Virus record (IMG/VR): IMGVR_UViG_3300042554_002914
From: a virus
Lineage: Duplodnaviria > Heunggongvirae > Uroviricota > Caudoviricetes
DNA length: 64,000 bases
Strand: one strand, 5' to 3'
How positions within the stretch are numbered: the first letter of the stretch is position 1; the number at the start of each line of letters is the position of its first letter. The translations under genes were made by a program, and so were the position numbers. Below, piece by piece: positions 1 to 64,000 of this stretch. The notes under the pieces are model-generated. The model ran no database searches and had not been told where the DNA came from. It saw only the letters and a list, made by a program, of their open reading frames with translations.

Positions 1-805
1 TAAAATTTTTGAATTTTTTAGGACCTAATGAAAAACCATCCAAAAAATTCTACATTTGAATGCATATTCTGCACCCTACTATCATATATTCGCGTAAAAA
101 TTATTTATAGTACACTCTTATCTAAATACCTATATAGATAAGTTTTGTTTATCAATGAGTTTGCTGTTAGTTCTCATCAGCCATCCAACTATCATCAAGC
201 CAATTTAAATACCAAGCCATTTATTCTCCGAAAGATATAGTCAGTAGGTCATCACCCTATCCGCAATCAGCAATCAATCCCCATAGCCAAGCACCAATTA
301 TCAAGGGCACTGTCCCAGACCCAATGGGCCTCATCTTGGAGCCATCTCTCAGGAAGCCCCAAAATATCAATAGCAGCCTCTGCCAAGGCGGTAGCACAAT
401 TGTACTCCCGAGCGTTGCCATACATCCAGCTTGAGATTGAGCGTTGGTTGAAGCCGGGGGTTGAACGGGCCATGGTTGCCTCCGTTAGTGACAGGGAAAT
501 TGTAGCACGGTGTCGGCGGGTTGTCAACTTATTGGCATCAATCCCCTTCGGAAACAACCTCGAAGTCCACCTCAAAGGGGCCATCCCACTCCTGAGCCCA
601 CTGGGGGGCACACTCGCCCATGAAGCGAAGATCATCCGACTGATGAGAGAATGGTTCAGGAACCGTGTCAACTACACAGACCCAAGTTGGAAGATTCCCC
701 CGACGCACAGGATAGGCAGTGTCCCCGACCCATTCTTGAGCTAGGAAGGTGCAGCGTAGGGTGTGGGCCATTGTGAGGTCGGTGGGTTTCGGTTGGTATG
801 GACCT

Positions 806-846
806 ATTGTAGCATGGTTGCCGTGGGACCGTCAACCCCCTAGCTT
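806..846 (-). promoter_or_regulatory. type-I sigma70-like promoter repeat (minus strand reads GGGGGTTGACG-N18-TACAAT with an extended TGC)
   Basis: Plus strand reads tattgtagcatggttgccgtgggaccgtcaaccccc. It is the first copy of a family of more than 30. Confidence 0.6.
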
Positions 847-879
847 CAAGGATTGGCAAGCACGGTTTCCGGTGGGTCG

Positions 880-1053
880 TCAACCCTGCTCTTCTACACT
901 TAAAAAGTCCAGTTGATTGTCTACCCAATCCCAATAACCCAAGTTGGTTGACCCTTCATTAACTTCATCTTGCCATCCCTCTCGTGAAAATTGGGGGTGA
1001 GACCCCCACACCCCACCGTTGGCTTTTTGAAGTTGTTCGGTAGTGGTTTCCAT
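880..1053 (-). CDS. small hypothetical protein (57 aa) lying between two promoter repeats
   Basis: ATG at 1051-1053 and TGA at 880-882 read on the minus strand. It is below the 60-aa cutoff of the ORF track. A type-I promoter copy sits directly upstream at 1097-1138. The stop codon lies inside the -35 box of the next promoter. Confidence 0.25.
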   Translation of the reverse strand: METTTEQLQKANGGVWGSHPQFSREGWQDEVNEGSTNLGYWDWVDNQLDFLSVEEQG

Positions 1054-1096
1054 TGCGGTCGTTGCGTTTGGTTGTGGTTGGCTTGGTTCTGACTTA

Positions 1097-1138
1097 GTTT
1101 AGCATGGTTGCCGATGGGGAGTCAACCCCCTAGCTTCA
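1097..1138 (-). promoter_or_regulatory. type-I promoter repeat
   Basis: Plus strand reads tagcatggttgccgatggggagtcaaccccc. Confidence 0.6.
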
Positions 1139-1198
1139 AGGATTGGCAAGCATGGTTCTGGCAGCGGTATCAATGCCAGGTCATTTACCAAGTGGCAA

Positions 1199-1567
1199 TC
1201 AGCGCCGGCACAAATAACCCCCGGCCCAATCAGCCCGCTGATAGCAACTCTCAGGATCCTCCAACAAATTGTAACGAATACCCTTGGCCGGGGCCTTCCA
1301 ATTGGCTGCCTTGTAAACATTGCCGGTTACCCTATCGATGAAAGCATGAATAGAACGATTGCCGGACGTTGACATTATGATTTTCAGGTACTTGTTCCCT
1401 TCCTCTACTGTGAACACGGGGGCATAACCCTTGCCAACCCCATTAGGATTAAACCGCGCATAGTTATCAGCTAGGGCCGCGCATAGCTTGAGGGTGGCGG
1501 TGAGAACCGGGCTAGGTGCCTTAGGGGTGGTAGCTTCGGGATTCGTGGCCAGTTCGGTAGCAATCAT
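1199..1567 (-). CDS. hypothetical protein
   Basis: 122-aa minus-strand ORF. A consensus TTGACA-N18-TATAAT promoter lies just upstream at 1603-1640. Confidence 0.45.
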   Translation of the reverse strand: MIATELATNPEATTPKAPSPVLTATLKLCAALADNYARFNPNGVGKGYAPVFTVEEGNKYLKIIMSTSGNRSIHAFIDRVTGNVYKAANWKAPAKGIRYNLLEDPESCYQRADWAGGYLCRR

Positions 1568-1602
1568 GGCGGGTCGGGAACGGTGGTGTTTGGTTCCTGC
1601 CT

Positions 1603-1640
1603 ATTATACGCCTTAGGGGCTCAAACTGTCAAGGCATCGT
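1603..1640 (-). promoter_or_regulatory. consensus sigma70 promoter TTGACA-N18-TATAAT (minus strand)
   Basis: Plus strand reads attata...tgtcaa. It lies upstream of 1199..1567. Confidence 0.55.
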
Positions 1641-1934
1641 CAAGGGGCCATCAGGGAGCCAGAATGGCAAAAAAAGCAAAAAGCCAAGGGACCCCCACCG
1701 AGCCGAGGCTCAGAAACCCAGTCACTGTCAGGGATTTTCCCTTACTGTGGTTGTCTTCATTTGAGAATGCCCTAGGTGGGTGTTCCTAATTGTTGTTACC
1801 AAAGTTTCAAACCTAAAAAATTGAAAAATTTGAATTTATTATATTTTTCTAATATACCAACACACTATAATGTCATAATGCCATAACAGTATAACACTAT
1901 CGTTATATGGGCATAAAGCCATTAACCCTGGAAA

Positions 1935-2779
1935 CTATGCTCCAACCACCTGATCATCAAAATACTCATTAAGCAAGAAGTTAATTTCCCGAATAGACAA
2001 GGCCTCAATGAAAGCAACATTATTGTAGAATCTACTGAAATCTACACCCCTCAAAGCATCCAACACAGTATCATCCGCAATCTTCAAAAACATTTGAGTT
2101 GTGTTATTTTCCCTGGAGAAATCTACCTTGAGCCTTCCACAACCCCTACCAAAAATAGTCAAACTAACATCAGCATCTTGAGGCTTTACCTTCTTGATAT
2201 AGCCCCTATCTTCAACCTGAATTTTCTCCCTGACATAATCCCTCTTCTCCCAAATTTGAAACACCGTATTCAACTTTCCTTTACTTGCTTTACCACCATC
2301 GTAAACATAGTCGATGCTTAATTCTTCATCGTAAATGCAATGGAAGTAGGGGTCCAACCTGTCAATAACCGACCATTTTCTCCAACTCTTAGGTACAATA
2401 AACCCTATATAAACAGCAACCTGGGCGCACTTATTGAAAAATGGGATTGATAACTTATTGGCCCTACCAAACGGAGGATTAGTCAGAGTAATGCAACCAC
2501 TGAGACTGGAAATGTCCTCGTCTAAAAATTCCCAGTCAAACGGCAAGCGGGATGCTTAGGTTCGATGTCATAGGACACTATTTTAGTTGGGTTAATTCCA
2601 CTAGCAACTAAAGCATCAATAAATGAGCCAGTCCCACCAGCAGGTTCTAACCACATTCTATTCTTAAGTGTGTTTCCAATACCGTCGAAAATAACCCTAC
2701 CCATAACCTCAACACAATACCCCGAAGTATCCCCTGGAGTATAGTACTGTTCAGTGCCAGTTACTCTGTCCCTTTGCAT
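1935..2779 (-). CDS. N6-adenine DNA methyltransferase split into two ORFs (2522..2779 and 1935..2546); frameshift or pseudogene
   Basis: The N-terminal ORF has QYYTP and motif I (LEPAGGTGSF). The C-terminal ORF has NPPFG (motif IV). The two ORFs overlap by 25 nt in different frames at a T5/A5 run. Combined length is about 281 aa, typical for a Dam-like methyltransferase. Confidence 0.55.
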
Positions 2780-2878
2780 TGATTTACTTCGATTACTTGA
2801 CGATTCTGATTTTAGTGAAAACGATGCAGTGAAGGCATGGTAAGTTTCCAGTAGGAAATGATTACGGCACAGGCAAGG

Positions 2879-3250
2879 TCAGGAAACCGAATAGCCAACA
2901 TAACCGTAACCAACCGCGATGCTAGCATCAACTTTGACTTTCAAGGCGCGGCAGCGGCAGGCTTGCCAGAGCGGCCCCAGTGAATAGCTGCGCTGCTGTG
3001 ACTTAAACCACGACAGGTGCATGTCAAGCTCTTCTGCTGGCCCAAGGTCTTCAAGGCCTAACGTGATACCATGGCGATCGGCAAACCGCCAGGCGGAAGC
3101 GTCAAGGCGCTCACGGTCTTCGGCGGTGGATTTACGGATGACGGATAGGGGCATCGTAGGCGAAACGGTGGGATGAGTGACGGGTAGGTCCCGGCGGCGT
3201 GAGGGAAAAAGGCTGAAATTAAGAATTGAAGTGGTCATATTCGTAATCAT
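2879..3250 (-). CDS. hypothetical protein
   Basis: 123-aa minus-strand ORF. Confidence 0.4.
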   Translation of the reverse strand: MITNMTTSILNFSLFPSRRRDLPVTHPTVSPTMPLSVIRKSTAEDRERLDASAWRFADRHGITLGLEDLGPAEELDMHLSWFKSQQRSYSLGPLWQACRCRALKVKVDASIAVGYGYVGYSVS

Positions 3251-3395
3251 CTAAATCTAGATCCTCCATGGATTGATTCATGAACTCTTTTTCGGTTAGT
3301 GGCATCACACTTTCTGGCAGCGTGGCATACGGATTAGTAGGCCAGCTATTAAGGAGCCGATCTCTAAGCGCATGGTTGACTTTGCGTTTGCCCAT
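3219..3395 (-). CDS. small hypothetical protein (start MGKRKVNH)
   Basis: The ORF track starts this ORF at a GTG inside the promoter -10. The ATG at 3393-3395 after the conserved leader is the more plausible start. Confidence 0.35.
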   Translation of the reverse strand: MGKRKVNHALRDRLLNSWPTNPYATLPESVMPLTEKEFMNQSMEDLDLDDYEYDHFNS

Positions 3396-3480
3396 GGGGA
3401 TTGCGGTTTGTGGAATCTGACTTCCATAGTATAGCACACGGGAGACCGAACCGAACCGAACCCCCCCCCTATGCCAGTTG
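3391..3480 (-). promoter_or_regulatory. promoter plus conserved 5' leader cassette, copy 1 of 3
   Basis: The extended -10 is TGCTATACT. The leader GGAAGTCAGATTCCACAAACCGCAATCCCC-ATG is conserved. The other copies lie at 4711-4795 and 5075-5160. Confidence 0.5.
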
Positions 3481-3491
3481 CTTAATTGTCC

Positions 3492-4352
3492 TTAAATCAA
3501 AGATAAATCAATACCGTGGGTATCATACCACCACTCTTTTGTTTTATCTGGATGTTTGTCTTTAATCTTCAAGTATCGTGAAGTTATTTTACTTTGCCGG
3601 TTAACTTCGTCAGCAAAAAATTGATGCTCAATAGTTTCCCCACTTTTGTAGAGTTGGCGCAATAATTTACGCAAAACATACTCCTGTTTTTGGTTTCCAG
3701 GTTTATACCCAGACTCTATTATTTTGTAGATGGTTTCCTTTAAAGTTTCCGTTGAACTTTTTACTGGATTCCCTAAAATACTTTCAATTCTTTCCAATCC
3801 GAACCCAACATCAATAAACTGTCCAGATGTATTAACAATGTTACCAATTTCTATTCCATTCTTATAAAATTCAGTGCAGTAACCACCGAGTTCACCATCA
3901 CTCCAGACACATTCTGAATCGTATCTAATTTCCAAATCAGGGTAATCGGAATAAAAATACTTCCAAGAGTCATATTTATCTGGATGTATGGTCACATAAT
4001 CTATTTTAACTTTTAGTATATCATTAAGGAACCTCATCCAAAAATGAATGGTTTGTTGCATCGTCAATTCACCAAAGGAAAAAAGACCCAACATATTAAA
4101 ATACAATAAATGAGACCCATCACCAATTTCATCTAAATCCTGTAGGCGGATGCAAGATTGGCTATTAGCGATAGATGTATTATCTGGATTTTTAAACTTG
4201 TCCTTAAACTGTTGCATTCCAGCAGGACAAAATAGGGTAGTGTCGTCATAAGGCTTCACGCTATCGTCCACCTTAAATGAAATGTTATTACTCTCGCAAT
4301 AACTCCGGTACAGGTCTACTACTTCAGTCATTTTTAACGTATGATGAGCCAT
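3492..4352 (-). CDS. alanyl-tRNA synthetase catalytic-core homolog (aminoacylation domain only, 286 aa)
   Basis: TTLFCPAGMQQFKDKF aligns with AlaRS DPTLLFTNAGMNQFKDVF. LGLFSFGE aligns with LGNFSFGD. VGFGLERI aligns with DTGMGLERI. EYVLRKLLRQL aligns with GYVLRRIIRRA. There are no tRNA-recognition, editing or C-Ala domains. Confidence 0.75.
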   Translation of the reverse strand: MAHHTLKMTEVVDLYRSYCESNNISFKVDDSVKPYDDTTLFCPAGMQQFKDKFKNPDNTSIANSQSCIRLQDLDEIGDGSHLLYFNMLGLFSFGELTMQQTIHFWMRFLNDILKVKIDYVTIHPDKYDSWKYFYSDYPDLEIRYDSECVWSDGELGGYCTEFYKNGIEIGNIVNTSGQFIDVGFGLERIESILGNPVKSSTETLKETIYKIIESGYKPGNQKQEYVLRKLLRQLYKSGETIEHQFFADEVNRQSKITSRYLKIKDKHPDKTKEWWYDTHGIDLSLI

Positions 4353-4412
4353 TGCATTGCAAAGTGAATGGTTATGAGTAAATAGTGGTCAGCTAAATTG
4401 TATAAGACATCT

Positions 4413-4716
4413 TTAATCTTCAAAGTTATCCCCAAATTCTCTTCGCAGTACCCTATACTTTTGAAGCCGTCTTTTTCTTTCTTGGCTCGCTTGATACTCA
4501 ATATCAGTTTCTTCACGGTTGAAGTAAGGTATCAATCCGATGATGCACCCATCGTAGTTTTCACACTCTTCAAAATACACATACCCCTTGGTTTTCAATT
4601 CTTGAAACCTCTTAATTGCATCATCAATTGAGCCTGCTAAATGAGCAAAACCAATGCTGCTCCACTTGACGCTAACCATTTTTCTTTTCAGTGTCGTTGA
4701 TGTTGAACTTCCCCAT
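4413..4716 (-). CDS. hypothetical protein (start MGKFNINDTEKK)
   Basis: The ORF extends upstream to the ATG at 4714-4716 directly after the conserved promoter/leader cassette. Confidence 0.45.
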
Positions 4717-4795
4717 TGGGGTTACGGTTTGGGGAATCTGACTCCCATAGTATGGCACCCTCGGCCCCGAACCGAACCTCTCCTATGCCAATTTC
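4711..4795 (-). promoter_or_regulatory. promoter plus conserved 5' leader cassette, copy 2
   Basis: The roughly 90-nt element is conserved and precedes the ATG at 4714-4716. Confidence 0.5.
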
Positions 4796-4848
4796 CCGTG
4801 TGTCACTTTTAATTTAAATCAATACAACCCGGTAAACGACCTAGGAAG

Positions 4849-5079
4849 TCAACCATCCCTCAAATAAGACGTAACAATGACGGGCACCCTATCGGGCCAC
4901 ATATAAGACCCAGTATCCTCCAGACCTTCTATCACACAGGTAACTTCTACTTCACCGCCGTCTGGGGTTTTATAGATCTTAGCGCTACACTCTTCTGCTG
5001 CAGAAGGACTATAAAATGCTAGTCGTTGCTTGGTGGAGTTTGCATCTCTCAAAAACAATTCGGGGCAGAATGAATCCAT
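4849..5079 (-). CDS. hypothetical protein (start MDSFCPELF)
   Basis: ATG at 5077-5079 follows the third copy of the leader cassette. The longer ORF in the track starts inside the cassette. Confidence 0.4.
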   Translation of the reverse strand: MDSFCPELFLRDANSTKQRLAFYSPSAAEECSAKIYKTPDGGEVEVTCVIEGLEDTGSYMWPDRVPVIVTSYLRDG

Positions 5080-5160
5080 TGGGGGTTGCGGTTTGTGGAA
5101 TCTGACTCCCATAGTCTAGCACACGGGAGGCCTAGCCAGACCCCACCTATGCCAATTCTC
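5075..5160 (-). promoter_or_regulatory. promoter plus conserved 5' leader cassette, copy 3
   Basis: The roughly 90-nt element is conserved and precedes the ATG at 5077-5079. Confidence 0.5.
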
Positions 5161-5225
5161 AGGGTGTCACCACCATCCTGCGTGCGATAAATAAATCAGC
5201 ACTACAATAACCACACCATCCAAAA

Positions 5226-5804
5226 TCAACCCGATGGCCCCTTAAGTTTAACCGGAAAGGTAAGTTCCCCAATGTCAACCTTCACCGGTTGTAAATCACC
5301 ATCCTCAATAATCCAAACATTTTTTGCAATATAATCATTTCGGCCCTCTTGCATTGAAAGACCCCTATCAATCCCCACGGTCCTACCTTGATACACCGCA
5401 GTTGAATGATGAACCAACAATTGATTAGTATAGTCTAATTTATACGAAGCATCAACCTCTGACTCAAAATCAATATACTTTTTGTAATCATCTTCATCTT
5501 CAGCAAGAGAACGCACAAAGGCGGATACCCTGTCAAATACCCCCTTACTAACCCATTGAATCTCAACAGGCTCTTTTCTCCCACTTCGAGAAGTAATACA
5601 AATTAGTTCTCCATCAAGATATACCGCATTATCACCTACCCAAGTATCAGTACAGTTCCATGCTGAAACGGGGCGATAAGTAAACCCATTGCTCTCAAGG
5701 TCCACCCAATTATAGCCGCCAAAGATTTCTTCAAAAAATTCACTACCCCCGGTATAAGGGAGTTCTTCGCTATCTAATCTTTGGAGTAGTTCGGATAGTT
5801 TCAT
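5226..5804 (-). CDS. hypothetical protein
   Basis: 192-aa minus-strand ORF. Confidence 0.5.
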   Translation of the reverse strand: MKLSELLQRLDSEELPYTGGSEFFEEIFGGYNWVDLESNGFTYRPVSAWNCTDTWVGDNAVYLDGELICITSRSGRKEPVEIQWVSKGVFDRVSAFVRSLAEDEDDYKKYIDFESEVDASYKLDYTNQLLVHHSTAVYQGRTVGIDRGLSMQEGRNDYIAKNVWIIEDGDLQPVKVDIGELTFPVKLKGPSG

Positions 5805-5858
5805 TTGGTTGATTGACTGGTTTTAATGGTCATTTTTGATAGGCCCAAGGCCCAGGAC

Positions 5859-6539
5859 TCAATAAGAAACGCACCGGACGGAACGCACACAGCTAGTGTT
5901 GCTTTTGTTGAGGCTGCACTGGTAACCATTAAAGAAGCTGACGCAACAAGCGTTGGACGCAATGAACTCGCTAGAACTCCAATACCATGTCTTATTAAAT
6001 TCCTTAGGAATTACTTTATATGCAAGGTTCAGTTGCTCTACTGTAGGAACAAACCACTGAGAAGGAATAAAACCCTGAGAAGCAAGCCTATCAAAAACTT
6101 CCGAAAATTCCTTAGACCAAGGGCAAGAAACTTCCGTCGATTTCGGTGCAGCAACCAAGGCAAGACCGTTCTCTTTCTTCAGAACAATCGAACCATCCTC
6201 AAGGGTATCGCCCACTTCTGCATCTTGGATGCTAGGTGACGGCTCGGACTCAAGTTGCTCCTTTAGTTTTGCCAGTTGTTGTTCGGTGTCCTTAATGGAC
6301 TGGAGTAATTGCCTGTAGGTACTCATTGTTTCTACAATCTTCTCGATCTTCACAATATCCTTTGGGTGTTGGCAATCATAGGAAAGATAATATCCCCCAG
6401 GGCCCCACATACAATCACTAAGTTTGAATGGATAGTAACCACTCTTCGAATTTAATTCAATAGTGCCCGTAAGAACGTCGCCATCACGCAACGTAACCGT
6501 TACTTCTTTGCCGACAAATTGTTCAAGATTGATGTTCAT
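5859..6539 (-). CDS. hypothetical protein with a DUF1566-like C-terminus (WYWSSSEF)
   Basis: The N-terminus (NLEQFVGKEVTVTLRDG) is paralogous to 15805..16317. The C-terminus (VGDTLEDGSIV..WYWSSSEF) is paralogous to 32855..33301. Confidence 0.5.
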   Translation of the reverse strand: MNINLEQFVGKEVTVTLRDGDVLTGTIELNSKSGYYPFKLSDCMWGPGGYYLSYDCQHPKDIVKIEKIVETMSTYRQLLQSIKDTEQQLAKLKEQLESEPSPSIQDAEVGDTLEDGSIVLKKENGLALVAAPKSTEVSCPWSKEFSEVFDRLASQGFIPSQWFVPTVEQLNLAYKVIPKEFNKTWYWSSSEFIASNACCVSFFNGYQCSLNKSNTSCVRSVRCVSY

Positions 6540-6573
6540 TGGTGGTAGGTGGTGGTGGCCCTGGTAACGAACC

Positions 6574-6603
6574 CACTATAGCACAATGCCAAGGCATCGT
6601 CAA
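6574..6603 (-). promoter_or_regulatory. type-I promoter repeat (TTGACG-N17-TATAGT with TGn)
   Basis: Plus strand reads ctatagcacaatgccaaggcatcgtcaacccc. The spacer contains the palindrome ATGCCAAGGCAT. Confidence 0.6.
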
Positions 6604-6996
6604 CCCCGAGGCTCAACCCGAGGCTCAACCCCACCGGCAGTCACAAGCTCCCGCCAGCGTAAATCTGCCGCCTCACCCACAAGATAATCCACACAATCAT
6701 GCCAATCCCCTCCCCTTACCCCGTGACTCAACAATCTCTGCAATGCCACAGCTAAAACCTCAGAAGTCGGCAACGGCCTTCCACTTTCCTTCCGAGACCT
6801 TGCCAATAAGGACACATCCCGGCAGGCTTCATTGCAGGCGGCTTCAATTTTGAGCGATTGATTGCTGCTGGTGGGAGTGGTAGTGGTAGCGGTGGCGGTA
6901 GTTTCCATGGTTGTTTGTAAGTGAGGGGTCGGAAGGTGGCCGATGCAGGTATTATACATGACAAGTTGGCAGCCGCACGGGGCCGATACCAGCTAG

Positions 6997-7614
6997 TCAA
7001 CTGGCCAAATCAGCAAACAGCGGCACAAAAACCGGATTACCAGTACCCGCCATTAGCTCATAAGTAGCATCCTCAGCGGCATACCCGACAACATACCCAG
7101 CGTCATTGGAGGCAACGGACGCGGCCCCTGCCCCCAGGGTGGTGGTTCTGTGGGCACCGCTGATAAGAATCGAACGGGCAACCCAGCGGGCGGTGGGGTC
7201 TAGGGCTCGGTAACGACGAGAAACTTCTAGCCGTTGGTGAGTCGTAAGAGTATCAATAAACCACCAAAACTTCATAACCGCATGGCAATTCTTCCCGAGG
7301 TATTTCTCAGGACTTGTCAAAACATCAGACGGGGCCCCCGGTTGACCGTCGTTAATTAAGCGGAGCAGAACTGAATGGGCAACTGAAATACCCAAAAGTC
7401 TAGCAACTTCGCGGTCTGCCTTACCTGGGGCAGTGTTACGAAGATCCTCTTCGCTATAACCGCCAATCTTGTATAATGCCTGTCCTTGGGCACACATACA
7501 GGTTGTTGGCTCTTTACCGTCGCCAGGCGGCTCTTCGGAGATTAGTCTACGCTTAAAGGGGATATTCCGGGGATCTACCCAAAATGCTAGAAGTGTTTCG
7601 GCTGCGGTGTTCAT
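6997..7614 (-). CDS. hypothetical protein
   Basis: 205-aa minus-strand ORF. Confidence 0.45.
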   Translation of the reverse strand: MNTAAETLLAFWVDPRNIPFKRRLISEEPPGDGKEPTTCMCAQGQALYKIGGYSEEDLRNTAPGKADREVARLLGISVAHSVLLRLINDGQPGAPSDVLTSPEKYLGKNCHAVMKFWWFIDTLTTHQRLEVSRRYRALDPTARWVARSILISGAHRTTTLGAGAASVASNDAGYVVGYAAEDATYELMAGTGNPVFVPLFADLAS

Positions 7615-7685
7615 TGCTGATCTGGTTGTTTACTTAGTAATGGTAACAGAGAGCGGGGTCGTTCGGTTGGCTGGGGCACCAGTTC

Positions 7686-8108
7686 TCAGGTTGTTTCCCC
7701 CGCAATACTAGACATCAATTCTTTGGCTTGTGAAACAAACTCTTTCGTCTCTTCTTCGTGCCAGTAGTAGTTACCCTGCCAATCGTGAGTTTCCAGAAAA
7801 AACAACATTTCCTTGGCATTAAACCACTTGATTTTATTAACCAAGTCTTGACGAAGCTCTTCTACTTCTTCATATGAATTACAACCTTGGAGCCAATCGC
7901 AGCCGCTGCAACTTCCCCAGCCAAAAATAAAAAAGCCATAACTTTCCCCTTTCTTGAGGATGAGACGGCTATCCCCCTGATAATCACTGTCGTCTACTTG
8001 AAGAAGAATTTCGCCAAAACTCTCAAGTAGGGGTTGATAGTCACAGAAACTGAAATAATCCGATTCATTGTCTAGGGGATACAAACTTTTAACGATGGAT
8101 AGTTCCAT
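7686..8108 (-). CDS. hypothetical protein
   Basis: 140-aa minus-strand ORF. Confidence 0.45.
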   Translation of the reverse strand: MELSIVKSLYPLDNESDYFSFCDYQPLLESFGEILLQVDDSDYQGDSRLILKKGESYGFFIFGWGSCSGCDWLQGCNSYEEVEELRQDLVNKIKWFNAKEMLFFLETHDWQGNYYWHEEETKEFVSQAKELMSSIAGETT

Positions 8109-8191
8109 AATGAATTTTTCAAGGATAAAGATAGTATGGTCGGTTAAATGGTCGTTTGGTTGGTCAGTGTACCAGTTGTTAAAGTGTCATG

Positions 8192-8962
8192 TCATTTCGA
8201 TTTGTTCTCAAGAAAGGGAGCAATTCCTAGCCAATCGTTATGCTTTTCCGGGTAGAGCACATGGAGATAGCTACTGATGTGCTCAGGAATCCTACAAGAG
8301 AAAGACTTATCGGCTTTCACAAATTCATAGATTTTTGCATAGGTTTCTTGGTCGGGGCGAATGATAATGTCACTGATGCATTTATCACAACCATCGTGAC
8401 AATTATAATAAGGAATGTTCTCAATCTTCAAATCTTCTTTATTAAGAACCCAGGGATGTCCTTTAAGATACTCCAAAAGTTCGGGGAGAATACAGTGTTC
8501 GTTACTGAATGGAGAGCCATTGTAATCAAACCTATAGGGAAGAGTATATGGAACAGCATTTGAATTAAAAATCATATGACCAGAACTATAAAACCAAATA
8601 AGATTCTTTTCAGAAATGTTACCTTCAAGAATCTCTTCATCACTCATTTCGTGGCATTCACAGTCCCAAAATGGATTATTAGTTTTAATGCGTTCAAAGA
8701 ATGAATCCTTAACAAATGTAGGTCGGCACCCCTTAAGAACTTTCAGGTTCCTATCTTTGACCGCATTGATAACTTCAACTACTGCGGAAGTCTTACCTGA
8801 TGGCTCCACCGTGGAAGTCGTCACTTGAAGATAGGCAAGACTCTTATCCACACCGGGAATAATGTAAGATGCAATCTCCGTAAATGTTGTGTGACGGGTA
8901 TTTTCAAATGATGCGAGTTTCATGGTTGGTTGTGGGGAGCGGTTTAGTGTCAATCTGACCAA
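8192..8962 (-). CDS. hypothetical protein, possible P-loop NTPase (VEPSGKTSA)
   Basis: 256-aa ORF with a Walker-A-like SGKTS near the N-terminus. The C-terminus is cysteine-rich. Confidence 0.4.
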   Translation of the reverse strand: MVRLTLNRSPQPTMKLASFENTRHTTFTEIASYIIPGVDKSLAYLQVTTSTVEPSGKTSAVVEVINAVKDRNLKVLKGCRPTFVKDSFFERIKTNNPFWDCECHEMSDEEILEGNISEKNLIWFYSSGHMIFNSNAVPYTLPYRFDYNGSPFSNEHCILPELLEYLKGHPWVLNKEDLKIENIPYYNCHDGCDKCISDIIIRPDQETYAKIYEFVKADKSFSCRIPEHISSYLHVLYPEKHNDWLGIAPFLENKSK

Positions 8963-9261
8963 AGGCTACTATAGCACGGTGCCAGAGCAGGGGCAATCCC
9001 TTCCCCCACCACATCTTGCAGCATGTTCCTAAGACGGCTCATTTCCTCCTTATCACCAGCCAACAGCCATCCAAAGCGAACATAATTGTTACTATATTCC
9101 TCATCCAAAATTGTAAACAGAACTTTAGCCGTCCTCTCTGGGATGACAATTGTAACACCTTTAGAAACTTCCATGAACCCTCCGGGGTTGTGATTTGAGG
9201 TTGAACAAGCACACTATAGCACAATGCTAAGGCCCTGTCAATGCGATCAAGTGTTGTTGGC

Positions 9262-9545
9262 TGTGTAGGGTTGGTGAGTATTTATACCTAGTGCTTGGCT
9301 AGGATGGGCGCCACTCGATGTCGTTGACTCCTATAAGTTGGTGAGTATTTATACCTAGTGCTGGTTAGGTTAGGGGCCGTTTTGTGTCGTTGACTTCTGG
9401 GGGGCCGTAAGTATTTATACTCACTGCCGGCTAAGTCGGAGTCCCCCCGGTGTCGTTGGCTCCACACAAGTCAGTAAGTATTTATACTCACTGTTTAAAA
9501 ACAAAAAACCCATAATTTTCGGAGGGGGCGTTAGCCCCCGACTGG
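9262..9545 (-). repeat. tandem array of four roughly 68-bp units, each with a GTATTTATAC (TATAAATA on minus) box and a GTCGTTGAC box, ending in a GC hairpin
   Basis: The units start near 9268, 9336, 9407 and 9474. The hairpin ggggcgttagccccc lies at 9524-9539. Confidence 0.6.
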
Positions 9546-9630
9546 TTCGGGCGCCGTAGGCGGTATCCCGAACCCAATCCCAAGGCAATCAACCCTCAGG
9601 CAACCAACCCATCGATCACCAACCCATCGG

Positions 9631-9670
9631 CAACCACCGGCAACCACCGGCAACCACCGGCAACCAACCC
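9631..9670. repeat. (CAACCACCGG)n decamer tandem repeat
   Basis: caaccaccgg occurs 3 times in full plus partial flanking copies. Confidence 0.6.
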
Positions 9671-9699
9671 CCTAACCCCCCCAAACACCCCCCCAACAA

Positions 9700-11085
9700 T
9701 CACAAAACCTCAGGCAAAACATAGCCCTTAATCTTCGCAACCCGCCTATTCAAAATAGCCCAATCATCCAAATCCTTAAACCTAAAGTGAGCAGACCCCT
9801 TTAAGAAAACCTTAAACTCAAAGAAACCCCAATCTTGCCATACCCCTGGTTCCAATCGGTCTTTGCCACAAACGGGGTCTTTAACGGCATCATAATCTTT
9901 GCCAGTCAAAGTAGATAGGACCTTAATTAGATCCGCCACCTTATAGTAATTAGTCTCATAGGACCTAACAGATACGGTCCCCCCACTCCAATCTTTCTCC
10001 GCAAAGTACGGCAAAATAAACTTCTTCCCAAATAAATACTGCTCATTGGTTTTCCACCCTTCTACACCATGCCTATTATCGTGATAATGTTTGGTGAAAG
10101 CATCGAAAACTTGCTCTACAGTCCTATCTAATCGCTGATCCTGAGTTGCAATAACAATTTCCAACATCCTGTAGATATTCCTCATTGTAAACGGAACCTT
10201 ACTTTGTTGCTCCACAAACCTGTTAATATCTTTAAGCAATTCCATAGTTGCCAATTTCTCCATTCCCATCTTACTAAATACAAATTCCCACGCTGATCTT
10301 TGCAGGTCTTTTTGAAAGTCATTCCTTGCTTTTGCCTGGCCATTTTCCGTACAGACAAATGCGATATTTGATTTGTAAAATCCTTTCAGAACCCTATTTA
10401 TACCAACTGCAGACTCAATTTGTTTGTCATAAATCCTGCAGGCTTCCACGTATCTGTTGACGATATCTCTAACAAAATTATACGGAATCAGACCCTCTCC
10501 TTCAGCTTCAATTGCATCGGGACCCATAAAGAACCCATTAAACTCATCATCAGAACCCAAGGCAGGCTTCCTCAAGGTAACTAATCCTATTGCCACATCC
10601 GTAGAACGTTCCGCATCCTTAAAGACCTCACCCAAGTTCTCAACGTGCCCGTAGTTCCTAACTAGGGATCCTAGTTGTCTACGAGCCAAAGAATATTCAT
10701 TCCGCACAGTCTCCCAATTGCATAATGACACAATTTGACACCCTGGTGGTGCAATCTCGAAGGCATAGTTAATATGTTTTTCGTCCCCACTGAAAGGGGG
10801 ATTCATTATGATGAAGTCCACATGGCTTATTGCTTCCGGTTGAACATCCAGGAAGTCGGTTCCAATTAGTTTACATTGTTTTGCTGCCAGGATTGCCCTG
10901 AGGTTATCATCAATTTCACACGCCAGAACTTCACTAGCCCCATATTGCAAACAACCTTCTACCAAATTGCCAGAACCTGCGGATGGCTCCAGAATGACTT
11001 TGCCATTCAAGTCGAATGGCCCCAGCATTGCGCCTATAACTTGGTCGGGAGTCGGATAATAGTCCTTGTTGTTATAGGATGGCAT
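9700..11085 (-). CDS. N6-adenine DNA methyltransferase with a long C-terminal extension
   Basis: Motif I (EPSAGSGNL) precedes motif IV (NPPF) in the N-terminal roughly 100 aa. The protein is 461 aa. Confidence 0.8.
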   Translation of the reverse strand: MPSYNNKDYYPTPDQVIGAMLGPFDLNGKVILEPSAGSGNLVEGCLQYGASEVLACEIDDNLRAILAAKQCKLIGTDFLDVQPEAISHVDFIIMNPPFSGDEKHINYAFEIAPPGCQIVSLCNWETVRNEYSLARRQLGSLVRNYGHVENLGEVFKDAERSTDVAIGLVTLRKPALGSDDEFNGFFMGPDAIEAEGEGLIPYNFVRDIVNRYVEACRIYDKQIESAVGINRVLKGFYKSNIAFVCTENGQAKARNDFQKDLQRSAWEFVFSKMGMEKLATMELLKDINRFVEQQSKVPFTMRNIYRMLEIVIATQDQRLDRTVEQVFDAFTKHYHDNRHGVEGWKTNEQYLFGKKFILPYFAEKDWSGGTVSVRSYETNYYKVADLIKVLSTLTGKDYDAVKDPVCGKDRLEPGVWQDWGFFEFKVFLKGSAHFRFKDLDDWAILNRRVAKIKGYVLPEVL

Positions 11086-11163
11086 TAGGTTGCGGGGGGT
11101 GGTTGGTGGTTGGTAGTGGTGGGACGGCAGGTAGTGGGGAGTAATGGGCTTAGTCGGGTGGTG

Positions 11164-11544
11164 TCACTGCAGGCATTCAATAGCAACATATTCAGCGGCT
11201 TCTGAGTCGCTTTTGATTACTGGAATGCCGTCCAAATACAACGGATCTTGCAGTCCGAAAGGATATTTGCGTAGAATTTCCTTGCGCAATAGCTGTTCAG
11301 CATGATGACCGACAATGATCTCAACTGGGACAAGGCCCCTTTGCTCGACCTCGGCCAAAAGCTCATCAATGCGTTCGCTGACCAGCTTCCCGGATGACAA
11401 GCGCTCTGAGGTGCGCAGCAGCTCGCGGGCGTGATTCATAGCAATGTAGAGCGGGTCATCCTTCTTAAGGCCGTAGGCCATCTGCCACCCGTCAATAGCA
11501 TCAGCAAGCTGCTTCAGGGCGGCGCGAAAGTCGGGTTCAGGCAT
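11164..11544 (-). CDS. hypothetical protein
   Basis: 126-aa minus-strand ORF. Confidence 0.45.
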   Translation of the reverse strand: MPEPDFRAALKQLADAIDGWQMAYGLKKDDPLYIAMNHARELLRTSERLSSGKLVSERIDELLAEVEQRGLVPVEIIVGHHAEQLLRKEILRKYPFGLQDPLYLDGIPVIKSDSEAAEYVAIECLQ

Positions 11545-11611
11545 GGTTGGTCGGTGGCGGGTAGTGGGGGGGGGGTTGTGGTAGGGGGGAACTGGTTTGC
11601 CGTGGCAACGA

Positions 11612-11697
11612 ACCTACTGTAGCATGGTGCCGGGGCCGTGTCAACCCCTAGCTTCAACCTAACAGTAAGCATGGGGCCGTGGCATCGTCAACCCCCC
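11612..11697 (-). promoter_or_regulatory. tandem pair of type-I promoter repeats
   Basis: Two copies of agcatgg(t/g)gcc..gtcaacccc lie 47 bp apart, upstream of 11164..11544. Confidence 0.55.
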
Positions 11698-11702
11698 TAG
11701 GT

Positions 11703-11722
11703 CAGATAAGTATAAATATCTA
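11703..11722. promoter_or_regulatory. palindromic TAAGTATAAATA box (T4 late-promoter-like core)
   Basis: Plus strand reads agataagtataaatatctac. Further copies lie at 12308-12330, 13853-13880, 16747-16768, 17107-17128 and in the 9262-9545 array. Confidence 0.45.
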
Positions 11723-11752
11723 CCCACCCAAACAGTATAAGCACTAAGTCCC

Positions 11753-12280
11753 TCAGTCTACCCTAACAACAATAACCGCACTCTCCAGCAAGGTACCATC
11801 TGGCAACCTGCAAACTACAGAGCTAGTATAAGCCTTGCGCTTGCGATTACCAATCGAAACCACACCTTCCAGCCGATACCCCGTAGGAAAACAACCCTGA
11901 AGTTGCCTCTCCCCGTACAACGTATAAGACTCAATGAGTCCACCCTCGCTATGGCAAATCGAAACCGCCGGAGCTTTGAATCCGATAATAGTATCATGAA
12001 CTCCAACCTTATGACAAATACCCCGACAATCTTCTAGGTTAGGGGAAATATATTGTTGCCATTGCCCTACAGTTAGAGCCAAGGCGTTTTCTTTCCAGTG
12101 GGCTGTAATCGGCGGTTTTTGCTTTCGTGACTTTGGTGGTTTTGAAGTTTTTGTGGTCTTGGGGGTGCGAAGGCTAAATGTTTGCATAGGTGCAGTTTGG
12201 TTGCTGTTTGGTTGTGTACCTACCCTAGCATGATGCCGTGGCAGTGTCAACCCCCATAGCTTCAACCAAACAGCAAGCAT
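11753..12280 (-). CDS. hypothetical protein
   Basis: 175-aa ORF lying downstream of tandem type-I promoters. Confidence 0.45.
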   Translation of the reverse strand: MLAVWLKLWGLTLPRHHARVGTQPNSNQTAPMQTFSLRTPKTTKTSKPPKSRKQKPPITAHWKENALALTVGQWQQYISPNLEDCRGICHKVGVHDTIIGFKAPAVSICHSEGGLIESYTLYGERQLQGCFPTGYRLEGVVSIGNRKRKAYTSSVVCRLPDGTLLESAVIVVRVD

Positions 12281-12306
12281 GGTGCCGGAGCAGTGTCAAC
12301 CCCCCA
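12221..12306 (-). promoter_or_regulatory. tandem pair of type-I promoter repeats
   Basis: ctagcatgatgccgtggcagtgtcaaccccc is followed by aagcatggtgccggagcagtgtcaaccccc. Confidence 0.55.
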
Positions 12307-12334
12307 GGTTAAGTAAGTATTTATACTTAGGCCC

Positions 12335-13018
12335 CTAATCAACCCCCAAAATACCCAAATTCCGATTATCCTGTGGTGTTAACCCCACGGACTTCCTGAC
12401 CCTTAGGTGAACAGTCTCAAACCCCCTCTTGCTTTCTACAATACGACGCACTTTGTCAGACGGGTCATTATAGAGAACTTCTAAAATTTTATCCGAAACA
12501 TCCTTACGCCTAGCAATCTCAATACGAACTCTCTCTTCACTATCTTTATACAACGCTTCAATGAGCCCCAAAGGGAGATTCGGCTTCTTAGCAAGATGAA
12601 ACCTAACCATTTCATAGCCATACAGAGCCAACTTCCATAAAATGAAATCAGGGAGATCTGACTTCAGGGCAAGTTCCATTTGAATATGATTGTTGTGCCC
12701 TAATTTATCAAAAACAGCAAAATACCATTTCTTAGCGTCTTCCCTTTTAAGAATGGCCATTGCGAACTTGAATGCCTTTTTATGGTTAAATGCCTGCTTA
12801 ATTACATCCTCCGATAGTTCCCCCGACGATTTAATAGCCGAAAGAATACCACCCTCAGAAAGTACATTAGGGTCATAGGCACATTTCTGATAACTAAACG
12901 TAACCAATTCCTTAGCACTCAACCCATCCAAAACGCTAATTAACTTATCAGCCTCTTCCTCACTCATTGGGTCGGAATACTCCGAACCTTCATACCAGAT
13001 GCGAAAAAGTTTGTCCAT
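12335..13018 (-). CDS. hypothetical protein
   Basis: 227-aa ORF with a triple tandem promoter upstream. Confidence 0.45.
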   Translation of the reverse strand: MDKLFRIWYEGSEYSDPMSEEEADKLISVLDGLSAKELVTFSYQKCAYDPNVLSEGGILSAIKSSGELSEDVIKQAFNHKKAFKFAMAILKREDAKKWYFAVFDKLGHNNHIQMELALKSDLPDFILWKLALYGYEMVRFHLAKKPNLPLGLIEALYKDSEERVRIEIARRKDVSDKILEVLYNDPSDKVRRIVESKRGFETVHLRVRKSVGLTPQDNRNLGILGVD

Positions 13019-13051
13019 GTTGGTGACTGTTTGGTGACTGTTTGGTTATAG

Positions 13052-13186
13052 ACCTATCCTAGCATGGGGCCATGGTATCGTCAACCCTGTAGCTTTAACC
13101 TAACAGCAAGCATGGTGCCGGAGCAACGTCAACTCCCCTTAGCTTCAACCAAACGGCAAGCACGATGCCGGGGCAGTGTCAACCCC
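13052..13186 (-). promoter_or_regulatory. triple tandem type-I promoter repeats
   Basis: Three copies lie at roughly 50-bp spacing, upstream of 12335..13018. Confidence 0.55.
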
Positions 13187-13413
13187 CTTATTTTGCCCTC
13201 CAGTTTTTACAATTCCAGTCCCCTGGGGTTTTGATGAATGTACCATTTGTGGCAATCCCACTTTTAACAATTAGCTTCCCATTCGGTTTACCTTTAGGTT
13301 GATTAGGAATAGGAATCACAATGGAACTGGCCCTAATGCCAGAACAATTACCAAGATTAAATCCCTGATAACTCCAATACCTGCAGGTTTTACACTTTTT
13401 CATTTTTCCGCTC

Positions 13414-13800
13414 TCATAGATCCAAAAGTTCTCTAATCTGTTCGGCAGTGAGCCTTGAAAGGATAAGCTCCTTTTCTTCTTCACTGAGGTTGTCGATTGT
13501 GACTTCTTTTTTCTTCCTGACAATCTCAAGACAAGTCAAATTCTTAGGATTATCGCCATAGAGAAAGGTATTATCATAATCTTCATCCAAATATTCTTCA
13601 CCCTCAATACAGTCTTGAACTTCAATACTTGGGTTCTTATCATCATTAACAATGGCCTCACGATTTTTGGATGCGACAGAATGGGCATCTTCAAAATCGT
13701 CTGCCATGACCATTACATCATAGGTAATCTTTACCGAATAAAGTTCTTTCATTGGTTGTTGGTTGCTGTTTGGTTGCTGACCGTTTGGTTGTGGACCCAT
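13414..13800 (-). CDS. hypothetical acidic protein
   Basis: 128-aa ORF with a promoter at 13793-13830. Confidence 0.45.
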   Translation of the reverse strand: MGPQPNGQQPNSNQQPMKELYSVKITYDVMVMADDFEDAHSVASKNREAIVNDDKNPSIEVQDCIEGEEYLDEDYDNTFLYGDNPKNLTCLEIVRKKKEVTIDNLSEEEKELILSRLTAEQIRELLDL

Positions 13801-13832
13801 CTTAGCAAGGTTGCCGGTAGGCTGTCAACCCG
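13795..13832 (-). promoter_or_regulatory. type-I promoter repeat
   Basis: Plus strand reads cttagcaaggttgccggtaggctgtcaaccc. Confidence 0.5.
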
Positions 13833-13873
13833 CCATAATTGCTAACTACTGCGGGTCAAATAAGTATAAATAC

Positions 13874-15328
13874 TTACCCCGAAACCCTGCCATCACTAAT
13901 CATTATGCCTTCACTTACCAATAATTCCCGAATCCTATCTGCCTCCTCATAATCACGATTAGCCCTTGCTATGTTGCGCATTTCAATTAGTGCCTGAATT
14001 TCATCGCTTTTTGGTTTTTGAGGCTCGGAAACCTCATGAACCAGTCCCAAAATCCCAGCTAATTCACATAAGAGCCCCCAACGATTTAGAATTTCCCTAT
14101 TTTCATCGCCTGCTGATACAATGGGGCGAGCCAAATAGAATAATTCGCTGATGGCCACAGACGTATTAAGATCATCATTGAGTGCCGAAATGAAGCGGTC
14201 TCGGCTATTTTTTAAGTCTGTAGTTAAAATCAAGGGTTCATTCGTTTGCTGACTAATCCCGTGCCGACTAATTCCATTCCGGCTAGCCCCATGCCAACTA
14301 TCACCATGCCAACCAAACCCCAATGCAGCATTTAATACTTTCCAACCATTGATCGCGGGTATCATTGCCTCTGAATTAAAATCTATCGGCTTCCTGTAAT
14401 GGGCTTGTAATACGAATAACCTAATGGTCATGGGACTAATGCCGGATCCAATTAGGTCTCTAATGGTTGTAAAATTCCCTAGGGATTTAGCCATTTTTTC
14501 TTCACCAACCGTGACAAACCCGTTATGAAGCCAATACCTGGCTAGTTCAGCCCCATTGGCAGCCTCAGATTGGGCGATCTCGTTTTCGTGGTGGGGAAAG
14601 ATCAGATCGGCTCCACCCAAATGAATGTCAATTGTCTCACCTAGTTCTTCCCTAATCATAGCCGAACATTCGATATGCCATCCGGGTCGTCCCCACCCCC
14701 AGGGTGACGGAAAGCCGGGTTCACTCGCCATGGCACTCTTCCAAAGAGCAAAATCAAAAGGGTGGCCCTTCTTTGAGTCGCTATTAACTTGTTGTTGGCC
14801 AAGGTTGCGACCACTTAGTTTCCCGTACCCCTTAAACCCTGTAACCGAGAAGTACATATCCCCGCCCATAGAATAAGCAAATCCCTTATCGGCAAGGTCT
14901 TGAATCATGGCGCGGATTGCATCGAGACTACGGGTAACCCTTGGCATTTTGTCGGCAGGCAGGATGTTCAATGCGCCCATATCCTCCTCAAAGGCCTTAA
15001 TATTACGCTCACTGACGGCCCCGATTGTTGTTCCTTCAGAGTTGGCTTTGGCTAGAATTTTATCATCGATATCCGTATAATTCTGAACAAACGTAACCTC
15101 ATACCCATGCCACATAAAATTACGCCTTAAGACATCCCACACGATATAACTACGGGCGTGCCCTAAGTGGCATAAATCGTAAACGGTAACACCGCAGCAG
15201 TAAATCGAGACCTTGCCTGGAACCAGCGGAGTAAACTTCTCCTTGGCTTTAGTAAGGGTGTTGGTTAGGGTAATGTCGTTAATCATTGTATTTTGTAAGG
15301 TCAATATCCCCATGTCAATCCTTGTCAA
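13874..15328 (-). CDS. cysS: cysteinyl-tRNA synthetase
   Basis: The class-I HIGH motif (CHLGHARSY) and the KMSKS motif (KMAKSLGN) are both present. The protein is 484 aa. Confidence 0.9.
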
Positions 15329-15620
15329 TCTCCCTTTGATACGAAAAAATCACCCACTGTTGCAGTTGGAGGATATCTTCATTTGTGAGGGGTTCCTTCC
15401 CTTCGTAGATTTTCCTCCAATAGTCCACTCCTTGAGGGGTTTTAAACCAAGGAAAGGCATATATTAAAGAACTGACATTGCCATTCAGAACTTTAATGGC
15501 CTCTTCCCGATCTAAACCCGTAGGGAAGTTTGCCATCTCACTCTTTTCTTCACCTTTAAGACGCTCTACTTCTTTTTGGAGATCTGTGATACAGGCTTCG
15601 AGTTGTTCGTACTTTTTCAT
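15315..15620 (-). CDS. hypothetical protein (paralog of 33650..34015)
   Basis: [14 protein letters not shown] in this ORF matches TPQGIDFW..WVIMSY in the paralog. Confidence 0.45.
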
Positions 15621-15804
15621 GGGGGAACCGGTAGTTGGTTTTGTGTGGTTGCTGTTTGGTTACGGGTTCATTGTAGACCCAATGCGAGCCCAATGTGGGC
15701 TCAATGTAGACTCAATGTAGCATAGTACCGGAGCCCAGCCCCTACAATGGTTGCTCTGTGTAGTTGTGGTTACGACCCCACCATAGCATGATTCCGAAGC
15801 AAAA

Positions 15805-16317
15805 TCAATCCCTGCCCTTAGCAAGGTACATCCGGTCAAAAATCATAAACGGCAATTCATTATTTGCGGTACCTAAATTACCTTCCACAAACTCAATAAT
15901 TAGATCCTGCATTACTCTGGCGTACTCCGGGTGAGACTCCACAAACTTGATTGCCCCCGGTGTTAATGCCGATGCAATCGTGGATAGGGCTTCAGGTTCC
16001 AGAGAATTAGCTTTTTCCGGTGTTTGTTGTGTTCCCTGTTCGGGGTTGGCCGGGTCTGGATCTGGGCCAAGAATTTCAATTTCCCTAATATTGTAACCAG
16101 TAGTTGATAGTTGGATTTTCACAATATCATTGCCATGGGGGGTCAAGCCTTCGCAGTAACAGCCATCTATTTTATAGGATAAGCAGCTGCAGATAGTGTA
16201 AGGATAGAATTCGGAGTGATTGGCTGATACTAGGGCATTAAGAATAATTCGTCCGTCACGAAGCTCAACATCAACTTCTTTGCCGACGAATTGTGAGAGG
16301 TTTAGTTTCAGTACCAT
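15805..16317 (-). CDS. hypothetical protein (N-terminal paralog of 5859..6539)
   Basis: NLSQFVGKEVDVELRDG is shared with the paralog. A T10 tract lies immediately upstream of the ATG. Confidence 0.45.
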   Translation of the reverse strand: MVLKLNLSQFVGKEVDVELRDGRIILNALVSANHSEFYPYTICSCLSYKIDGCYCEGLTPHGNDIVKIQLSTTGYNIREIEILGPDPDPANPEQGTQQTPEKANSLEPEALSTIASALTPGAIKFVESHPEYARVMQDLIIEFVEGNLGTANNELPFMIFDRMYLAKGRD

Positions 16318-17123
16318 TGTAAAAAAAAAAGGGGGAGGGTGATCTGAATGGTTGCTATTTAGCTTTAATCGGGGGTACGGTTACTAGGGCTTATCAGTCG
16401 CCCATAACCTCAGCTTACCCACAGTATAACGCTCCCGGCCATGCTTAGCGATGTCCCTACCCTCCAGCAGCTTCCACATCCTACGCTTGGCGCAATCCAA
16501 ACTCCTACATGCCCACGCATGGCAAGCAAGCCCGTACTGAGCCCGCAGGGAGTCGGTTATGGGGTTAAGGGGATGGTCGGATGGTGTGGGCATTGGGTTG
16601 GTTGGTTGGTTGGGGGTTGGTTGGTGAGGCCATTATAGCACGGATGCGCCAAGGGTATGCCCAGGGTATGCCACAGGTGCAGGGTGCTAATACCCGGTAA
16701 GATACTACCCTGTGGGGCATCGTGTTGCTAACACCCCCCCCCGAAGTCAATAAGTATAAATACCTACTTAACCCTGGGGCCAATAACACCCTTCCGCACC
16801 AATCCTAGAGTCAATACCCCGAGGCTAATAACACCCTGCCGCACCAATCCTGGAGTCAATACCCCGAAGTCAATACCCCGAAGTCAACTACCACGCAGCG
16901 CCAACCTACCACTACTGCCACCAACCTGAGTATTTAATCCCACTCCATTGGCCGCCTGAGCACCCATTCGAGTTCCACGGAGATCATTTTGATTGTCGGG
17001 GGGGACAGGGATGGCCGGGGCACCAAAGCAGCGCCCTCACCCCGTAATTATACCACGCTGGGGGACCTTGGCAAGATGCTATCGGGGATCGCTGACTGTT
17101 ACGGGTGAGATAGGTATTTATAC

Positions 17124-17426
17124 TCAGTGCCGTTTCTTTGAGTTTCTGCCACTGTACCCACTGACTGGGATTGGGTTACCGTTTAGCTCTCTTTCGTCTG
17201 CCAAATGCCATGCGATGGCCTCTGCTATTGCGGCTAATTTTTTACGTGCTGGTTTAGTGTAGAGGTATAATCCTTCCATTTCTTTGTTATTTGGGTCTCC
17301 TTCAATTTCAGATGTCAATTGGACAAGTTCCTGCTTTGAGTATTTTTTGTAGTATGTGTTTGAAGTTGGCATTATGTTAAGGGGAAAAGAAAGGGCCATC
17401 GCCATGCAGCAACAACCCCACAACAA
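17124..17426 (-). CDS. hypothetical protein
   Basis: 100-aa minus-strand ORF. Confidence 0.35.
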   Translation of the reverse strand: MLWGCCCMAMALSFPLNIMPTSNTYYKKYSKQELVQLTSEIEGDPNNKEMEGLYLYTKPARKKLAAIAEAIAWHLADERELNGNPIPVSGYSGRNSKKRH

Positions 17427-17483
17427 TCAGTGGGGGTCCTAGTCAGCCCGAGGGCCATCACTGTGGCCCCCCTAACGGGTATG

Positions 17484-18665
17484 TCACTTCCTGGTTTGAA
17501 CAGGCATCACCAAATATGCGTAACATGCCCCATCATTGGAATTAATCGGAGTCAAAACTGCTGGTGTTGTCGGTGCGTTCATTTGAATTTGAACTTTATC
17601 TGCGCCCATAACCTTAGTTTTCAGGACTTCGATTAGGTAACGCACGTTGAATGCGATTGTGATTTCCGGGCTATCACCAATGACTGGCAGATCCTCATTG
17701 AATTGCATTAATCCATCGGCATCGGCTCTAATTGTGGCCCCAACTTCAGTAAACTCAAACTTGACTACATTGTTATGATGCGCAGCCACAACAGCAGCTT
17801 GCTCAAGTGTAGTCAGCAGAGAAAGACGATCAAAGACAGCGACCGACATAAAATTATTAGGAATCAACTGCCGATAGTTAGGGTATTGCCCATCTACCAA
17901 TCGGAATTGAACCTTATAGGTGCCGTACACCATGGTAACATCTTGCTTGGATACAGTGAAGGAAACCGGACTAAACTTAGGCTTAGCACCAATAATCCTG
18001 GCAATCTCTGCTAGGATCTTAGCGGGCATCGTAAAGTTAAATTCTGTTTCCTCAGTATCAACAATGTCATCCAAAGTCAAAACTGATAACCTGTGCCCGT
18101 CCGTAGCAGCAAAAGTCAAAGAATTGCCAGCAAGTTGTAGGTTGACCCCGGTAAGGAGCATCTTGGCCTGGTCCGAACTTGCCGAAAACAGGGTACTACC
18201 CAGGCCACTAACAAACTCAGCAGGTTGCACGCCGAATGTTACTGTGTCGGTGGCACCACTGGCTGTGACTGGCACACTCGGAAAATCATCTGCTGAGATC
18301 GTATTGATCTTAACTGCTGCACCTTTATCTGAAGAAACCAACAACTTACCTTCAGAATCGTCGGGGTCAAAACTAAGGATGACCGCCGAAGTCTTAGGCA
18401 TCCCGTTTACGATATCCTTAAGGGTGGACACCGAAGCAGTAATTGAACCTGGAGACTCCACCGATGCAGCAATATCGACTGATACTTGTTTGATGAAACC
18501 GGAATTATTTCCCAGATCATACACCGTGGCCACCAACTTACCTGTATCAGGAACAGCGGTAAGCAACACATTGAAGAGAACAGGATGCTTAGCCCGCTTA
18601 TCATAGTTCCGTGCTAGAACTTTCAAGGCTTGGCTGAAATCAGATTGGGCAACTACGGCTTTCAT
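17484..18665 (-). CDS. dnaN: DNA polymerase III beta sliding clamp-like protein
   Basis: The 393-aa length and the N-terminal pattern (MKAVVAQSDFSQALKVLARN) are typical of bacterial beta clamps. The call rests on overall pattern only. Confidence 0.55.
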   Translation of the reverse strand: MKAVVAQSDFSQALKVLARNYDKRAKHPVLFNVLLTAVPDTGKLVATVYDLGNNSGFIKQVSVDIAASVESPGSITASVSTLKDIVNGMPKTSAVILSFDPDDSEGKLLVSSDKGAAVKINTISADDFPSVPVTASGATDTVTFGVQPAEFVSGLGSTLFSASSDQAKMLLTGVNLQLAGNSLTFAATDGHRLSVLTLDDIVDTEETEFNFTMPAKILAEIARIIGAKPKFSPVSFTVSKQDVTMVYGTYKVQFRLVDGQYPNYRQLIPNNFMSVAVFDRLSLLTTLEQAAVVAAHHNNVVKFEFTEVGATIRADADGLMQFNEDLPVIGDSPEITIAFNVRYLIEVLKTKVMGADKVQIQMNAPTTPAVLTPINSNDGACYAYLVMPVQTRK

Positions 18666-18902
18666 GTGACAGGGGGGTAGATGGTTTGGTGACGGTGGGC
18701 TTAAGGGGGGGGGTCCAAAACCCGCTACTCACAAGGTAATTATAGGGGACAGGGGGCCAAATGTCAACCCCCATGCCCTTGGTTTCGGTGCTGGCATTGC
18801 TGGTATTGCTTGCATTGCTGGTATTCGATCAATTCTTAGCCAATTCTTAGCCAACTCGTGGTCAACTATCAATCGGCCATTAGAATTAACGCATGGCCAC
18901 AA

Positions 18903-19226
18903 TCAAACCGCTAGCATAGCCGCTAAACGGGCCGCCTGTTTCTGGCTACGGGCTTGCGCTTGACGGCGATATTGGGCCTTTGCAGTTGCAATCAGGGAAG
19001 TAGCTTCAAGCAAGTTGACTGCAAGGGAGGCAGCACCGATGGCATTGGCCCATTTGAGCAGAGATGCACGATTCATGGCAACTGTGGGCCAGCCTGGTAC
19101 ATTATACACCCCCTTAGCCACAACTTCAAGCGGCTGTTTGAGGATTTCCTGGATTTGGGCGATCGTAGTGATTTTCATGGTAGTTTTCATGGTTGTTTTC
19201 ATGGTTGTTGCGTTCAATGAATACAA
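18903..19226 (-). CDS. hypothetical protein with an N-terminal MKTT tandem repeat
   Basis: 107-aa ORF. The repeat atgaaaac(t/c)acc x3 lies at 19180-19210. Confidence 0.35.
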   Translation of the reverse strand: MYSLNATTMKTTMKTTMKITTIAQIQEILKQPLEVVAKGVYNVPGWPTVAMNRASLLKWANAIGAASLAVNLLEATSLIATAKAQYRRQAQARSQKQAARLAAMLAV

Positions 19227-19607
19227 GTCCGGTGCCGCGTTCCCCGGCGTGATCGGCAGTTGGGTCGAACCGGCGCTTTGCCGATGGGTGCATTATAGGG
19301 TGGATTCCCCGAGGTGTCAACCCCCCTGCCCCAGGCATCGATGTCAACTCCCTGGGCCCCATTCGAGTCACTAGCTCAATTCCTTGAACTCCCCTAACCC
19401 ATCAAAGATGCAAATCTCTAGCGAACTACATAAAAGTAAAATTGCAGCAAAAAGGAACTCACCATGCGCAGCAAGCAGGGCTACCCCAAATCCATGCCCA
19501 TAGGACATCATTAAAAAGCCACAGATACATGAGGTAAAATTCTGCGCCATTTGTAGCGTACCAAGCTAATGCTCTGGTGGTTTTTTGATTCATTGGGGGG
19601 ATAGGGT

Positions 19608-19913
19608 TCAGGGTGCAAGTCGAAGGTAGTTAACCACATGGTTAACGAAGTAGTCATCGGTATGTCCGTTCCCATTAATCAGAACACACTCACGAAGACT
19701 ATTCCGAATTTCACTGTGAGATACAGCGCCGTTATCGAGAAGATCAATCAGTTCTCCAGCGATGGATACGCAAAGTTCGTTTTCTTCACGAGCACTGAGG
19801 CACTGGATGCTGCCGAAGGAGGTTTCAGTCATTGAAAAGAATTCGTTTTTCATGGTCCTATCATAGCATAAGGCGCACGCCTCAGGGTGCCATAGGGTGT
19901 CACAGTGTGACAA
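19608..19913 (-). CDS. hypothetical protein
   Basis: 101-aa minus-strand ORF. Confidence 0.35.
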   Translation of the reverse strand: MSHCDTLWHPEACALCYDRTMKNEFFSMTETSFGSIQCLSAREENELCVSIAGELIDLLDNGAVSHSEIRNSLRECVLINGNGHTDDYFVNHVVNYLRLAP

Positions 19914-20238
19914 TCAGTCGGGTGCCCATCAACCTATCAACTTCTTCGGGAACATTAACCAACCAAGCCAAACGAAATCCGGCACTAAATCGGTCCGAAA
20001 TGTATTCGAGACTGTTATCAATACTTTCAATTGATTCATAGCCATAAGTCTCGTAACCACTCCGATAATCATCTTGATTCCGTTGATAATAAGACTTCAT
20101 TCTTTGAATGTATTTGCGATACTTTCTGATTTTTGAGCAAGTTACCTTAATGTCAATGTCACGGCCATTCATATGGCAATTATTGAAAACTTCCCTAAAG
20201 ATGAGGTTCCAATACTTTCGGCGGATTCGGCGCTTCAT
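19900..20238 (-). CDS. hypothetical protein
   Basis: 112-aa minus-strand ORF. Confidence 0.35.
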   Translation of the reverse strand: MKRRIRRKYWNLIFREVFNNCHMNGRDIDIKVTCSKIRKYRKYIQRMKSYYQRNQDDYRSGYETYGYESIESIDNSLEYISDRFSAGFRLAWLVNVPEEVDRLMGTRLIVTL

Positions 20239-20243
20239 TTTGG

Positions 20244-20576
20244 TTAGATGTATGAAAAGTAAGGACTAATAACTGAATTAACAAGATCTAAATGCTCTTT
20301 TACTCTTTCTCTTTCGTACTCAAGGTCTATGCTATTCCATACCCCATCAGTATGCTGATTTATCCATTGACAATACCTTCGTCGTACTGCTTCGTGTCCA
20401 CCATCAGGCTCATTAGCCTCTGGGTTGTAAGACAAACAAATGAAAGTTACCCAAGTTGGTGTTTGCCAAAGGGGAATTTGCGGCCCATCTTCGCTACTAT
20501 GTAAAGTAAGATTGAAACTCACTTCAGGAGTCCTCCTGATAACGAAATACTTTGGCAAACTCCTCTGCAGCTTCAA
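20244..20576 (-). CDS. hypothetical protein
   Basis: 110-aa minus-strand ORF. Confidence 0.35.
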   Translation of the reverse strand: MKLQRSLPKYFVIRRTPEVSFNLTLHSSEDGPQIPLWQTPTWVTFICLSYNPEANEPDGGHEAVRRRYCQWINQHTDGVWNSIDLEYERERVKEHLDLVNSVISPYFSYI

Positions 20577-20828
20577 ATGATGCTTCTGCGATAAACTTGA
20601 AGACTAACCTTCGTTCCTCTTCAGTAGTGGATGTGGCATTAGCCATTGAAACTGAACTCAACCACTCAGTATAGAGTGTCTGCCCCAAGTCAACAAAACG
20701 TTTTTGAGAAAATTCAGTCATTGGTTTTTCTGTAGGGGGGTTGTTCTGGGGTTGTTGGTGGAACGTGTCCATTATAGAAAGAAGCGTGTTACTCTGGGGC
20801 AACGTGCCAGTTGGTCAAGCGTCTTCAA

Positions 20829-21677
20829 TCACTTAAAGATATTATCGGAAAGTGAAAGAACGTTAGCGCCGTTAATTAGGATCTTCTGAATGCTACCATT
20901 CTTCATCGCTTCACGAAGAACTTCAAGGCGTTGATACTCAAGAGATTGTGCCGTCACAGTAGATGCTAGTGCCCTGTTTTCCTCTGCTTTGAGTTGTGCA
21001 GTCTGCGTCTTAACTTGCTGTTCTTTATTCGCAGATTGTGCTGCAACCACACGGTTGATAGATTCAACAAGAGTATCAGGAAGGTCTGCCTTACCTACGA
21101 TGATGGAATCAATGGTGATCTTACCTTCAAGACCATTTTTCTTCAAGGCATCAGAAAGATTGGCTTTAATTGAGTCTTGAACTTGACCAAGGCTGCTGTT
21201 TACAACCAAAGCCGGGAATTCGTCTACAGATTGGTTTACAGCAGAAGTAATCAGGCGAGCAATGTAACTACTCATAAGTTGAACTTGGTTACCATCACTA
21301 ATCGCATGATTAGTCATATCATAACCAGTATAAAACTCATAAAGAGAAGTAGGGTTGATACTGTAGGTTACAGTCACATCCATCTCTTTCATAATGGTGT
21401 TATCTTTAGTTTTGGGGCGAAGGTCATTTGCCGTTACCGTAATCTTACGTGTATTGAAGACTTTGATGCTACCAAAGCCATCATATTTAATTCCAGGTGT
21501 AAGAACTTTATTCTTCACCTGGCCATCAAAACCTACGAATAGGCCATTTTCACCAGTGCTAATTGTGGTGAATTGTCCTGCCGTAAGTGCAAGAGTAAGA
21601 GCACCAACACCGACGCCAATACCAATTTTTGCGAGAGACATGATTAAGGGGGGGGTAGTTAAGGGGGTAAAGAACAA
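20829..21677 (-). CDS. SPFH/band-7 (prohibitin/HflC-like) membrane protein
   Basis: An N-terminal transmembrane segment is followed by an SPFH-like core (ENGLFVGFDGQV..PGIKY) and a C-terminal coiled-coil. Confidence 0.65.
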   Translation of the reverse strand: MFFTPLTTPPLIMSLAKIGIGVGVGALTLALTAGQFTTISTGENGLFVGFDGQVKNKVLTPGIKYDGFGSIKVFNTRKITVTANDLRPKTKDNTIMKEMDVTVTYSINPTSLYEFYTGYDMTNHAISDGNQVQLMSSYIARLITSAVNQSVDEFPALVVNSSLGQVQDSIKANLSDALKKNGLEGKITIDSIIVGKADLPDTLVESINRVVAAQSANKEQQVKTQTAQLKAEENRALASTVTAQSLEYQRLEVLREAMKNGSIQKILINGANVLSLSDNIFK

Positions 21678-21983
21678 TTAGTCAGATGTTACGCCTGCGT
21701 ATATAAACGCAATCGCAACAAAGAGTAGAAAAGCGAGAGGAATCATCTTAAGAAAGAACAACACTGGTAGTCCTCTCAAAAGAAGAATGTAGAGTAGAGA
21801 AGCTACTCCGATAGAGATACCTATAATTCGGATTACCATTTTCAATTGTAAGTGCAGAGTTGTGCCATGTGCTTTAGTTGGATGGAACAAAGATTGCGAA
21901 TGTTGATTTTCATAAGAGTTCGTGGTTGTTTGGACTGAAGCCAGTATAGCGGGGATTTGGGAGACAAGGTGCCATAACCACAA
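21678..21983 (-). CDS. small membrane protein downstream of the SPFH gene
   Basis: 101-aa ORF with two hydrophobic segments, adjacent to the SPFH gene on the same strand. Confidence 0.35.
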   Translation of the reverse strand: MWLWHLVSQIPAILASVQTTTNSYENQHSQSLFHPTKAHGTTLHLQLKMVIRIIGISIGVASLLYILLLRGLPVLFFLKMIPLAFLLFVAIAFIYAGVTSD

Positions 21984-22756
21984 CAGTCAAAACAAACCCC
22001 ATACCCTACCTATGCCTCCAACCATCTTCGCAATGCAATCAGCATTGGATTCTTCCGGTGCTAAAATAGCGGATGTCCTGCTGTCAGCAAGTACCAAATC
22101 GCCGTCAAAATTGAAAGACAGGTATAAGCCGGGAATCAAACAAAGTTCCCCGTGGTGATCCCCGTGATTCAAAAAGTTCTCAATTTTGTCTTTCATGGCT
22201 GGTTGCGGCTAGTTAAAATTACGGTAAGTTCAAAATCTGGAGCAACATCTTTAACTCAATTCGTTCCCCATCATTATAATTACCGTAGAACCCTTTAAAT
22301 CTATCGAAAGCACCCATTTGGACTGCAATACTAACAGCAGACAGGTAGGATACTTTACCGTGAGGATCAATAACCATGAGCAATTGCCCTGGCGGGATCT
22401 TATCGGCTTTAACTAAGGGTTGATCGGAAAATTCCATGGTTTTTGAGGTTGTGAACTGAGGTTGTGAACTAATGGCCCTTAATTAAGCTGGACCCTATAC
22501 GCGACCAACAACACCCATATACCGATCAAATTCGTCCATGAAAGCAGTAACGTCATCCTCGTAAGAAGAATCAGGATCCACCCAATCAAGTTGAACTTTT
22601 TTACTTACATTGTCTGAGAAAATCAAATCAAACTTAGCTTCCCAAGATAGTTTAGAGTCGAAGATCCTCCTAGCCTCGCTGTAGATTAAATGAAGCCCAT
22701 CGAAGGTTGGTTGGTTTGTCATTGGTTTTGGTAGGGAGTGGTTGTTGGCTGGTAGC

Positions 22757-22800
22757 GAACCCATCTTAGCACAGTGCCGGGGTCAGTGTCAACCCCTGTG
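22757..22800 (-). promoter_or_regulatory. type-I promoter repeat
   Basis: Plus strand reads cttagcacagtgccggggtcagtgtcaacccc. Confidence 0.5.
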
Positions 22801-23148
22801 GCTACGGCACCCATCACTTCACCCCCAACTTAACCAGTAGGCAAGTACGACGAGCCTTAGCAGCCCTGGCCGCCTGTGGCTTACGTTTGCCCTTGGATTT
22901 ACGGCCCTTCTCACGGGGCCCTAGTTTGCTGTGGTTGCTGGTCATGGCATTAGCGGTCCGGTTCTTCCTTATTATAGGGGGTAGTTCCGGCTCTGTCAAC
23001 CCCCTTGCCTTGACTTTACTTTGACTTTAACTTTGTGGCCACAACCCCCTTGCCTGACACCGTGGCAACAAACCCCTTGCCTTGCCTTTGCCTCTACAGC
23101 GCTTAGCGTTGACCCCCCGTAGCTACTACCGGGAAACCAAACCCCTAT

Positions 23149-23727
23149 TTAGTCACCCATCAAAATACGATTAGGAACATAAATCCACTTAGCATCATGG
23201 CTAATGTTCGTGTCCAAAATACAAACTTCTAGCTTTTTCCCTTCATTTTTAGACGCAAAATCGGTGAAAGGTTTTTCGTAGGAGCGCATAGTCCCAGCTA
23301 ACTTACCCGTAAACAGATTCCTACTTACATTGTAACCCCTAAAACTTTCTGCAGAAGGGTCAGGCAGGTCAAAATGTGTTTCAATGTAGATACCGCTATC
23401 GGCACACTCAGGTTTGAATTCGCGTTCGATTTTGACCCTGTTAAGGGTAGTCCGATTAAAATGCGAAAGCAAATGCCCAATGTGCCCGATAGCCAATTCA
23501 TCCCTATCAAAAGATGCCTTATATGAGGTCATCCAGTCAACTTGCACCACCTCTTTTCTATGGTTCAAAAGTTCAAAGGCAATAACTGGAATTTGCTGCA
23601 AAGCAGAATAGGGATACGTATTAAGCATCACAATGGCTTCTTTGGGCGCTGTGATGTGAAATTCGTAGGTACTCATGGTTGTTGTTGGTTGTTGTTGTTG
23701 GTTGTTGCTGGGTATGGACATGAGCAT
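23149..23727 (-). CDS. hypothetical protein
   Basis: 192-aa ORF directly downstream of the CCA-adding enzyme gene. Confidence 0.45.
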   Translation of the reverse strand: MLMSIPSNNQQQQPTTTMSTYEFHITAPKEAIVMLNTYPYSALQQIPVIAFELLNHRKEVVQVDWMTSYKASFDRDELAIGHIGHLLSHFNRTTLNRVKIEREFKPECADSGIYIETHFDLPDPSAESFRGYNVSRNLFTGKLAGTMRSYEKPFTDFASKNEGKKLEVCILDTNISHDAKWIYVPNRILMGD

Positions 23728-23776
23728 GTGCCTGGGACGGTAACTTGTGATAAACCGTATTGAGGCAAAACCACAA

Positions 23777-24526
23777 TTACATTTTCATTGTAGCATCTAG
23801 ACGCAAGCCCCCAGAGAAGATAACCTTAGCCATTGTGTCAGGTAGCGTCCCCAGTAGGTGCAGAGAGTCTAAAGTGGAAAACATAAACATTTTGTTTAGT
23901 TCTTCCCTTACCCTCTCCTTGGAGACACCCGCTAGCATTTCCTCCGCCAGACCACTACGCAATGCAGCATGAGTTTCAACCTCGGGGACAAAACCTTTGG
24001 TGATTTGGAACCTGAACCCTCTTAGAACTCTGAGCCCATCTTCTTTGATTCGTTGCTCAGGATCCCCAACAAACCGAAGAATTTTGTTTTCGATGTCGGA
24101 AACCCCGTCAACAAAGTCAATTAGGTTACCTTGAATGTCCCTACAAAGTGCATTTACTGAAAAGTCTCTGCGAAAAATGTCATCTTCCAGGGTACCCGGC
24201 TTCACCCAATCAGGGCGACGGCCATCGCTGTAGGGACCATCTTTGCGGGCTAGTACAAAGTCAGCGACGGTAGTGCGGGCCTCTAGCACATGGCCCTTTG
24301 GGACCCGCGCACGAATGGTTAGAAACTCACGGCGAGACTCGAAAATCTGGAAACCTTGCTCGGCAAGCTGAGCTTCCATCGCAAGGAAAGCACTATCGGC
24401 CGTGGCGAAGACACCCTCGGGAGCAACAACAGAGAAGTCAATGTCCTTGGATGGAATCCCAAGTAAACTATCCCTGACACAACCCCCCACCTCAAAAAAT
24501 TGAAATTTTTCCACTTGCTTTGCCAT
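23777..24526 (-). CDS. cca: tRNA nucleotidyltransferase (CCA-adding enzyme), minimal head/neck form
   Basis: GGCVRDSLLG..DIDF is a class-II nucleotidyltransferase motif. RRDFSVNAL is a CCA-enzyme signature. The protein is 249 aa. Confidence 0.75.
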   Translation of the reverse strand: MAKQVEKFQFFEVGGCVRDSLLGIPSKDIDFSVVAPEGVFATADSAFLAMEAQLAEQGFQIFESRREFLTIRARVPKGHVLEARTTVADFVLARKDGPYSDGRRPDWVKPGTLEDDIFRRDFSVNALCRDIQGNLIDFVDGVSDIENKILRFVGDPEQRIKEDGLRVLRGFRFQITKGFVPEVETHAALRSGLAEEMLAGVSKERVREELNKMFMFSTLDSLHLLGTLPDTMAKVIFSGGLRLDATMKM

Positions 24527-24931
24527 TTATGCCTCGGTTTTTGATTACTGGTATTTTAGCATAGGGGGTGGCAAGCTGTCAAGGGGTGGTGCTTATGAGG
24601 TAGCCTAGGGTGGCCGATGCGGTTGTTTACGCCTACCATGGTACATTAAGTTTTGTTACAGTCATAATCCCGTGGCAAAGTGACGCTTACAAACCTTAAG
24701 TAACACTAACTCCCCCAAATATCTATCACTATGTTCCAAAAATGCACTCATTGCTTCCCCCTCAGAATTATAACCACCATAGGAATTTAAACGTTCACCA
24801 AACATATTCCTATCATCAGGGTCTACAAGGCGCCCTTCATCTGTCAATTCGCGCCAAATGTAGGAAGTTGTTATTTTGGTGGCTTTTCTAGATTGATACA
24901 TTATTGGGGGAGGTTAATATACTGGATACAA

Positions 24932-25813
24932 TCAAATCTTAGGCAATTCAACTACTTTGCCGACAGGTTCTGGGGGTACCATGGCATCGGCCCCACCATC
25001 GGCCCCACCATCGGCCCCACCATCGGCCCCACTAATCATCTTACTGCCGTCAACCATGGCCGCCATAGCACCTACACCATAACTATGAGCAGTTTGGATA
25101 AAATGGGCTTCAACTTCTGCCTTAGCTTCTTCGACCATGACCTCAGTTGCTTCCTTGAAGGACTCTACCGCAAAGTCCAGGTTTTTAGGTAAATTACTAG
25201 CCTGGGATTTCAAATTAGCCACAATTCCCTTCAGTTTAACCTTGCTGATAGACTTATCATTAAGTACCCCCTCTAGTTGGCCTGCAATGTCATTGATCCC
25301 TTGCATAGCCTGTTCAAGTTTAACCCCAAACTCCTCATTGAAACTATCCTTCCGGTTCTTCTCTGGTGGTTTAATCCCAGGAACAGCAACCAGTGGCCCC
25401 TCAGAAAGGCGATTCAAAGTAATTGGGGTAGCTTGACTTCTACCTGCTCCGCTGACAAATTTCCCCCATTGAGCTTCACTCATTGAGAACTCAACAACTT
25501 GTCCCCTAGGGAATACCCAATCCCTATGCAAATTCCTTTCCATCTCTGCTGTTTGAATGGTTACCGATATGTAGTGATTATGGCTTAAATCAGACCCGAA
25601 CAAATAAACCCCAGGTGTACATTGCGGGCGAGTAACTGTGATCACCCCATAAGCAGGATGGCTGTAAACTTGGTTGTTGTCTTTGGTGGTGATGGTAGGT
25701 GCTTGATTGCTCATTGATTTTGGTGGGGTTGTCTTTGGTGGGGATGTGTGTCGCTGTTGATACTGTCGCTGCTGTCGTTGCTGTCGGGTTATATGGAAAG
25801 GGCTTACATTCAC
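24932..25813 (-). CDS. hypothetical protein with a (GGAD)n repeat and a Q/R-rich N-terminus
   Basis: 293-aa ORF. The tandem 12-mer ggccccaccatc lies at 24990-25030. Confidence 0.45.
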   Translation of the reverse strand: MNVSPFHITRQQRQQRQYQQRHTSPPKTTPPKSMSNQAPTITTKDNNQVYSHPAYGVITVTRPQCTPGVYLFGSDLSHNHYISVTIQTAEMERNLHRDWVFPRGQVVEFSMSEAQWGKFVSGAGRSQATPITLNRLSEGPLVAVPGIKPPEKNRKDSFNEEFGVKLEQAMQGINDIAGQLEGVLNDKSISKVKLKGIVANLKSQASNLPKNLDFAVESFKEATEVMVEEAKAEVEAHFIQTAHSYGVGAMAAMVDGSKMISGADGGADGGADGGADAMVPPEPVGKVVELPKI

Positions 25814-25829
25814 TGCATACTATCGGCGA

Positions 25830-26351
25830 TTAGCGACTAGCAGTAACTTTAGAGCGACTGAGGATCGTAGCAACATAAATGCGCCCCTTTTTAGCCATGG
25901 CAGATACTGCTTTGTTACGATTAAATACCGGAACTTTCTTAACGGTGGGCTCCATTTTAGCCTTGGCAGCATCTTCTAGGGCCTTCAGTTTGGCTTTGGC
26001 AACTTCCACCGTTTGGGTAGCCTTTTGGATCTTAGTATTGCCAGAAAAATCATATTCCTTATCCTCCCGCAGAATGAAATTACCGTAAATCGTCTCAATT
26101 TTCTTAAGATCGGCAGCCTCCAGCTTCTCAGCAATGGAAGCCTTAACAGCACTCCTGCGCTCAGTCAGGGCAGCAATACGCTCGTCCAGCGAAGACAAGC
26201 GACGGACAAGGTTCTCGGTGGTTTGGGCTTGGGTTTGGGTTTGGATTGTAGTTTGGGCGATAGCCATGGCTTCGGTGTGTGTGTCAACTGAACCCAGTAT
26301 AAGGGGTGCCTGCCCCCTTGTCAACCCCCCTAACCAAAACGCAACCATCAC
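25830..26351 (-). CDS. hypothetical coiled-coil protein
   Basis: 173-aa minus-strand ORF. Confidence 0.45.
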   Translation of the reverse strand: MMVAFWLGGLTRGQAPLILGSVDTHTEAMAIAQTTIQTQTQAQTTENLVRRLSSLDERIAALTERRSAVKASIAEKLEAADLKKIETIYGNFILREDKEYDFSGNTKIQKATQTVEVAKAKLKALEDAAKAKMEPTVKKVPVFNRNKAVSAMAKKGRIYVATILSRSKVTASR

Positions 26352-26389
26352 CCGTCGTCTTAGTACGGGGGCAGCGGCGACAATGGCTA

Positions 26390-26797
26390 CTAAACCAACT
26401 TAGCTTGAATTTTAACTAACTTTTCCAACAGGGCACCCATGGACTTGGCTTCCCCCACTGCAAGGTCTAATTGCCCCCTGGTCACATACGTAGCAATCCG
26501 CTCACTATGCCTTGTGCGAGATACAGAACAAAAAGACTCAGCGCATTGTGCTAAGATGCCCCATTCTTCATTACTTAATTCAATCGAACGCTTAATCGGG
26601 CTATTTGCACCATTGTCAAAATCCCTATAACCCTCAGACTCGATTGCACATGGTTCTAAAAGCAAGCGTTGTAGCCTGGGAAGCGGGCGGGGCGGTGCAT
26701 CAAGGGCGGCATTAAATGCGTCCCAATTCGCCGTATCCAAAATAATAGGCTGTTGGTCTCCCTGGTCTCCGCCGGAAAACTCACTTGGTGTGGTCAT
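26390..26797 (-). CDS. hypothetical protein
   Basis: 135-aa ORF. An N-terminal stretch (WDAFNAALDAPPRP) resembles the C-terminus of DUF1778-type antitoxins; the match is weak. Confidence 0.4.
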   Translation of the reverse strand: MTTPSEFSGGDQGDQQPIILDTANWDAFNAALDAPPRPLPRLQRLLLEPCAIESEGYRDFDNGANSPIKRSIELSNEEWGILAQCAESFCSVSRTRHSERIATYVTRGQLDLAVGEAKSMGALLEKLVKIQAKLV

Positions 26798-27084
26798 TTG
26801 GTGTTATGCAATTTATGTAGTTTATTCAGAAATAGGAAACCAGCATATTTATGGAAAACTTCAACAGGTCTCCAATCATTGAAGTATTCAGATGACAGAA
26901 ACCATTTGCCACTTTCCGATTTATAGACTCTGCCACACTCTGACATTGTATTTGAGCTACGGTAAATGACTAGGGAAGGTTTATTTACTGAGATGTAGAG
27001 GGGGGATTGGTACTTTGTTTGTGGTTTGTCCATGGTGGAGGCGGAAAGGAGAGGTGGGATGGGCTTAAATGAATGTAAAGGCAA
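26794..27084 (-). CDS. hypothetical protein
   Basis: 96-aa minus-strand ORF. Confidence 0.35.
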   Translation of the reverse strand: MPLHSFKPIPPLLSASTMDKPQTKYQSPLYISVNKPSLVIYRSSNTMSECGRVYKSESGKWFLSSEYFNDWRPVEVFHKYAGFLFLNKLHKLHNTK

Positions 27085-27103
27085 TCAACAAATGTAGAGA
27101 CAA

Positions 27104-27826
27104 TCAACTAAAGATATCTTCTGTTTCCTTTTTCTTAATCTGCCAGTAAGTGTCCCGGGTAGCATTATACGCGGTTAAAATACCTGAGAATACAGCCCCG
27201 GTATCAATCCCGATACGGTCATTAGTTATGTCCGGATCTTTACCTACGATAGTATGACCATGGACAACTTTCTTTATTTTGGCGGTCCATTCATGCAGTT
27301 CAGGTCCCAGGCTAAGGAATGGTTCACGTATCCATAGTAGGTTGTCGGCCTTTTTAGTTTTAATTTGTTCAAAGGGATCATGCCCAGGAAACACTCCAGC
27401 ATGGATAAACATTGTGTCCCCCACAGTCATGTAGATAGGTAGTTGTTTGATCCATTCATAGTGATTGGCTTTCATGTCTTCAAACTGTTTAAGATTTCCG
27501 CCATTTCTCACCCAAATCGCCAAAGAATTGTATCCCCACATGGTTTCGGATCCTGCAACAACATCGACAAACATACGTTCATGGTTACCCATCAGCACAT
27601 TGAAACTTTCTAGTCCTGCACTTTCGGGATCGTCCATTAGTTCTTTGACTTTGTTAAGGACATCCATATCTTCGCCACCCCGGTCAATCAAGTCCCCCAG
27701 CAGAATCACTCGCGCCCCAGTTCCATTAAGCCACTTTAATGCGGCAGTTAAAACATCATAACGAGCGTGGATGTCACCAATGGCTACTACATCACCGACA
27801 TTTACTTTTTTCCTCAGCCTGGTCAT
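27104..27826 (-). CDS. calcineurin-like metallophosphoesterase (lambda-phosphatase / Pnkp-phosphatase type)
   Basis: GDIHA, GDLIDRG and GNHE motifs are all present. Confidence 0.75.
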   Translation of the reverse strand: MTRLRKKVNVGDVVAIGDIHARYDVLTAALKWLNGTGARVILLGDLIDRGGEDMDVLNKVKELMDDPESAGLESFNVLMGNHERMFVDVVAGSETMWGYNSLAIWVRNGGNLKQFEDMKANHYEWIKQLPIYMTVGDTMFIHAGVFPGHDPFEQIKTKKADNLLWIREPFLSLGPELHEWTAKIKKVVHGHTIVGKDPDITNDRIGIDTGAVFSGILTAYNATRDTYWQIKKKETEDIFS

Positions 27827-27969
27827 TTTACTTCGGGGTTTGTACTTTGGGGGTTTTACTTTGGGGTTCTTGCTTTGGGGTTAATATCCCGGTGTTTATC
27901 CTGTGGGTCATCCTGTGGATATCCTATGGGTAATCATGCGGGGTCACCATACGGGACCACACTACGGGT

Positions 27970-28464
27970 TCATTGGGTCCGGCCACCAACATATTCTACC
28001 ATAGAAAAACCTTCCGTGTCAACCCCCCTTAAGGACGCTTGCAAGGCAGAGTGCATCTTTTCAATAACCAACTCAGGTACATTGCGACTCCTAGCTGCAT
28101 TTTGCTTAAGACAAATGTCTAAGGGTGGGTTCACTACGATGGCCCTAATGTCGTGGTAGCCATAACCCTGAAGCAAAGCAATTACGTCCTTGCGGTATTT
28201 TGCCCTATAATGGGTGCCATCCATAATGAGTACCTTGCCAACATTTTCCTCAATTAAGTTCTCAATACGATCTTGAATAACCATCCATTCGCCCTGAATA
28301 TTGGCATCCCCATATAATTCTGCTCGGATTTGGTCCCCGGAGATGATTACTGCGTTTTCACATTCAGCAAGCCTAGCAGCATAGGTGGATTTACCGGAAC
28401 CAGGAGCCCCCACCATGATGTAGGCGTGGTTGTGGTTGTAGGTGAGGGTATTTTCAGGAGTCAT
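27970..28464 (-). CDS. P-loop kinase, polynucleotide kinase (T4 Pnk kinase domain)-like
   Basis: The Walker A (VGAPGSGKST) is at the N-terminus. The protein is 164 aa. It lies immediately upstream of the phosphoesterase gene on the same strand. Confidence 0.55.
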   Translation of the reverse strand: MTPENTLTYNHNHAYIMVGAPGSGKSTYAARLAECENAVIISGDQIRAELYGDANIQGEWMVIQDRIENLIEENVGKVLIMDGTHYRAKYRKDVIALLQGYGYHDIRAIVVNPPLDICLKQNAARSRNVPELVIEKMHSALQASLRGVDTEGFSMVEYVGGRTQ

Positions 28465-28809
28465 AAGGGGGTTTAGAAGGGGTCTAAGGGCCCCGGGGGG
28501 GTGTCAAAACCACATCAATTACACTTAGTATAGCATACCGCCAACCAAAGTCAATGCCCGAAAGTCAAAAACCTATACCTGTCTAACCAATCCTTAAGCA
28601 AATCATCATCTTCGACTACTTGGGGGTTTTGATTTACAAAATCTTCAACTACCCACGCAACTTCTTTGAATTGCAATTCGTTACAGTCCGGTTTGAATGG
28701 GACTTTAAGGTTTGGATACTTGGGTAGTATTGCGGCTAGTTGTGACTTTAGACTTAATGGTACGGCCATCTTGTAAACCTCAAGGATTCAACAAACTTAC
28801 CCATTACCC

Positions 28810-29112
28810 TCAAAGGTCAGTCTCTAGGGCAATTTCCCCCAGGTTAAACTTTTCCATAATATCCAAATAACCAGCATTCAAAATACCTTGAATAAGGTCA
28901 CCGTCGTCTAGTTCCTTCAGATTTGCAGTCAAGGCTTCGCAATAAACACGAATAAGTTCCTTAACTGGTGCATTTTCTGCAACACGGGACACCACAATGT
29001 CGATCAGTTCGTTGCGATTTTCAATAGGTTCAGGGGCCATTTTTTGTCTGTTTGGTTTGTTTAGTCTGTTCGGTCTGTTTAGTCCGTTCGGTCCATAAAT
29101 GTAATTATACAA
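28810..29112 (-). CDS. hypothetical protein
   Basis: 100-aa minus-strand ORF. Confidence 0.3.
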   Translation of the reverse strand: MYNYIYGPNGLNRPNRLNKPNRQKMAPEPIENRNELIDIVVSRVAENAPVKELIRVYCEALTANLKELDDGDLIQGILNAGYLDIMEKFNLGEIALETDL

Positions 29113-29154
29113 TTACCTTAATATAACCAAGATGTAACCCCCAGGGATTACAAA

Positions 29155-29243
29155 GGAAGAAGGGGGATTCGAACCCCCGGAGCCGCGAAAGCGACTCTGC
29201 AGTTTTCAAGACTGCCGCTATCAGCCACTCAGCCACTCTTCCA
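29155..29243 (-). tRNA. tRNA-Ser (anticodon UGA), type II with a long variable arm
   Basis: The reverse complement gives acceptor GGAAGAG, anticodon stem GCAGU/ACUGC and loop CUUGAAA. The variable arm is long. The T-arm is GGGGGUUCGAAUCCCCC. CCA is not encoded. Confidence 0.85.
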
Positions 29244-29279
29244 GTGGTTCATCTAATGGGCCTTCAATTGGGCCAGAAC

Positions 29280-30140
29280 CTATGGCTTTGTCTCACCTTG
29301 TTCTAATTCACTTGGGGTTTCTTTCTTTGGCCCCTTTGAAATTTTACGATTAGATTTGTAGCCGCACTTGCTTAATTTGTCTAGGAACAAAAATAGTCTA
29401 TCTAACCAAGTTAGAGTGGGCAAGGTAGCTTTCGGTCCGAACATCGGGGTTTTTCTGCCTTTCCAATTTAGGCCGATTCCGGCTTCACTTTCGATATGAA
29501 TGACCACGATTTCCGGTAGTAACTCTCTTTTTTCTCGTGGCCACTTTTTGCAATGCAAAACATCTGTGCGGTCCGCAAATCCGTGTTTGCTCGGGTATTG
29601 ACTTACCCCTGAACCTACTGGATTCCACATTTGGAAGTAACCGATTGGCTCATAGCCCCCTTGCCAAGATTTGTATTCAGCAATTCTGACCCCGACCGGA
29701 TACCTGTCTAAATGGATAAAAATCCAAGAATCTTGAATGGGAGATGGCTTATCTACAAACTTTATCCAATCTTCATAACCAGGGCACATCAAACGGTCGG
29801 CACCATAGATCTTTTCCTTATCTAGGGGTAAATTCTCTAGAATTGATCGTGTTTGAGGGGGCAAGTAGATATCTGAGTCCAGGTGCAGAACCCATCCATC
29901 TAGGCTCAGTTTTTCTAACCCTGCATTTATTCCTTTGCCTTTATTAAATGCGTCACCGTTCTCATAAAAAACATCCGTTTGAACACACTCTACATTGTAG
30001 TATTCGCATAGCTTCTTAGTATCGTTATCCTTAGTATCGGTAACGACTACGAGTTTATCAAACTGATTTCGGGTGCTGGGCAAGGTATGGGCCAGGAAGT
30101 CAGAGTAGTTGACGCAAATAATGACGGCTTCGAGTTTCAC
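29280..30140 (-). CDS. glycosyltransferase-like protein (GT-A fold)
   Basis: The N-terminal pattern (AVIICVNYSDF..LVVVTDTKDND) is followed by a DSD motif. The protein is 286 aa. Confidence 0.4.
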   Translation of the reverse strand: MKLEAVIICVNYSDFLAHTLPSTRNQFDKLVVVTDTKDNDTKKLCEYYNVECVQTDVFYENGDAFNKGKGINAGLEKLSLDGWVLHLDSDIYLPPQTRSILENLPLDKEKIYGADRLMCPGYEDWIKFVDKPSPIQDSWIFIHLDRYPVGVRIAEYKSWQGGYEPIGYFQMWNPVGSGVSQYPSKHGFADRTDVLHCKKWPREKRELLPEIVVIHIESEAGIGLNWKGRKTPMFGPKATLPTLTWLDRLFLFLDKLSKCGYKSNRKISKGPKKETPSELEQGETKP

Positions 30141-30544
30141 GGTTGGAGGGGGTGGGGTAGCCTACCCTGAATTTTACCCCCCCGTTCATTAACCTTTCAA
30201 ATTAGATTTGGCAAGGTCTAATGCAATCCAGTTTTTCAGGGTTTGAAGACTGCGAATTTTTGCCTGAAGGTGTGATAATCCCTCTTCGGAAAAAGACTCA
30301 GGACATAACTCTCGTTCAGCAATTAGTTCCCCTGCATACATTTCAAGGGCTTCGATTGCGAGTTCTTTATCTTGTTTGGAAATTAGTGACATGGCCTATG
30401 AGTTGAAACCTTTGGGTGCGTTAATTAGCTTGGTGTTTGCCATTTTTTTTATAGTTGTTAGCGTAGGTTGTTAGCGTAGATTGCTAATGCAGGTTGTTAA
30501 TGCAATGAGTACAAACCCTGGCCATTATTACCCATTGTCAAATA

Positions 30545-30632
30545 GGCGTGTAGGGAGTCGAACCCTAACTAGCCGGTAATCTGCCGGAGTGGCCTTCATA
30601 AGGGGCCCTGTGCTACCGTACACCACACGCCC
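30545..30632 (-). tRNA. type-II tRNA (long variable arm) with a noncanonical anticodon arm; anticodon ambiguous (UAU if the stem is 4 bp plus a C.A mismatch)
   Basis: Acceptor GGGCGUG, U8, D-stem GUGU/GCAC and T-arm UAGGG-UUCGACU-CCCUA are canonical. The variable arm is a hairpin, CCGGCAGAUUACCGG. The anticodon region is GGCCC-CUUAUGA-AGGCC, which can also be read as a 9-nt loop. Confidence 0.6.
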
Positions 30633-31047
30633 GAATTTCTAGGAGTTAAATAACCGTGTTAATTACCATGTTGGTTTCCAATTAGTTTTTAATTAGGTGA
30701 AAAAATTGCCCCTGGCTTTGTTAGAGCCATTGTTTAATGTTGTTTGGTTATGGACGTATCCATGGAACCCTAAGTTGTATTATCAATGGGGCGTTTCCTA
30801 AACGTTAATCGCTTCTATAGCGGCCAACTTAAATCAAGTCAGCCATCAACATCTTGGTCGTAAAGATCAAGAGCCTCTAGAACTTCTACCCCCGTCTCAG
30901 CAGCATCTAGCCGAAGAAGCAAATCTGCAGTAGCAGGATTACTTTCAGACAGTACAGCTGCCTTAGCAGCAATCAGAGCATTAGCCATTTTTGTTTGTTT
31001 TTGTGAGCTTTGTTTAACACTTGGTATGGCTGCATCTCAGCAACCAA

Positions 31048-31119
31048 CACCCTGAGAGGGATTTGAACCCCCGACCGACGACTTAGAAGGTCGCTGCTCT
31101 TCCACTGAGCTACCAGGGC
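31048..31119 (-). tRNA. tRNA-Arg (anticodon UCU)
   Basis: D-arm is GCUC-AGUGGAA-GAGC. Anticodon stem-loop is GCGAC-CUUCUAA-GUCGU. T-arm is GGGGG-UUCAAAU-CCCUC. The acceptor has G.U pairs. Confidence 0.8.
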
Positions 31120-31280
31120 TTGATATTTGGTTGATGGCTGCGGGGGGCCACAGGGGGGCCAAAACGGGTTCCCAACACTATTGTAGCATACACTGGGGCA
31201 AAGTCAATGGGTCTGCCGGGAACCTGCTAGGCACTACCGGAAACTGCCCGACACTGCTGAATGATGCCGAATGCAACCAA

Positions 31281-31565
31281 TCAAATGATGTAATAATGAA
31301 TTAAACTGAATGATCCAGGGAATTTTCGGGTAGCACCATCCAAGGCAGCAATCTCCTGAACCTTGCCGTAGGCCCTATCCATGTTTGCCAAGGAGTCCCA
31401 AAATAGCAAAATCGTAACCTGATCGCCCCTAACTGAGCCTATTTGCTTTCTGATGAACCCTTGCTGTTGTCTTAGCCATGGCTCCCAGACCTTGCCGTAT
31501 GTATCAAGAAAGACTGCCTTGGATGATGACGGCGTAATCTGAAATGTTAAACTTTCGATTTTCAC
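31281..31565 (-). CDS. hypothetical protein
   Basis: 94-aa minus-strand ORF. Confidence 0.35.
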   Translation of the reverse strand: MKIESLTFQITPSSSKAVFLDTYGKVWEPWLRQQQGFIRKQIGSVRGDQVTILLFWDSLANMDRAYGKVQEIAALDGATRKFPGSFSLIHYYII

Positions 31566-31595
31566 TTTGGGTTTAGGTGTGTTGTTTTTCTTAAC

Positions 31596-31931
31596 TTATT
31601 TGCCATTGGCTTCGGGCGCACTTACTGATCGCTTCCATTCCGTCCAATGATCAAATGGGCACCTCATGTTCGCCATTGTCGTTTTTAGTGGCATGAAACA
31701 ATCACAATCCCCACACTGAGATGACTCCGGCTTAAACAAACCGCAAATGTTGCTTTCGCAAATTGCTAACCTATCCTTTGCAACTTGGCGAGGAGCAATT
31801 GTAGGGTCGGCCAGCAGTCTAGCGGCGGTATCTCTGATGGAAGCACCGAAACTACGGCGACAACATTCCGGGTTTTCGTTGGTGCCTTCTAAGTTTTCTA
31901 AGTTTTCCATAGGTGACCCAGGTTGTCCCAA
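31596..31931 (-). CDS. hypothetical Cys-rich protein
   Basis: 111-aa ORF with a cysteine cluster (CESNICG..CGDCDC..C). Confidence 0.35.
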   Translation of the reverse strand: MGQPGSPMENLENLEGTNENPECCRRSFGASIRDTAARLLADPTIAPRQVAKDRLAICESNICGLFKPESSQCGDCDCFMPLKTTMANMRCPFDHWTEWKRSVSAPEANGK

Positions 31932-31971
31932 TTGTTTAACATGATTACTTCCCGGTTAAATACTACCCTGA

Positions 31972-32490
31972 TCAATTCGTAAAAGAATCCAACGTGGTTA
32001 GATGGGAATGGAGGGTGGATTCTTTATGGAACCTATACACAGATGAAAACTCACCCGTTTGCTGAAAATACCTTAGTTCATCTAGCACTACCCTAACTAC
32101 AGGGCAATCAGAAACCCATGCCTTCATCCAAAAGGTTTGGAACTTTTCCAGGTACTCCCATTTTTGGTCGTGAGGTGTCCAAACTTTTGTGTACTTTGGT
32201 GGGTTCTTCCAAGGATCACTATAAGATGAGGGGTCATCAATTGCCAGTCCTTCAATAACATCGTGTGAATCCCTTAGAAACCTGAAAAAATAAAAGTCAC
32301 ATTCAGGGATTTTCCAAGTTATATTGACTATTAGGAATGGAATATCAGGGTAGTTGCCCTTAGACTTTGTAATTCCTTCAGTTACCTTCAGGCTAGTTAT
32401 CTGAGTGTCCACGGTGTCATTCACCCTCATCGCCAGCCTGTTCTGAATCTTCGGGCACCGTACCCAAAAGCAAACCCTCAAAGAAACCAA
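31972..32490 (-). CDS. hypothetical protein
   Basis: 172-aa minus-strand ORF. Confidence 0.4.
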   Translation of the reverse strand: MVSLRVCFWVRCPKIQNRLAMRVNDTVDTQITSLKVTEGITKSKGNYPDIPFLIVNITWKIPECDFYFFRFLRDSHDVIEGLAIDDPSSYSDPWKNPPKYTKVWTPHDQKWEYLEKFQTFWMKAWVSDCPVVRVVLDELRYFQQTGEFSSVYRFHKESTLHSHLTTLDSFTN

Positions 32491-32701
32491 CTACATCGAA
32501 GCGATTAGACGGGTCCACACCGACTTTACGGCAGACTTCAATCGCTGCCTCTTCGAAGGGTAAGTAAGGGTCCGCCAATCCAAAGGTTCTGAGACGTTGT
32601 AGGAAGCAATCTCGGATTGCAGCATATAGGGGTGGCAACTCGGACTCGTCAAGTTCGACTGTCCGTTCAATGGCTGTTGGGGCCTTGTATGTGATTTGCA
32701 T
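32417..32701 (-). CDS. hypothetical acidic protein
   Basis: 94-aa ORF with coherent composition. The overlapping ORF 32491..32835 looks spurious. Confidence 0.35.
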   Translation of the reverse strand: MQITYKAPTAIERTVELDESELPPLYAAIRDCFLQRLRTFGLADPYLPFEEAAIEVCRKVGVDPSNRFDVVGFFEGLLLGTVPEDSEQAGDEGE

Positions 32702-32854
32702 TTTTGGTCTTTAAGTAGGAAACGAATGTTTGCGTTTGTTGCCAGGGTTAAGTCTTTTGGCATTAAGATGGTGCCACCCCTCTCGATAAATCGGACAGAT
32801 TTGAGGAAGGCATGAGGGCGGATCTTTGTGGCCATTACGGTCAGGAGTTGGGTT

Positions 32855-33301
32855 TCAGAAAGTCAAGACACGGAATGGCCGTACTTTAAATCTAAAAAGT
32901 TTAGGGACAACATCCGCATAATTTTGGCGGACATTCACCGCATGTGCGTCCAAGAAATTAAATTCAGATGAACTCCAATAGCTGTGGTTGTCACCGAAGA
33001 ACTTAGGAATTTGTTTGTGTGCTAGGAGCAGAAGGTCTTTTGACGGAATGAACCATTCTGGGTCTGCCAATCCAAAGGTCCTACTCATTATATCACTCCA
33101 ACTAGACTCAAACTCCCTTTCCTTGGAGCAAACGACAATAGCGTGATTGTCTCCCTTAACCAAGACGATGCTTCCATCTTCAAGTACGTCCCCTACCTGG
33201 GTATCGGAAACTTTTTTGTAGTTGCGTAGGTCTTGCCTTAGGGTTTCTAGTTGTCTTTCGGTTTCTTGAATTTTTTGAGTGATGCCAGTCAAACGATCCA
33301 T
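32855..33301 (-). CDS. DUF1566-like protein (paralog of the C-terminus of 5859..6539)
   Basis: VGDVLEDGSIV and SYWSSSEF are shared with the paralog. Confidence 0.45.
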   Translation of the reverse strand: MDRLTGITQKIQETERQLETLRQDLRNYKKVSDTQVGDVLEDGSIVLVKGDNHAIVVCSKEREFESSWSDIMSRTFGLADPEWFIPSKDLLLLAHKQIPKFFGDNHSYWSSSEFNFLDAHAVNVRQNYADVVPKLFRFKVRPFRVLTF

Positions 33302-33649
33302 GATACTGTTTGGGTGATTTTCCTAGGGAAAAAGATGGGGAGCTAATGGTACCTCACCTCAGTGGTGGGGGTTCGGTAGTGTTCTAGGATAGCCATGCGA
33401 GCTTCTCGTTTTGTGTTAAAACAAACCTGAATCAATGGCGAACACTCATCGTCTAAATCGTCATAAAGGTATTGGAAGAACATATTACTCCAGCCTAACA
33501 ACCAAGACTTGGTTTCACAATAGAAGCGACTAATTTCCCGATTGTTTTCACGGGTGATTTCTTCCCGAATACGAAATGTAACTTTCATTGGTGAGGGGGG
33601 GGTGGGTTGGTTGGTTGGTGATGGTTGCCGTAGCACCATACCACAAAAC

Positions 33650-34015
33650 TCAAGGAAAGGCAATGCGGTAAGACATAATGACCCACTTCTGGATTTGAAT
33701 AATTGCTTCATCTGATAGGGGCTTTCCATAATGCGTATAATTATGATATTCATTATGCCAAAAGTCAATACCTTGAGGGGTGGTACACCAGTGGAAGGTA
33801 CCCGATAATTTCCACCTATCAAATCCCGTTGGATTATCTAAAATCGACATGAGGGACTCCCTATCGAACCCCTTTGGCAAGGTGTGAGACAGCTCTTTTG
33901 TCCTTTCTGCTTCCGTTGCCACCTTAAGTTCTCTCTCAAGTTGGGCGATTTGAAGCTTGATTTGTTCTGATTTTTTCACGAGTCTTTGGGTTGGTTTCGG
34001 CTGGTTGGTTACCAA
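33650..34015 (-). CDS. hypothetical protein (paralog of 15315..15620)
   Basis: 121-aa ORF with a coiled-coil N-terminus and the TPQGIDFW motif. Confidence 0.4.
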   Translation of the reverse strand: MVTNQPKPTQRLVKKSEQIKLQIAQLERELKVATEAERTKELSHTLPKGFDRESLMSILDNPTGFDRWKLSGTFHWCTTPQGIDFWHNEYHNYTHYGKPLSDEAIIQIQKWVIMSYRIAFP

Positions 34016-34084
34016 TGATAGTATAGCACAAGGTTAAAACGAAGTCAAGGGGCCAACCCGAAAGTCAACCCCCCCCCAAGGGAT

Positions 34085-34915
34085 TCAGACAGCCGCCATC
34101 TCCAGAGCCACTTGCATCGCCCGCTGATTGATAGATACACCTTGGCCAAAATTGGAATAGTTAAAGCAACCGTCGTTAGTCTTACGGACTTCGTGACTGG
34201 AAAATTCAGTGACCGCATTGAGCGCATCGTATAGGGTGTGCCCCTCGTTGCCTTTACCATTATAGAAAAGGTGGTTAAGCCTATCAATGTTGCGAATCTT
34301 ATCGCCCTCCTTCTTATTGTAGGTAGCTTCCAGGAAGCGGGTGAATTGTGCCCCGGTGCAAGTGGCATTGGCAATGGTTTCCACATTTTGGGCATAACGT
34401 GCCATGTCTTCATTGACGAGATCCATTACCATACTAGACCCAATAACAAGCTCGTTTACACCTCTATTATGTCGGAATTTTTGACCGATCTCCCTGTAGG
34501 CCATGGTGAACGTATTGGCGCAGATAACGCGAACTGCTGATGAACCGATGGCCACCGATGCGTTGGCTGTGTGGCCGTTTAGTAGTGTAATAAAGGCATT
34601 GTAGTCTTCGCCAATAACTTGGAAACCTTGGCTGATGCGAGCCTGGATAAATACCTTGGCTCCATTTTGGAGGTGCCCCATGTTTTCCACTGTAAGAATA
34701 CCTTCTTCCACCAAAGGGCTAACTTTACCTAGAAGGACTTCGTTTTGAACAGATTCGTAGCCCGTGGAAACATACCCGAGGCGATAATCATTATCATCAC
34801 GGTGAACAGCAACTGTGGAAGGATCAACTTCCCACTCCCCCTTGAAGTTCATGGATGCGACGGCCCGATTAGAAACGGTCCAGTCTAGGTTGTTGGTGAT
34901 GGCGAAAGCAGTCAT
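34085..34915 (-). CDS. phage/plasmid DUF932-like protein
   Basis: 276-aa ORF. The N-terminal NLDWTVS resembles the DUF932 GLDWxV start. Confidence 0.45.
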   Translation of the reverse strand: MTAFAITNNLDWTVSNRAVASMNFKGEWEVDPSTVAVHRDDNDYRLGYVSTGYESVQNEVLLGKVSPLVEEGILTVENMGHLQNGAKVFIQARISQGFQVIGEDYNAFITLLNGHTANASVAIGSSAVRVICANTFTMAYREIGQKFRHNRGVNELVIGSSMVMDLVNEDMARYAQNVETIANATCTGAQFTRFLEATYNKKEGDKIRNIDRLNHLFYNGKGNEGHTLYDALNAVTEFSSHEVRKTNDGCFNYSNFGQGVSINQRAMQVALEMAAV

Positions 34916-35117
34916 GGTTGGTTGCGGATCGTTGGTTGCGGTTGGGTGGTTACTGGGTTATTCTAGCAGGGTTGGTCCTGGTTGTCAATGCCTGCCGGGG
35001 GTGAAGGCTGACTGGGAACCAATTTCAAGTTAGTTTAGCGCGGTATGGGGTAATTGTCAATGCTTGCCAGGTGCCATGACTCAGAAGTCGAGAGGTGCGA
35101 AGTTAGCGCAAAGTCAA

Positions 35118-35552
35118 TCAATAGTCATAACCATAGTCAGAGGAAAACTCATACTCGTCGCCATCTTTCCCGTCGATCTCATCCTTAAAGCCATACTTGA
35201 TTGCCGTTGCCTTGAAGAGAGGCAAACCATATTGAGCGTAATTATCGTCAGAAAAGTCCTCAAGACCATCCTCAAGAACCCAATTCCACATCTTGACGAC
35301 ATTGAACATTAACCCTGAGCTAATCCCACGCTGATTCAGTGCCTTCTCAAAGCCAAAGGCAACATCTTTTTCAAGCTGTGCAAGAACATTTTTCCGTGTG
35401 TACGGAATAACTTCATGAGTTGCGCCCTCTTGAAGGGTTAATCCAAAGTCCTTAAGCTGCTCTTGTGGGATAAACTGGGCAAGTCTATAAATATCGCGTC
35501 CGTCGAGGGTTCCCGATTTGTAAAGCTTTTGGACCTGTTTAAGAGTTTTCAT
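35118..35552 (-). CDS. hypothetical protein with an acidic/aromatic C-terminal tail (start MKTLKQ)
   Basis: The long ORF 35118..35960 overlaps the phosphoesterase gene. The internal ATG at 35550-35552 gives a coherent 145-aa product. Confidence 0.4.
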   Translation of the reverse strand: MKTLKQVQKLYKSGTLDGRDIYRLAQFIPQEQLKDFGLTLQEGATHEVIPYTRKNVLAQLEKDVAFGFEKALNQRGISSGLMFNVVKMWNWVLEDGLEDFSDDNYAQYGLPLFKATAIKYGFKDEIDGKDGDEYEFSSDYGYDY

Positions 35553-35691
35553 GGTTGAAGAAATTGGTTGTAGGGCCATTATAGCATGGGGCCGTAGGGA
35601 TGGGACCAGGGGTATGGGGTTTGGGTAGCGCCTAACGGCGCTCAAACCCGGTCGGGGGCTAGCGCCCCCTCCCGAAAATTCCGGGTCTTTG

Positions 35692-36462
35692 TCAAGGCTG
35701 GAGCCTGCCATCGTGGCCAAAATACCGGAGCACCTTGGTTTCCACATCGTACAGACAAAGTTTGGTATCTTCAGGGTTGATTTCGCTATGGGAAGACCCA
35801 CCCATTTGACCGTCGAGGACGATGTTTTTCTCGCTGATGTAAACATTATGATAATGTCCAGCGACTCGGACCCATTCCTTATCATCATCTTCCAACCACC
35901 ATGGGAGGCGATCAGATGTAACTTTCCCATCTTCCAAGGTAACCTTATAGAAAGGCCCATAGATCATGGTTTCAAGTTCCCTGCGGGTAATAGCATTGGA
36001 CATTACTTGGTGGGTGCCATTATATTTCGGGATGGGCAATCTGCGGGGGAAACAAGCGTGAGCGCACCGGTATTCAGTACCTTCCGCACCCCTAAATACA
36101 AAGCCATAAGGCATCGAATCGAGCCAAGGCAATACCTCGGCGACCAAATCAATGCCACCTTTTTCAAAGTCATCTATGGTAGTTCGCAAGTCTTGGAAAA
36201 CCTTGACTTTATTTCCCTTGAGATAGCGAATCAGTTTATTTTGGTGATTGCTTTGCAGGATGATAGTGCCAGGGATTTCCTTTTGAATTTGCCTCACTGC
36301 ATGATAAACCCCGACAGAATCTGAGGTTTCGCACCTTGAATCAAAAAGGTCCCCCAGTAGAATTGGGGTTAGCCTTTCCGACAAGCAGAGCTTTAGGGCC
36401 GCTTCCAGGGGGAGCAACTGGGAATGGATGTCACCAATGATGGCGTAACGAGTGTGTGTCAT
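35692..36462 (-). CDS. calcineurin-like metallophosphoesterase (second copy, divergent)
   Basis: GDIHS and GDLFD are present, and SNHQ occupies the GNHE position. Confidence 0.7.
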   Translation of the reverse strand: MTHTRYAIIGDIHSQLLPLEAALKLCLSERLTPILLGDLFDSRCETSDSVGVYHAVRQIQKEIPGTIILQSNHQNKLIRYLKGNKVKVFQDLRTTIDDFEKGGIDLVAEVLPWLDSMPYGFVFRGAEGTEYRCAHACFPRRLPIPKYNGTHQVMSNAITRRELETMIYGPFYKVTLEDGKVTSDRLPWWLEDDDKEWVRVAGHYHNVYISEKNIVLDGQMGGSSHSEINPEDTKLCLYDVETKVLRYFGHDGRLQP

Positions 36463-36558
36463 GGACCCATTGTAGCATGTTTGATGGGGGTTGCCCCTCA
36501 GGGTATGACTGCTGGGGTCATCACTGAGGGCATTATATCCCGTGATTTAATAGTCCCA

Positions 36559-36807
36559 TTACTCATGGTTTAAAAAGTCTAGTAAAAGTTGGATGATGTT
36601 TCTTTTATACTTACGTTTTTTGCTCTGTGGAGTAAACCTACCAAATACCTCAAGTTCTTCGATAGATGCTCCCTGAAGCCAGTATTGAAAGGAGTCTTCG
36701 TCCATGAGGCAAATATCGTTGTAGGGGCCAAATGACGGATCTAATGGTCTTAGGGAACTGCCACCGTAAGGCGCATAGTGGCCATTCGAATTACGATAGA
36801 GGACCAT
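36559..36807 (-). CDS. hypothetical protein
   Basis: 82-aa ORF. A homopolymer A/T tract lies immediately upstream of the ATG and a C11 run lies further upstream. Confidence 0.35.
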   Translation of the reverse strand: MVLYRNSNGHYAPYGGSSLRPLDPSFGPYNDICLMDEDSFQYWLQGASIEELEVFGRFTPQSKKRKYKRNIIQLLLDFLNHE

Positions 36808-36994
36808 AAAAAAATTTTTTTTTTAGGAAAGCAATCTTCTACAGCGAGCCACCCCCCCCCCATGAGTCGTGCTGACAGCGCTTTAAGGTTGTGATAGGCA
36901 TTTTGCTGTGGGGGTTGTTTGGAACTGTTATCAGTGCCACTCTAGCATGGTTGCTGCTAGGTGTCAACTCTTAACCAAGTTATAAATGTAGTGA

Positions 36995-37109
36995 ATGGGA
37001 CCGGCAGGATTTGAACCTACAACCTCTCCTTTATCATAGGAATTTTAATTGCTGATGTATCTTTGACAAGATAACTTTCTTTAGCGCTCTGTCGTTGAGC
37101 TATGGTCCC
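36995..37109 (-). ncRNA. tRNA-like RNA gene in which a roughly 40-nt insertion replaces the anticodon arm
   Basis: Minus-strand reading is GGGACCA-UA-GCUC-AACGACA-GAGC, then the insertion, then GUAGG-UUCAAAU-CCUGC-CGGUCCC-A. The insertion holds a UAUCUU-GUCA-AAGAUA hairpin and the motif CAGCAAUUAAAAUUCC. No canonical 7-nt anticodon loop is present. Confidence 0.5.
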
Positions 37110-37216
37110 TTGTTTGCTTCGCAAATAGCTTGTTGAAACACGGTTTAGCTAGATAGTTGGTTTTCCGATTTTGAAGGGGATGGTTGCTGAACTATCTACG
37201 TTTGCCGAAGGCAAAG

Positions 37217-37346
37217 TCGAAGAGGCAAGATTCGAACTTGCGTATGGCGGTTCCTTTTAGCGTATTGGGGTATTGCTGAACTATCTAAGGTATCACTAGA
37301 TGGTCTTTTTGCATTACCGCTGCCTTACCCACTTGGCTACTCTTCG
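37217..37346 (-). ncRNA. tRNA-like RNA gene with a roughly 57-nt insertion between anticodon-stem halves GCGGU/ACCGC
   Basis: CGAAGAG-UA-GCC-AAGUGGGUAA-GGC-A-GCGGU precedes the insertion, which holds an AUCUAG..UUAGAU hairpin and CAGCAAUACC. ACCGC-CAUAC-GCAAG-UUCGAAU-CUUGC-CUCUUCG-A follows it. Confidence 0.5.
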
Positions 37347-37401
37347 TTGTTGGTTGTTGGTTGTTGGTCTAGTGTTTTAACTGTTTAAGGTCAACAAGGT
37401 G

Positions 37402-37480
37402 AGCTTGCTGGATTTGAACCAGCTAACCAGGCGTATCACGTACTCCTTGTATTATCCTATTTGGAATGGCTGCCTCACCT
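37402..37480 (-). ncRNA. partial tRNA-like element (T-arm plus a 7-bp closing helix) carrying the same CAGC..AUUCC motif
   Basis: A GCUGG-UUCAAAU-CCAGC T-arm is present. The ends AGGUGAG and CUCACCU pair. No D-arm is recognisable, and 3 nt lie between the T-stem and the closing helix. Confidence 0.3.
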
Positions 37481-37592
37481 TAGGCTTTGAGCTTGTTAAG
37501 CAAGCCCGACACTTCTATTATAGTGTGTATGGACAGGGAGTAAAGGGGTGAAAACCGAACATTGCCACTGAGTGTAGAATTCCGTGGACAAA

Positions 37593-37710
37593 TAGGGGAA
37601 GAAGGAATCGAACCTCCGTCACGTCCGTATGATGGAATTTTTGTAATTGCTGTCTGCACCTTATTCAAGGTAACCGTTAATTACGTGTGCTGCCACCGCA
37701 CTATTCCCCT
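37593..37710 (-). ncRNA. tRNA-like RNA gene in which a roughly 43-nt insertion replaces the anticodon arm
   Basis: AGGGGAA-UA-GUGC-GGUGGCA-GCAC-A precedes the insertion, which holds a UUACCUU-GAAU-AAGGUG hairpin and CAGCAAUUACAAAAAUUCC. GGAGG-UUCGAUU-CCUUC-UUCCCCU-A follows, with a perfect 7-bp acceptor. Confidence 0.5.
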
Positions 37711-37996
37711 TTGTTGCCCTGGTGAATTACCAGGGAAGCTAACTTTATTTAAACAAGATGGTTGGTTTTTCTGTTACAAAGAAAGGTTAGATTGCTGAAC
37801 CATCTTACGGGCCTGCCTTACTTACCGCCCATTAACCCCAGGATTAATGCGAGGGTGAACAATCCTAACCCGAAAATCACAATTAAAGTAGGGCCAAACA
37901 CTGATAGCCATGGCCACGTTATCTGGCCCGTTAATTTCAACCCGAGAAGTAGCCCTTGAGCTGATATTAACGCAGTTGCAAAGGTCCCCATTTCCA

Positions 37997-48192: not shown

Positions 48193-48882
48193 TCACCCCC
48201 CTAAGTGTTTCTGCCATTTGTCCCATACCAACCAGTCCCCGTAGCTTCCTTCAAAGTCCAACGGATAGGGTTTCAGCAAACTGAATCGTGCGGCCTTTTC
48301 TAGGGCGTCAAGAGCTTTGTCCTTATTTAGGGAGACGGTTATACCCCAATCTGGGGCTGCAACTTCCCCCTGAATGAATTTTGCCCTCTTGTATCTACCC
48401 TCGTGAACCACTCCCCAACATCTTCCGGAGCCTTTATGCACTCTTGCGTGAGAAATCCACTTATGCCCCTGAAGATTAACCACCCGTCTGGCATCTGCAG
48501 GGACAACCAGTTCGATTAAACCAGAATCAGCTATTGCGTATGCCTGAAATTCACCCCGGTCCGGAAGACCCTCGGCGTGAGGCATTATGGCGCCCTCAAA
48601 AGAAGATTTGTGCAGGTATGACCCGAAATCACAACCCTCAAACAAAGCATCTTTGAGAATGGCCCCATTAAAGTTGCAACAGCGAACGAGGGAATCTCGA
48701 AAGTCAGCACCAGTCAAGTCGGTATGGCTGAAATTAACATTCCAGAGTTCAGACCTGTAGAAAGTGCTATAGGACAAGTCGGAGCCAGAAAAACTCTTGA
48801 AAGTTAAATGTTTCCTAGAGAAATTGGATTCCCGTATGTTATTAGTGAAAGTTTTCATTAAAAAGAGTCCATATCTATACAA
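48193..48882 (-). CDS. pentapeptide-repeat protein with a C-terminal non-repeat domain
   Basis: The N-terminal half has A(D/N)LxX-type repeats (DLTGADFRDSLV, and similar). Confidence 0.6.
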   Translation of the reverse strand: MYRYGLFLMKTFTNNIRESNFSRKHLTFKSFSGSDLSYSTFYRSELWNVNFSHTDLTGADFRDSLVRCCNFNGAILKDALFEGCDFGSYLHKSSFEGAIMPHAEGLPDRGEFQAYAIADSGLIELVVPADARRVVNLQGHKWISHARVHKGSGRCWGVVHEGRYKRAKFIQGEVAAPDWGITVSLNKDKALDALEKAARFSLLKPYPLDFEGSYGDWLVWDKWQKHLGG

Positions 48883-49063
48883 TCGCTTAAAATCAGTTCC
48901 TCAGGCAACAACCCTTTGGCCACAACTTCCTGATGGTCTATGCAACGATCAAATACCAAGGGCCTTGCCTTGTAACAATCCCATAACAACAGATTCCGAA
49001 ACCATCCACCCGGTCGCATGTCTAGTTTGGTTGCGATTTCAGGCGTTATTTTGCGGGTTGGTA

Positions 49064-49444
49064 TCACAATGACCGGTTCAAGAATTTCCTCAGTAAGTTA
49101 ACCCACATATTGTCATTAGGGTCATTAAAGTCAAAGTCAATCTCAACATAACCTAATTTACTACTGGGTACTATAGCGTGTAACCATCCTGTTTTTTCTG
49201 GGGAAATGTCCAAACCGGGTTGAAGCCCCAGTAGAAACCATTCCAGGACTAATCCGCCCTCAAACTCTGGGAATAAGGTCGGGTAATCCAGCCCAAGGAA
49301 ATTTTCTTTGTAAAAGTCAAAGAACCAACATTCAAACCAATCTAGCAACTCGACTGTGGGGGCTTTCCCCTCACCGTCCAACCACCCATCTTGCAATGAG
49401 CGGACCCTAAGTAGGTTGGCTTTGAATTTGCTTTCGGTTTGCAT
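49064..49444 (-). CDS. hypothetical protein
   Basis: 126-aa minus-strand ORF. Confidence 0.4.
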   Translation of the reverse strand: MQTESKFKANLLRVRSLQDGWLDGEGKAPTVELLDWFECWFFDFYKENFLGLDYPTLFPEFEGGLVLEWFLLGLQPGLDISPEKTGWLHAIVPSSKLGYVEIDFDFNDPNDNMWVNLLRKFLNRSL

Positions 49445-50148
49445 TTTGGTTTGTGGTTGGCTTGTGGTTGGCTTGTGGTTGGCTGGTTAATACAACTCAA
49501 AAGTTTAAGGAGATGGCGCCAGAGTCACTTGTCAAGAAAGGCAGCCAAAACCAGGAGCAAGGCAATGAAAGAGATACCAATTAGAACAGAAATCCACAGA
49601 GGAGAAAGCACCCAAATCCAGGGCCAAGTGATGTGACCGGTAAGTTTGAGACCAATAAACAAAACAGTAAGCAAACCATAGAATCCAATCCCTGAAGAAG
49701 ATGATGAGGACATTTGTGTGCGGCGGCGAGATTGTAGTGATATTTTGATTGGGTGTAGGGTAGCTGAGGGGGTATGGACTCACACCTAGTATAGGAGACC
49801 CTAGGCAAGTGACTAGTGGTGAAAACCGAACATGCCACCCTGGCCAAACTCCCCCTAGCCACTTCTATCTGGGATGAACAAGGTTCGTCAAATCCGCAGG
49901 CAGTAGTTCTATCATATAGATTGAATCCCGGAGGATAAATGGATTCAGCACAATTGCATTACCCTTTTCATCTTGTAAGGTATAGGAGTTACCTCCCTTA
50001 TGGCATCCATCCCCTAACTCTTCCAGCTCTGTGGTTAAGACTTCGTACCTCTCCCTGGAATAAGGCTCGTGTCTTGTTGCGATGATTCCGAAATCTTTTG
50101 TAATAATTTTTACTCTCATTTTGCTTGTGGGTGTGGATTCAGTTGTTG

Positions 50149-50994
50149 TCAATCTTCGTCGTTATCGCTGCCATCGGTATCGTACCAGCTATCGTCCCCA
50201 TCGGTATCATCCTCGATGTCATCATCCCCATCGGCATCATCATCACCACCGGTACCGTACCAGCCATTGCCGCCATCGGTATCTTCCTCGATATCGTCAT
50301 CATCACTACCGGCACCATCCCCATCAGTATCCCTAAGTCTCAAAACTCTGGCTGATCTATAATTGAAGGTCTTGTTTGGGTCCCCACCTAATTTTTTCAT
50401 CCTGTTATATTGAGCTTCAATCTCTCCAAACTCTACCATTTTAGCCAACAAGTATAACCTCTCACATGAGGAAATAAAAGTAGTGGCCGACCCGCAGAGA
50501 TAAGTCAAACGGGCTTCTTCCATAATTTTTTCTTTATCATCGGGGTTATCATCGAGCCAAACAAGCATCTTTTTATACGCGTCTTTGCTATTCTTGTGCC
50601 AGATCTTGCTAGATGTTTTTTCTTTCCCTTTCCAAGACGGTGATGGAACTTCTAGCCAATCTGGATATTCCCCTATGAAGCGACTTCGGACGATTCTGGT
50701 GATACTTTGAGTGTGCCTGGCCCCGGAAATTACCCTAATCTCTTCAATCAGGTCCTTGGCATCTTGAAATTCTTTGAATAGCTTTTTAAGACTCCTCATT
50801 GCATTAGGGTAGTTATCACTCCCCATTGCTTCGGTGAAGGCATCAAGCTTTTCTTTGTACCGGGCAAGGAGTTTAAATCTGGATTGTATTACCCTGATAG
50901 CATTAATTAGAAGCTTAGTGTCGGTTAGCTTCATTAGTTCGTCTTGAACTTCAAGGAGATAAGTCCTTGAGTATTTCATATTTTGTATCGTCAT
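50149..50994 (-). CDS. hypothetical protein with a poly-acidic (Asp-rich) C-terminal tail
   Basis: 281-aa ORF. The final roughly 60 aa are D/G/E-rich, and the plus-strand overlapping ORFs there are mirror-image His/Arg-rich artefacts. Confidence 0.45.
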   Translation of the reverse strand: MTIQNMKYSRTYLLEVQDELMKLTDTKLLINAIRVIQSRFKLLARYKEKLDAFTEAMGSDNYPNAMRSLKKLFKEFQDAKDLIEEIRVISGARHTQSITRIVRSRFIGEYPDWLEVPSPSWKGKEKTSSKIWHKNSKDAYKKMLVWLDDNPDDKEKIMEEARLTYLCGSATTFISSCERLYLLAKMVEFGEIEAQYNRMKKLGGDPNKTFNYRSARVLRLRDTDGDGAGSDDDDIEEDTDGGNGWYGTGGDDDADGDDDIEDDTDGDDSWYDTDGSDNDED

Positions 50995-51677
50995 TTTGTT
51001 TCGTAGTAGTTTTGGTTTAAGGGGATTTTACTGCTTAGATTTTACCCCTTGCTATTGGGTTAATTGCTGTTGGGACGAATAGGATACAGGCTGACCCTTA
51101 CTTGAGTTTGGTGTTCGTCATTTGACCAGATAGTCCAATCAGCGTATCCAACCCGGTAAGACTTGCCATCCAGAGTTAGGAAGCTTTCTCTTGCGGGAAT
51201 TGCGGGGAGTTCTAGCTGGCGGTGATCAATATAAGAATCGTTATCGTCAGCGTTTGTGAATTGAATTGGAATCATTATGCAATAAAGATTAGAAAGGCCA
51301 TTGGGTCTGCATTAATTGAAAAAGAAGCATGGAATTTACCAACTATGTTCAAATCGAATTTTATGAACACCTTGGGGAATCTCCGAAAGGATGATCTCAT
51401 AGCCTTCGGAACCAGGGCAAGGGACAACTTCATGGACCGGGATTTTTACTTCCAGGGTACTATCTGGGTCGATATACTCGGGTTTGATGCCGCCGAAATA
51501 GTCCGAAGTTTCTTCCGGCAAGGACACCCCAACTTCTTGACAAACTCGTAGAACTTTGAGATGTTTTTGATGCTCTGCATCGTCAGGGGAACGGTAGCCT
51601 TTGACGTAGGTTGACATTGACATTTTGTGGTCGGGTTATTGTCGTGGTAGTGAGCAGAGTTTAAAGGTTTCGGAAAT

Positions 51678-51983
51678 TCAGCGGGGAACGTGTTCCCTCT
51701 TATCAAGTTCTGCCTTGAGGTTGTCTCTTAAGAATATGAGGTCCCTAACCTGTGAAGCTCGGTACAGGGGGTTAGGCTGGTAAATTCCTAGTTCATTCAA
51801 TACTTGCTTGGGTATTACCGCAGTTTCAGGATAACCCTCCAGGTCCTTTTTGTGGACTTCATAGGCATTCCAATCCCAATCATGCAGCACGCTGAGCTGG
51901 CCACTAACCATTCGAAATACCTTAAGCAGCCTGGGTGTAGGTAGCTTCAAGAGGTAGTCTAGATTGTTGTTGTTTGGGTTCAT
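51678..51983 (-). CDS. hypothetical protein (paralog of 55946..56176)
   Basis: The N-terminus (MNPNNNNLDYLLKLPTPRLL) matches the paralog (MDPNRNSLETILKLPTHRLL). Confidence 0.35.
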   Translation of the reverse strand: MNPNNNNLDYLLKLPTPRLLKVFRMVSGQLSVLHDWDWNAYEVHKKDLEGYPETAVIPKQVLNELGIYQPNPLYRASQVRDLIFLRDNLKAELDKREHVPR

Positions 51984-52049
51984 AGTTTCGTTGGGCGCAC
52001 GGGTTAGAAAATCCGGGCATCAACCCGAAGTCACCAATCCAGGGCCATC

Positions 52050-53219
52050 CTACCGGATCCCAAGCAGTTTGTCAAGTTGTTGGGGCCGTAGGTCTGCTAG
52101 CCACTGCCGGAAGGTAGGGTACCTACCGGAGCGTATTGCGAAACAGGCTGCCGATACCGAGGGGGCATCTTTGAGAATTGCAATGGCGAATTCCTTTTGC
52201 GTTAAGGCTCCATACTTATGAAGCATCATCTCACATAAAGATTGCATCGCAGGGATAGCAGAGTCCAGATGAATCGAAAACTTATCTCTATATTCAGGGA
52301 AGTGCAATAGGAACTCTTCCAAGTCGTCATTAAGGAACAATTCCGAAAAGTCAGGCTCGCCATTATTCCATGCCCGGTGTAGTTGGCAGTATAACCTAGA
52401 CTTAATCTTAACCCTTCCAACCCCATCAAACAATACATAACCTTCATGATTTGAATCTCGCTTTTCAACTTTGGTAAGTACAGAGTCAAGGTCACTGAAT
52501 TCGTAAGATGGGGCCACCACATAGCCATACCACCCAAACTCTTCCAGATCACACTCTTCGAAGTCCTGATCTCGGTCTCGTACTGCTAGTAAGGGAAGTT
52601 TGGGCGCATCGTAGTTAATAACATCTTTATTATCTAGGTGACATAACTCAAAGATGTAGCAAATTGACGGGTCTAGGCATTCCTTTAAGTACCCTACTTT
52701 TTCGAATACATCCCAGAATAATTCATCAAAGGTTTTTTTAGTTTTTCCTACTAGGCCATCCCCTGCTACTGAACCAGAAGTTGAAACGAGCCATTGCCCC
52801 CTATACTCAAACAATTTAATTAAGGAGCCGGAAAATTTCTCATAAACCTTGGTGCGAGACCAATCTAGTTCGTGACAGTAACCTTCCCCAACGTTGAAAA
52901 ATCTATCGAACGCATATGCAACCAAGCGATAGTACGGCGAGTGGTCACCATCGTTATCAACACGCTCGACCACAGCACCACGGCAGGCACAAACCAGCGG
53001 ATTTGATTTGGATGCTAAAATCGTCCCATATTTCAAATTAAAAAGGTTCGGATACCTTTCATCGCGAGTAACACGAATGTCATACTCAGCTAGGGCGTCT
53101 AGGGCATTGTAACCCCTCTCGTTAAGCCAGTCAATCAAGTAGTGGCGCAAGTTTTCCATGGTTGTAGTATAGGTGGTTTTTACTGGCAGGGTAAGGCGGT
53201 TTACCGAACTCATTTCCAA
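52050..53219 (-). CDS. T4 Rnl1-family RNA ligase (tRNA-repair ligase) with a variant motif I
   Basis: CRGAVVE aligns with T4 ECRGIMFE. FDRFFNVGE aligns with MEKFFNLNE. EGYVLFDGVGRVKIKSRLYCQLH aligns with T4 [24 protein letters not shown]. Motif I reads EKFSGSL instead of KEDGSL. Confidence 0.7.
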   Translation of the reverse strand: MEMSSVNRLTLPVKTTYTTTMENLRHYLIDWLNERGYNALDALAEYDIRVTRDERYPNLFNLKYGTILASKSNPLVCACRGAVVERVDNDGDHSPYYRLVAYAFDRFFNVGEGYCHELDWSRTKVYEKFSGSLIKLFEYRGQWLVSTSGSVAGDGLVGKTKKTFDELFWDVFEKVGYLKECLDPSICYIFELCHLDNKDVINYDAPKLPLLAVRDRDQDFEECDLEEFGWYGYVVAPSYEFSDLDSVLTKVEKRDSNHEGYVLFDGVGRVKIKSRLYCQLHRAWNNGEPDFSELFLNDDLEEFLLHFPEYRDKFSIHLDSAIPAMQSLCEMMLHKYGALTQKEFAIAILKDAPSVSAACFAIRSGRYPTFRQWLADLRPQQLDKLLGIR

Positions 53220-53280
53220 GAAATGGTTGTTTTACAATCATAATCATCAACTTTTACTTCAAAACCTTTATTTCGTGCGT

Positions 53281-53676
53281 TCATTGTGCCACCTCATTTT
53301 CTTGATTCCATTTCCACTGATAATACTTATCCAGGGCAATTTTCTCTGCGTGTTCTTTGTCCCGTGCCCAACAGTATACTTCAAAGCAAGAATACACAAC
53401 ATTATCATAATACTTTTCATTTGGTTCAGAATAAACACCAAGGGAAATTTGTTGAGCCGTGTAATTAATGGCATTAGTTTTTGCGTTGATATTCACACGC
53501 CATGCAAAATGACCCGGGGGGTGCTCGGGAATTTCTAGTGCGTCCAACTCATATTCTTCAATATCTGAATTTGGGCAGTGCTTTTGCGCTTCTTCTGCCA
53601 GTTCACGAGTTGAATATGTTGCAATAATGTGGTAATCTGAATATTCTCCTTCAGTTAGAATGTAGATGGTTTTCAT
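53281..53676 (-). CDS. hypothetical protein (paralog of 47757..48122)
   Basis: A C-terminal motif is shared with the paralog. Confidence 0.45.
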   Translation of the reverse strand: MKTIYILTEGEYSDYHIIATYSTRELAEEAQKHCPNSDIEEYELDALEIPEHPPGHFAWRVNINAKTNAINYTAQQISLGVYSEPNEKYYDNVVYSCFEVYCWARDKEHAEKIALDKYYQWKWNQENEVAQ

Positions 53677-54176
53677 TTTGTTATAGGTTGATTGAGTGAG
53701 GGGTGAATTGAATAGCTATCGTAACACAAATTGCCCTACCCACGTAGAACAGTGTGCCAGTTGGCCAAGTGTCCACACATGGGTTAGTCTTGTGGCTGTT
53801 TTGCCATGTTCAGTTGTGCAATATGAAGAAGTTTTTCCTTCCTTGCTTTTTGCTTTAGGTAGATAACAAAAGAAATATTCATTTTGCCACCTTCACATTT
53901 TTTGCAAGGGCGATGAGTTTGGTTATACCAATCTGCGTACTCTTGTTTTGCAACATCGGTATCATAAGCGACACCGCGATAGACTGCTTTAGACATTTTT
54001 TTCCTCTATGGTGAAATCATGAGTCCCGTTCCTTCGGAAGGCGATTGCGTTTCTCGTCGTCCTACTTGCGTCCACTGTGTGTTAATAGCGGATGAACGAT
54101 GGTAGTTTAGGTCTCTGATATCTTGTATAGCTTATAATACCCATCTATTTAGAAATCAGGTTCACTCAATACCCCG

Positions 54177-54590
54177 TTATCCAAACTCCTTCTTAAGTTC
54201 CTCATAAGCCATCCTGCGACTCTCTTTCCACTCATTTTCTTTGTCGATGCGGGCGTTATATTCGGAGTCAGTTTCTGGGCGGGTTTTAGTTACTTGGACG
54301 TAGAAAATATCGCCTTCATAGACTTCTGCCCTTCTCAACTCAATTCTTTCCCACCCTTCTGATTGAAGGTTCCGGAGATGTTCGATAAAAACGGAAATGT
54401 CATGGGAGTCATATTCCCCCATAACGGTTCTAAAGTCATTAACTTGTTTACGGTCAGTCATTTTTTTATTTGGGGTGTTAAGTGAAACTACGATACTTCG
54501 GCAGATGTCTAGGATTTGACTTCGGGAGGTAGGCACAGTTAGGAAAACACAGTTAGGAAAACTTTGTATGCAAGCCGGTACTTGCACCAC
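54177..54590 (-). CDS. hypothetical protein
   Basis: 137-aa minus-strand ORF. Confidence 0.35.
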   Translation of the reverse strand: MVQVPACIQSFPNCVFLTVPTSRSQILDICRSIVVSLNTPNKKMTDRKQVNDFRTVMGEYDSHDISVFIEHLRNLQSEGWERIELRRAEVYEGDIFYVQVTKTRPETDSEYNARIDKENEWKESRRMAYEELKKEFG

Positions 54591-54885
54591 AATTTATGAT
54601 AACTAGCTGCCAACCATTTTGGCTGTTTAGGGTGGGGCTTTAGGTACCAGTTTGCATACCCGATTTGAATAGCCATTTGCCCCCTATTGACAGACAACCC
54701 AGTTAGCTTCTCAGCTTCTTTCACTGCTGTTTCTATGCTGTCAGAAATTATTTCACAGTGAATCGGGCAAGGGGTAGAAGTCCATGGTTCCCACTTATAG
54801 GGGCCAGGTTCAACGAACACATAACAATCTTTCAGTTTCATGGTTTCCAAGGAAGAGTCGTTCATAAACTAAGGGTACCGTCTCT

Positions 54886-55185
54886 TCAAGGGTCAGTCAG
54901 ACCCAATGCCTCTTTCTCTTCTTTTGAGAGTTTCTTGAGGGCGGCCTGCCGGACTTTTTCCTTGTCGGATTCCAGCTCAACTATGTCGTAATCGATTACG
55001 TTAACCGGTATGATGTCCCAGTCTCCGTACTGATTCAAAGACCATTTGCCCCTTCGCCCCATGACTCCAGGTTGCTCGTCGATGTACCTCTCAGCATGTT
55101 GCCTGTGAAGGAAAGCGAGATCTGGAACCATTGGTCCCCTACCCTCTGTTTCATCAGCGTTGCGATAAGTTTGCCAGATTTGCAT
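54886..55185 (-). CDS. hypothetical protein (paralog of 56542..56856)
   Basis: MQIWQTYRNADETEGRGPM..HAERYIDEQPG is shared with the paralog. Confidence 0.4.
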   Translation of the reverse strand: MQIWQTYRNADETEGRGPMVPDLAFLHRQHAERYIDEQPGVMGRRGKWSLNQYGDWDIIPVNVIDYDIVELESDKEKVRQAALKKLSKEEKEALGLTDP

Positions 55186-55215
55186 TGATTTGTGCGGTAG
55201 GGTGTTTATGTAATA

Positions 55216-55281
55216 ATCATACTGTGTCTGCGTGGCAGAAACAAGCCGGGGAACCGAGCCGGGTAGGGCGGTTTACCGCCC
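55216..55281 (-). promoter_or_regulatory. class-III cassette (TTGTTT-N17-TATGAT plus GGGCGGTTTACCGCCC palindrome)
   Basis: -10 is at 55216-55221 and -35 at 55239-55244. The palindrome is at 55266-55281. Confidence 0.55.
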
Positions 55282-55945
55282 CTCAGTCAAAGTGTATCTT
55301 GGCCACCCTTGGCTTGGACGCAACAATGTAGTAATCAGGGACGTGATCGGTTGGATTAGCCTTGTTGACTTCTATGAATCTAGCCTGGGCTTCTTCAAAG
55401 GTAGTGTAATACTCATTCCAGTTTTCACTACCCCATCCACGTTCAGACTCACGGACTTCAACAAGCCAAAGTTCGCCGATTGTGCTCAGGATTTGTTCTT
55501 CTGTGATTCGTGCCATTTTGCTGTGGGGTAGTAATGCGAATGGGTCAATTGCGGGGCAGATGCTCACGACGAGCCAGTTGATTTCAAGAATATGTCGAAT
55601 CTGGAAGTTTGTCTACAACATTTAATCACCCTCAAAAACGAATGGAACCACTGGCATTTCATAATTCCAATTGAACTTTTCTACAAGTTTGGTCATCAAA
55701 TACTCAGCATCTAAAGTTTTTTTACTGAAAGTAACACCACAAGAGGTAATTTTATACTCAATTACGTCTTTATCTCTCTCCAAAAGACTGCAAAAAGATA
55801 TTAAATCGTCCATACTTGTGCATACCACTTGGGGTGGTGCATCATAACAAACTACACCAACTCGGTATTCGACTGTAAAAACTTTAAATGTCATTGCTGC
55901 TATGATTGTTTACGATCAGTTATTCGTTTTTATTGAAAGAGAAGG

Positions 55946-56176
55946 TCAATTTCGGATAAGGTGCTCACGCCGAGCCAGTTCCTCCCTCATTGGGTCTAAT
56001 CTTTTTTCTACTTCTTGCCTGTGTGCGCGAATATTCACACATTTCGAACAATCACAAGACCACACCCAATCTTCCACGTAGAAGTGGTTTTGGCTTCTTT
56101 CGGACCTGTATGCCGCAAGTAGGCGGTGTGTCGGCAGCTTGAGGATGGTTTCGAGTGAGTTACGGTTGGGGTCCAT
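55946..56176 (-). CDS. hypothetical protein (paralog of 51678..51983)
   Basis: The N-terminus is shared with the paralog. Confidence 0.35.
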   Translation of the reverse strand: MDPNRNSLETILKLPTHRLLAAYRSERSQNHFYVEDWVWSCDCSKCVNIRAHRQEVEKRLDPMREELARREHLIRN

Positions 56177-56541
56177 GCTAGATTTGTAGTTGCTTAGCTA
56201 GTATAGCACCTTTCGTGGTGGAGGCAAGGGTAGAAAACCGCCCTGTAAAAGTCACGGGAACTACCGGTAAACTACTGGTAAACTACTGGTAAACTACCAG
56301 AAAGGCAACCGGAAAAGTCTCTCGAAAACTTGACGTATTAAGGGAGATGGCCCTGTGCGAACCATTCGGGACGAAAAAGCCTTAAGGGGCCTCCAGGAAA
56401 ACAGTGTAAGGCACCCTGACGAAAAAGCTTCATCGGTATAAGTCAATTGGGATAGATCGTCCCGGATTAGCATAACCCAACTTGCCTCATTCTCGTTTTC
56501 TACCCGGATGTTGCGTCCAAGATTCCACCAACTTTGGATTG

Positions 56542-56856
56542 TCATTGTCTCAGTTGTTCCTCAATCACATCATAATCTACAACCTCTATCCGCCTAATCC
56601 CCCGGTCTCCATATTTCCCCCGGGACCATAAAGTTTGTCTGCCTATAATATTGATGTCGCAGTCTTTGTATTCCTCCCGCATGACTACCCAATCCCCATG
56701 CCTTAATTGGGACCACTTCTCTCTACGCCCCATGATGCCCGGTTGTTCGTCAATGAACCGTTCGGCATGTTCTTTGTGGAGGAAGGCTAGATCAGGTTCC
56801 ATTGGCCCCCTGCCCTCGGTTTGATCAGCGTTGCGATAAGTTTGGTAGATTTGCAT
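56542..56856 (-). CDS. hypothetical protein (paralog of 54886..55185)
   Basis: MQIYQTYRNADQTEGRGPM is shared with the paralog. Confidence 0.4.
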   Translation of the reverse strand: MQIYQTYRNADQTEGRGPMEPDLAFLHKEHAERFIDEQPGIMGRREKWSQLRHGDWVVMREEYKDCDINIIGRQTLWSRGKYGDRGIRRIEVVDYDVIEEQLRQ

Positions 56857-56886
56857 TGGTTTGTGCGTTGTGGTGTTTACGAAATG

Positions 56887-56951
56887 ATTATACCGCTTTT
56901 GCCTCTCACAAACAAGGGTCTAAACCGAAGGTTTAGGTTCGGTTATCCGCC
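56887..56951 (-). promoter_or_regulatory. class-III cassette (TTGTTT-N17-TATAAT plus CTAAACC/GGTTTAG hairpin)
   Basis: -10 is at 56887-56892 and -35 at 56910-56915. The hairpin is at 56920-56936. Confidence 0.55.
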
Positions 56952-57605
56952 CTCACCGCAAATAGCTTCTTGAACTTCTGCAGGAAACATAGCGATTCTT
57001 TGTTGGTTAATTTCATTAAAGTCATATCCAGCAACTTTCGTATCCCCGTAATGGAGCAACCAAAGGAAAGGTTGTTCGATCCATTTTTTCATGAAAATCC
57101 CCGTATCCCTGTAGTTGTCAAGGCGGTGTTTAAACCCCTCCCGCGCATCAAAGTCTCCACACCAGACGTATTTACCGTTCGGCCCTTCAACTGCAGTACC
57201 ACTAAAGCCACCCCTATATGAATTGTCACTAGCTGGCAAATAGTTAAAGAATGCTTTGGCACCATTTAGAGATCCTCTAAAAGAATCATAAACCACCAAA
57301 ATACCATCCTTCCAGTCAATAAACCATTCGTCTTCACTATTTGGAATGAATCCACTGGCAACCGATTTGAACCCCATACTATCCATTAAAACAACAAATT
57401 CAGCAAACTCCATCCCGTAATAAGAGTCTTTGTTGGTCTTCAGTAGTTCTTTTTTCTTTTGATTGTTGTCAACTGCCAAAAGAAGTCCAATACTGGAAGT
57501 TGCTTTATCATGTTTGTAGCTGCGGCCTGTCATGATTTCAGCTTCTTGCAAGGGGTCAAATCCTAGAAGCTCGTCCAGGTTGTCGTTGGGGAACTGTTGG
57601 GTCAT
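56943..57605 (-). CDS. hypothetical protein
   Basis: 220-aa minus-strand ORF. Confidence 0.4.
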   Translation of the reverse strand: MTQQFPNDNLDELLGFDPLQEAEIMTGRSYKHDKATSSIGLLLAVDNNQKKKELLKTNKDSYYGMEFAEFVVLMDSMGFKSVASGFIPNSEDEWFIDWKDGILVVYDSFRGSLNGAKAFFNYLPASDNSYRGGFSGTAVEGPNGKYVWCGDFDAREGFKHRLDNYRDTGIFMKKWIEQPFLWLLHYGDTKVAGYDFNEINQQRIAMFPAEVQEAICGEGG

Positions 57606-57656
57606 TGACTTTTGGGGTACGGGTTTGTAAAAAAGGGGGGGGGGTCAAATCCAAGG

Positions 57657-58208
57657 TCATCCTACACTGACTGTCTCCTGGGGGCTATGGCGGTTAACCG
57701 CCCCCCAGATAGCTGCATTCCTAGCTGCGGATAACGCAACAGGGTTACGCGAACTATTTCCACTACCATTGAACCACTTGCAACACTCAAGGTGAAAGTC
57801 CGGCTGATCCAGTGGAGAAGCCCCAATGTAGCCCCCAGATGAACGCCACTCAGGTTGGTTTCCGCAAAAGGGGCAATTCGTATTTTTCACACCTACGATT
57901 TCAAGTATCTTCCCGTTGAGGTGGGAAATGCCAACCGGAATTTCGGCCCATTCTATCAAACCTTCTGGTAAGAGCAGGCTGTATCCGTCCCAGTAGTCGA
58001 ATTCAGGAGAAATTACGTCTCTGTAACCAGCCCATCGAGCCCGTTGTTCCGATGTGAAGATTAATGTAAAGGATTTACTTTTGTGAAGCATTCTCCAAAT
58101 GTATCGGCCTTCGGGCGGTTTGCTTTTGGAGTAATCATGAAAGACCAACCCCTCAAGACCAGGTAGGTCAGACTTAGATTCAGGCATGGGGTGAGGGGTG
58201 TCGTTCAT
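57657..58208 (-). CDS. hypothetical protein (leaderless start)
   Basis: 183-aa ORF. The ATG lies about 6 nt after a TATAGT -10 box. Confidence 0.4.
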   Translation of the reverse strand: MNDTPHPMPESKSDLPGLEGLVFHDYSKSKPPEGRYIWRMLHKSKSFTLIFTSEQRARWAGYRDVISPEFDYWDGYSLLLPEGLIEWAEIPVGISHLNGKILEIVGVKNTNCPFCGNQPEWRSSGGYIGASPLDQPDFHLECCKWFNGSGNSSRNPVALSAARNAAIWGAVNRHSPQETVSVG

Positions 58209-58213
58209 ACCTA

Positions 58214-58279
58214 TACTATACTACCTTCGCCCCGCAAAAACAAGGGTCTAAACCGGGGGTTTAGGTTCGGTTAACCGCC
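58214..58279 (-). promoter_or_regulatory. class-III cassette (TTGTTT-N17-TATAGT, hairpin, CGGTTAACCGCC palindrome), leaderless
   Basis: -10 is at 58214-58219 and -35 at 58237-58242. The hairpin is at 58248-58264 and the palindrome at 58268-58279. The ATG is at 58206-58208. Confidence 0.55.
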
Positions 58280-59466
58280 TACTATCCACATAGAGCGACC
58301 ATCGCCCTGCCCAAATGATTCTCCCTCGGGGGTTAAAACTATTTGAAGGGTTAGAGTTAATCCATCTGAAGTTTCCGATTCCCCCAGAGTCTGAACTAAT
58401 GAAGCCAAATCTGCAATCAATGAGCGGTGGAATGTTTGACTCACTATGGTCATAGTTGCTGGGGCAACCCATAACCTCAAAAGAGGACTTTACTCGTTGA
58501 AGCCAACGAAGGAAATTTGTAAGGGGGCTCATTTTTTTAATTGCGCAGAGTAAGCTTCGTCATTCAACTATAATAGAAACCATTGCTTTTAAACTTTACT
58601 TTGCCACCTTTCAAGGTCACAACCCACTCTTTCTTTGTATAAGTTAGGAATTTACCATCGAATTTAAAAGACTTGATGGCAGTCAGGATGATGGTGTGGC
58701 CAGGGTCCCGGAGAAAGAGGCTCTTGGCATAAGAACGGGCTCGTTTCGAAGTGTCGAAAGTTTTGCCTATACTGAAATTTAATTCTTCAACTAGTTCTTC
58801 ATTGAGATGTAAATCACCTACACTCCACCGCCCGCGTGATAGTATGTCCTTGTGTTTAATTTTCATGGTCCTCATTCTCGTACTCTTGCAGAACCAAGGG
58901 GATTCCAGAGATGAGTACCGTTACACCCAGTAATATAGGTGGCCAGCCCTGTAGCAATGCTGCGAATGTTGACACTGCTGCCAAAAGTAGAAAGTAGGTA
59001 GTTTCGGTGTGATTCATTTTCTAGGGGTAATTTTTTGGAATGTTGACTCAAAGAGTATATCCTCAGCTAGCTCCTTCGGTGAAGCGTACTCTAGAAAAAC
59101 TAGGTAGCTATCTGTGGTGAAATCCTCGGACGGTATAATCTGATTATAAGAGCAAACCTTTTTACGGGCTCGCATAAGTAGGATTTCATGCTTAGTTTCT
59201 TCATGCAACCAGAAATCACCCATATTGATCTCAAGAGTCATATAAGTCCCAGAGATTTTCCCGAAGGGTACGTTCGAAATCAGGGTCAAGGTTCTTTGAT
59301 TTTTCAAGTAAGTCGTGGTGGATATTCCTTAGTTCCTCAATCACTTTACTATCCAACCTCCGGCTAGTTTCATGGCCTGAGACCCGTCCCAGGGCTACCA
59401 ATTCACACTCATTCAGTAAATCATCTTCGCTAAGAAAATCATCAAAGCTGCTACCCACATGGCAAA

Positions 59467-60279
59467 TCATGGCTGCACCCTCCGAAACCCGATAACCCAC
59501 ACCCAAGGGTTCGCTTCCCATGACCCTTCACCATTTATGGATTCCCAGAGCCTGGCGTAGACGCTGGCAAGGCAGTCGCCGGACAACATGCTATCAGTCG
59601 AGCAACCCTCAGCCAAAGCATCCGCATCGCTAATTGCATTCAGTCGCTCCACCCGAATATCAGTAACCTCCAACAAGATGCGGCTGGCCCAGCGGGGCAT
59701 AAAGATAGATTGGCGAAGTTTAATCCCTTCGGATATTCTGTCGGTTGATGGGTACAAGACTTTGGTTGGTGCGTGGCCAGGACCCTTCGGCAAGTCCTTG
59801 CAAATAGCCGATGGTGCAAGTTTGTCATAAATGTTACTAACTGCCCAGGTTTCGCGAACCCATAGCATGTCCCCAGGTTGCTTCCACTGCATGTTTTCTG
59901 GTGTTATGTCAGAATCAGGCCCGATAGATTCAGGGTCGTCGCACTCTGTGAAACCCCACGTAAAGTAATGAGGGTTTACCCACACTGCTCGGTTATCTCC
60001 GCCAATAGATTCGTTAAGAAGCCCGCGCACGTAATACATGCCATCCTTCGGAGGTAATCCGGTGTTCCAGTCGCGGTCACCTGGTTTGCCGTAGGGGTTG
60101 TGCGCAACTTGATTCACCCATTCGGCATCATCATCTGCAGGCACCTCAATCATGCGCCCGCCGCAAACACGCATTTTGGCCACACGCCGCGTTTGAGTTT
60201 TGCTGCCGTCCAAAATGGCGCGAACCATTTCACCCTTAAACAAGATGGGCCTTTCTTTTGTTGGGATTGGGGTTGTCAT
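59467..60279 (-). CDS. hypothetical protein with an ASCH-like N-terminus
   Basis: PILFKGEMVRAILDGSKTQTRR resembles the ASCH GxKxxExR motif. Confidence 0.4.
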   Translation of the reverse strand: MTTPIPTKERPILFKGEMVRAILDGSKTQTRRVAKMRVCGGRMIEVPADDDAEWVNQVAHNPYGKPGDRDWNTGLPPKDGMYYVRGLLNESIGGDNRAVWVNPHYFTWGFTECDDPESIGPDSDITPENMQWKQPGDMLWVRETWAVSNIYDKLAPSAICKDLPKGPGHAPTKVLYPSTDRISEGIKLRQSIFMPRWASRILLEVTDIRVERLNAISDADALAEGCSTDSMLSGDCLASVYARLWESINGEGSWEANPWVWVIGFRRVQP

Positions 60280-60746
60280 GGTTGGTTGGTTGGTTGCATC
60301 GTGCCTAGGGGGTAATCATAGCATTTTTTGCTAATGGGTGCCCATGGGGGGGGTAGGGTTTGGTATGCCTTTAAAGTGGTTTCCACCCACAGTCTATTCC
60401 ATAAATCGATTGGGATGTCTAACCGCAAATTGTACGCATCTTCACCCATTTCTACAACAGTGAAACTAAAGCTATTGTTGGTTGTCAGCTCGGCCTCTTG
60501 TGATATCCGACGTATACTTCTGATAGAAACATAATCTGTCTGCTCAAAACCATTATAGTTTTCCTTTATATACTTCTTTATTTTATCCATGTAAATAATA
60601 CTTCGGTATTTTAATGAGTCCAGGAATAGATATCCCCCGATGGCATCCCGTCTACTTCTCAATCGGGTGCCAAGTTTATGGGGCCATGGGGACATTCGGA
60701 CCTGAGGACGCCTAGTATAATGTACCAAATAGAGTGGTTCCGGCAT
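60276..60746 (-). CDS. hypothetical protein
   Basis: 156-aa minus-strand ORF. Confidence 0.35.
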   Translation of the reverse strand: MPEPLYLVHYTRRPQVRMSPWPHKLGTRLRSRRDAIGGYLFLDSLKYRSIIYMDKIKKYIKENYNGFEQTDYVSIRSIRRISQEAELTTNNSFSFTVVEMGEDAYNLRLDIPIDLWNRLWVETTLKAYQTLPPPWAPISKKCYDYPLGTMQPTNQP

Positions 60747-60958
60747 GTGGTTAAGTTTCGGTGTCTTTCTGGCTGTGGGAACTCATAGCATCCAGCAATG
60801 ACTCTACCCGAATCAATCGATTAGAAATGGCAACTAAAATGTCCGTCAAACCCTCAATCTCCTCATGAATGTCTTGGTGGTGGAATCGTAATGGCTTTTG
60901 AATTAGCTTGTTGAATTTAGATTTTTTCATCGTGGCGTAGTAATAAGGATTGTGACAA

Positions 60959-61552
60959 TTATGCGTAGATATACTCACGCCATTCCGCAACTTCAGCCAT
61001 GCTGATAGTCACTGTGATTTTATTGAATGGGGCTTTAGGGTTCCCTGCCAAGGTGGTCCCACGGCTATTTACTCTGGCATCCATCATACCGACTTGAAAA
61101 CTATCCCAAGTGAATGGCAATGGCGCAACATTCGTAGTTTCCTTAGCAAATACCTTCTTCAAGGCCATAGCCCATTCTTCTGGGGTACGATTATCCTTGC
61201 AATTGTTGCATTCCAGGCAGCTAGTAACTAGGTTTTGCCAAGTATCTTGGCCACCTCTGGACTTTGGAATTACGTGGTCGATTGTAAGGTTTGGACCTGA
61301 ATACCCGCAATATTGGCAAACATGCCTATCTCGCTTCAGGATCAAGGAACGGGAGGGTTTCCCGGCAAAGAGTTTAGATTGGGGGACTTTGACATAGTGC
61401 TTTAGGCGGATAGTGCGTTTGGACACAACGTGTGCTTTATTTTTCAACACCAAAATAGTCGCCCTCTTCCAACTCAACATCGTCAAAGGTTGGTATGTAG
61501 CATTGAGTAATAAAATAGTCGAACCAACTTTGACAGGGATTTCTTTAGGCAT
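60959..61552 (-). CDS. HNH endonuclease
   Basis: The HNH core is present (CQYCG..LTIDHVIPKSRGG..NLVTSCLECNNCK). Confidence 0.7.
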   Translation of the reverse strand: MPKEIPVKVGSTILLLNATYQPLTMLSWKRATILVLKNKAHVVSKRTIRLKHYVKVPQSKLFAGKPSRSLILKRDRHVCQYCGYSGPNLTIDHVIPKSRGGQDTWQNLVTSCLECNNCKDNRTPEEWAMALKKVFAKETTNVAPLPFTWDSFQVGMMDARVNSRGTTLAGNPKAPFNKITVTISMAEVAEWREYIYA

Positions 61553-61619
61553 TCTTCGAGGTCTTTTTCAAATAGTGAGCATATGGTTCTATTGCGCCAT
61601 TAGTCCCATGTTCTTAAGG

Positions 61620-61928
61620 CTATACAACAGGGTCCTTAACTTCCCCAATGTCAAGGTCCACCAATCGTGTAAAATCATTGGCTTCCATTTGGGTAAATGG
61701 ATTGAACCGAATTTCCCTACGGTTACCAGCCTCATCAATGCTAAAATGCCTGTAGTATTCAACAGAGTCCTCATACTCAACATCAAACTGATACCCAAAC
61801 ATTGAGCCATTGCGCCCAGTAATTACGAATTTGCAATTTGCGTAACGAAAGTTGAATGCGTCTGGGATTTCCATTTGGTTGGTTGTTGGTGGTTGGTGGT
61901 TGGTGGTTGGTAGGTGTCTAAATAGCAA
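61620..61928 (-). CDS. hypothetical protein
   Basis: 102-aa minus-strand ORF. Confidence 0.35.
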   Translation of the reverse strand: MLFRHLPTTNHQPPTTNQMEIPDAFNFRYANCKFVITGRNGSMFGYQFDVEYEDSVEYYRHFSIDEAGNRREIRFNPFTQMEANDFTRLVDLDIGEVKDPVV

Positions 61929-62171
61929 TCAGTCAGAAACCGGTAGCAATCTATTGACGGCCACTCCCAAGGTTCTTAAGGTTTCTCAAAGCCATAATAG
62001 CCAATGGCAAGACCATAACCCCCACAAGCAAGAAATTGACTACGGGGTCTGGCAAGTTGACGGGGTCGTTAATTGTTGTGGGTTGGATTTGGGTGGTTCG
62101 TTGGGTGGCCATAAGGGGTGGCTTGGGGGTTGTTTGGTGATTGCTGGAGGGGGAAGTTGCCCAGTTATGGA

Positions 62172-62212
62172 CCCACTCTAGCCTGATGCCTTGGCAATGT
62201 CAACCCCCCTCC
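62172..62212 (-). promoter_or_regulatory. type-I promoter repeat upstream of the HNH/hypothetical block
   Basis: Plus strand reads ctctagcctgatgccttggcaatgtcaacccccc. Confidence 0.45.
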
Positions 62213-62304
62213 CCGAATCGCGCCAGAATTTGCGCCAAAATGGCGGGATAGGTCCCCATCTAATCAAGGTAGCCTGATTCCCAACCCGCGTCAACCCTTT
62301 GGCC

Positions 62305-63810
62305 TTAACCAAGTAGGCGACTGCGAACGTTCGCTAAACCGTTGGTATCTTCACCGTAAATCACACTATTTAGAAATACGGTTTGGAGCGCACCTCGCTG
62401 CTCTTGCTCACGAGTTTGCTGTTGATAGAGGACAAAGTCATCTCCTTCTTTTTCAACACGGAGTAAACCCTTGGCCGACTTTTTGGTGCCACGGTCGGTA
62501 ACCGGATCCTTCATGGTCTCAATCGGGACACCTTTGATCTGGCCCCAAGTTGTTTTGTAAGCGATTCCGAAAGTATCACGAGTGTGGTATTGATAGGTGT
62601 AAGAACCGATCCCAAACACGATGTTTTCGGATGCCCAACCTTGTTGCCTCATGTGCTCCAAAATAGCTCTGGCACGGGGTAGAGTGATGGAATCCCCATA
62701 AATAAGTCCAATCCGAGGGTTCAAGACTTTGAATCCCTTTTCGTTCACTGTCCCACCGAAGACTTCCCACAGGAGTTGAAGGGAGCCCTTGAACTCACGG
62801 CTACCTGGCTCAGTGCCGTTGTCACCGCAAATGATTTTCTCGGGGGATCCCGAGTCGGGTCTGACGGTTACCTTGGCTAGTCCCAATTCATTAGGCTGAC
62901 GGTTTAGGATTTCATCTTTAAGGGTAGGGAGAATTACCGTCAGTGTATCCCAGTAATTCCAAGTGTCACTGACTACGCTAACAATCCCTTTTGGGTACAC
63001 CTTCGTGATGATCCGTCGAATAGTCTCCAATTCATTTTCCCGTCCCCCTAGGCAGGTAACACTATGCTCCGTAGCGGGGACACTACCCCCAATGAACTCG
63101 GAACCGCAATCATAATAATCGTCAAGGTAATCAATCGAAAGGATAGTGTCAGTACCCTTAAAACTATACAAGTGCCCAATCTGGTGAGCTGCCGCATCAT
63201 GAATGCCCCCTACTCCGCGAGCAGAAAAGTCATGCCCCTGAAAGTCAACGAACTGAGGACTACTACCTGTGAGTTCAGCGTAGTGGTCTAAAAGACGGCG
63301 AAATTCATAGGCAATGGTGGCTACGTTGACTGCTTTCCAAATTTCCGAAGATTTAGCAGTTTCAATATAGTTAGTGGCCCATGGAGCCATCCACTTGAAG
63401 TCTTTATGAGTGTTTTGTGCCGTCAGAAAGGGGACGCCAATGTTCACACGACTACCTTCTGGGAGAGCTTTAATGTGAAGGGGCAGGTAACCAAGGTCGT
63501 GTAATTCCGCAAAGTGATCAGTTCCCACTACGCCTTCCCCCAGCGAAGAATCCATTCGCCGCTTATACTTATCAAGGACTTTAGCCTTAGGCTGGTGAAA
63601 GAAGGTTTCATTCCAAAGATCCCTCAACATCCATTTCATGGTCCCCTGGATATTAGCCACAACTACCTTATGGTCGAATCCCTCAGGCATATTTGCTAGG
63701 CGATCAGACCTAGCTGTCATGTTGGCATAGATAATCTCAGTGCCTTCTGGGTTTTGAAAGGGGTGTCCAGTCTTGTAAAAGTCTGTTGCGTGGGGGGCGA
63801 AAAGTTTCAT
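62305..63810 (-). CDS. nadV: nicotinamide phosphoribosyltransferase (NAMPT/NadV)
   Basis: TDFYKTGH matches NAMPT TDSYKVTH. The 501-aa length fits the NAPRTase/NAMPT family. Confidence 0.8.
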   Translation of the reverse strand: MKLFAPHATDFYKTGHPFQNPEGTEIIYANMTARSDRLANMPEGFDHKVVVANIQGTMKWMLRDLWNETFFHQPKAKVLDKYKRRMDSSLGEGVVGTDHFAELHDLGYLPLHIKALPEGSRVNIGVPFLTAQNTHKDFKWMAPWATNYIETAKSSEIWKAVNVATIAYEFRRLLDHYAELTGSSPQFVDFQGHDFSARGVGGIHDAAAHQIGHLYSFKGTDTILSIDYLDDYYDCGSEFIGGSVPATEHSVTCLGGRENELETIRRIITKVYPKGIVSVVSDTWNYWDTLTVILPTLKDEILNRQPNELGLAKVTVRPDSGSPEKIICGDNGTEPGSREFKGSLQLLWEVFGGTVNEKGFKVLNPRIGLIYGDSITLPRARAILEHMRQQGWASENIVFGIGSYTYQYHTRDTFGIAYKTTWGQIKGVPIETMKDPVTDRGTKKSAKGLLRVEKEGDDFVLYQQQTREQEQRGALQTVFLNSVIYGEDTNGLANVRSRLLG

Positions 63811-64000
63811 TGTTTGTTAGGGGTTTGGTTGCGTTTGGTTGCGTTTAACGGTAGTTGCGTCCGGGTTAATAAGGCCTAGTTCACCCTAAGACAAGTCAAG
63901 TTGGCGGGTAGTTCCCGATAAAAGTCCCGATTCGGCAACAAGTTCGCCACATAGAAGTGATCGATAAGGCCATCAAAAACCTCAAAGCCCTTCGAGAAGA

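What the first reader, a model, noticed from the sequence alone, without database searches (positions are those of the whole stretch)
30545..30632. Type-II tRNA with a noncanonical anticodon arm (possible UAU anticodon or expanded 9-nt loop)
The acceptor stem, U8, D-arm, long hairpin variable arm and T-arm are all well formed. The anticodon region is GGCCC-CUUAUGA-AGGCC. This gives either a 4-bp stem closed by a C.A mismatch with loop CUUAUGA, which yields anticodon UAU and reads AUA, or a GGCC/GGCC stem with a 9-nt loop. A long-variable-arm scaffold (Leu, Ser or Tyr-like identity) carrying an Ile-type UAU anticodon, or an expanded loop, is unusual. It could indicate a recoding or mis-incorporating tRNA, or a suppressor or frameshift tRNA.
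Basis: seen in the sequence. Interest (0 to 1): 0.55.

Follow-up and report, generated by a model that had tools for sequence, protein, structure and literature searches.

The report
Phage AUA-reading tRNA with second anticodon-like arm
The odd tRNA is a real, conserved phage gene that reads the rare isoleucine codon AUA with a normal 7-base anticodon loop, and its "long variable arm" is a second anticodon-like hairpin that always displays GAU, the anticodon of the main isoleucine tRNA, which may be how the host enzyme is persuaded to load it with isoleucine.

Summary
A 90-nt tRNA lies on the minus strand at 30543-30632, with anticodon UAU, a C31.A39 mismatch, G37, A73 and a 15-nt extra hairpin. 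It is not a one-off, a frameshift tRNA or a Leu/Ser/Tyr scaffold. It belongs to a large phage family: 78 unique sequences from 184 IMG/VR and metagenome loci, plus four cultured phages of Synechococcus, Sinorhizobium and Stenotrophomonas.

Every stem covaries (19 of 25 pairs have compensatory changes). The 31.39 position is a standard pair in 62% of members, so the loop is 7 nt, and A37 is the norm. All members have UAU and A73.

The extra arm is a 3-5 bp covarying stem with a 7-nt loop whose centre is GAU in 76 of 78 members (GAC in 2). It is followed by a 5-nt linker, like a canonical anticodon arm followed by its variable loop. Ordinary Ser/Leu/Tyr tRNAs in the same contigs have nothing similar.

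AUA is rare in this phage (10% of Ile codons) and sits at Ile-, Leu- or Val-type sites, not at Leu-only or Ser sites.

My best reading is an Ile-accepting AUA decoder whose GAU arm substitutes for the anticodon determinant that ordinary bacterial IleRS reads poorly in UAU. That mechanism is inferred, not shown. I found no published description.

The parts
30543..30632 (-). Whole tRNA gene (90 nt, no encoded CCA). A member of the 'two-armed' phage tRNA(UAU) family.
   Evidence: ARAGORN. The family covariance model R1 scores it 101.4 bits, E = 1e-22. Syntenic homologues are present in L001-L005.
30626..30632 (-). Acceptor stem, 5' strand (GGGCGUG). It pairs with 30544-30550 (CACGCCU). The first pair is G1.U72.
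   Evidence: All 7 pairs covary in alignment A3. G1.U72 occurs in 47 of 78 unique family members.
30610..30623 (-). D arm: stem GUGU/GCAC with the 6-nt loop ACGGUA, which contains the conserved GG.
   Evidence: 3 of 4 pairs have compensatory changes. GG is at least 90% conserved in the 52-sequence alignment A2.
30591..30607 (-). Arm 1, the decoding anticodon arm: GGCCC-CUUAUGA-AGGCC. It has a C31.A39 mismatch, U33, anticodon UAU (30598-30600), G37 and A38.
   Evidence: Pair 29-41 is C-G, U-A or A-U in close relatives, which is compensatory change. UAU is invariant, including in the scan that left the anticodon unconstrained.
30573..30587 (-). Arm 2, the 'variable arm': CCGG-CAGAUUA-CCGG. It is a 7-nt loop with GAU at its centre (30579-30581).
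   Evidence: All 4 stem pairs covary. There are 27 distinct stems. Loop positions 3-5 are G (78/78), A (78/78) and U (76/78). In the scan that left this loop unconstrained, 54 of 56 had GAU and 2 had GAC.
30568..30572 (-). 5-nt linker (CUAGU) between arm 2 and the T stem. This is the length of a canonical variable loop.
   Evidence: The linker is 5 nt in 67 of 78 unique members.
30551..30567 (-). T arm: UAGGG-UUCGACU-CCCUA.
   Evidence: It is invariant in the scanned set by design of the search patterns. It differs in the four cultured-phage members.
30543..30550 (-). Acceptor stem, 3' strand (30544-30550), and discriminator A73 (30543).
   Evidence: A73 is present in 78 of 78 members and in the four cultured-phage members.
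31048..31119 (-). Context: neighbouring phage tRNA-Arg(UCU). It is syntenic with the UAU tRNA in relatives.
29154..29242 (-). Context: neighbouring ordinary class II tRNA-Ser(UGA). It provides an in-window contrast for a normal variable arm.

Best explanation
The locus is a functional, phage-encoded elongator tRNA that decodes the rare codon AUA with a normal 7-nt anticodon loop and the anticodon UAU. It belongs to a widespread phage family with two anticodon-like arms.

Arm 1 sits directly after the D arm. It has the hallmarks of a decoding loop: Y32, U33, UAU, R37.

Arm 2 sits where a class II variable arm would be, but it is built like a second anticodon arm. It has a 3-5 bp stem, a 7-nt loop and then a 5-nt 'variable loop' before the T stem. 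It always presents GAU, the anticodon of the major tRNA-Ile, without U33 or a purine at position 37.

The most likely mechanism runs as follows. The host IleRS reads G34-A35-U36 as its main determinants, and the ordinary bacterial enzyme handles a UAU anticodon about 100-fold worse. I propose that IleRS is given the GAU triplet on arm 2, together with A73, so the tRNA is charged with isoleucine. The ribosome then uses arm 1 to read AUA without needing the host lysidine (TilS) pathway.

Shown: the gene is real, the family exists, the structure and covariation hold, GAU and UAU are invariant and linked, and AUA sites in the phage are not Leu-only or Ser.
Inferred: Ile charging (about 0.65) and the role of arm 2 as an IleRS determinant (about 0.35-0.4).

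The overall confidence of 0.5 is for the statement as a whole. For the sub-claims: a real, functional AUA-decoding tRNA with a 7-nt loop is about 0.85-0.9.

The window's own quirks, C31.A39 and G37 instead of A37, are traits of its subclade and are not explained.
For: Reality and conservation:
- ARAGORN calls the gene.
- Syntenic homologues sit between tRNA-Arg(UCU) and a glycosyltransferase gene in L001-L005, with the tRNA body conserved and the flanks diverged.
- The family comprises 78 unique sequences from 184 loci, with 36 different acceptor stems.
- Covariation: 97.3% of cells paired, 19 of 25 pairs compensatory, 0 of 500 shuffles reach the observed values, and slid controls pair 38-48%.

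7-nt loop: 31.39 is a standard pair in 62% of members. The loop consensus is CUUAUAA. G37 occurs only in the window subclade plus L075 and L090.

Linkage of GAU and UAU, tested in both directions:
- The scan that left the V loop unconstrained gave 54 of 56 GAU and 2 GAC.
- The scan that left the anticodon unconstrained gave 32 of 32 UAU.
- Four cultured phages with different T arms show the same design: UAU, CAGAUUA or CCGAUUA, and A73.
- 214 ordinary class II tRNAs from the same loci lack such a loop.

Geometry: the 3' linker is 5 nt in 67 of 78 members. After deleting arm 2 in silico, ARAGORN of 78 tRNA-Ile(tat). After deleting arm 1, it of 78 tRNA-Ile(gat).

Codon evidence: AUA is 10% of Ile codons. 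AUA sites align with Ile, Leu or Val columns, unlike CUA/UUA.

Literature:
- E. coli IleRS charges tRNAIle2(UAU) at about 1% of the LAU form, with a LAU/UAU kcat/Km ratio of 360 (PMC3575796).
- G34, A35 and U36 are key IleRS determinants (bioRxiv 10.64898/2026.02.03.703510).

The neighbouring tRNA-Arg(UCU) fits a phage set of tRNAs for codons ending in A or U.
Against: - There is no experimental charging or decoding data.
- In a standard L-shaped tRNA, a variable arm points away from where IleRS binds the anticodon. Arm 2 could therefore reach the anticodon pocket only in an alternative stacking or a non-canonical complex. This is untested.
- Arm 2 lacks A37 and usually has U at that place. 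t6A37 matters for E. coli IleRS.
- The window's own tRNA has G37, so it cannot carry t6A37.
- A73 plus a long arm is also compatible with LeuRS in principle, and the codon-partner analysis shows more Leu-type AUA sites than is seen for AUU/AUC.
- Rfam's tRNA model does not reach its threshold at this locus.
- All large scans fixed either the T arm or one loop motif, so family-wide frequencies are conditional on those patterns. Only four members with other T arms were examined.
Confidence: 0.5

Rival explanations
1. It is an Ile-accepting AUA decoder, but arm 2 is not an IleRS determinant. Under this reading the GAU loop binds some other conserved factor, such as a modification enzyme acting on U34, a processing enzyme, or a host tRNA-targeting nuclease for which it acts as a decoy. 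Alternatively it makes an intramolecular tertiary contact.
For: The loop is conserved across phages of cyanobacteria, alpha-proteobacteria and gamma-proteobacteria, so the partner must be universal, but IleRS is not the only universal factor. The arm lacks U33 and A37. Canonical geometry disfavours IleRS contact (inference). The window phage invests in tRNA repair, carrying Rnl1- and Rnl2-type ligases.
Against: No dedicated protein neighbour is conserved across lineages; the best candidate is present in 8 of 36. No complementary motif for GAU was evident elsewhere in the tRNA by inspection. The exclusive pairing of GAU with a UAU anticodon, and the anticodon-arm-like geometry, are most simply connected through isoleucine identity.
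Confidence: 0.25
2. It is a Leu-accepting mis-incorporator, working like the nematode nev-tRNA(UAU). LeuRS ignores the anticodon and charges this long-arm, A73 tRNA, so AUA is read partly as Leu.
For: A73 is invariant. There is a precedent: class II nev-tRNAIle(UAU) is charged with Leu in vitro (PMC3333845 and PMC4300185, abstracts). About a third of well-sampled AUA sites are Leu-dominant in relatives.
Against: Four of nine well-sampled AUA sites are Ile-dominant, whereas true Leu codons pair with Ile only 3-4% of the time. The excess of Leu partners is expected anyway, because AUA is one mutation away from UUA and CUA and is itself rare. The D loop is 4-6 nt, unlike the large D loop of bacterial tRNA-Leu, whose G18G19 placement is an identity element (established knowledge). 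An invariant GAU loop has no role in LeuRS recognition.
Confidence: 0.12
3. It is an allo-tRNA-like or non-translational RNA. Under this reading it is a relative of the allo-tRNA(UAU) group of Mukai et al. 2017, which is Ser-charged or not used in translation and acts as a regulator or decoy.
For: [quoted passage not shown] The window's own sequence can be drawn as 8/4. Some family members have a Sec-like D tetraloop.
Against: Position 8 is A, G or C in 46 of 78 members and cannot pair with A65, so 8/4 is not conserved. A73 is invariant, whereas allo-tRNAs have G73 or U73. This family sits in phage tRNA clusters of freshwater, marine and soil phages, not in acidobacterial toxin-antitoxin or transposon loci. 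Arm 1 keeps the features of a decoding loop (U33, UAU, R37).
Confidence: 0.08
4. It is an expanded (9-nt) anticodon-loop tRNA that reads a quadruplet or causes frameshifting, or it is a decaying pseudogene.
For: In the window, C31.A39 leaves only 4 Watson-Crick pairs, and the MFE fold shows a 9-nt loop. Mismatches at 31.39 occur in 38% of family members.
Against: 31.39 is a standard pair in 62% of members, including the close relative L028, which has C-G. The loop consensus is the canonical CUUAUAA. Strong purifying selection and covariation argue against a pseudogene.
Confidence: 0.03

Closest known systems
Bacterial tRNA-Ile(UAU), e.g. Mycoplasma mobile tRNAIle2(UAU) (Taniguchi et al. 2013, PMC3575796), and standard-length phage tRNA-Ile(UAU)
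   Same: The UAU anticodon reads AUA without lysidine. The loop consensus CUUAUAA and A73 match. It faces the same problem that an ordinary IleRS reads U34 poorly.
   Different: Known examples are 73-77 nt with a 4-5-nt variable loop and depend on an adapted IleRS (Arg865 in M. mobile). This family adds a whole extra hairpin displaying GAU. It occurs in phages of hosts whose IleRS was not examined here. The window copy has G37 rather than A37.
Nematode nev-tRNAIle(UAU) (Hamashima et al. 2012, PMC3333845)
   Same: It is a long-arm (class II-like) tRNA carrying the Ile anticodon UAU.
   Different: It is eukaryotic, derived from tRNA-Leu and charged with Leu. No GAU-centred 7-nt loop is known from what I could read. 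The phage arm is followed by a 5-nt linker and its D loop is small.
allo-tRNA(UAU) (Mukai et al. 2017, PMC5389517)
   Same: A UAU anticodon combined with a long extra arm and, in some members, a tetraloop D arm. It was found in metagenomes.
   Different: Allo-tRNAs are defined by 8/4 or 9/3 acceptor/T stems and mostly have G73 or U73 (Ser identity). They come from soil Acidobacteria, lie near toxin-antitoxin or transposon genes, and tested inactive. This family is 7/5 with A73 and sits in phage tRNA clusters.
Ordinary class II tRNAs (Leu, Ser, Tyr)
   Same: Overall length of 85-92 nt and a hairpin between the anticodon arm and the T arm.
   Different: Their variable-arm loops are 3-6 nt, mostly GNRA or UUCG, with a short 3' linker. 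Their anticodons are for Leu, Ser or Tyr, and there is no conserved loop triplet.
Archaeal LeuRS recognition of the variable-arm tip (Pyrococcus horikoshii LeuRS-tRNALeu structure; recalled, not checked here)
   Same: It is a precedent for the C-terminal domain of a class Ia synthetase reading bases at the tip of a long variable arm.
   Different: It involves a different enzyme and different bases. No such contact is known for IleRS.

Membership tests
tRNA (generic cloverleaf; Rfam RF00005 / ARAGORN) | Cloverleaf with acceptor, D, anticodon and T arms, supported by covariation | tested here: met
   ARAGORN calls it. 19 of 25 pairs are compensatory and 97.3% of cells pair.
tRNA (generic cloverleaf; Rfam RF00005 / ARAGORN) | Reaches the Rfam RF00005 gathering score (29 bits) | tested here: not met
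   It is not listed at gathering threshold. In E-value mode only tRNA-Sec is reported, at 22.8 bits against the 47 needed. The atypical D arm, the extra arm and the 31.39 mismatch lower the score.
tRNA-Ile(UAU) (AUA decoder) | 7-nt anticodon loop with U33, anticodon UAU and A38 | tested here: met
   The loop is CUUAUGA in the window. The family consensus is CUUAUAA, and 31.39 pairs in 62% of members.
tRNA-Ile(UAU) (AUA decoder) | A37, the site of t6A and an IleRS determinant in E. coli | tested here: not met
   The window has G37. A37 is present in most of the family (70 of 78 unique loops).
tRNA-Ile(UAU) (AUA decoder) | Discriminator A73 | tested here: met
   78 of 78 members, plus the four cultured-phage members.
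tRNA-Ile(UAU) (AUA decoder) | Short (4-5 nt) variable loop, i.e. class I architecture | tested here: not met
   A 15-nt hairpin plus linkers (23 nt in total) lies between arm 1 and the T stem.
tRNA-Ile(UAU) (AUA decoder) | Charged with isoleucine by IleRS | not testable with these tools
   The evidence is only indirect. AUA sites in the phage are not Leu-only or Ser. The identity elements for Ser, Tyr and Leu fit poorly (inference).
Class II tRNA of Leu/Ser/Tyr type | Anticodon for Leu, Ser or Tyr | tested here: not met
   The anticodon is UAU in every member, including the scan that left the anticodon unconstrained.
Class II tRNA of Leu/Ser/Tyr type | Variable arm with a short (3-6 nt), non-conserved loop | tested here: not met
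   This arm has a 7-nt loop with central GAU. The 214 control class II tRNAs have GAAA, GCAA, UUCG and similar loops. The 5-nt 3' linker (67 of 78) is longer than I recall for class II tRNAs; the controls' linkers were not measured.
allo-tRNA (Mukai et al. 2017) | 8/4 or 9/3 acceptor/T-stem configuration | tested here: inconclusive
   The window sequence can be drawn as 8/4, with U8 pairing A65. In the family, however, position 8 is A, G or C in 46 of 78 members and cannot make that pair. 7/5 is therefore the conserved fold.
allo-tRNA (Mukai et al. 2017) | G73 or U73 discriminator (Ser identity) in most members | tested here: not met
   A73 in 78 of 78 members.
Frameshift-suppressor / expanded-anticodon-loop tRNA | Conserved 8- or 9-nt anticodon loop | tested here: not met
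   31.39 is a standard pair in 62% of unique members and is C-G in the close relative L028.
tRNA-Sec | UCA anticodon, 8/5 fold, 6-bp D stem, and the Rfam RF01852 gathering score | tested here: not met
   It scores 22.8 bits against the 47 needed. The anticodon is UAU.

The most novel reading that the evidence does not exclude
Decoding and identity are carried by two separate anticodon-like arms of one tRNA. Host IleRS reads the GAU on arm 2, perhaps in an alternative stacking in which arm 2 takes the anticodon-arm position and arm 1 bulges out. The ribosome reads AUA with the UAU on arm 1. If so, phages of many bacterial phyla have a portable way to decode AUA that is independent of TilS and lysidine and of any adaptation of IleRS. 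It would also be a natural example of a tRNA identity element moved to an auxiliary arm.
Probability: 0.3. Interest if true: 0.9.

Novelty: new variant of a known kind. Interest (0 to 1): 0.72.

Why it matters
AUA is the hardest sense codon for bacteria. It normally needs a dedicated tRNA whose C34 is converted to lysidine, because a plain UAU anticodon is both badly charged by IleRS and prone to read AUG.

A widespread phage tRNA that keeps UAU and always carries an extra hairpin showing GAU suggests a natural solution to the charging problem. It would be the first case I know of where an anticodon-type identity element is displayed on an auxiliary arm.

This is directly testable, because cultured phage-host pairs exist (Stenotrophomonas phage DLP_6, Synechococcus phages S-SRM01 and S-SKS1, Sinorhizobium phage Phosso).

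It would interest tRNA-identity and genetic-code-engineering researchers, since it offers a design for uncoupling decoding from charging. It also matters for annotation. These genes are either labelled plain tRNA-Ile(tat) or missed altogether, as in S-SRM01 and S-SKS1, and Rfam's tRNA model misses the window copy.

Tried and rejected
1. BLAST of the tRNA with flanks, and of the 8-kb neighbourhood, against cultured phages found nothing. The window tRNA alone found only 20-nt T-arm matches. A different family member was needed as query to reach cultured phages.
2. An exact pattern built from the window's D and anticodon arms found nothing in IMG/VR, because even the 99%-related contig differs in the stem.
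3. A GTDB scan with the T-arm/acceptor pattern returned only ordinary tRNA-Val, tRNA-Lys and tRNA-Arg.
4. Single-sequence folding energy is uninformative (z = -0.58).
5. tRNA-Sec and the 8/4 fold were considered because of the Rfam hit. They were rejected on score, on the anticodon and on variation at position 8.
6. An origin as a Ser tRNA with an insertion in the loop (CUU[AU]GAA compared with CUUGAAA of the neighbouring tRNA-Ser) was considered. It was dropped once the family showed CUUAUAA as the norm.
7. A search for a conserved partner protein within 4 kb on either side, across lineages, found none. The best candidate, an HNH-like ORF, is present in 8 of 36 lineages.
8. A MAFFT alignment of all divergent members mis-registered the 5' ends, and the alignment from the covariance-model search pulled in ordinary tRNAs. 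Family statistics were therefore computed from an explicit structural parse and from the clean 18-sequence alignment.
9. The promoter/terminator scan around the gene gave no more sites than shuffled controls.
10. Nine literature searches found no description of a GAU-bearing extra arm.
Full report
**1. The observation**

The window carries three ARAGORN tRNAs, all on the minus strand:
- tRNA-Ser(UGA) at 29154-29242
- the finding, at 30543-30632, called 'tRNA-Ile(tat)', 90 nt
- tRNA-Arg(UCU) at 31048-31119

Read on the minus strand, the finding is:
GGGCGUG-UG-GUGU-ACGGUA-GCAC-AG-GGCCC-CUUAUGA-AGGCC-ACU-CCGG-CAGAUUA-CCGG-CUAGU-UAGGG-UUCGACU-CCCUA-CACGCCU-A.

- a good acceptor stem (with G1.U72), D arm and T arm
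- a hairpin in the variable region
- an anticodon arm with four Watson-Crick pairs closed by C31.A39, and the loop CUUAUGA (U33, UAU, G37, A38)

CCA is not encoded.

Rfam's tRNA model does not reach threshold here. The only hit is tRNA-Sec at 22.8 bits against the 47 needed. The single-sequence folding energy is unremarkable (z = -0.58). The case for a real gene therefore has to come from comparison.

**2. Context**

All long ORFs in the window are on the minus strand. They include a CysRS, a DNA polymerase III beta clamp, Rnl1- and Rnl2-type RNA ligases, a nicotinamide phosphoribosyltransferase, a Ro60/TROVE-like protein and an AlaRS-core fragment. This is a large phage.

- Its closest IMG/VR relative is a 279-kb contig.
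- The nearest cultured relatives of the TROVE-like protein are freshwater Synechococcus phages B3 and B23, at 58% identity.
- A glutamine riboswitch also suggests a cyanobacterial host. This is inference.

**3. It is conserved and belongs to a large family**

Relatives were first found through the neighbouring glycosyltransferase protein. L001-L005 carry a syntenic 90-92-nt tRNA(tat) between tRNA-Arg(UCU) and that gene. The tRNA body is about 95% identical while the flanks diverge. Pair 29-41 switches from C-G to U-A.

Pattern scans then widened the set:
- A 30-mer from the extra arm and T arm found 21 IMG/VR contigs. They show a third state, A-U, at pair 29-41. One member, L028, has C31-G39.
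- A T-arm/acceptor pattern found divergent clades with different D arms, anticodon stems and extra-arm stems.
- An IMG/VR scan requiring only AGAU, a spacer and the T arm also hit the limit.

After parsing, there are 78 unique family sequences from 184 loci. They have 36 different acceptor stems, 42 anticodon-stem versions and 27 extra-arm stems.

On a clean 18-sequence alignment with the cloverleaf-plus-extra-hairpin structure:
- 97.3% of cells pair.
- 19 of 25 pairs show compensatory changes. The other five pairs form the T stem, which was fixed by the search patterns, and one D-stem pair varies on one side only.
- 0 of 500 shuffles reach the observed values.
- Slid controls pair only 38-48%.

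RNAalifold agrees.

**4.

(a) *7-nt or 9-nt loop?* Position 31.39 is a standard pair in 62% of unique members:

| 31.39 state | Count |
|---|---|
| U-A | 21 |
| G-C | 10 |
| U.G | 10 |
| C-G | 4 |
| A-U | 3 |
| C.A | 14 |
| A.A | 11 |
| C.U | 2 |
| U.U | 2 |
| A.C | 1 |

The last five rows are mismatches. The architecture is therefore a 5-bp stem with a 7-nt loop and a tolerated weak closing pair. It is not an expanded loop.

The loop is CUUAUAA in 40 members. Variants occur at positions 32, 37 and 38. G37 occurs only in the window's subclade plus L075 and L090.

(b) *Which scaffold?* All 78 members have A73.
- Position 8 is A in 38, U in 32, G in 5 and C in 3. The 8/4 drawing that Rfam and RNAfold prefer for the window cannot be the conserved fold, so 7/5 is.
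- D arms are small: a 4-bp stem with a 4-6-nt loop containing GG.

(c) *The extra arm.* Framed on its conserved core, it is a 3-5-bp stem closing a 7-nt loop:

| Loop position | Bases (counts) |
|---|---|
| 1 | C 58, U 20 |
| 2 | A 67, U 9, G 2 |
| 3 | G 78 |
| 4 | A 78 |
| 5 | U 76, C 2 |
| 6 | variable (N) |
| 7 | A 53, G 23, U 2 |

The commonest loops are CAGAUUA (32), CAGAUGG (11) and CUGAUUA (7). The last differs at one position from the CUGAUAA loop of bacterial tRNA-Ile(GAU).

The arm is followed by exactly 5 nt before the T stem in 67 of 78 members. That is the arrangement of a canonical anticodon arm followed by its variable loop.

The link between the two loops holds in both directions:
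- In the scan that did not constrain this loop, 54 of 56 unique sequences have GAU and 2 have GAC.
- In the scan that did not constrain the anticodon, 32 of 32 have UAU.

By contrast, 214 unique ordinary Ser/Leu/Tyr tRNAs in the same loci have 3-6-nt variable-arm loops such as GAAA, GCAA and UUCG. None has this motif.

An in silico deletion illustrates the geometry:
- Deleting the extra arm lets ARAGORN of 78 as tRNA-Ile(tat).
- Deleting arm 1 instead lets it of 78 as tRNA-Ile(gat).

Arm 1 keeps the signatures of a decoding loop: U33 in 77 of 78, and a purine at position 37 in all. Arm 2 does not: it has A at the '33' place in 67 of 78 and usually U at '37'. Arm 1 is therefore the decoding arm, and arm 2 is a display of GAU.

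**5. Cultured phages**

Using a common family member as BLAST query found copies with different T arms. These are independent of my search patterns.

| Phage | Accession and position | GenBank annotation | Arm 2 loop | Other |
|---|---|---|---|---|
| Stenotrophomonas phage DLP_6 | KU682439.2, 104738-104829 | tRNA-Ile-TAT | CAGAUUA | A31.A39 |
| Sinorhizobium phage Phosso | PV764938.1, 383344-383436 | tRNA-Ile(tat) | CAGAUUA | |
| Synechococcus phage S-SRM01 | MW015081.1, about 32944-33031 | none | CAGAUUA | |
| Synechococcus phage S-SKS1 | HQ633071.1, 178510-178597 | none | CCGAUUA | |

All four have UAU and A73. The design is therefore shared by phages of cyanobacteria, alpha-proteobacteria and gamma-proteobacteria. 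This implies a partner that is conserved across bacteria.

**6. What amino acid, and is AUA recoded?**

AUA is rare in the window: 64 of 10,152 codons, or 10% of Ile codons. It is not enriched.

I aligned window ORFs codon by codon to related loci.
- AUA sites with many relatives are Ile-dominant (4 sites), Leu-dominant (3-4 sites) or Val-dominant (1 site).
- CUA and UUA sites align with Leu 74-81% of the time and with Ile only 3-4%.
- Ser partners are negligible.

Strict AUA=Leu or AUA=Ser is therefore excluded.

The extra Leu partners, compared with AUU and AUC, are expected. AUA is one substitution away from two Leu codons and is itself rare, so codons recently derived from Leu make up a larger share of the AUA pool. 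This is inference. Partial Leu insertion cannot be excluded.

Identity elements argue by elimination for Ile. This rests on established knowledge of bacterial identity sets:
- SerRS wants G73 and a differently built arm.
- TyrRS wants G34 and U35.
- LeuRS wants A73 but also a large D loop with correctly placed G18G19.
- IleRS wants A73, A35, U36, A37 and A38, plus G34 or lysidine at position 34.

**7. Mechanism proposed**

The literature shows that G34, A35 and U36 are decisive for IleRS. E. coli IleRS charges tRNAIle2(UAU) at about 1% of the lysidine form, with a LAU/UAU kcat/Km ratio of 360. Mycoplasma mobile needed a change in its IleRS (Arg865) to use UAU (PMC3575796).

A phage that brings its own UAU tRNA to read AUA without TilS therefore faces a charging problem in most hosts. 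The invariant GAU on an anticodon-arm-like hairpin, found only together with UAU and A73, is most simply explained as a surrogate anticodon determinant for IleRS.

How it would reach the anticodon-binding domains is unknown. Two options are a non-canonical contact, or an alternative stacking in which arm 2 occupies the anticodon-arm position. The 5-nt linker and the deletion test are compatible with the second option. This step is inference, and I put it at about 0.35-0.4.

No conserved neighbouring protein suggests a dedicated phage partner.

**8. Comparison with known systems**

- *allo-tRNA(UAU)* (Mukai 2017) shares the anticodon and a long arm. It is defined by 8/4 or 9/3 stems, mostly has G73 or U73, comes from soil Acidobacteria near toxin-antitoxin or transposon genes, and tested inactive. 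The defining features are not met here.
- *Nematode nev-tRNAIle(UAU)* works as a Leu mis-incorporator. It remains a rival for function but is not a relative.
- *Standard tRNA-Ile(UAU)* lacks the arm.

Nine literature searches found no description of a GAU-bearing extra arm. The library is not complete. GenBank pipelines already label two instances as plain tRNA-Ile(tat).

**9. Verdict**

The finding is real and more interesting than first proposed, but for a different reason. It is not a frameshift, suppressor or recoding tRNA. It is a member of an apparently undescribed, widespread phage family of AUA-decoding tRNAs with a second anticodon-like arm displaying GAU.

Two window-specific quirks remain unexplained: C31.A39, and G37, which precludes t6A37.

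Caveats:
- Family frequencies are conditional on the search patterns, which fixed the T arm or one loop motif.
- Only four members with other T arms were seen.
- Charging and decoding are untested.

Noticed in passing
window 36996-37109, 37217-37346, 37593-37710 (all minus strand), next to ORF 37997-39499 (minus strand): Three Rfam tRNA hits (38-47 bits) have a normal acceptor, D and T arm but 58-64 nt in place of the anticodon loop. They lie directly beside a Ro60/TROVE-like protein (DUF2828 + DUF7788, phrog_850 'RNA-binding protein'). They look like YrlA-type bacterial or phage Y RNAs, which combine a tRNA-like module with a Ro-binding stem. No Y RNA family in Rfam matched.
   Followed up: partly
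window 54023-54100 (minus strand): A glutamine riboswitch aptamer (RF01739, 46.4 bits, above the gathering score) sits in a phage genome. This is consistent with a cyanobacterial host.
   Followed up: no
window 13874-15328 and 3492-4352 (minus strand): The phage encodes a full-length CysRS (tRNA-synt_1e, E = 3e-122). It also encodes a 286-aa protein matching only the N-terminal catalytic core of AlaRS (tRNA-synt_2c).
   Followed up: no
window 52050-53219 and 44371-45468 (minus strand): There are two RNA ligases, one Rnl1-like and one Rnl2-like. They suggest a tRNA-repair capacity against host anticodon nucleases.
   Followed up: no
window about 30453-30510 (plus-strand coordinates), just 3' of the tRNA on the minus strand: Tandem copies of GTTGTTAGCGTAG, followed by the related GTTGTTAATGCA, lie in the roughly 150-nt non-coding stretch between the tRNA and the next ORF. 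This was seen by eye.
   Followed up: no
L086 398-486 and L094 858-943: In two family members the extra-arm loop carries GAC (CGGACUA, CGGACUG) instead of GAU, while arm 1 keeps UAU. GAC is a valine anticodon.
   Followed up: no
Family-wide: The first acceptor pair is G1.U72 in 47 of 78 unique members and A1-U72 in 7. U72 therefore predominates, which is unusual for bacterial elongator tRNAs and might be an identity or processing feature.
   Followed up: no
L014 13719-13806 (= L015 14266-14353); L172, L238, L193 (tRNA-Met(cat), 83-91 nt); L115 (tRNA-Trp(cca), 84 nt); L261 (tRNA-Arg(ccg), 86 nt): Other phage tRNAs carry long extra arms although their anticodons (Lys UUU, Met/Ile2 CAU, Trp CCA, Arg CCG) belong to class I tRNAs. 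Their arm loops are GNRA-like, not GAU.
   Followed up: no
L044 324-398: A tRNA with anticodon CUA, which ARAGORN labels 'tRNA-Pyl', lies in a phage tRNA cluster. It is a possible amber suppressor.
   Followed up: no
L287 (S-SRM01, MW015081.1 about 32944-33031) and L290 (S-SKS1, HQ633071.1 178510-178597): The family tRNA is present in these two cultured Synechococcus phage genomes but is not annotated in the GenBank records.
   Followed up: yes

What the first reader, a model, noticed from the sequence alone, without database searches (positions are those of the whole stretch)
36990..37715. Cluster of four tRNA-like genes in which a 40-60-nt insertion sharing a conserved motif replaces the anticodon arm
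Three elements (36995-37109, 37217-37346, 37593-37710) have a canonical 7-bp acceptor stem and a canonical T-arm (UUCAAAU or UUCGAUU loop). Two (36995-37109, 37593-37710) also have U8/A9 and a clean 4-bp D-arm; the third (37217-37346) has only a 3-bp D-stem. In all three, the 17-nt anticodon arm is replaced by 40-57 nt. Each insertion holds a stable short hairpin (UAUCUU-GUCA-AAGAUA, AUCUAG..UUAGAU, or UUACCUU-GAAU-AAGGUG). Each also holds a shared sequence CAGCAAU(UA..AAAAUUCC). A fourth, partial element (37402-37480) carries the same motif. In 37217-37346 the insertion sits exactly between complementary anticodon-stem halves (GCGGU...ACCGC), as in an intron-bearing pre-tRNA. No canonical 7-nt anticodon loop with U33 can be drawn in any of them. 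At 40-57 nt the insertions are far too short for group I introns. That leaves three readings: archaeal or eukaryote-style spliced tRNA introns in a phage; anticodon-less tRNA-like decoy or sponge RNAs; or a new tRNA-shaped noncoding RNA class. The co-encoded ligases, kinase, phosphatases and CCA enzyme are what a splicing or repair pathway would need.
Basis: seen in the sequence. Interest (0 to 1): 0.9.

Follow-up and report, generated by a model that had tools for sequence, protein, structure and literature searches.

The report
tRNA-shaped partner RNAs of Ro-like protein
The odd "tRNAs" are real, conserved RNAs in which a small hairpin-plus-CAGCAAU module is built into the anticodon stem of a complete tRNA, and they sit beside a gene for a distant structural relative of the Ro60 RNA-quality-control protein, so they are most likely its partner RNAs, a new version of the Ro60/Y-RNA pairing.

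Summary
Three 114-130-nt tRNA-shaped genes lie on the minus strand (36996-37109, 37217-37346, 37593-37710). A fourth element has only an outer stem, the motif and a T arm (37396-37481). The anticodon arm is not replaced in two of the three: a ~40-nt module (A-rich linker, 5-6-bp hairpin, 3-4 nt, CAGCAAU) is inserted into the 5' strand of the anticodon stem, and a 7-nt loop with U33/A37 survives. The same helix+CAGCAAY module also occurs as stand-alone hairpins (37754-37807, 37149-37198) and, degenerate, in the 5' UTR of the adjacent 500-aa ORF (37997-39499). That ORF (Pfam DUF2828+DUF7788) has a predicted fold whose best PDB matches are only Ro60 proteins. In 82 related viral loci, ~155 such RNAs lie on the gene's strand within ~2.5 kb, with compensatory changes in all four helices. 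In Clostridia the protein sits in RtcB-RlaP repair operons, and there the motif lies at the acceptor end of a tRNA-like body (YrlA-like topology). Best reading: partner RNAs of a divergent Ro60-like protein, not introns and not pseudogenes. Binding and function are inferred. Not in Rfam; no description found in the searchable literature. I rate it a new variant of a known kind, high interest.

The parts
37997..39499 (-). Gene for a 500-aa Ro60-like protein: N-terminal helical-repeat domain (Pfam DUF2828) plus a vWA domain (DUF7788) with a MIDAS motif DVSGSM
39511..39565 (-). 5'-UTR hairpin of the Ro-like gene. It carries the variant motif CAGCUAU (39556-39550). Its 3' strand ends 12 nt before the ATG (39499). 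The stem is AAGUUUAU/AUCAACUU with one mismatch.
   Evidence: Sequence. Intact homologous elements (AAGUUGAU-N-CAGC(A/U/C)AY...AUCAACUU-GGAG..AUG) occur in 26 of 70 related loci.
37818..37997 (-). Small hydrophobic ORF (59 aa) between the Ro-like gene and the RNA cluster. It is context only and probably not part of the system.
   Evidence: ORF list. PHROG 1374, weak. tblastn finds it only in close relatives.
37754..37807 (-). Stand-alone hairpin RNA (class 2). The 5' strand UAAGAUGGUU is followed directly by CAGCAAU (37797-37791) in the loop; the 3' strand is AACCAUCUUG.
   Evidence: 11-bp anchored helix. Fold. The same architecture occurs at 190 of 452 gene-strand motif sites in related loci, against 8 of 171 on the opposite strand.
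37593..37710 (-). tRNA-shaped RNA 'C' (118 nt). Acceptor 37710-37704 / 37600-37594. D arm. Insert hairpin 37672-37657. CAGCAAU 37652-37646. Anticodon-like loop AUCAUAC within 37636-37624. T arm 37617-37601.
   Evidence: Rfam tRNA 40.8 bits. Model R1 90.1 bits. Loop analysis.
37396..37481 (-). Class 3 element: outer stem AAGGUGAG/CUCACCUU, variant motif CAGCCAU (37472-37466), internal hairpins and a T arm GCUGGUUCAAAUCCAGC (37423-37407). It has no D arm and no acceptor end.
   Evidence: 9-bp anchored helix. Fold. Analogues with a T arm inside the loop occur in L026 (~7008) and L033 (~6933).
37217..37346 (-). tRNA-shaped RNA 'B' (130 nt). It has a 3-bp D stem and an intact 5-bp anticodon stem GCGGU/ACCGC (37320-37316 / 37251-37247) enclosing the module: hairpin 37301-37283 and CAGCAAU 37278-37272. 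There is no canonical anticodon loop.
   Evidence: Rfam tRNA 47 bits. R1 55.1 bits. Orthologues are in L003, L014, L048, L004, L005, L009, L013 and L028.
37149..37198 (-). Stand-alone hairpin RNA (class 2): UAGAUAGUU-CAGCAAC (37189-37183)...AACUAUCUA
   Evidence: 11-bp anchored helix. Fold z-score -2.6.
36996..37109 (-). tRNA-shaped RNA 'A' (114 nt). Acceptor 37109-37103 / 37003-36997. D arm 37100-37086. Insert hairpin UAUCUU-GUCA-AAGAUA 37073-37058. CAGCAAU 37054-37048. Intact anticodon-like stem-loop UUCCU-AUGAUAA-AGGAG 37042-37026. T arm 37020-37004.
   Evidence: Rfam tRNA 38 bits. R1 99.5 bits. Fold z-score -3.1. Loop analysis.
36940..36962 (-). Short, weak hairpin (4 bp, CUAG/CUAG) with CAGCAAC (36956-36950) in its loop. 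It may be a degenerate copy; its status is uncertain.
   Evidence: Sequence. No long anchored helix. It overlaps a promoter-like site.

Best explanation
The cluster encodes partner RNAs of the adjacent Ro60-like protein. In function they would be analogues of Y RNAs, and specifically of the tRNA-like YrlA class.

Each RNA carries one conserved module: a helix followed by 3-4 nt and single-stranded CAGCAAY. I infer that this module is the protein's binding site.

In this phage lineage the module takes several forms:
- (a) grafted into the 5' strand of the anticodon stem, or into the loop, of an otherwise complete tRNA with acceptor end, D arm, T arm and elbow nucleotides;
- (b) standing alone as a hairpin;
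- (c) combined with only a T arm;
- (d) sitting in the gene's own 5' UTR next to the ribosome-binding site, which suggests autoregulation.

Inferred sequence of events:
1. The cluster is transcribed downstream of the gene.
2. The tRNA-shaped units are cut out by tRNA-processing enzymes and may receive CCA from the phage's CCA-adding-type enzyme.
3. The ring-shaped protein binds the module.
4. The tRNA-shaped part serves as a tether or bait for tRNA-recognising factors, such as RNA repair ligases, nucleases or host anticodon nucleases, during infection.

What is shown: the anatomy, the conservation and covariation, the gene-RNA linkage, the protein fold and the repair-operon context in bacteria. 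What is inferred: binding, processing and biological role.
For: 1. Protein.
- Pfam DUF2828+DUF7788.
- Foldseek E 9e-7 to 6e-4 for six Ro60 structures; the next hit is at 0.02.

2. Linkage.
- In 82 viral loci holding homologues of 39-97% identity, model R1 finds ~155 long tRNA-shaped hits (48-112 bits). All are on the gene's strand and within ~2.5 kb. Ordinary tRNAs score <=46.
- A motif-first scan of IMG/VR returns the gene next to the RNA: 26 of 37 tRNA-embedded hits. At least five of the other 11 come from contigs already known to carry the gene.
- AT-rich contigs with 27-30%-identity homologues carry arrays of the bare module.
- In bacterial loci CAGCAAY occurs 252 times on the gene strand and 71 on the other (64 expected), peaking within 500 nt upstream of the ATG.

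3. RNA structure.
- 98.5% of cells are paired and 21 of 22 pairs show compensatory changes.
- The covariation score is 0.844, against 0.256 for shuffles (0 of 500 reach it) and <=0.163 for slid controls.
- All 6 pairs of the insert hairpin covary.
- The outer stems of stand-alone forms have 49 different sequences.

4. Modularity.
- In Clostridia the same motif lies between an outer stem and a tRNA body with D, anticodon and T arms, which is the YrlA-like topology.

5. Pathway context.
- In bacteria the gene is followed by RtcB in 28 of 56 loci and by RlaP in 8 of those 56; one locus examined (L269) has WYL-domain proteins upstream. This mirrors the rsr-yrlBA-rtcBA operon (PMC7790460, PMC4201824).
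- The window itself encodes two RNA ligases, phosphoesterases and a CCA-adding-type enzyme.

6. A 5'-UTR copy of the element abuts the SD in 26 of 70 loci.
Against: - No binding data exist.
- The protein shows no sequence-level similarity to TROVE/Ro60: a profile search of the PDB found none. The structural model is only moderate (pLDDT 66.8, TM ~0.4).
- The motif is unrelated to the Ro-binding motifs GGUCCGA / GNCGAA.
- One lineage (L102/L097) has module-bearing tRNA-likes next to a 646-aa ORF with no detectable similarity to DUF2828. The partner could therefore differ there, or the gene lies elsewhere.
- The window's own 5'-UTR copy is degenerate (CAGCUAU, one stem mismatch).
- Genomic linkage would also fit a cis-regulatory or processing role.
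Confidence: 0.68

Rival explanations
1. They are true pre-tRNAs with a new kind of short intron. The module is cut out and the halves are joined by the phage's RNA ligases, giving ordinary tRNAs (Ile-GAU, Met/Ile-CAU and others).
For: In ~56 of 104 distinct sequences, removing the insert would restore a 5-bp anticodon stem around a 7-nt loop. 34 pass a strict U33 + purine-37 test, against 0.9% of shuffles. The window encodes two RNA ligases, phosphoesterases and a CCA-adding-type enzyme.
Against: - The same module occurs where there is nothing to splice: stand-alone hairpins, 5' UTRs, bare arrays, and the acceptor end of bacterial tRNA-like bodies.
- The insertion site is not fixed. It is within the 5' strand of the stem in some subfamilies and in the loop in others, and it is never at the canonical 37/38 site in the window copies A and C.
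- There is no group I core or ribozyme match.
- The insert hairpin and CAGCAAY are conserved more strictly than any intron would need.
- Anticodons differ between near-identical scaffolds.
- Relatives already carry 25-29 ordinary tRNAs, including the same anticodons.
Confidence: 0.08
2. They work mainly as tRNA decoys or baits. The tRNA body with a real-looking anticodon loop attracts host anticodon nucleases or other tRNA-targeting defence or modification enzymes. The module is a handle that recruits the Ro-like protein, or another factor, to neutralise or report the attack. This is a more specific version of the main explanation rather than an alternative to the RNP.
For: - Loops copy real anticodon loops, for example CUUUUAA (Lys-UUU type), CUGUUAA/AUGUUAA (Asn-GUU type), AUUCUAA (Arg-UCU) and AUCAUAC (CAU).
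- Within one scaffold group positions 32-33 and 37-38 stay fixed while 34-36 change: AUCAUAC / AUUACAC / AUUCCAC, and AUUGGGA / AUGUUAA / AUUACAA.
- The context is RNA repair.
- That anticodon nucleases target Lys, Asn and Arg tRNAs is established knowledge (PrrC, colicins E5 and D). I cite this from memory; it was not tested here.
Against: - Subfamily B (window 37217-37346) and ~45% of sequences have no canonical loop.
- The stand-alone hairpins have no tRNA part at all.
- No anticodon nuclease or target is identified.
- The variation could also be neutral drift at unconstrained positions.
Confidence: 0.15
3. The helix+CAGCAAY element is a cis-acting signal, such as a processing site for an RNase, a transcription attenuator or terminator, or a promoter-associated cassette of tRNA-rich regions. 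On this view it is not bound by the neighbouring protein, and the linkage reflects shared genomic neighbourhoods.
For: - Elements alternate with tRNA-like genes as processing signals might.
- Some copies lie in 5' UTRs.
- Sigma-70-like promoters sit just upstream of the first element in relatives.
- T4-type phages are known to carry mobile promoter stem-loop cassettes. This is from memory and was not tested here.
Against: - Linkage to the gene persists from 97% down to 27% protein identity. It holds across phages, AT-rich viral contigs and Clostridial chromosomes, whose neighbourhoods otherwise differ.
- The big arrays of ordinary tRNAs upstream of the gene lack the element between their genes.
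- The element is embedded inside structured RNAs, where a terminator or promoter makes no sense.
- The terminator-like and promoter-like counts in the region are no higher than in shuffles.
Confidence: 0.07
4. They are decaying tRNA pseudogenes disrupted by a small mobile insertion.
For: ARAGORN does not call them. GenBank annotators called one a pseudo-tRNA in Synechococcus phage B3.
Against: - All four helices, including the insert's own hairpin, show compensatory changes in 104 distinct sequences.
- tRNA tertiary nucleotides are invariant: U8, A14, G18, and GUUC.A.UC of the T loop.
- The architecture is shared by Aeromonas and cyanophage lineages.
Confidence: 0.02

Closest known systems
Bacterial and phage Ro60 (Rsr) with tRNA-like Y RNAs (YrlA/YrlB; Chen et al. 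2014, PMC4201824; Thermus phage phiLo Yrl1/2, PMC12135203)
   Same: - A ring-type HEAT-repeat + vWA protein, here by predicted fold.
- The protein gene lies next to, and on the same strand as, several small RNAs.
- At least one RNA has a tRNA-like domain with conserved D and T arms, accompanied by shorter RNAs lacking it (like YrlB).
- The gene is linked to RtcB repair operons in bacteria.
- The system also occurs in large phages.
   Different: - The protein belongs to Pfam DUF2828/DUF7788, not TROVE, and has no sequence-level match to Ro60.
- The conserved RNA motif is helix+CAGCAAY, not GNCGAA / GGUCCGA.
- In the phage forms the topology is inverted. The RNA ends are the tRNA acceptor end, so a free 3' end could take CCA, and the protein-binding module sits inside the anticodon stem. 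YrlA has a closed acceptor stem and the Ro site at its 5'/3' ends.
- An anticodon-like loop is retained and varies.
- None of these RNAs hit any Rfam family except tRNA.
Intron-containing tRNA genes (bacterial group I introns in anticodon loops; archaeal/eukaryal bulge-helix-bulge introns)
   Same: A tRNA gene is interrupted in the anticodon arm, and RNA ligases are encoded in the same genome.
   Different: - The insert is 40-64 nt, with no group I core.
- It mostly lies in the 5' strand of the stem rather than in the loop.
- The same sequence module exists independently of tRNA genes.
Phage T4 stable RNAs species 1 and 2 (rnaC, rnaD) in the tRNA cluster
   Same: They are 119-139-nt stable RNAs of unknown function, encoded at the end of a T4-type tRNA cluster. 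rnaC ends in a T arm and an acceptor-like stem.
   Different: They have no CAGCAAY module. R1 gives only 15 bits, over the 3' part of rnaC. No Ro-like gene is annotated in the 10-kb T4 stretch examined; the rest of the genome was not checked.
tmRNA and other tRNA mimics
   Same: A tRNA-like acceptor/T-arm domain is joined to a non-tRNA module that recruits a dedicated protein.
   Different: There is no open reading frame and no pseudoknots, and there is no Rfam tmRNA match. The added module is ~40 nt and sits in the anticodon stem.

Membership tests
tRNA (Rfam RF00005) | Score above the family's gathering threshold, with a 7-bp acceptor stem, D arm, T arm and conserved tertiary nucleotides | tested here: met
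   38-47 bits against a threshold of 29. U8, A14, G18 and the T-loop GUUC.A.UC are invariant or nearly so in 18 family members.
tRNA (Rfam RF00005) | A contiguous 5-bp anticodon stem with a 7-nt loop, an overall length of ~70-95 nt, and use in decoding | tested here: not met
   The RNAs are 114-130 nt. The stem's 5' strand is interrupted by a ~40-nt module in A and C. B has no canonical loop. ARAGORN rejects all three. Decoding itself cannot be tested here.
Intron-containing pre-tRNA | Intron at or near position 37/38, or flanked by a bulge-helix-bulge motif, or carrying a group I catalytic core | tested here: not met
   The insert lies 5' of the anticodon loop in A and C. No intron or ribozyme family is found at E<=10. 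A bulge-helix-bulge motif was not searched for formally.
Intron-containing pre-tRNA | The inserted sequence is found only within tRNA genes and is removed from the mature RNA | tested here: not met
   The module occurs as stand-alone hairpins, in 5' UTRs, in bare arrays and at the acceptor end of bacterial tRNA-like bodies. Removal from the mature RNA is not testable with these tools.
Ro60 / TROVE protein family | A toroid of HEAT-like repeats closed by a vWA domain with a MIDAS motif | tested here: met
Ro60 / TROVE protein family | Sequence membership (Pfam TROVE PF05731, or a significant profile match to Ro60) | tested here: not met
   Pfam gives DUF2828/DUF7788 only. A profile search of PDB sequences finds no Ro60 at E<=10. 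There is no NCBIfam hit.
Y RNA / YrlA | Encoded within a few kb of the Ro gene on the same strand | tested here: met
   This holds for the Ro-like gene in the window and in the great majority of the 82 viral loci. In bacterial loci the gene-strand motif count is enriched and peaks within 500 nt upstream of the ATG.
Y RNA / YrlA | A stem formed by the 5' and 3' ends that carries the Ro-binding motif (GGUCCGA, or GNCGAAN0-1G) | tested here: not met
   The motif here is CAGCAAY. In the window's tRNA-shaped RNAs it is internal, in the anticodon stem. No Y_RNA or YrlA-type Rfam match is found at E<=10.
Y RNA / YrlA | A tRNA-like domain with conserved D and T arms | tested here: met
   Bacterial relatives have a tRNA body inside the outer stem.
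Y RNA / YrlA | Physical association with the Ro protein | not testable with these tools
   This needs co-immunoprecipitation or EMSA.

The most novel reading that the evidence does not exclude
DUF2828 proteins are a large, unrecognised branch of the Ro60 superfamily, with >5,000 homologues in phages, giant-virus-labelled contigs, Clostridia and eukaryotes. They would have their own class of partner RNAs, defined by helix+CAGCAAY. Large T4-type phages have fused this handle into the anticodon stem of complete tRNAs whose anticodon triplets switch freely. The result would be a set of tRNA-shaped baits or guides, programmable through the anticodon, that direct a Ro-like ring (and RNA repair or decay enzymes) to anticodon-specific targets. 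Such targets could be host anticodon nucleases or damaged tRNAs.
Probability: 0.25. Interest if true: 0.9.

Novelty: new variant of a known kind. Interest (0 to 1): 0.8.

Why it matters
What the tRNA-like domain of bacterial Y RNAs does is still unknown (PMC4201824). This finding bears on that question in three ways.

- **A second, independent pairing.** Here is a Ro-shaped protein paired with tRNA-shaped RNAs through a different protein family, a different recognition motif and, in phages, the opposite topology. Convergence on 'Ro-like ring + tRNA-like RNA + RtcB' argues that the tRNA shape is central to the function and not an accident of origin.
- **An experimental handle.** The phage version has free acceptor ends and intact, variable anticodon loops. 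One can therefore ask directly whether these RNAs are CCA-tailed, charged, cleaved or repaired during infection.
- **Practical consequences.** It gives a function-level lead for a domain of unknown function with thousands of members. It explains 'pseudo-tRNA' or over-long tRNA annotations in published phage genomes: the 110-nt tRNA-Pseudo of Synechococcus phage B3 and the 122-nt 'tRNA-Val' of Aeromonas phage Aeh1. It also defines an RNA family absent from Rfam 15.

Tried and rejected
- **Ribozyme or known RNA family in the insert.** Rfam at E<=10 over 36800-37900 gives only tRNA and noise. Rejected.
- **Hammerhead-like CUGAUG on the plus strand.** I read this by eye. The core does not fit and the genes are on the other strand. 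Rejected.
- **Sequence-level link to Ro60.** A profile search of the PDB found nothing. Only fold comparison shows the relationship.
- **T4 rnaC/rnaD as homologues.** They have no motif and R1 gives 15 bits. They are an analogy only.
- **The small ORF 37818-37997 as the RNA's partner.** It is hydrophobic and conserved only in close relatives. Rejected.
- **Other CAGCAAY copies in the window.** The window holds 39 in total against 17 expected. Outside the cluster none has the adjacent helix. They arise from A/C-rich leaders and coding sequence.
- **L102/L097 exception.** The 646-aa ORF next to module-bearing RNAs gave no Pfam hit and hhalign probability ~1% against DUF2828. Left unexplained.
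- **Literature.** Searches for DUF2828, PF11443, DUF7788, YrlA+phage, TROVE+cyanophage and RlaP found no description of this protein-RNA pairing. Burroughs & Aravind 2016 is not held. The supplements of Iyer et al. 2021 are not held. Prior recognition of the protein as 'ROT/TROVE' therefore cannot be excluded.
- **Pairing of the AAU of CAGCAAU.** Pairing with the strand after the anticodon-stem 5' half holds in subfamilies B and C (GUAAUU/AAUUAC) but not in A or the ACG...GCCGU subfamily. It is not a general feature.
Full report
**1. What is in the sequence**

All features lie on the minus strand.

The Rfam tRNA model finds three over-long matches:
- 37346-37217, 47 bits, with 64 nt where the 7-nt anticodon loop should be;
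- 37710-37593, 40.8 bits, 58 nt;
- 37109-36996, 38 bits, 55 nt.

ARAGORN reports only three ordinary tRNAs elsewhere in the window, at 29154-29242, 30543-30632 and 31048-31119. A permissive Rfam scan of 36800-37900 finds nothing else credible: no ribozyme, intron or Y RNA family.

**2. Correction of the anatomy**

The anticodon arm is not simply replaced.

- **Element A (36996-37109).** After CAGCAAU comes UUCCU-AUGAUAA-AGGAG. This is a 5-bp stem with a 7-nt loop carrying U33, the triplet GAU and A37. The variable loop and T arm follow.
- **Element C (37593-37710).** The 3' strand GGACG pairs partly with CG(U) just after the D arm and partly with (U)CC after the insert. The enclosed loop is AUCAUAC.

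So in both, a ~40-nt module is inserted into the 5' strand of the anticodon stem. The module is an A-rich linker, a 5-6-bp hairpin, 3-4 nt, CAGCAAU and a short spacer.

- **Element B (37217-37346).** This is the exception. Its full stem GCGGU/ACCGC encloses the module and there is no canonical loop.

Across 104 distinct family members:
- 56 have such a closed 7-nt loop;
- 34 pass a strict U33 + purine-37 test, against 0.9% of shuffled controls.

**3. The same module outside tRNA bodies**

- Two hairpins in the cluster, 37807-37754 and 37198-37149, have an 11-bp stem. The 5' strand (..AGAUGGUU / ..AGAUAGUU) runs straight into CAGCAAY, and the partner strand lies 25-35 nt downstream.
It has a 9-bp outer stem, CAGCCAU and a T arm in the loop.
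- A degenerate copy (CAGCUAU, one stem mismatch) lies at 39565-39511. It ends 12 nt before the start codon of the upstream ORF.
- Intact versions of this 5'-UTR element end directly at the Shine-Dalgarno sequence in 26 of 70 related loci.
- Other CAGCAAY copies in the window lack the helix and come from A/C-rich leaders and coding sequence.

**4. The neighbouring gene**

ORF 39499-37997 (500 aa) matches Pfam DUF2828 and DUF7788, the latter vWA-like. It also matches PHROG 850, 'RNA-binding protein'. There is no NCBIfam hit, and a profile search finds no sequence-level match to any solved structure.

An AlphaFold2 model built from 25 homologues has pLDDT 66.8. Two fold comparisons agree:
- **Foldseek.** Six hits reach E<=1e-3. 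All are Ro60 structures aligned over the full length.

The vWA MIDAS motif is present as DVSGSM.

I conclude that the protein is Ro60-like in fold. It is not a recognisable TROVE family member by sequence.

**5. Linkage of gene and RNAs**

*Viral loci.*
- The protein has >5,000 homologues.
- I fetched 80 IMG/VR loci with 39-97% identity, plus Synechococcus phage B3 and Aeromonas phage Aeh1.
- A covariance model built from 18 of the RNAs (R1) finds ~155 long hits of 110-141 nt at 48-112 bits. Every one is on the gene's strand and within ~2.5 kb.
- The hits lie downstream of the gene in close relatives and upstream in the ~40%-identity group.
- Ordinary tRNAs score <=46.
- GenBank annotators had labelled these RNAs 'tRNA-Pseudo-GCA' (110 nt, B3) and 'tRNA-Val' (122 nt, Aeh1).

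*Motif-first scan.* A scan of IMG/VR for ATCTTG-N3-6-AAGAT-N3-5-CAGCAAT gave 37 hits that have a T arm downstream.
- 26 have the gene in the fetched stretch.
- At least five of the other 11 come from contigs already known to carry it.

*Distant relatives.* AT-rich contigs labelled as giant-virus MAGs, with 27-30%-identity homologues, carry arrays of the bare hairpin+CAGCAAU unit next to the gene.

*Bacterial loci.* In 80 loci, mostly Clostridia, the motif occurs 252 times on the gene strand and 71 on the other, where 64 are expected. The peak is within 500 nt upstream of the ATG.

*One exception.* In L102/L097, three module-bearing tRNA-likes follow a 646-aa ORF with no detectable similarity to DUF2828.

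**6. Structure conservation**

On 104 distinct sequences aligned to R1:
- 98.5% of pair cells are standard pairs;
- 21 of 22 pairs show changes on both sides;
- the covariation score is 0.844, against 0.256 for column shuffles (0 of 500 reach it) and <=0.163 when partners are slid by 1-3 columns;
- all six pairs of the insert hairpin covary.

Caveat: the alignment was fitted to the model, which favours the structure. The slid controls and the range of pair types (for example UA/CG/AU/GC at the hairpin's outer pair) make the conclusion robust all the same.

For the stand-alone hairpins, an anchored helix of >=8 bp occurs at:
- 190 of 452 gene-strand motif sites;
- 8 of 171 opposite-strand sites;
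- 32 of 452 sites after shuffling.

These helices have 49 different stem sequences.

**7. Modularity and topology**

In Clostridial loci the motif lies between an outer stem (AAAGGCACNNA...GUGCCUUG) and a tRNA body. In L214 the Rfam tRNA model matches positions 5-66 of a tRNA at 2555-2618, with D, anticodon (CAU) and T arms, immediately after CAGCAAC at 2544. That is the topology of YrlA, the tRNA-like Y RNA of bacterial Ro60 (PMC4201824).

In the phage window the arrangement is the inverse. The RNA's ends are the tRNA acceptor end and the module is internal.

The same two parts, a helix+CAGCAAY handle and a tRNA-shaped domain, are thus combined in two ways. They also occur separately.

**8. 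Pathway context**

- In bacteria the gene is followed by RtcB in 28 of 56 loci with enough flank, and by RlaP in 8 of those 56. In the one locus checked upstream (L269), WYL-domain proteins precede it.
- This parallels the Salmonella rsr-yrlBA-rtcBA operon (PMC7790460).
- The window itself encodes a DraRnl-type RNA ligase (45468-44371), an Rnl1-type ligase (53219-52050), two calcineurin-like phosphoesterases, a phosphatase/macro-like protein and a CCA-adding/poly(A)-polymerase-type enzyme (24526-23777).
- Relatives place the gene right after arrays of 25-29 ordinary tRNAs.

**9. Anticodon-like loops**

Within groups that share nearly the same scaffold, loop positions 32-33 and 37-38 stay fixed while 34-36 change:
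- AUCAUAC / AUUACAC / AUUCCAC in the group containing window element C;
- AUUGGGA / AUUGGGG / AUGUUAA / AUUACAA in another group.

Several loops equal real anticodon loops (CUUUUAA, CUGUUAA).

Some triplets duplicate ordinary tRNAs of the same phage: GUU in L026 and UGG in L043. A three-way junction in the anticodon stem also makes ribosomal decoding unlikely, though this is my inference. Whether the variation is adaptive or neutral is not settled.

**10. Most likely mechanism**

*Shown:* the anatomy, the conservation, the linkage, the fold and the operon context.

*Inferred:*
- The Ro-like ring binds helix+CAGCAAY.
- The 5'-UTR copy gives feedback control of translation.
- The tRNA-shaped units are excised by tRNA-processing enzymes and can be CCA-tailed.
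- The tRNA-shaped domain tethers or baits tRNA-recognising factors during infection. The precedent is Y RNA tethering Ro60 to PNPase (PMC4201824, PMC12135203).

Confidence that these are partner RNAs of the Ro-like protein is about 0.68. For any specific downstream role it is much lower.

**11. Rivals**

- **Splicing (0.08).** This fails mainly because the module exists without exons and at varying positions.
- **Decoy or bait (0.15).** This refines the main model rather than contradicting it.
- **Cis-acting signal unrelated to the protein (0.07).** This is hard to square with linkage across unrelated neighbourhoods.
- **Pseudogenes (0.02).** These are excluded by covariation.

**12. Comparison with what is known, and novelty**

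Ro60 with tRNA-like Y RNAs is known in bacteria and in some phages: mycobacteriophages, CcrColossus, Bacillus phage G and Thermus phiLo (PMC4201824, PMC12135203). Iyer et al. mention a 'ROT/TROVE' protein in a subset of jumbo phages (PMC7824862). I could not check whether that includes DUF2828.

The following appear new:
- the protein family in this role;
- the CAGCAAY module;
- the three RNA classes;
- the embedding of the module in the anticodon stem of complete tRNAs.

None of this is in Rfam 15. I found no description in the searchable literature, though that library is incomplete.

I rate it a new variant of a known kind, with interest 0.8.

Noticed in passing
window 54023-54100 (-): A glutamine riboswitch (glnA RNA, Rfam RF01739, 46.4 bits against a threshold of 35). 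This suggests a cyanophage-like origin for the window.
   Followed up: no
window 30543-30632 (-): ARAGORN calls a 90-nt 'tRNA-Ile (UAU)'. It has a long variable arm (a class-II-like body) and the loop CUUAUGA. The Rfam tRNA model does not report it; there is only a weak tRNA-Sec match (22.8 bits). A similar 88-nt gene is in L019 at 9267-9354.
   Followed up: partly
window 13874-15328 (-), 17484-18665 (-), 23777-24526 (-), 62305-63810 (-): The phage encodes a cysteinyl-tRNA synthetase, a DNA polymerase III beta-clamp homologue, a CCA-adding/poly(A)-polymerase-type enzyme and an NAPRTase-family protein. This is a jumbo-phage-like gene content. The closest contig is 279 kb (L014).
   Followed up: partly
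window, upstream of many minus-strand ORFs, e.g. ~23700, 15654, 13768, 12206; also 37375-37347: A/C-rich leaders made of CAA/CCAA repeats (..CCAACAACAACAACCAACAACAACC-ATG) precede many start codons. They account for the excess of CAGCAAC in the window outside the RNA cluster. They may be a non-Shine-Dalgarno type of leader.
   Followed up: no
L102 5207-8071 (same in L097): Three module-bearing tRNA-shaped RNAs and a stand-alone element follow a 646-aa ORF. That ORF has no Pfam hit and no profile similarity to DUF2828, apart from a short T-x-T-x-NG-xx-AY motif. It may be a more divergent partner protein.
   Followed up: partly
L214, L223, L269 and 25 other bacterial loci (L203-L282), ~4450-6900: In Clostridia the DUF2828 gene is followed by RtcB in 28 of 56 loci with enough flank, and by RlaP in 8 of the 56. 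In L269 WYL-domain proteins lie upstream. This looks like an RNA-repair operon in which DUF2828 takes the place of Rsr.
   Followed up: partly
L145 1230-1800, L191, L197 2780-3220, L083, L094, L105, L116: AT-rich contigs labelled as giant-virus MAGs carry tandem arrays of bare hairpin+CAGCAAU units with periods of ~64 or ~113 nt. Several arrays lie next to 27-30%-identity DUF2828 homologues.
   Followed up: partly
L002 (Aeromonas phage Aeh1) ~650-780 (-): Upstream of the two module-bearing tRNA-likes lies an odd tRNA-like sequence with two consecutive T-arm-like hairpins (GAACGGUUCGAUUCCGUUGC and CACUGGUUCGAAUCCAGUA) inside one acceptor stem.
   Followed up: no
window ~37715-37733 (-) and 37517-37544 (-): A 7-bp hairpin CCCUGGU-AAUUC-ACCAGGG lies between the first stand-alone element and tRNA-like C. 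A promoter-like site (TTTACT-16-TATAAT) lies in the middle of the cluster, upstream of the T-arm-only element. The roles of both are unknown.
   Followed up: no
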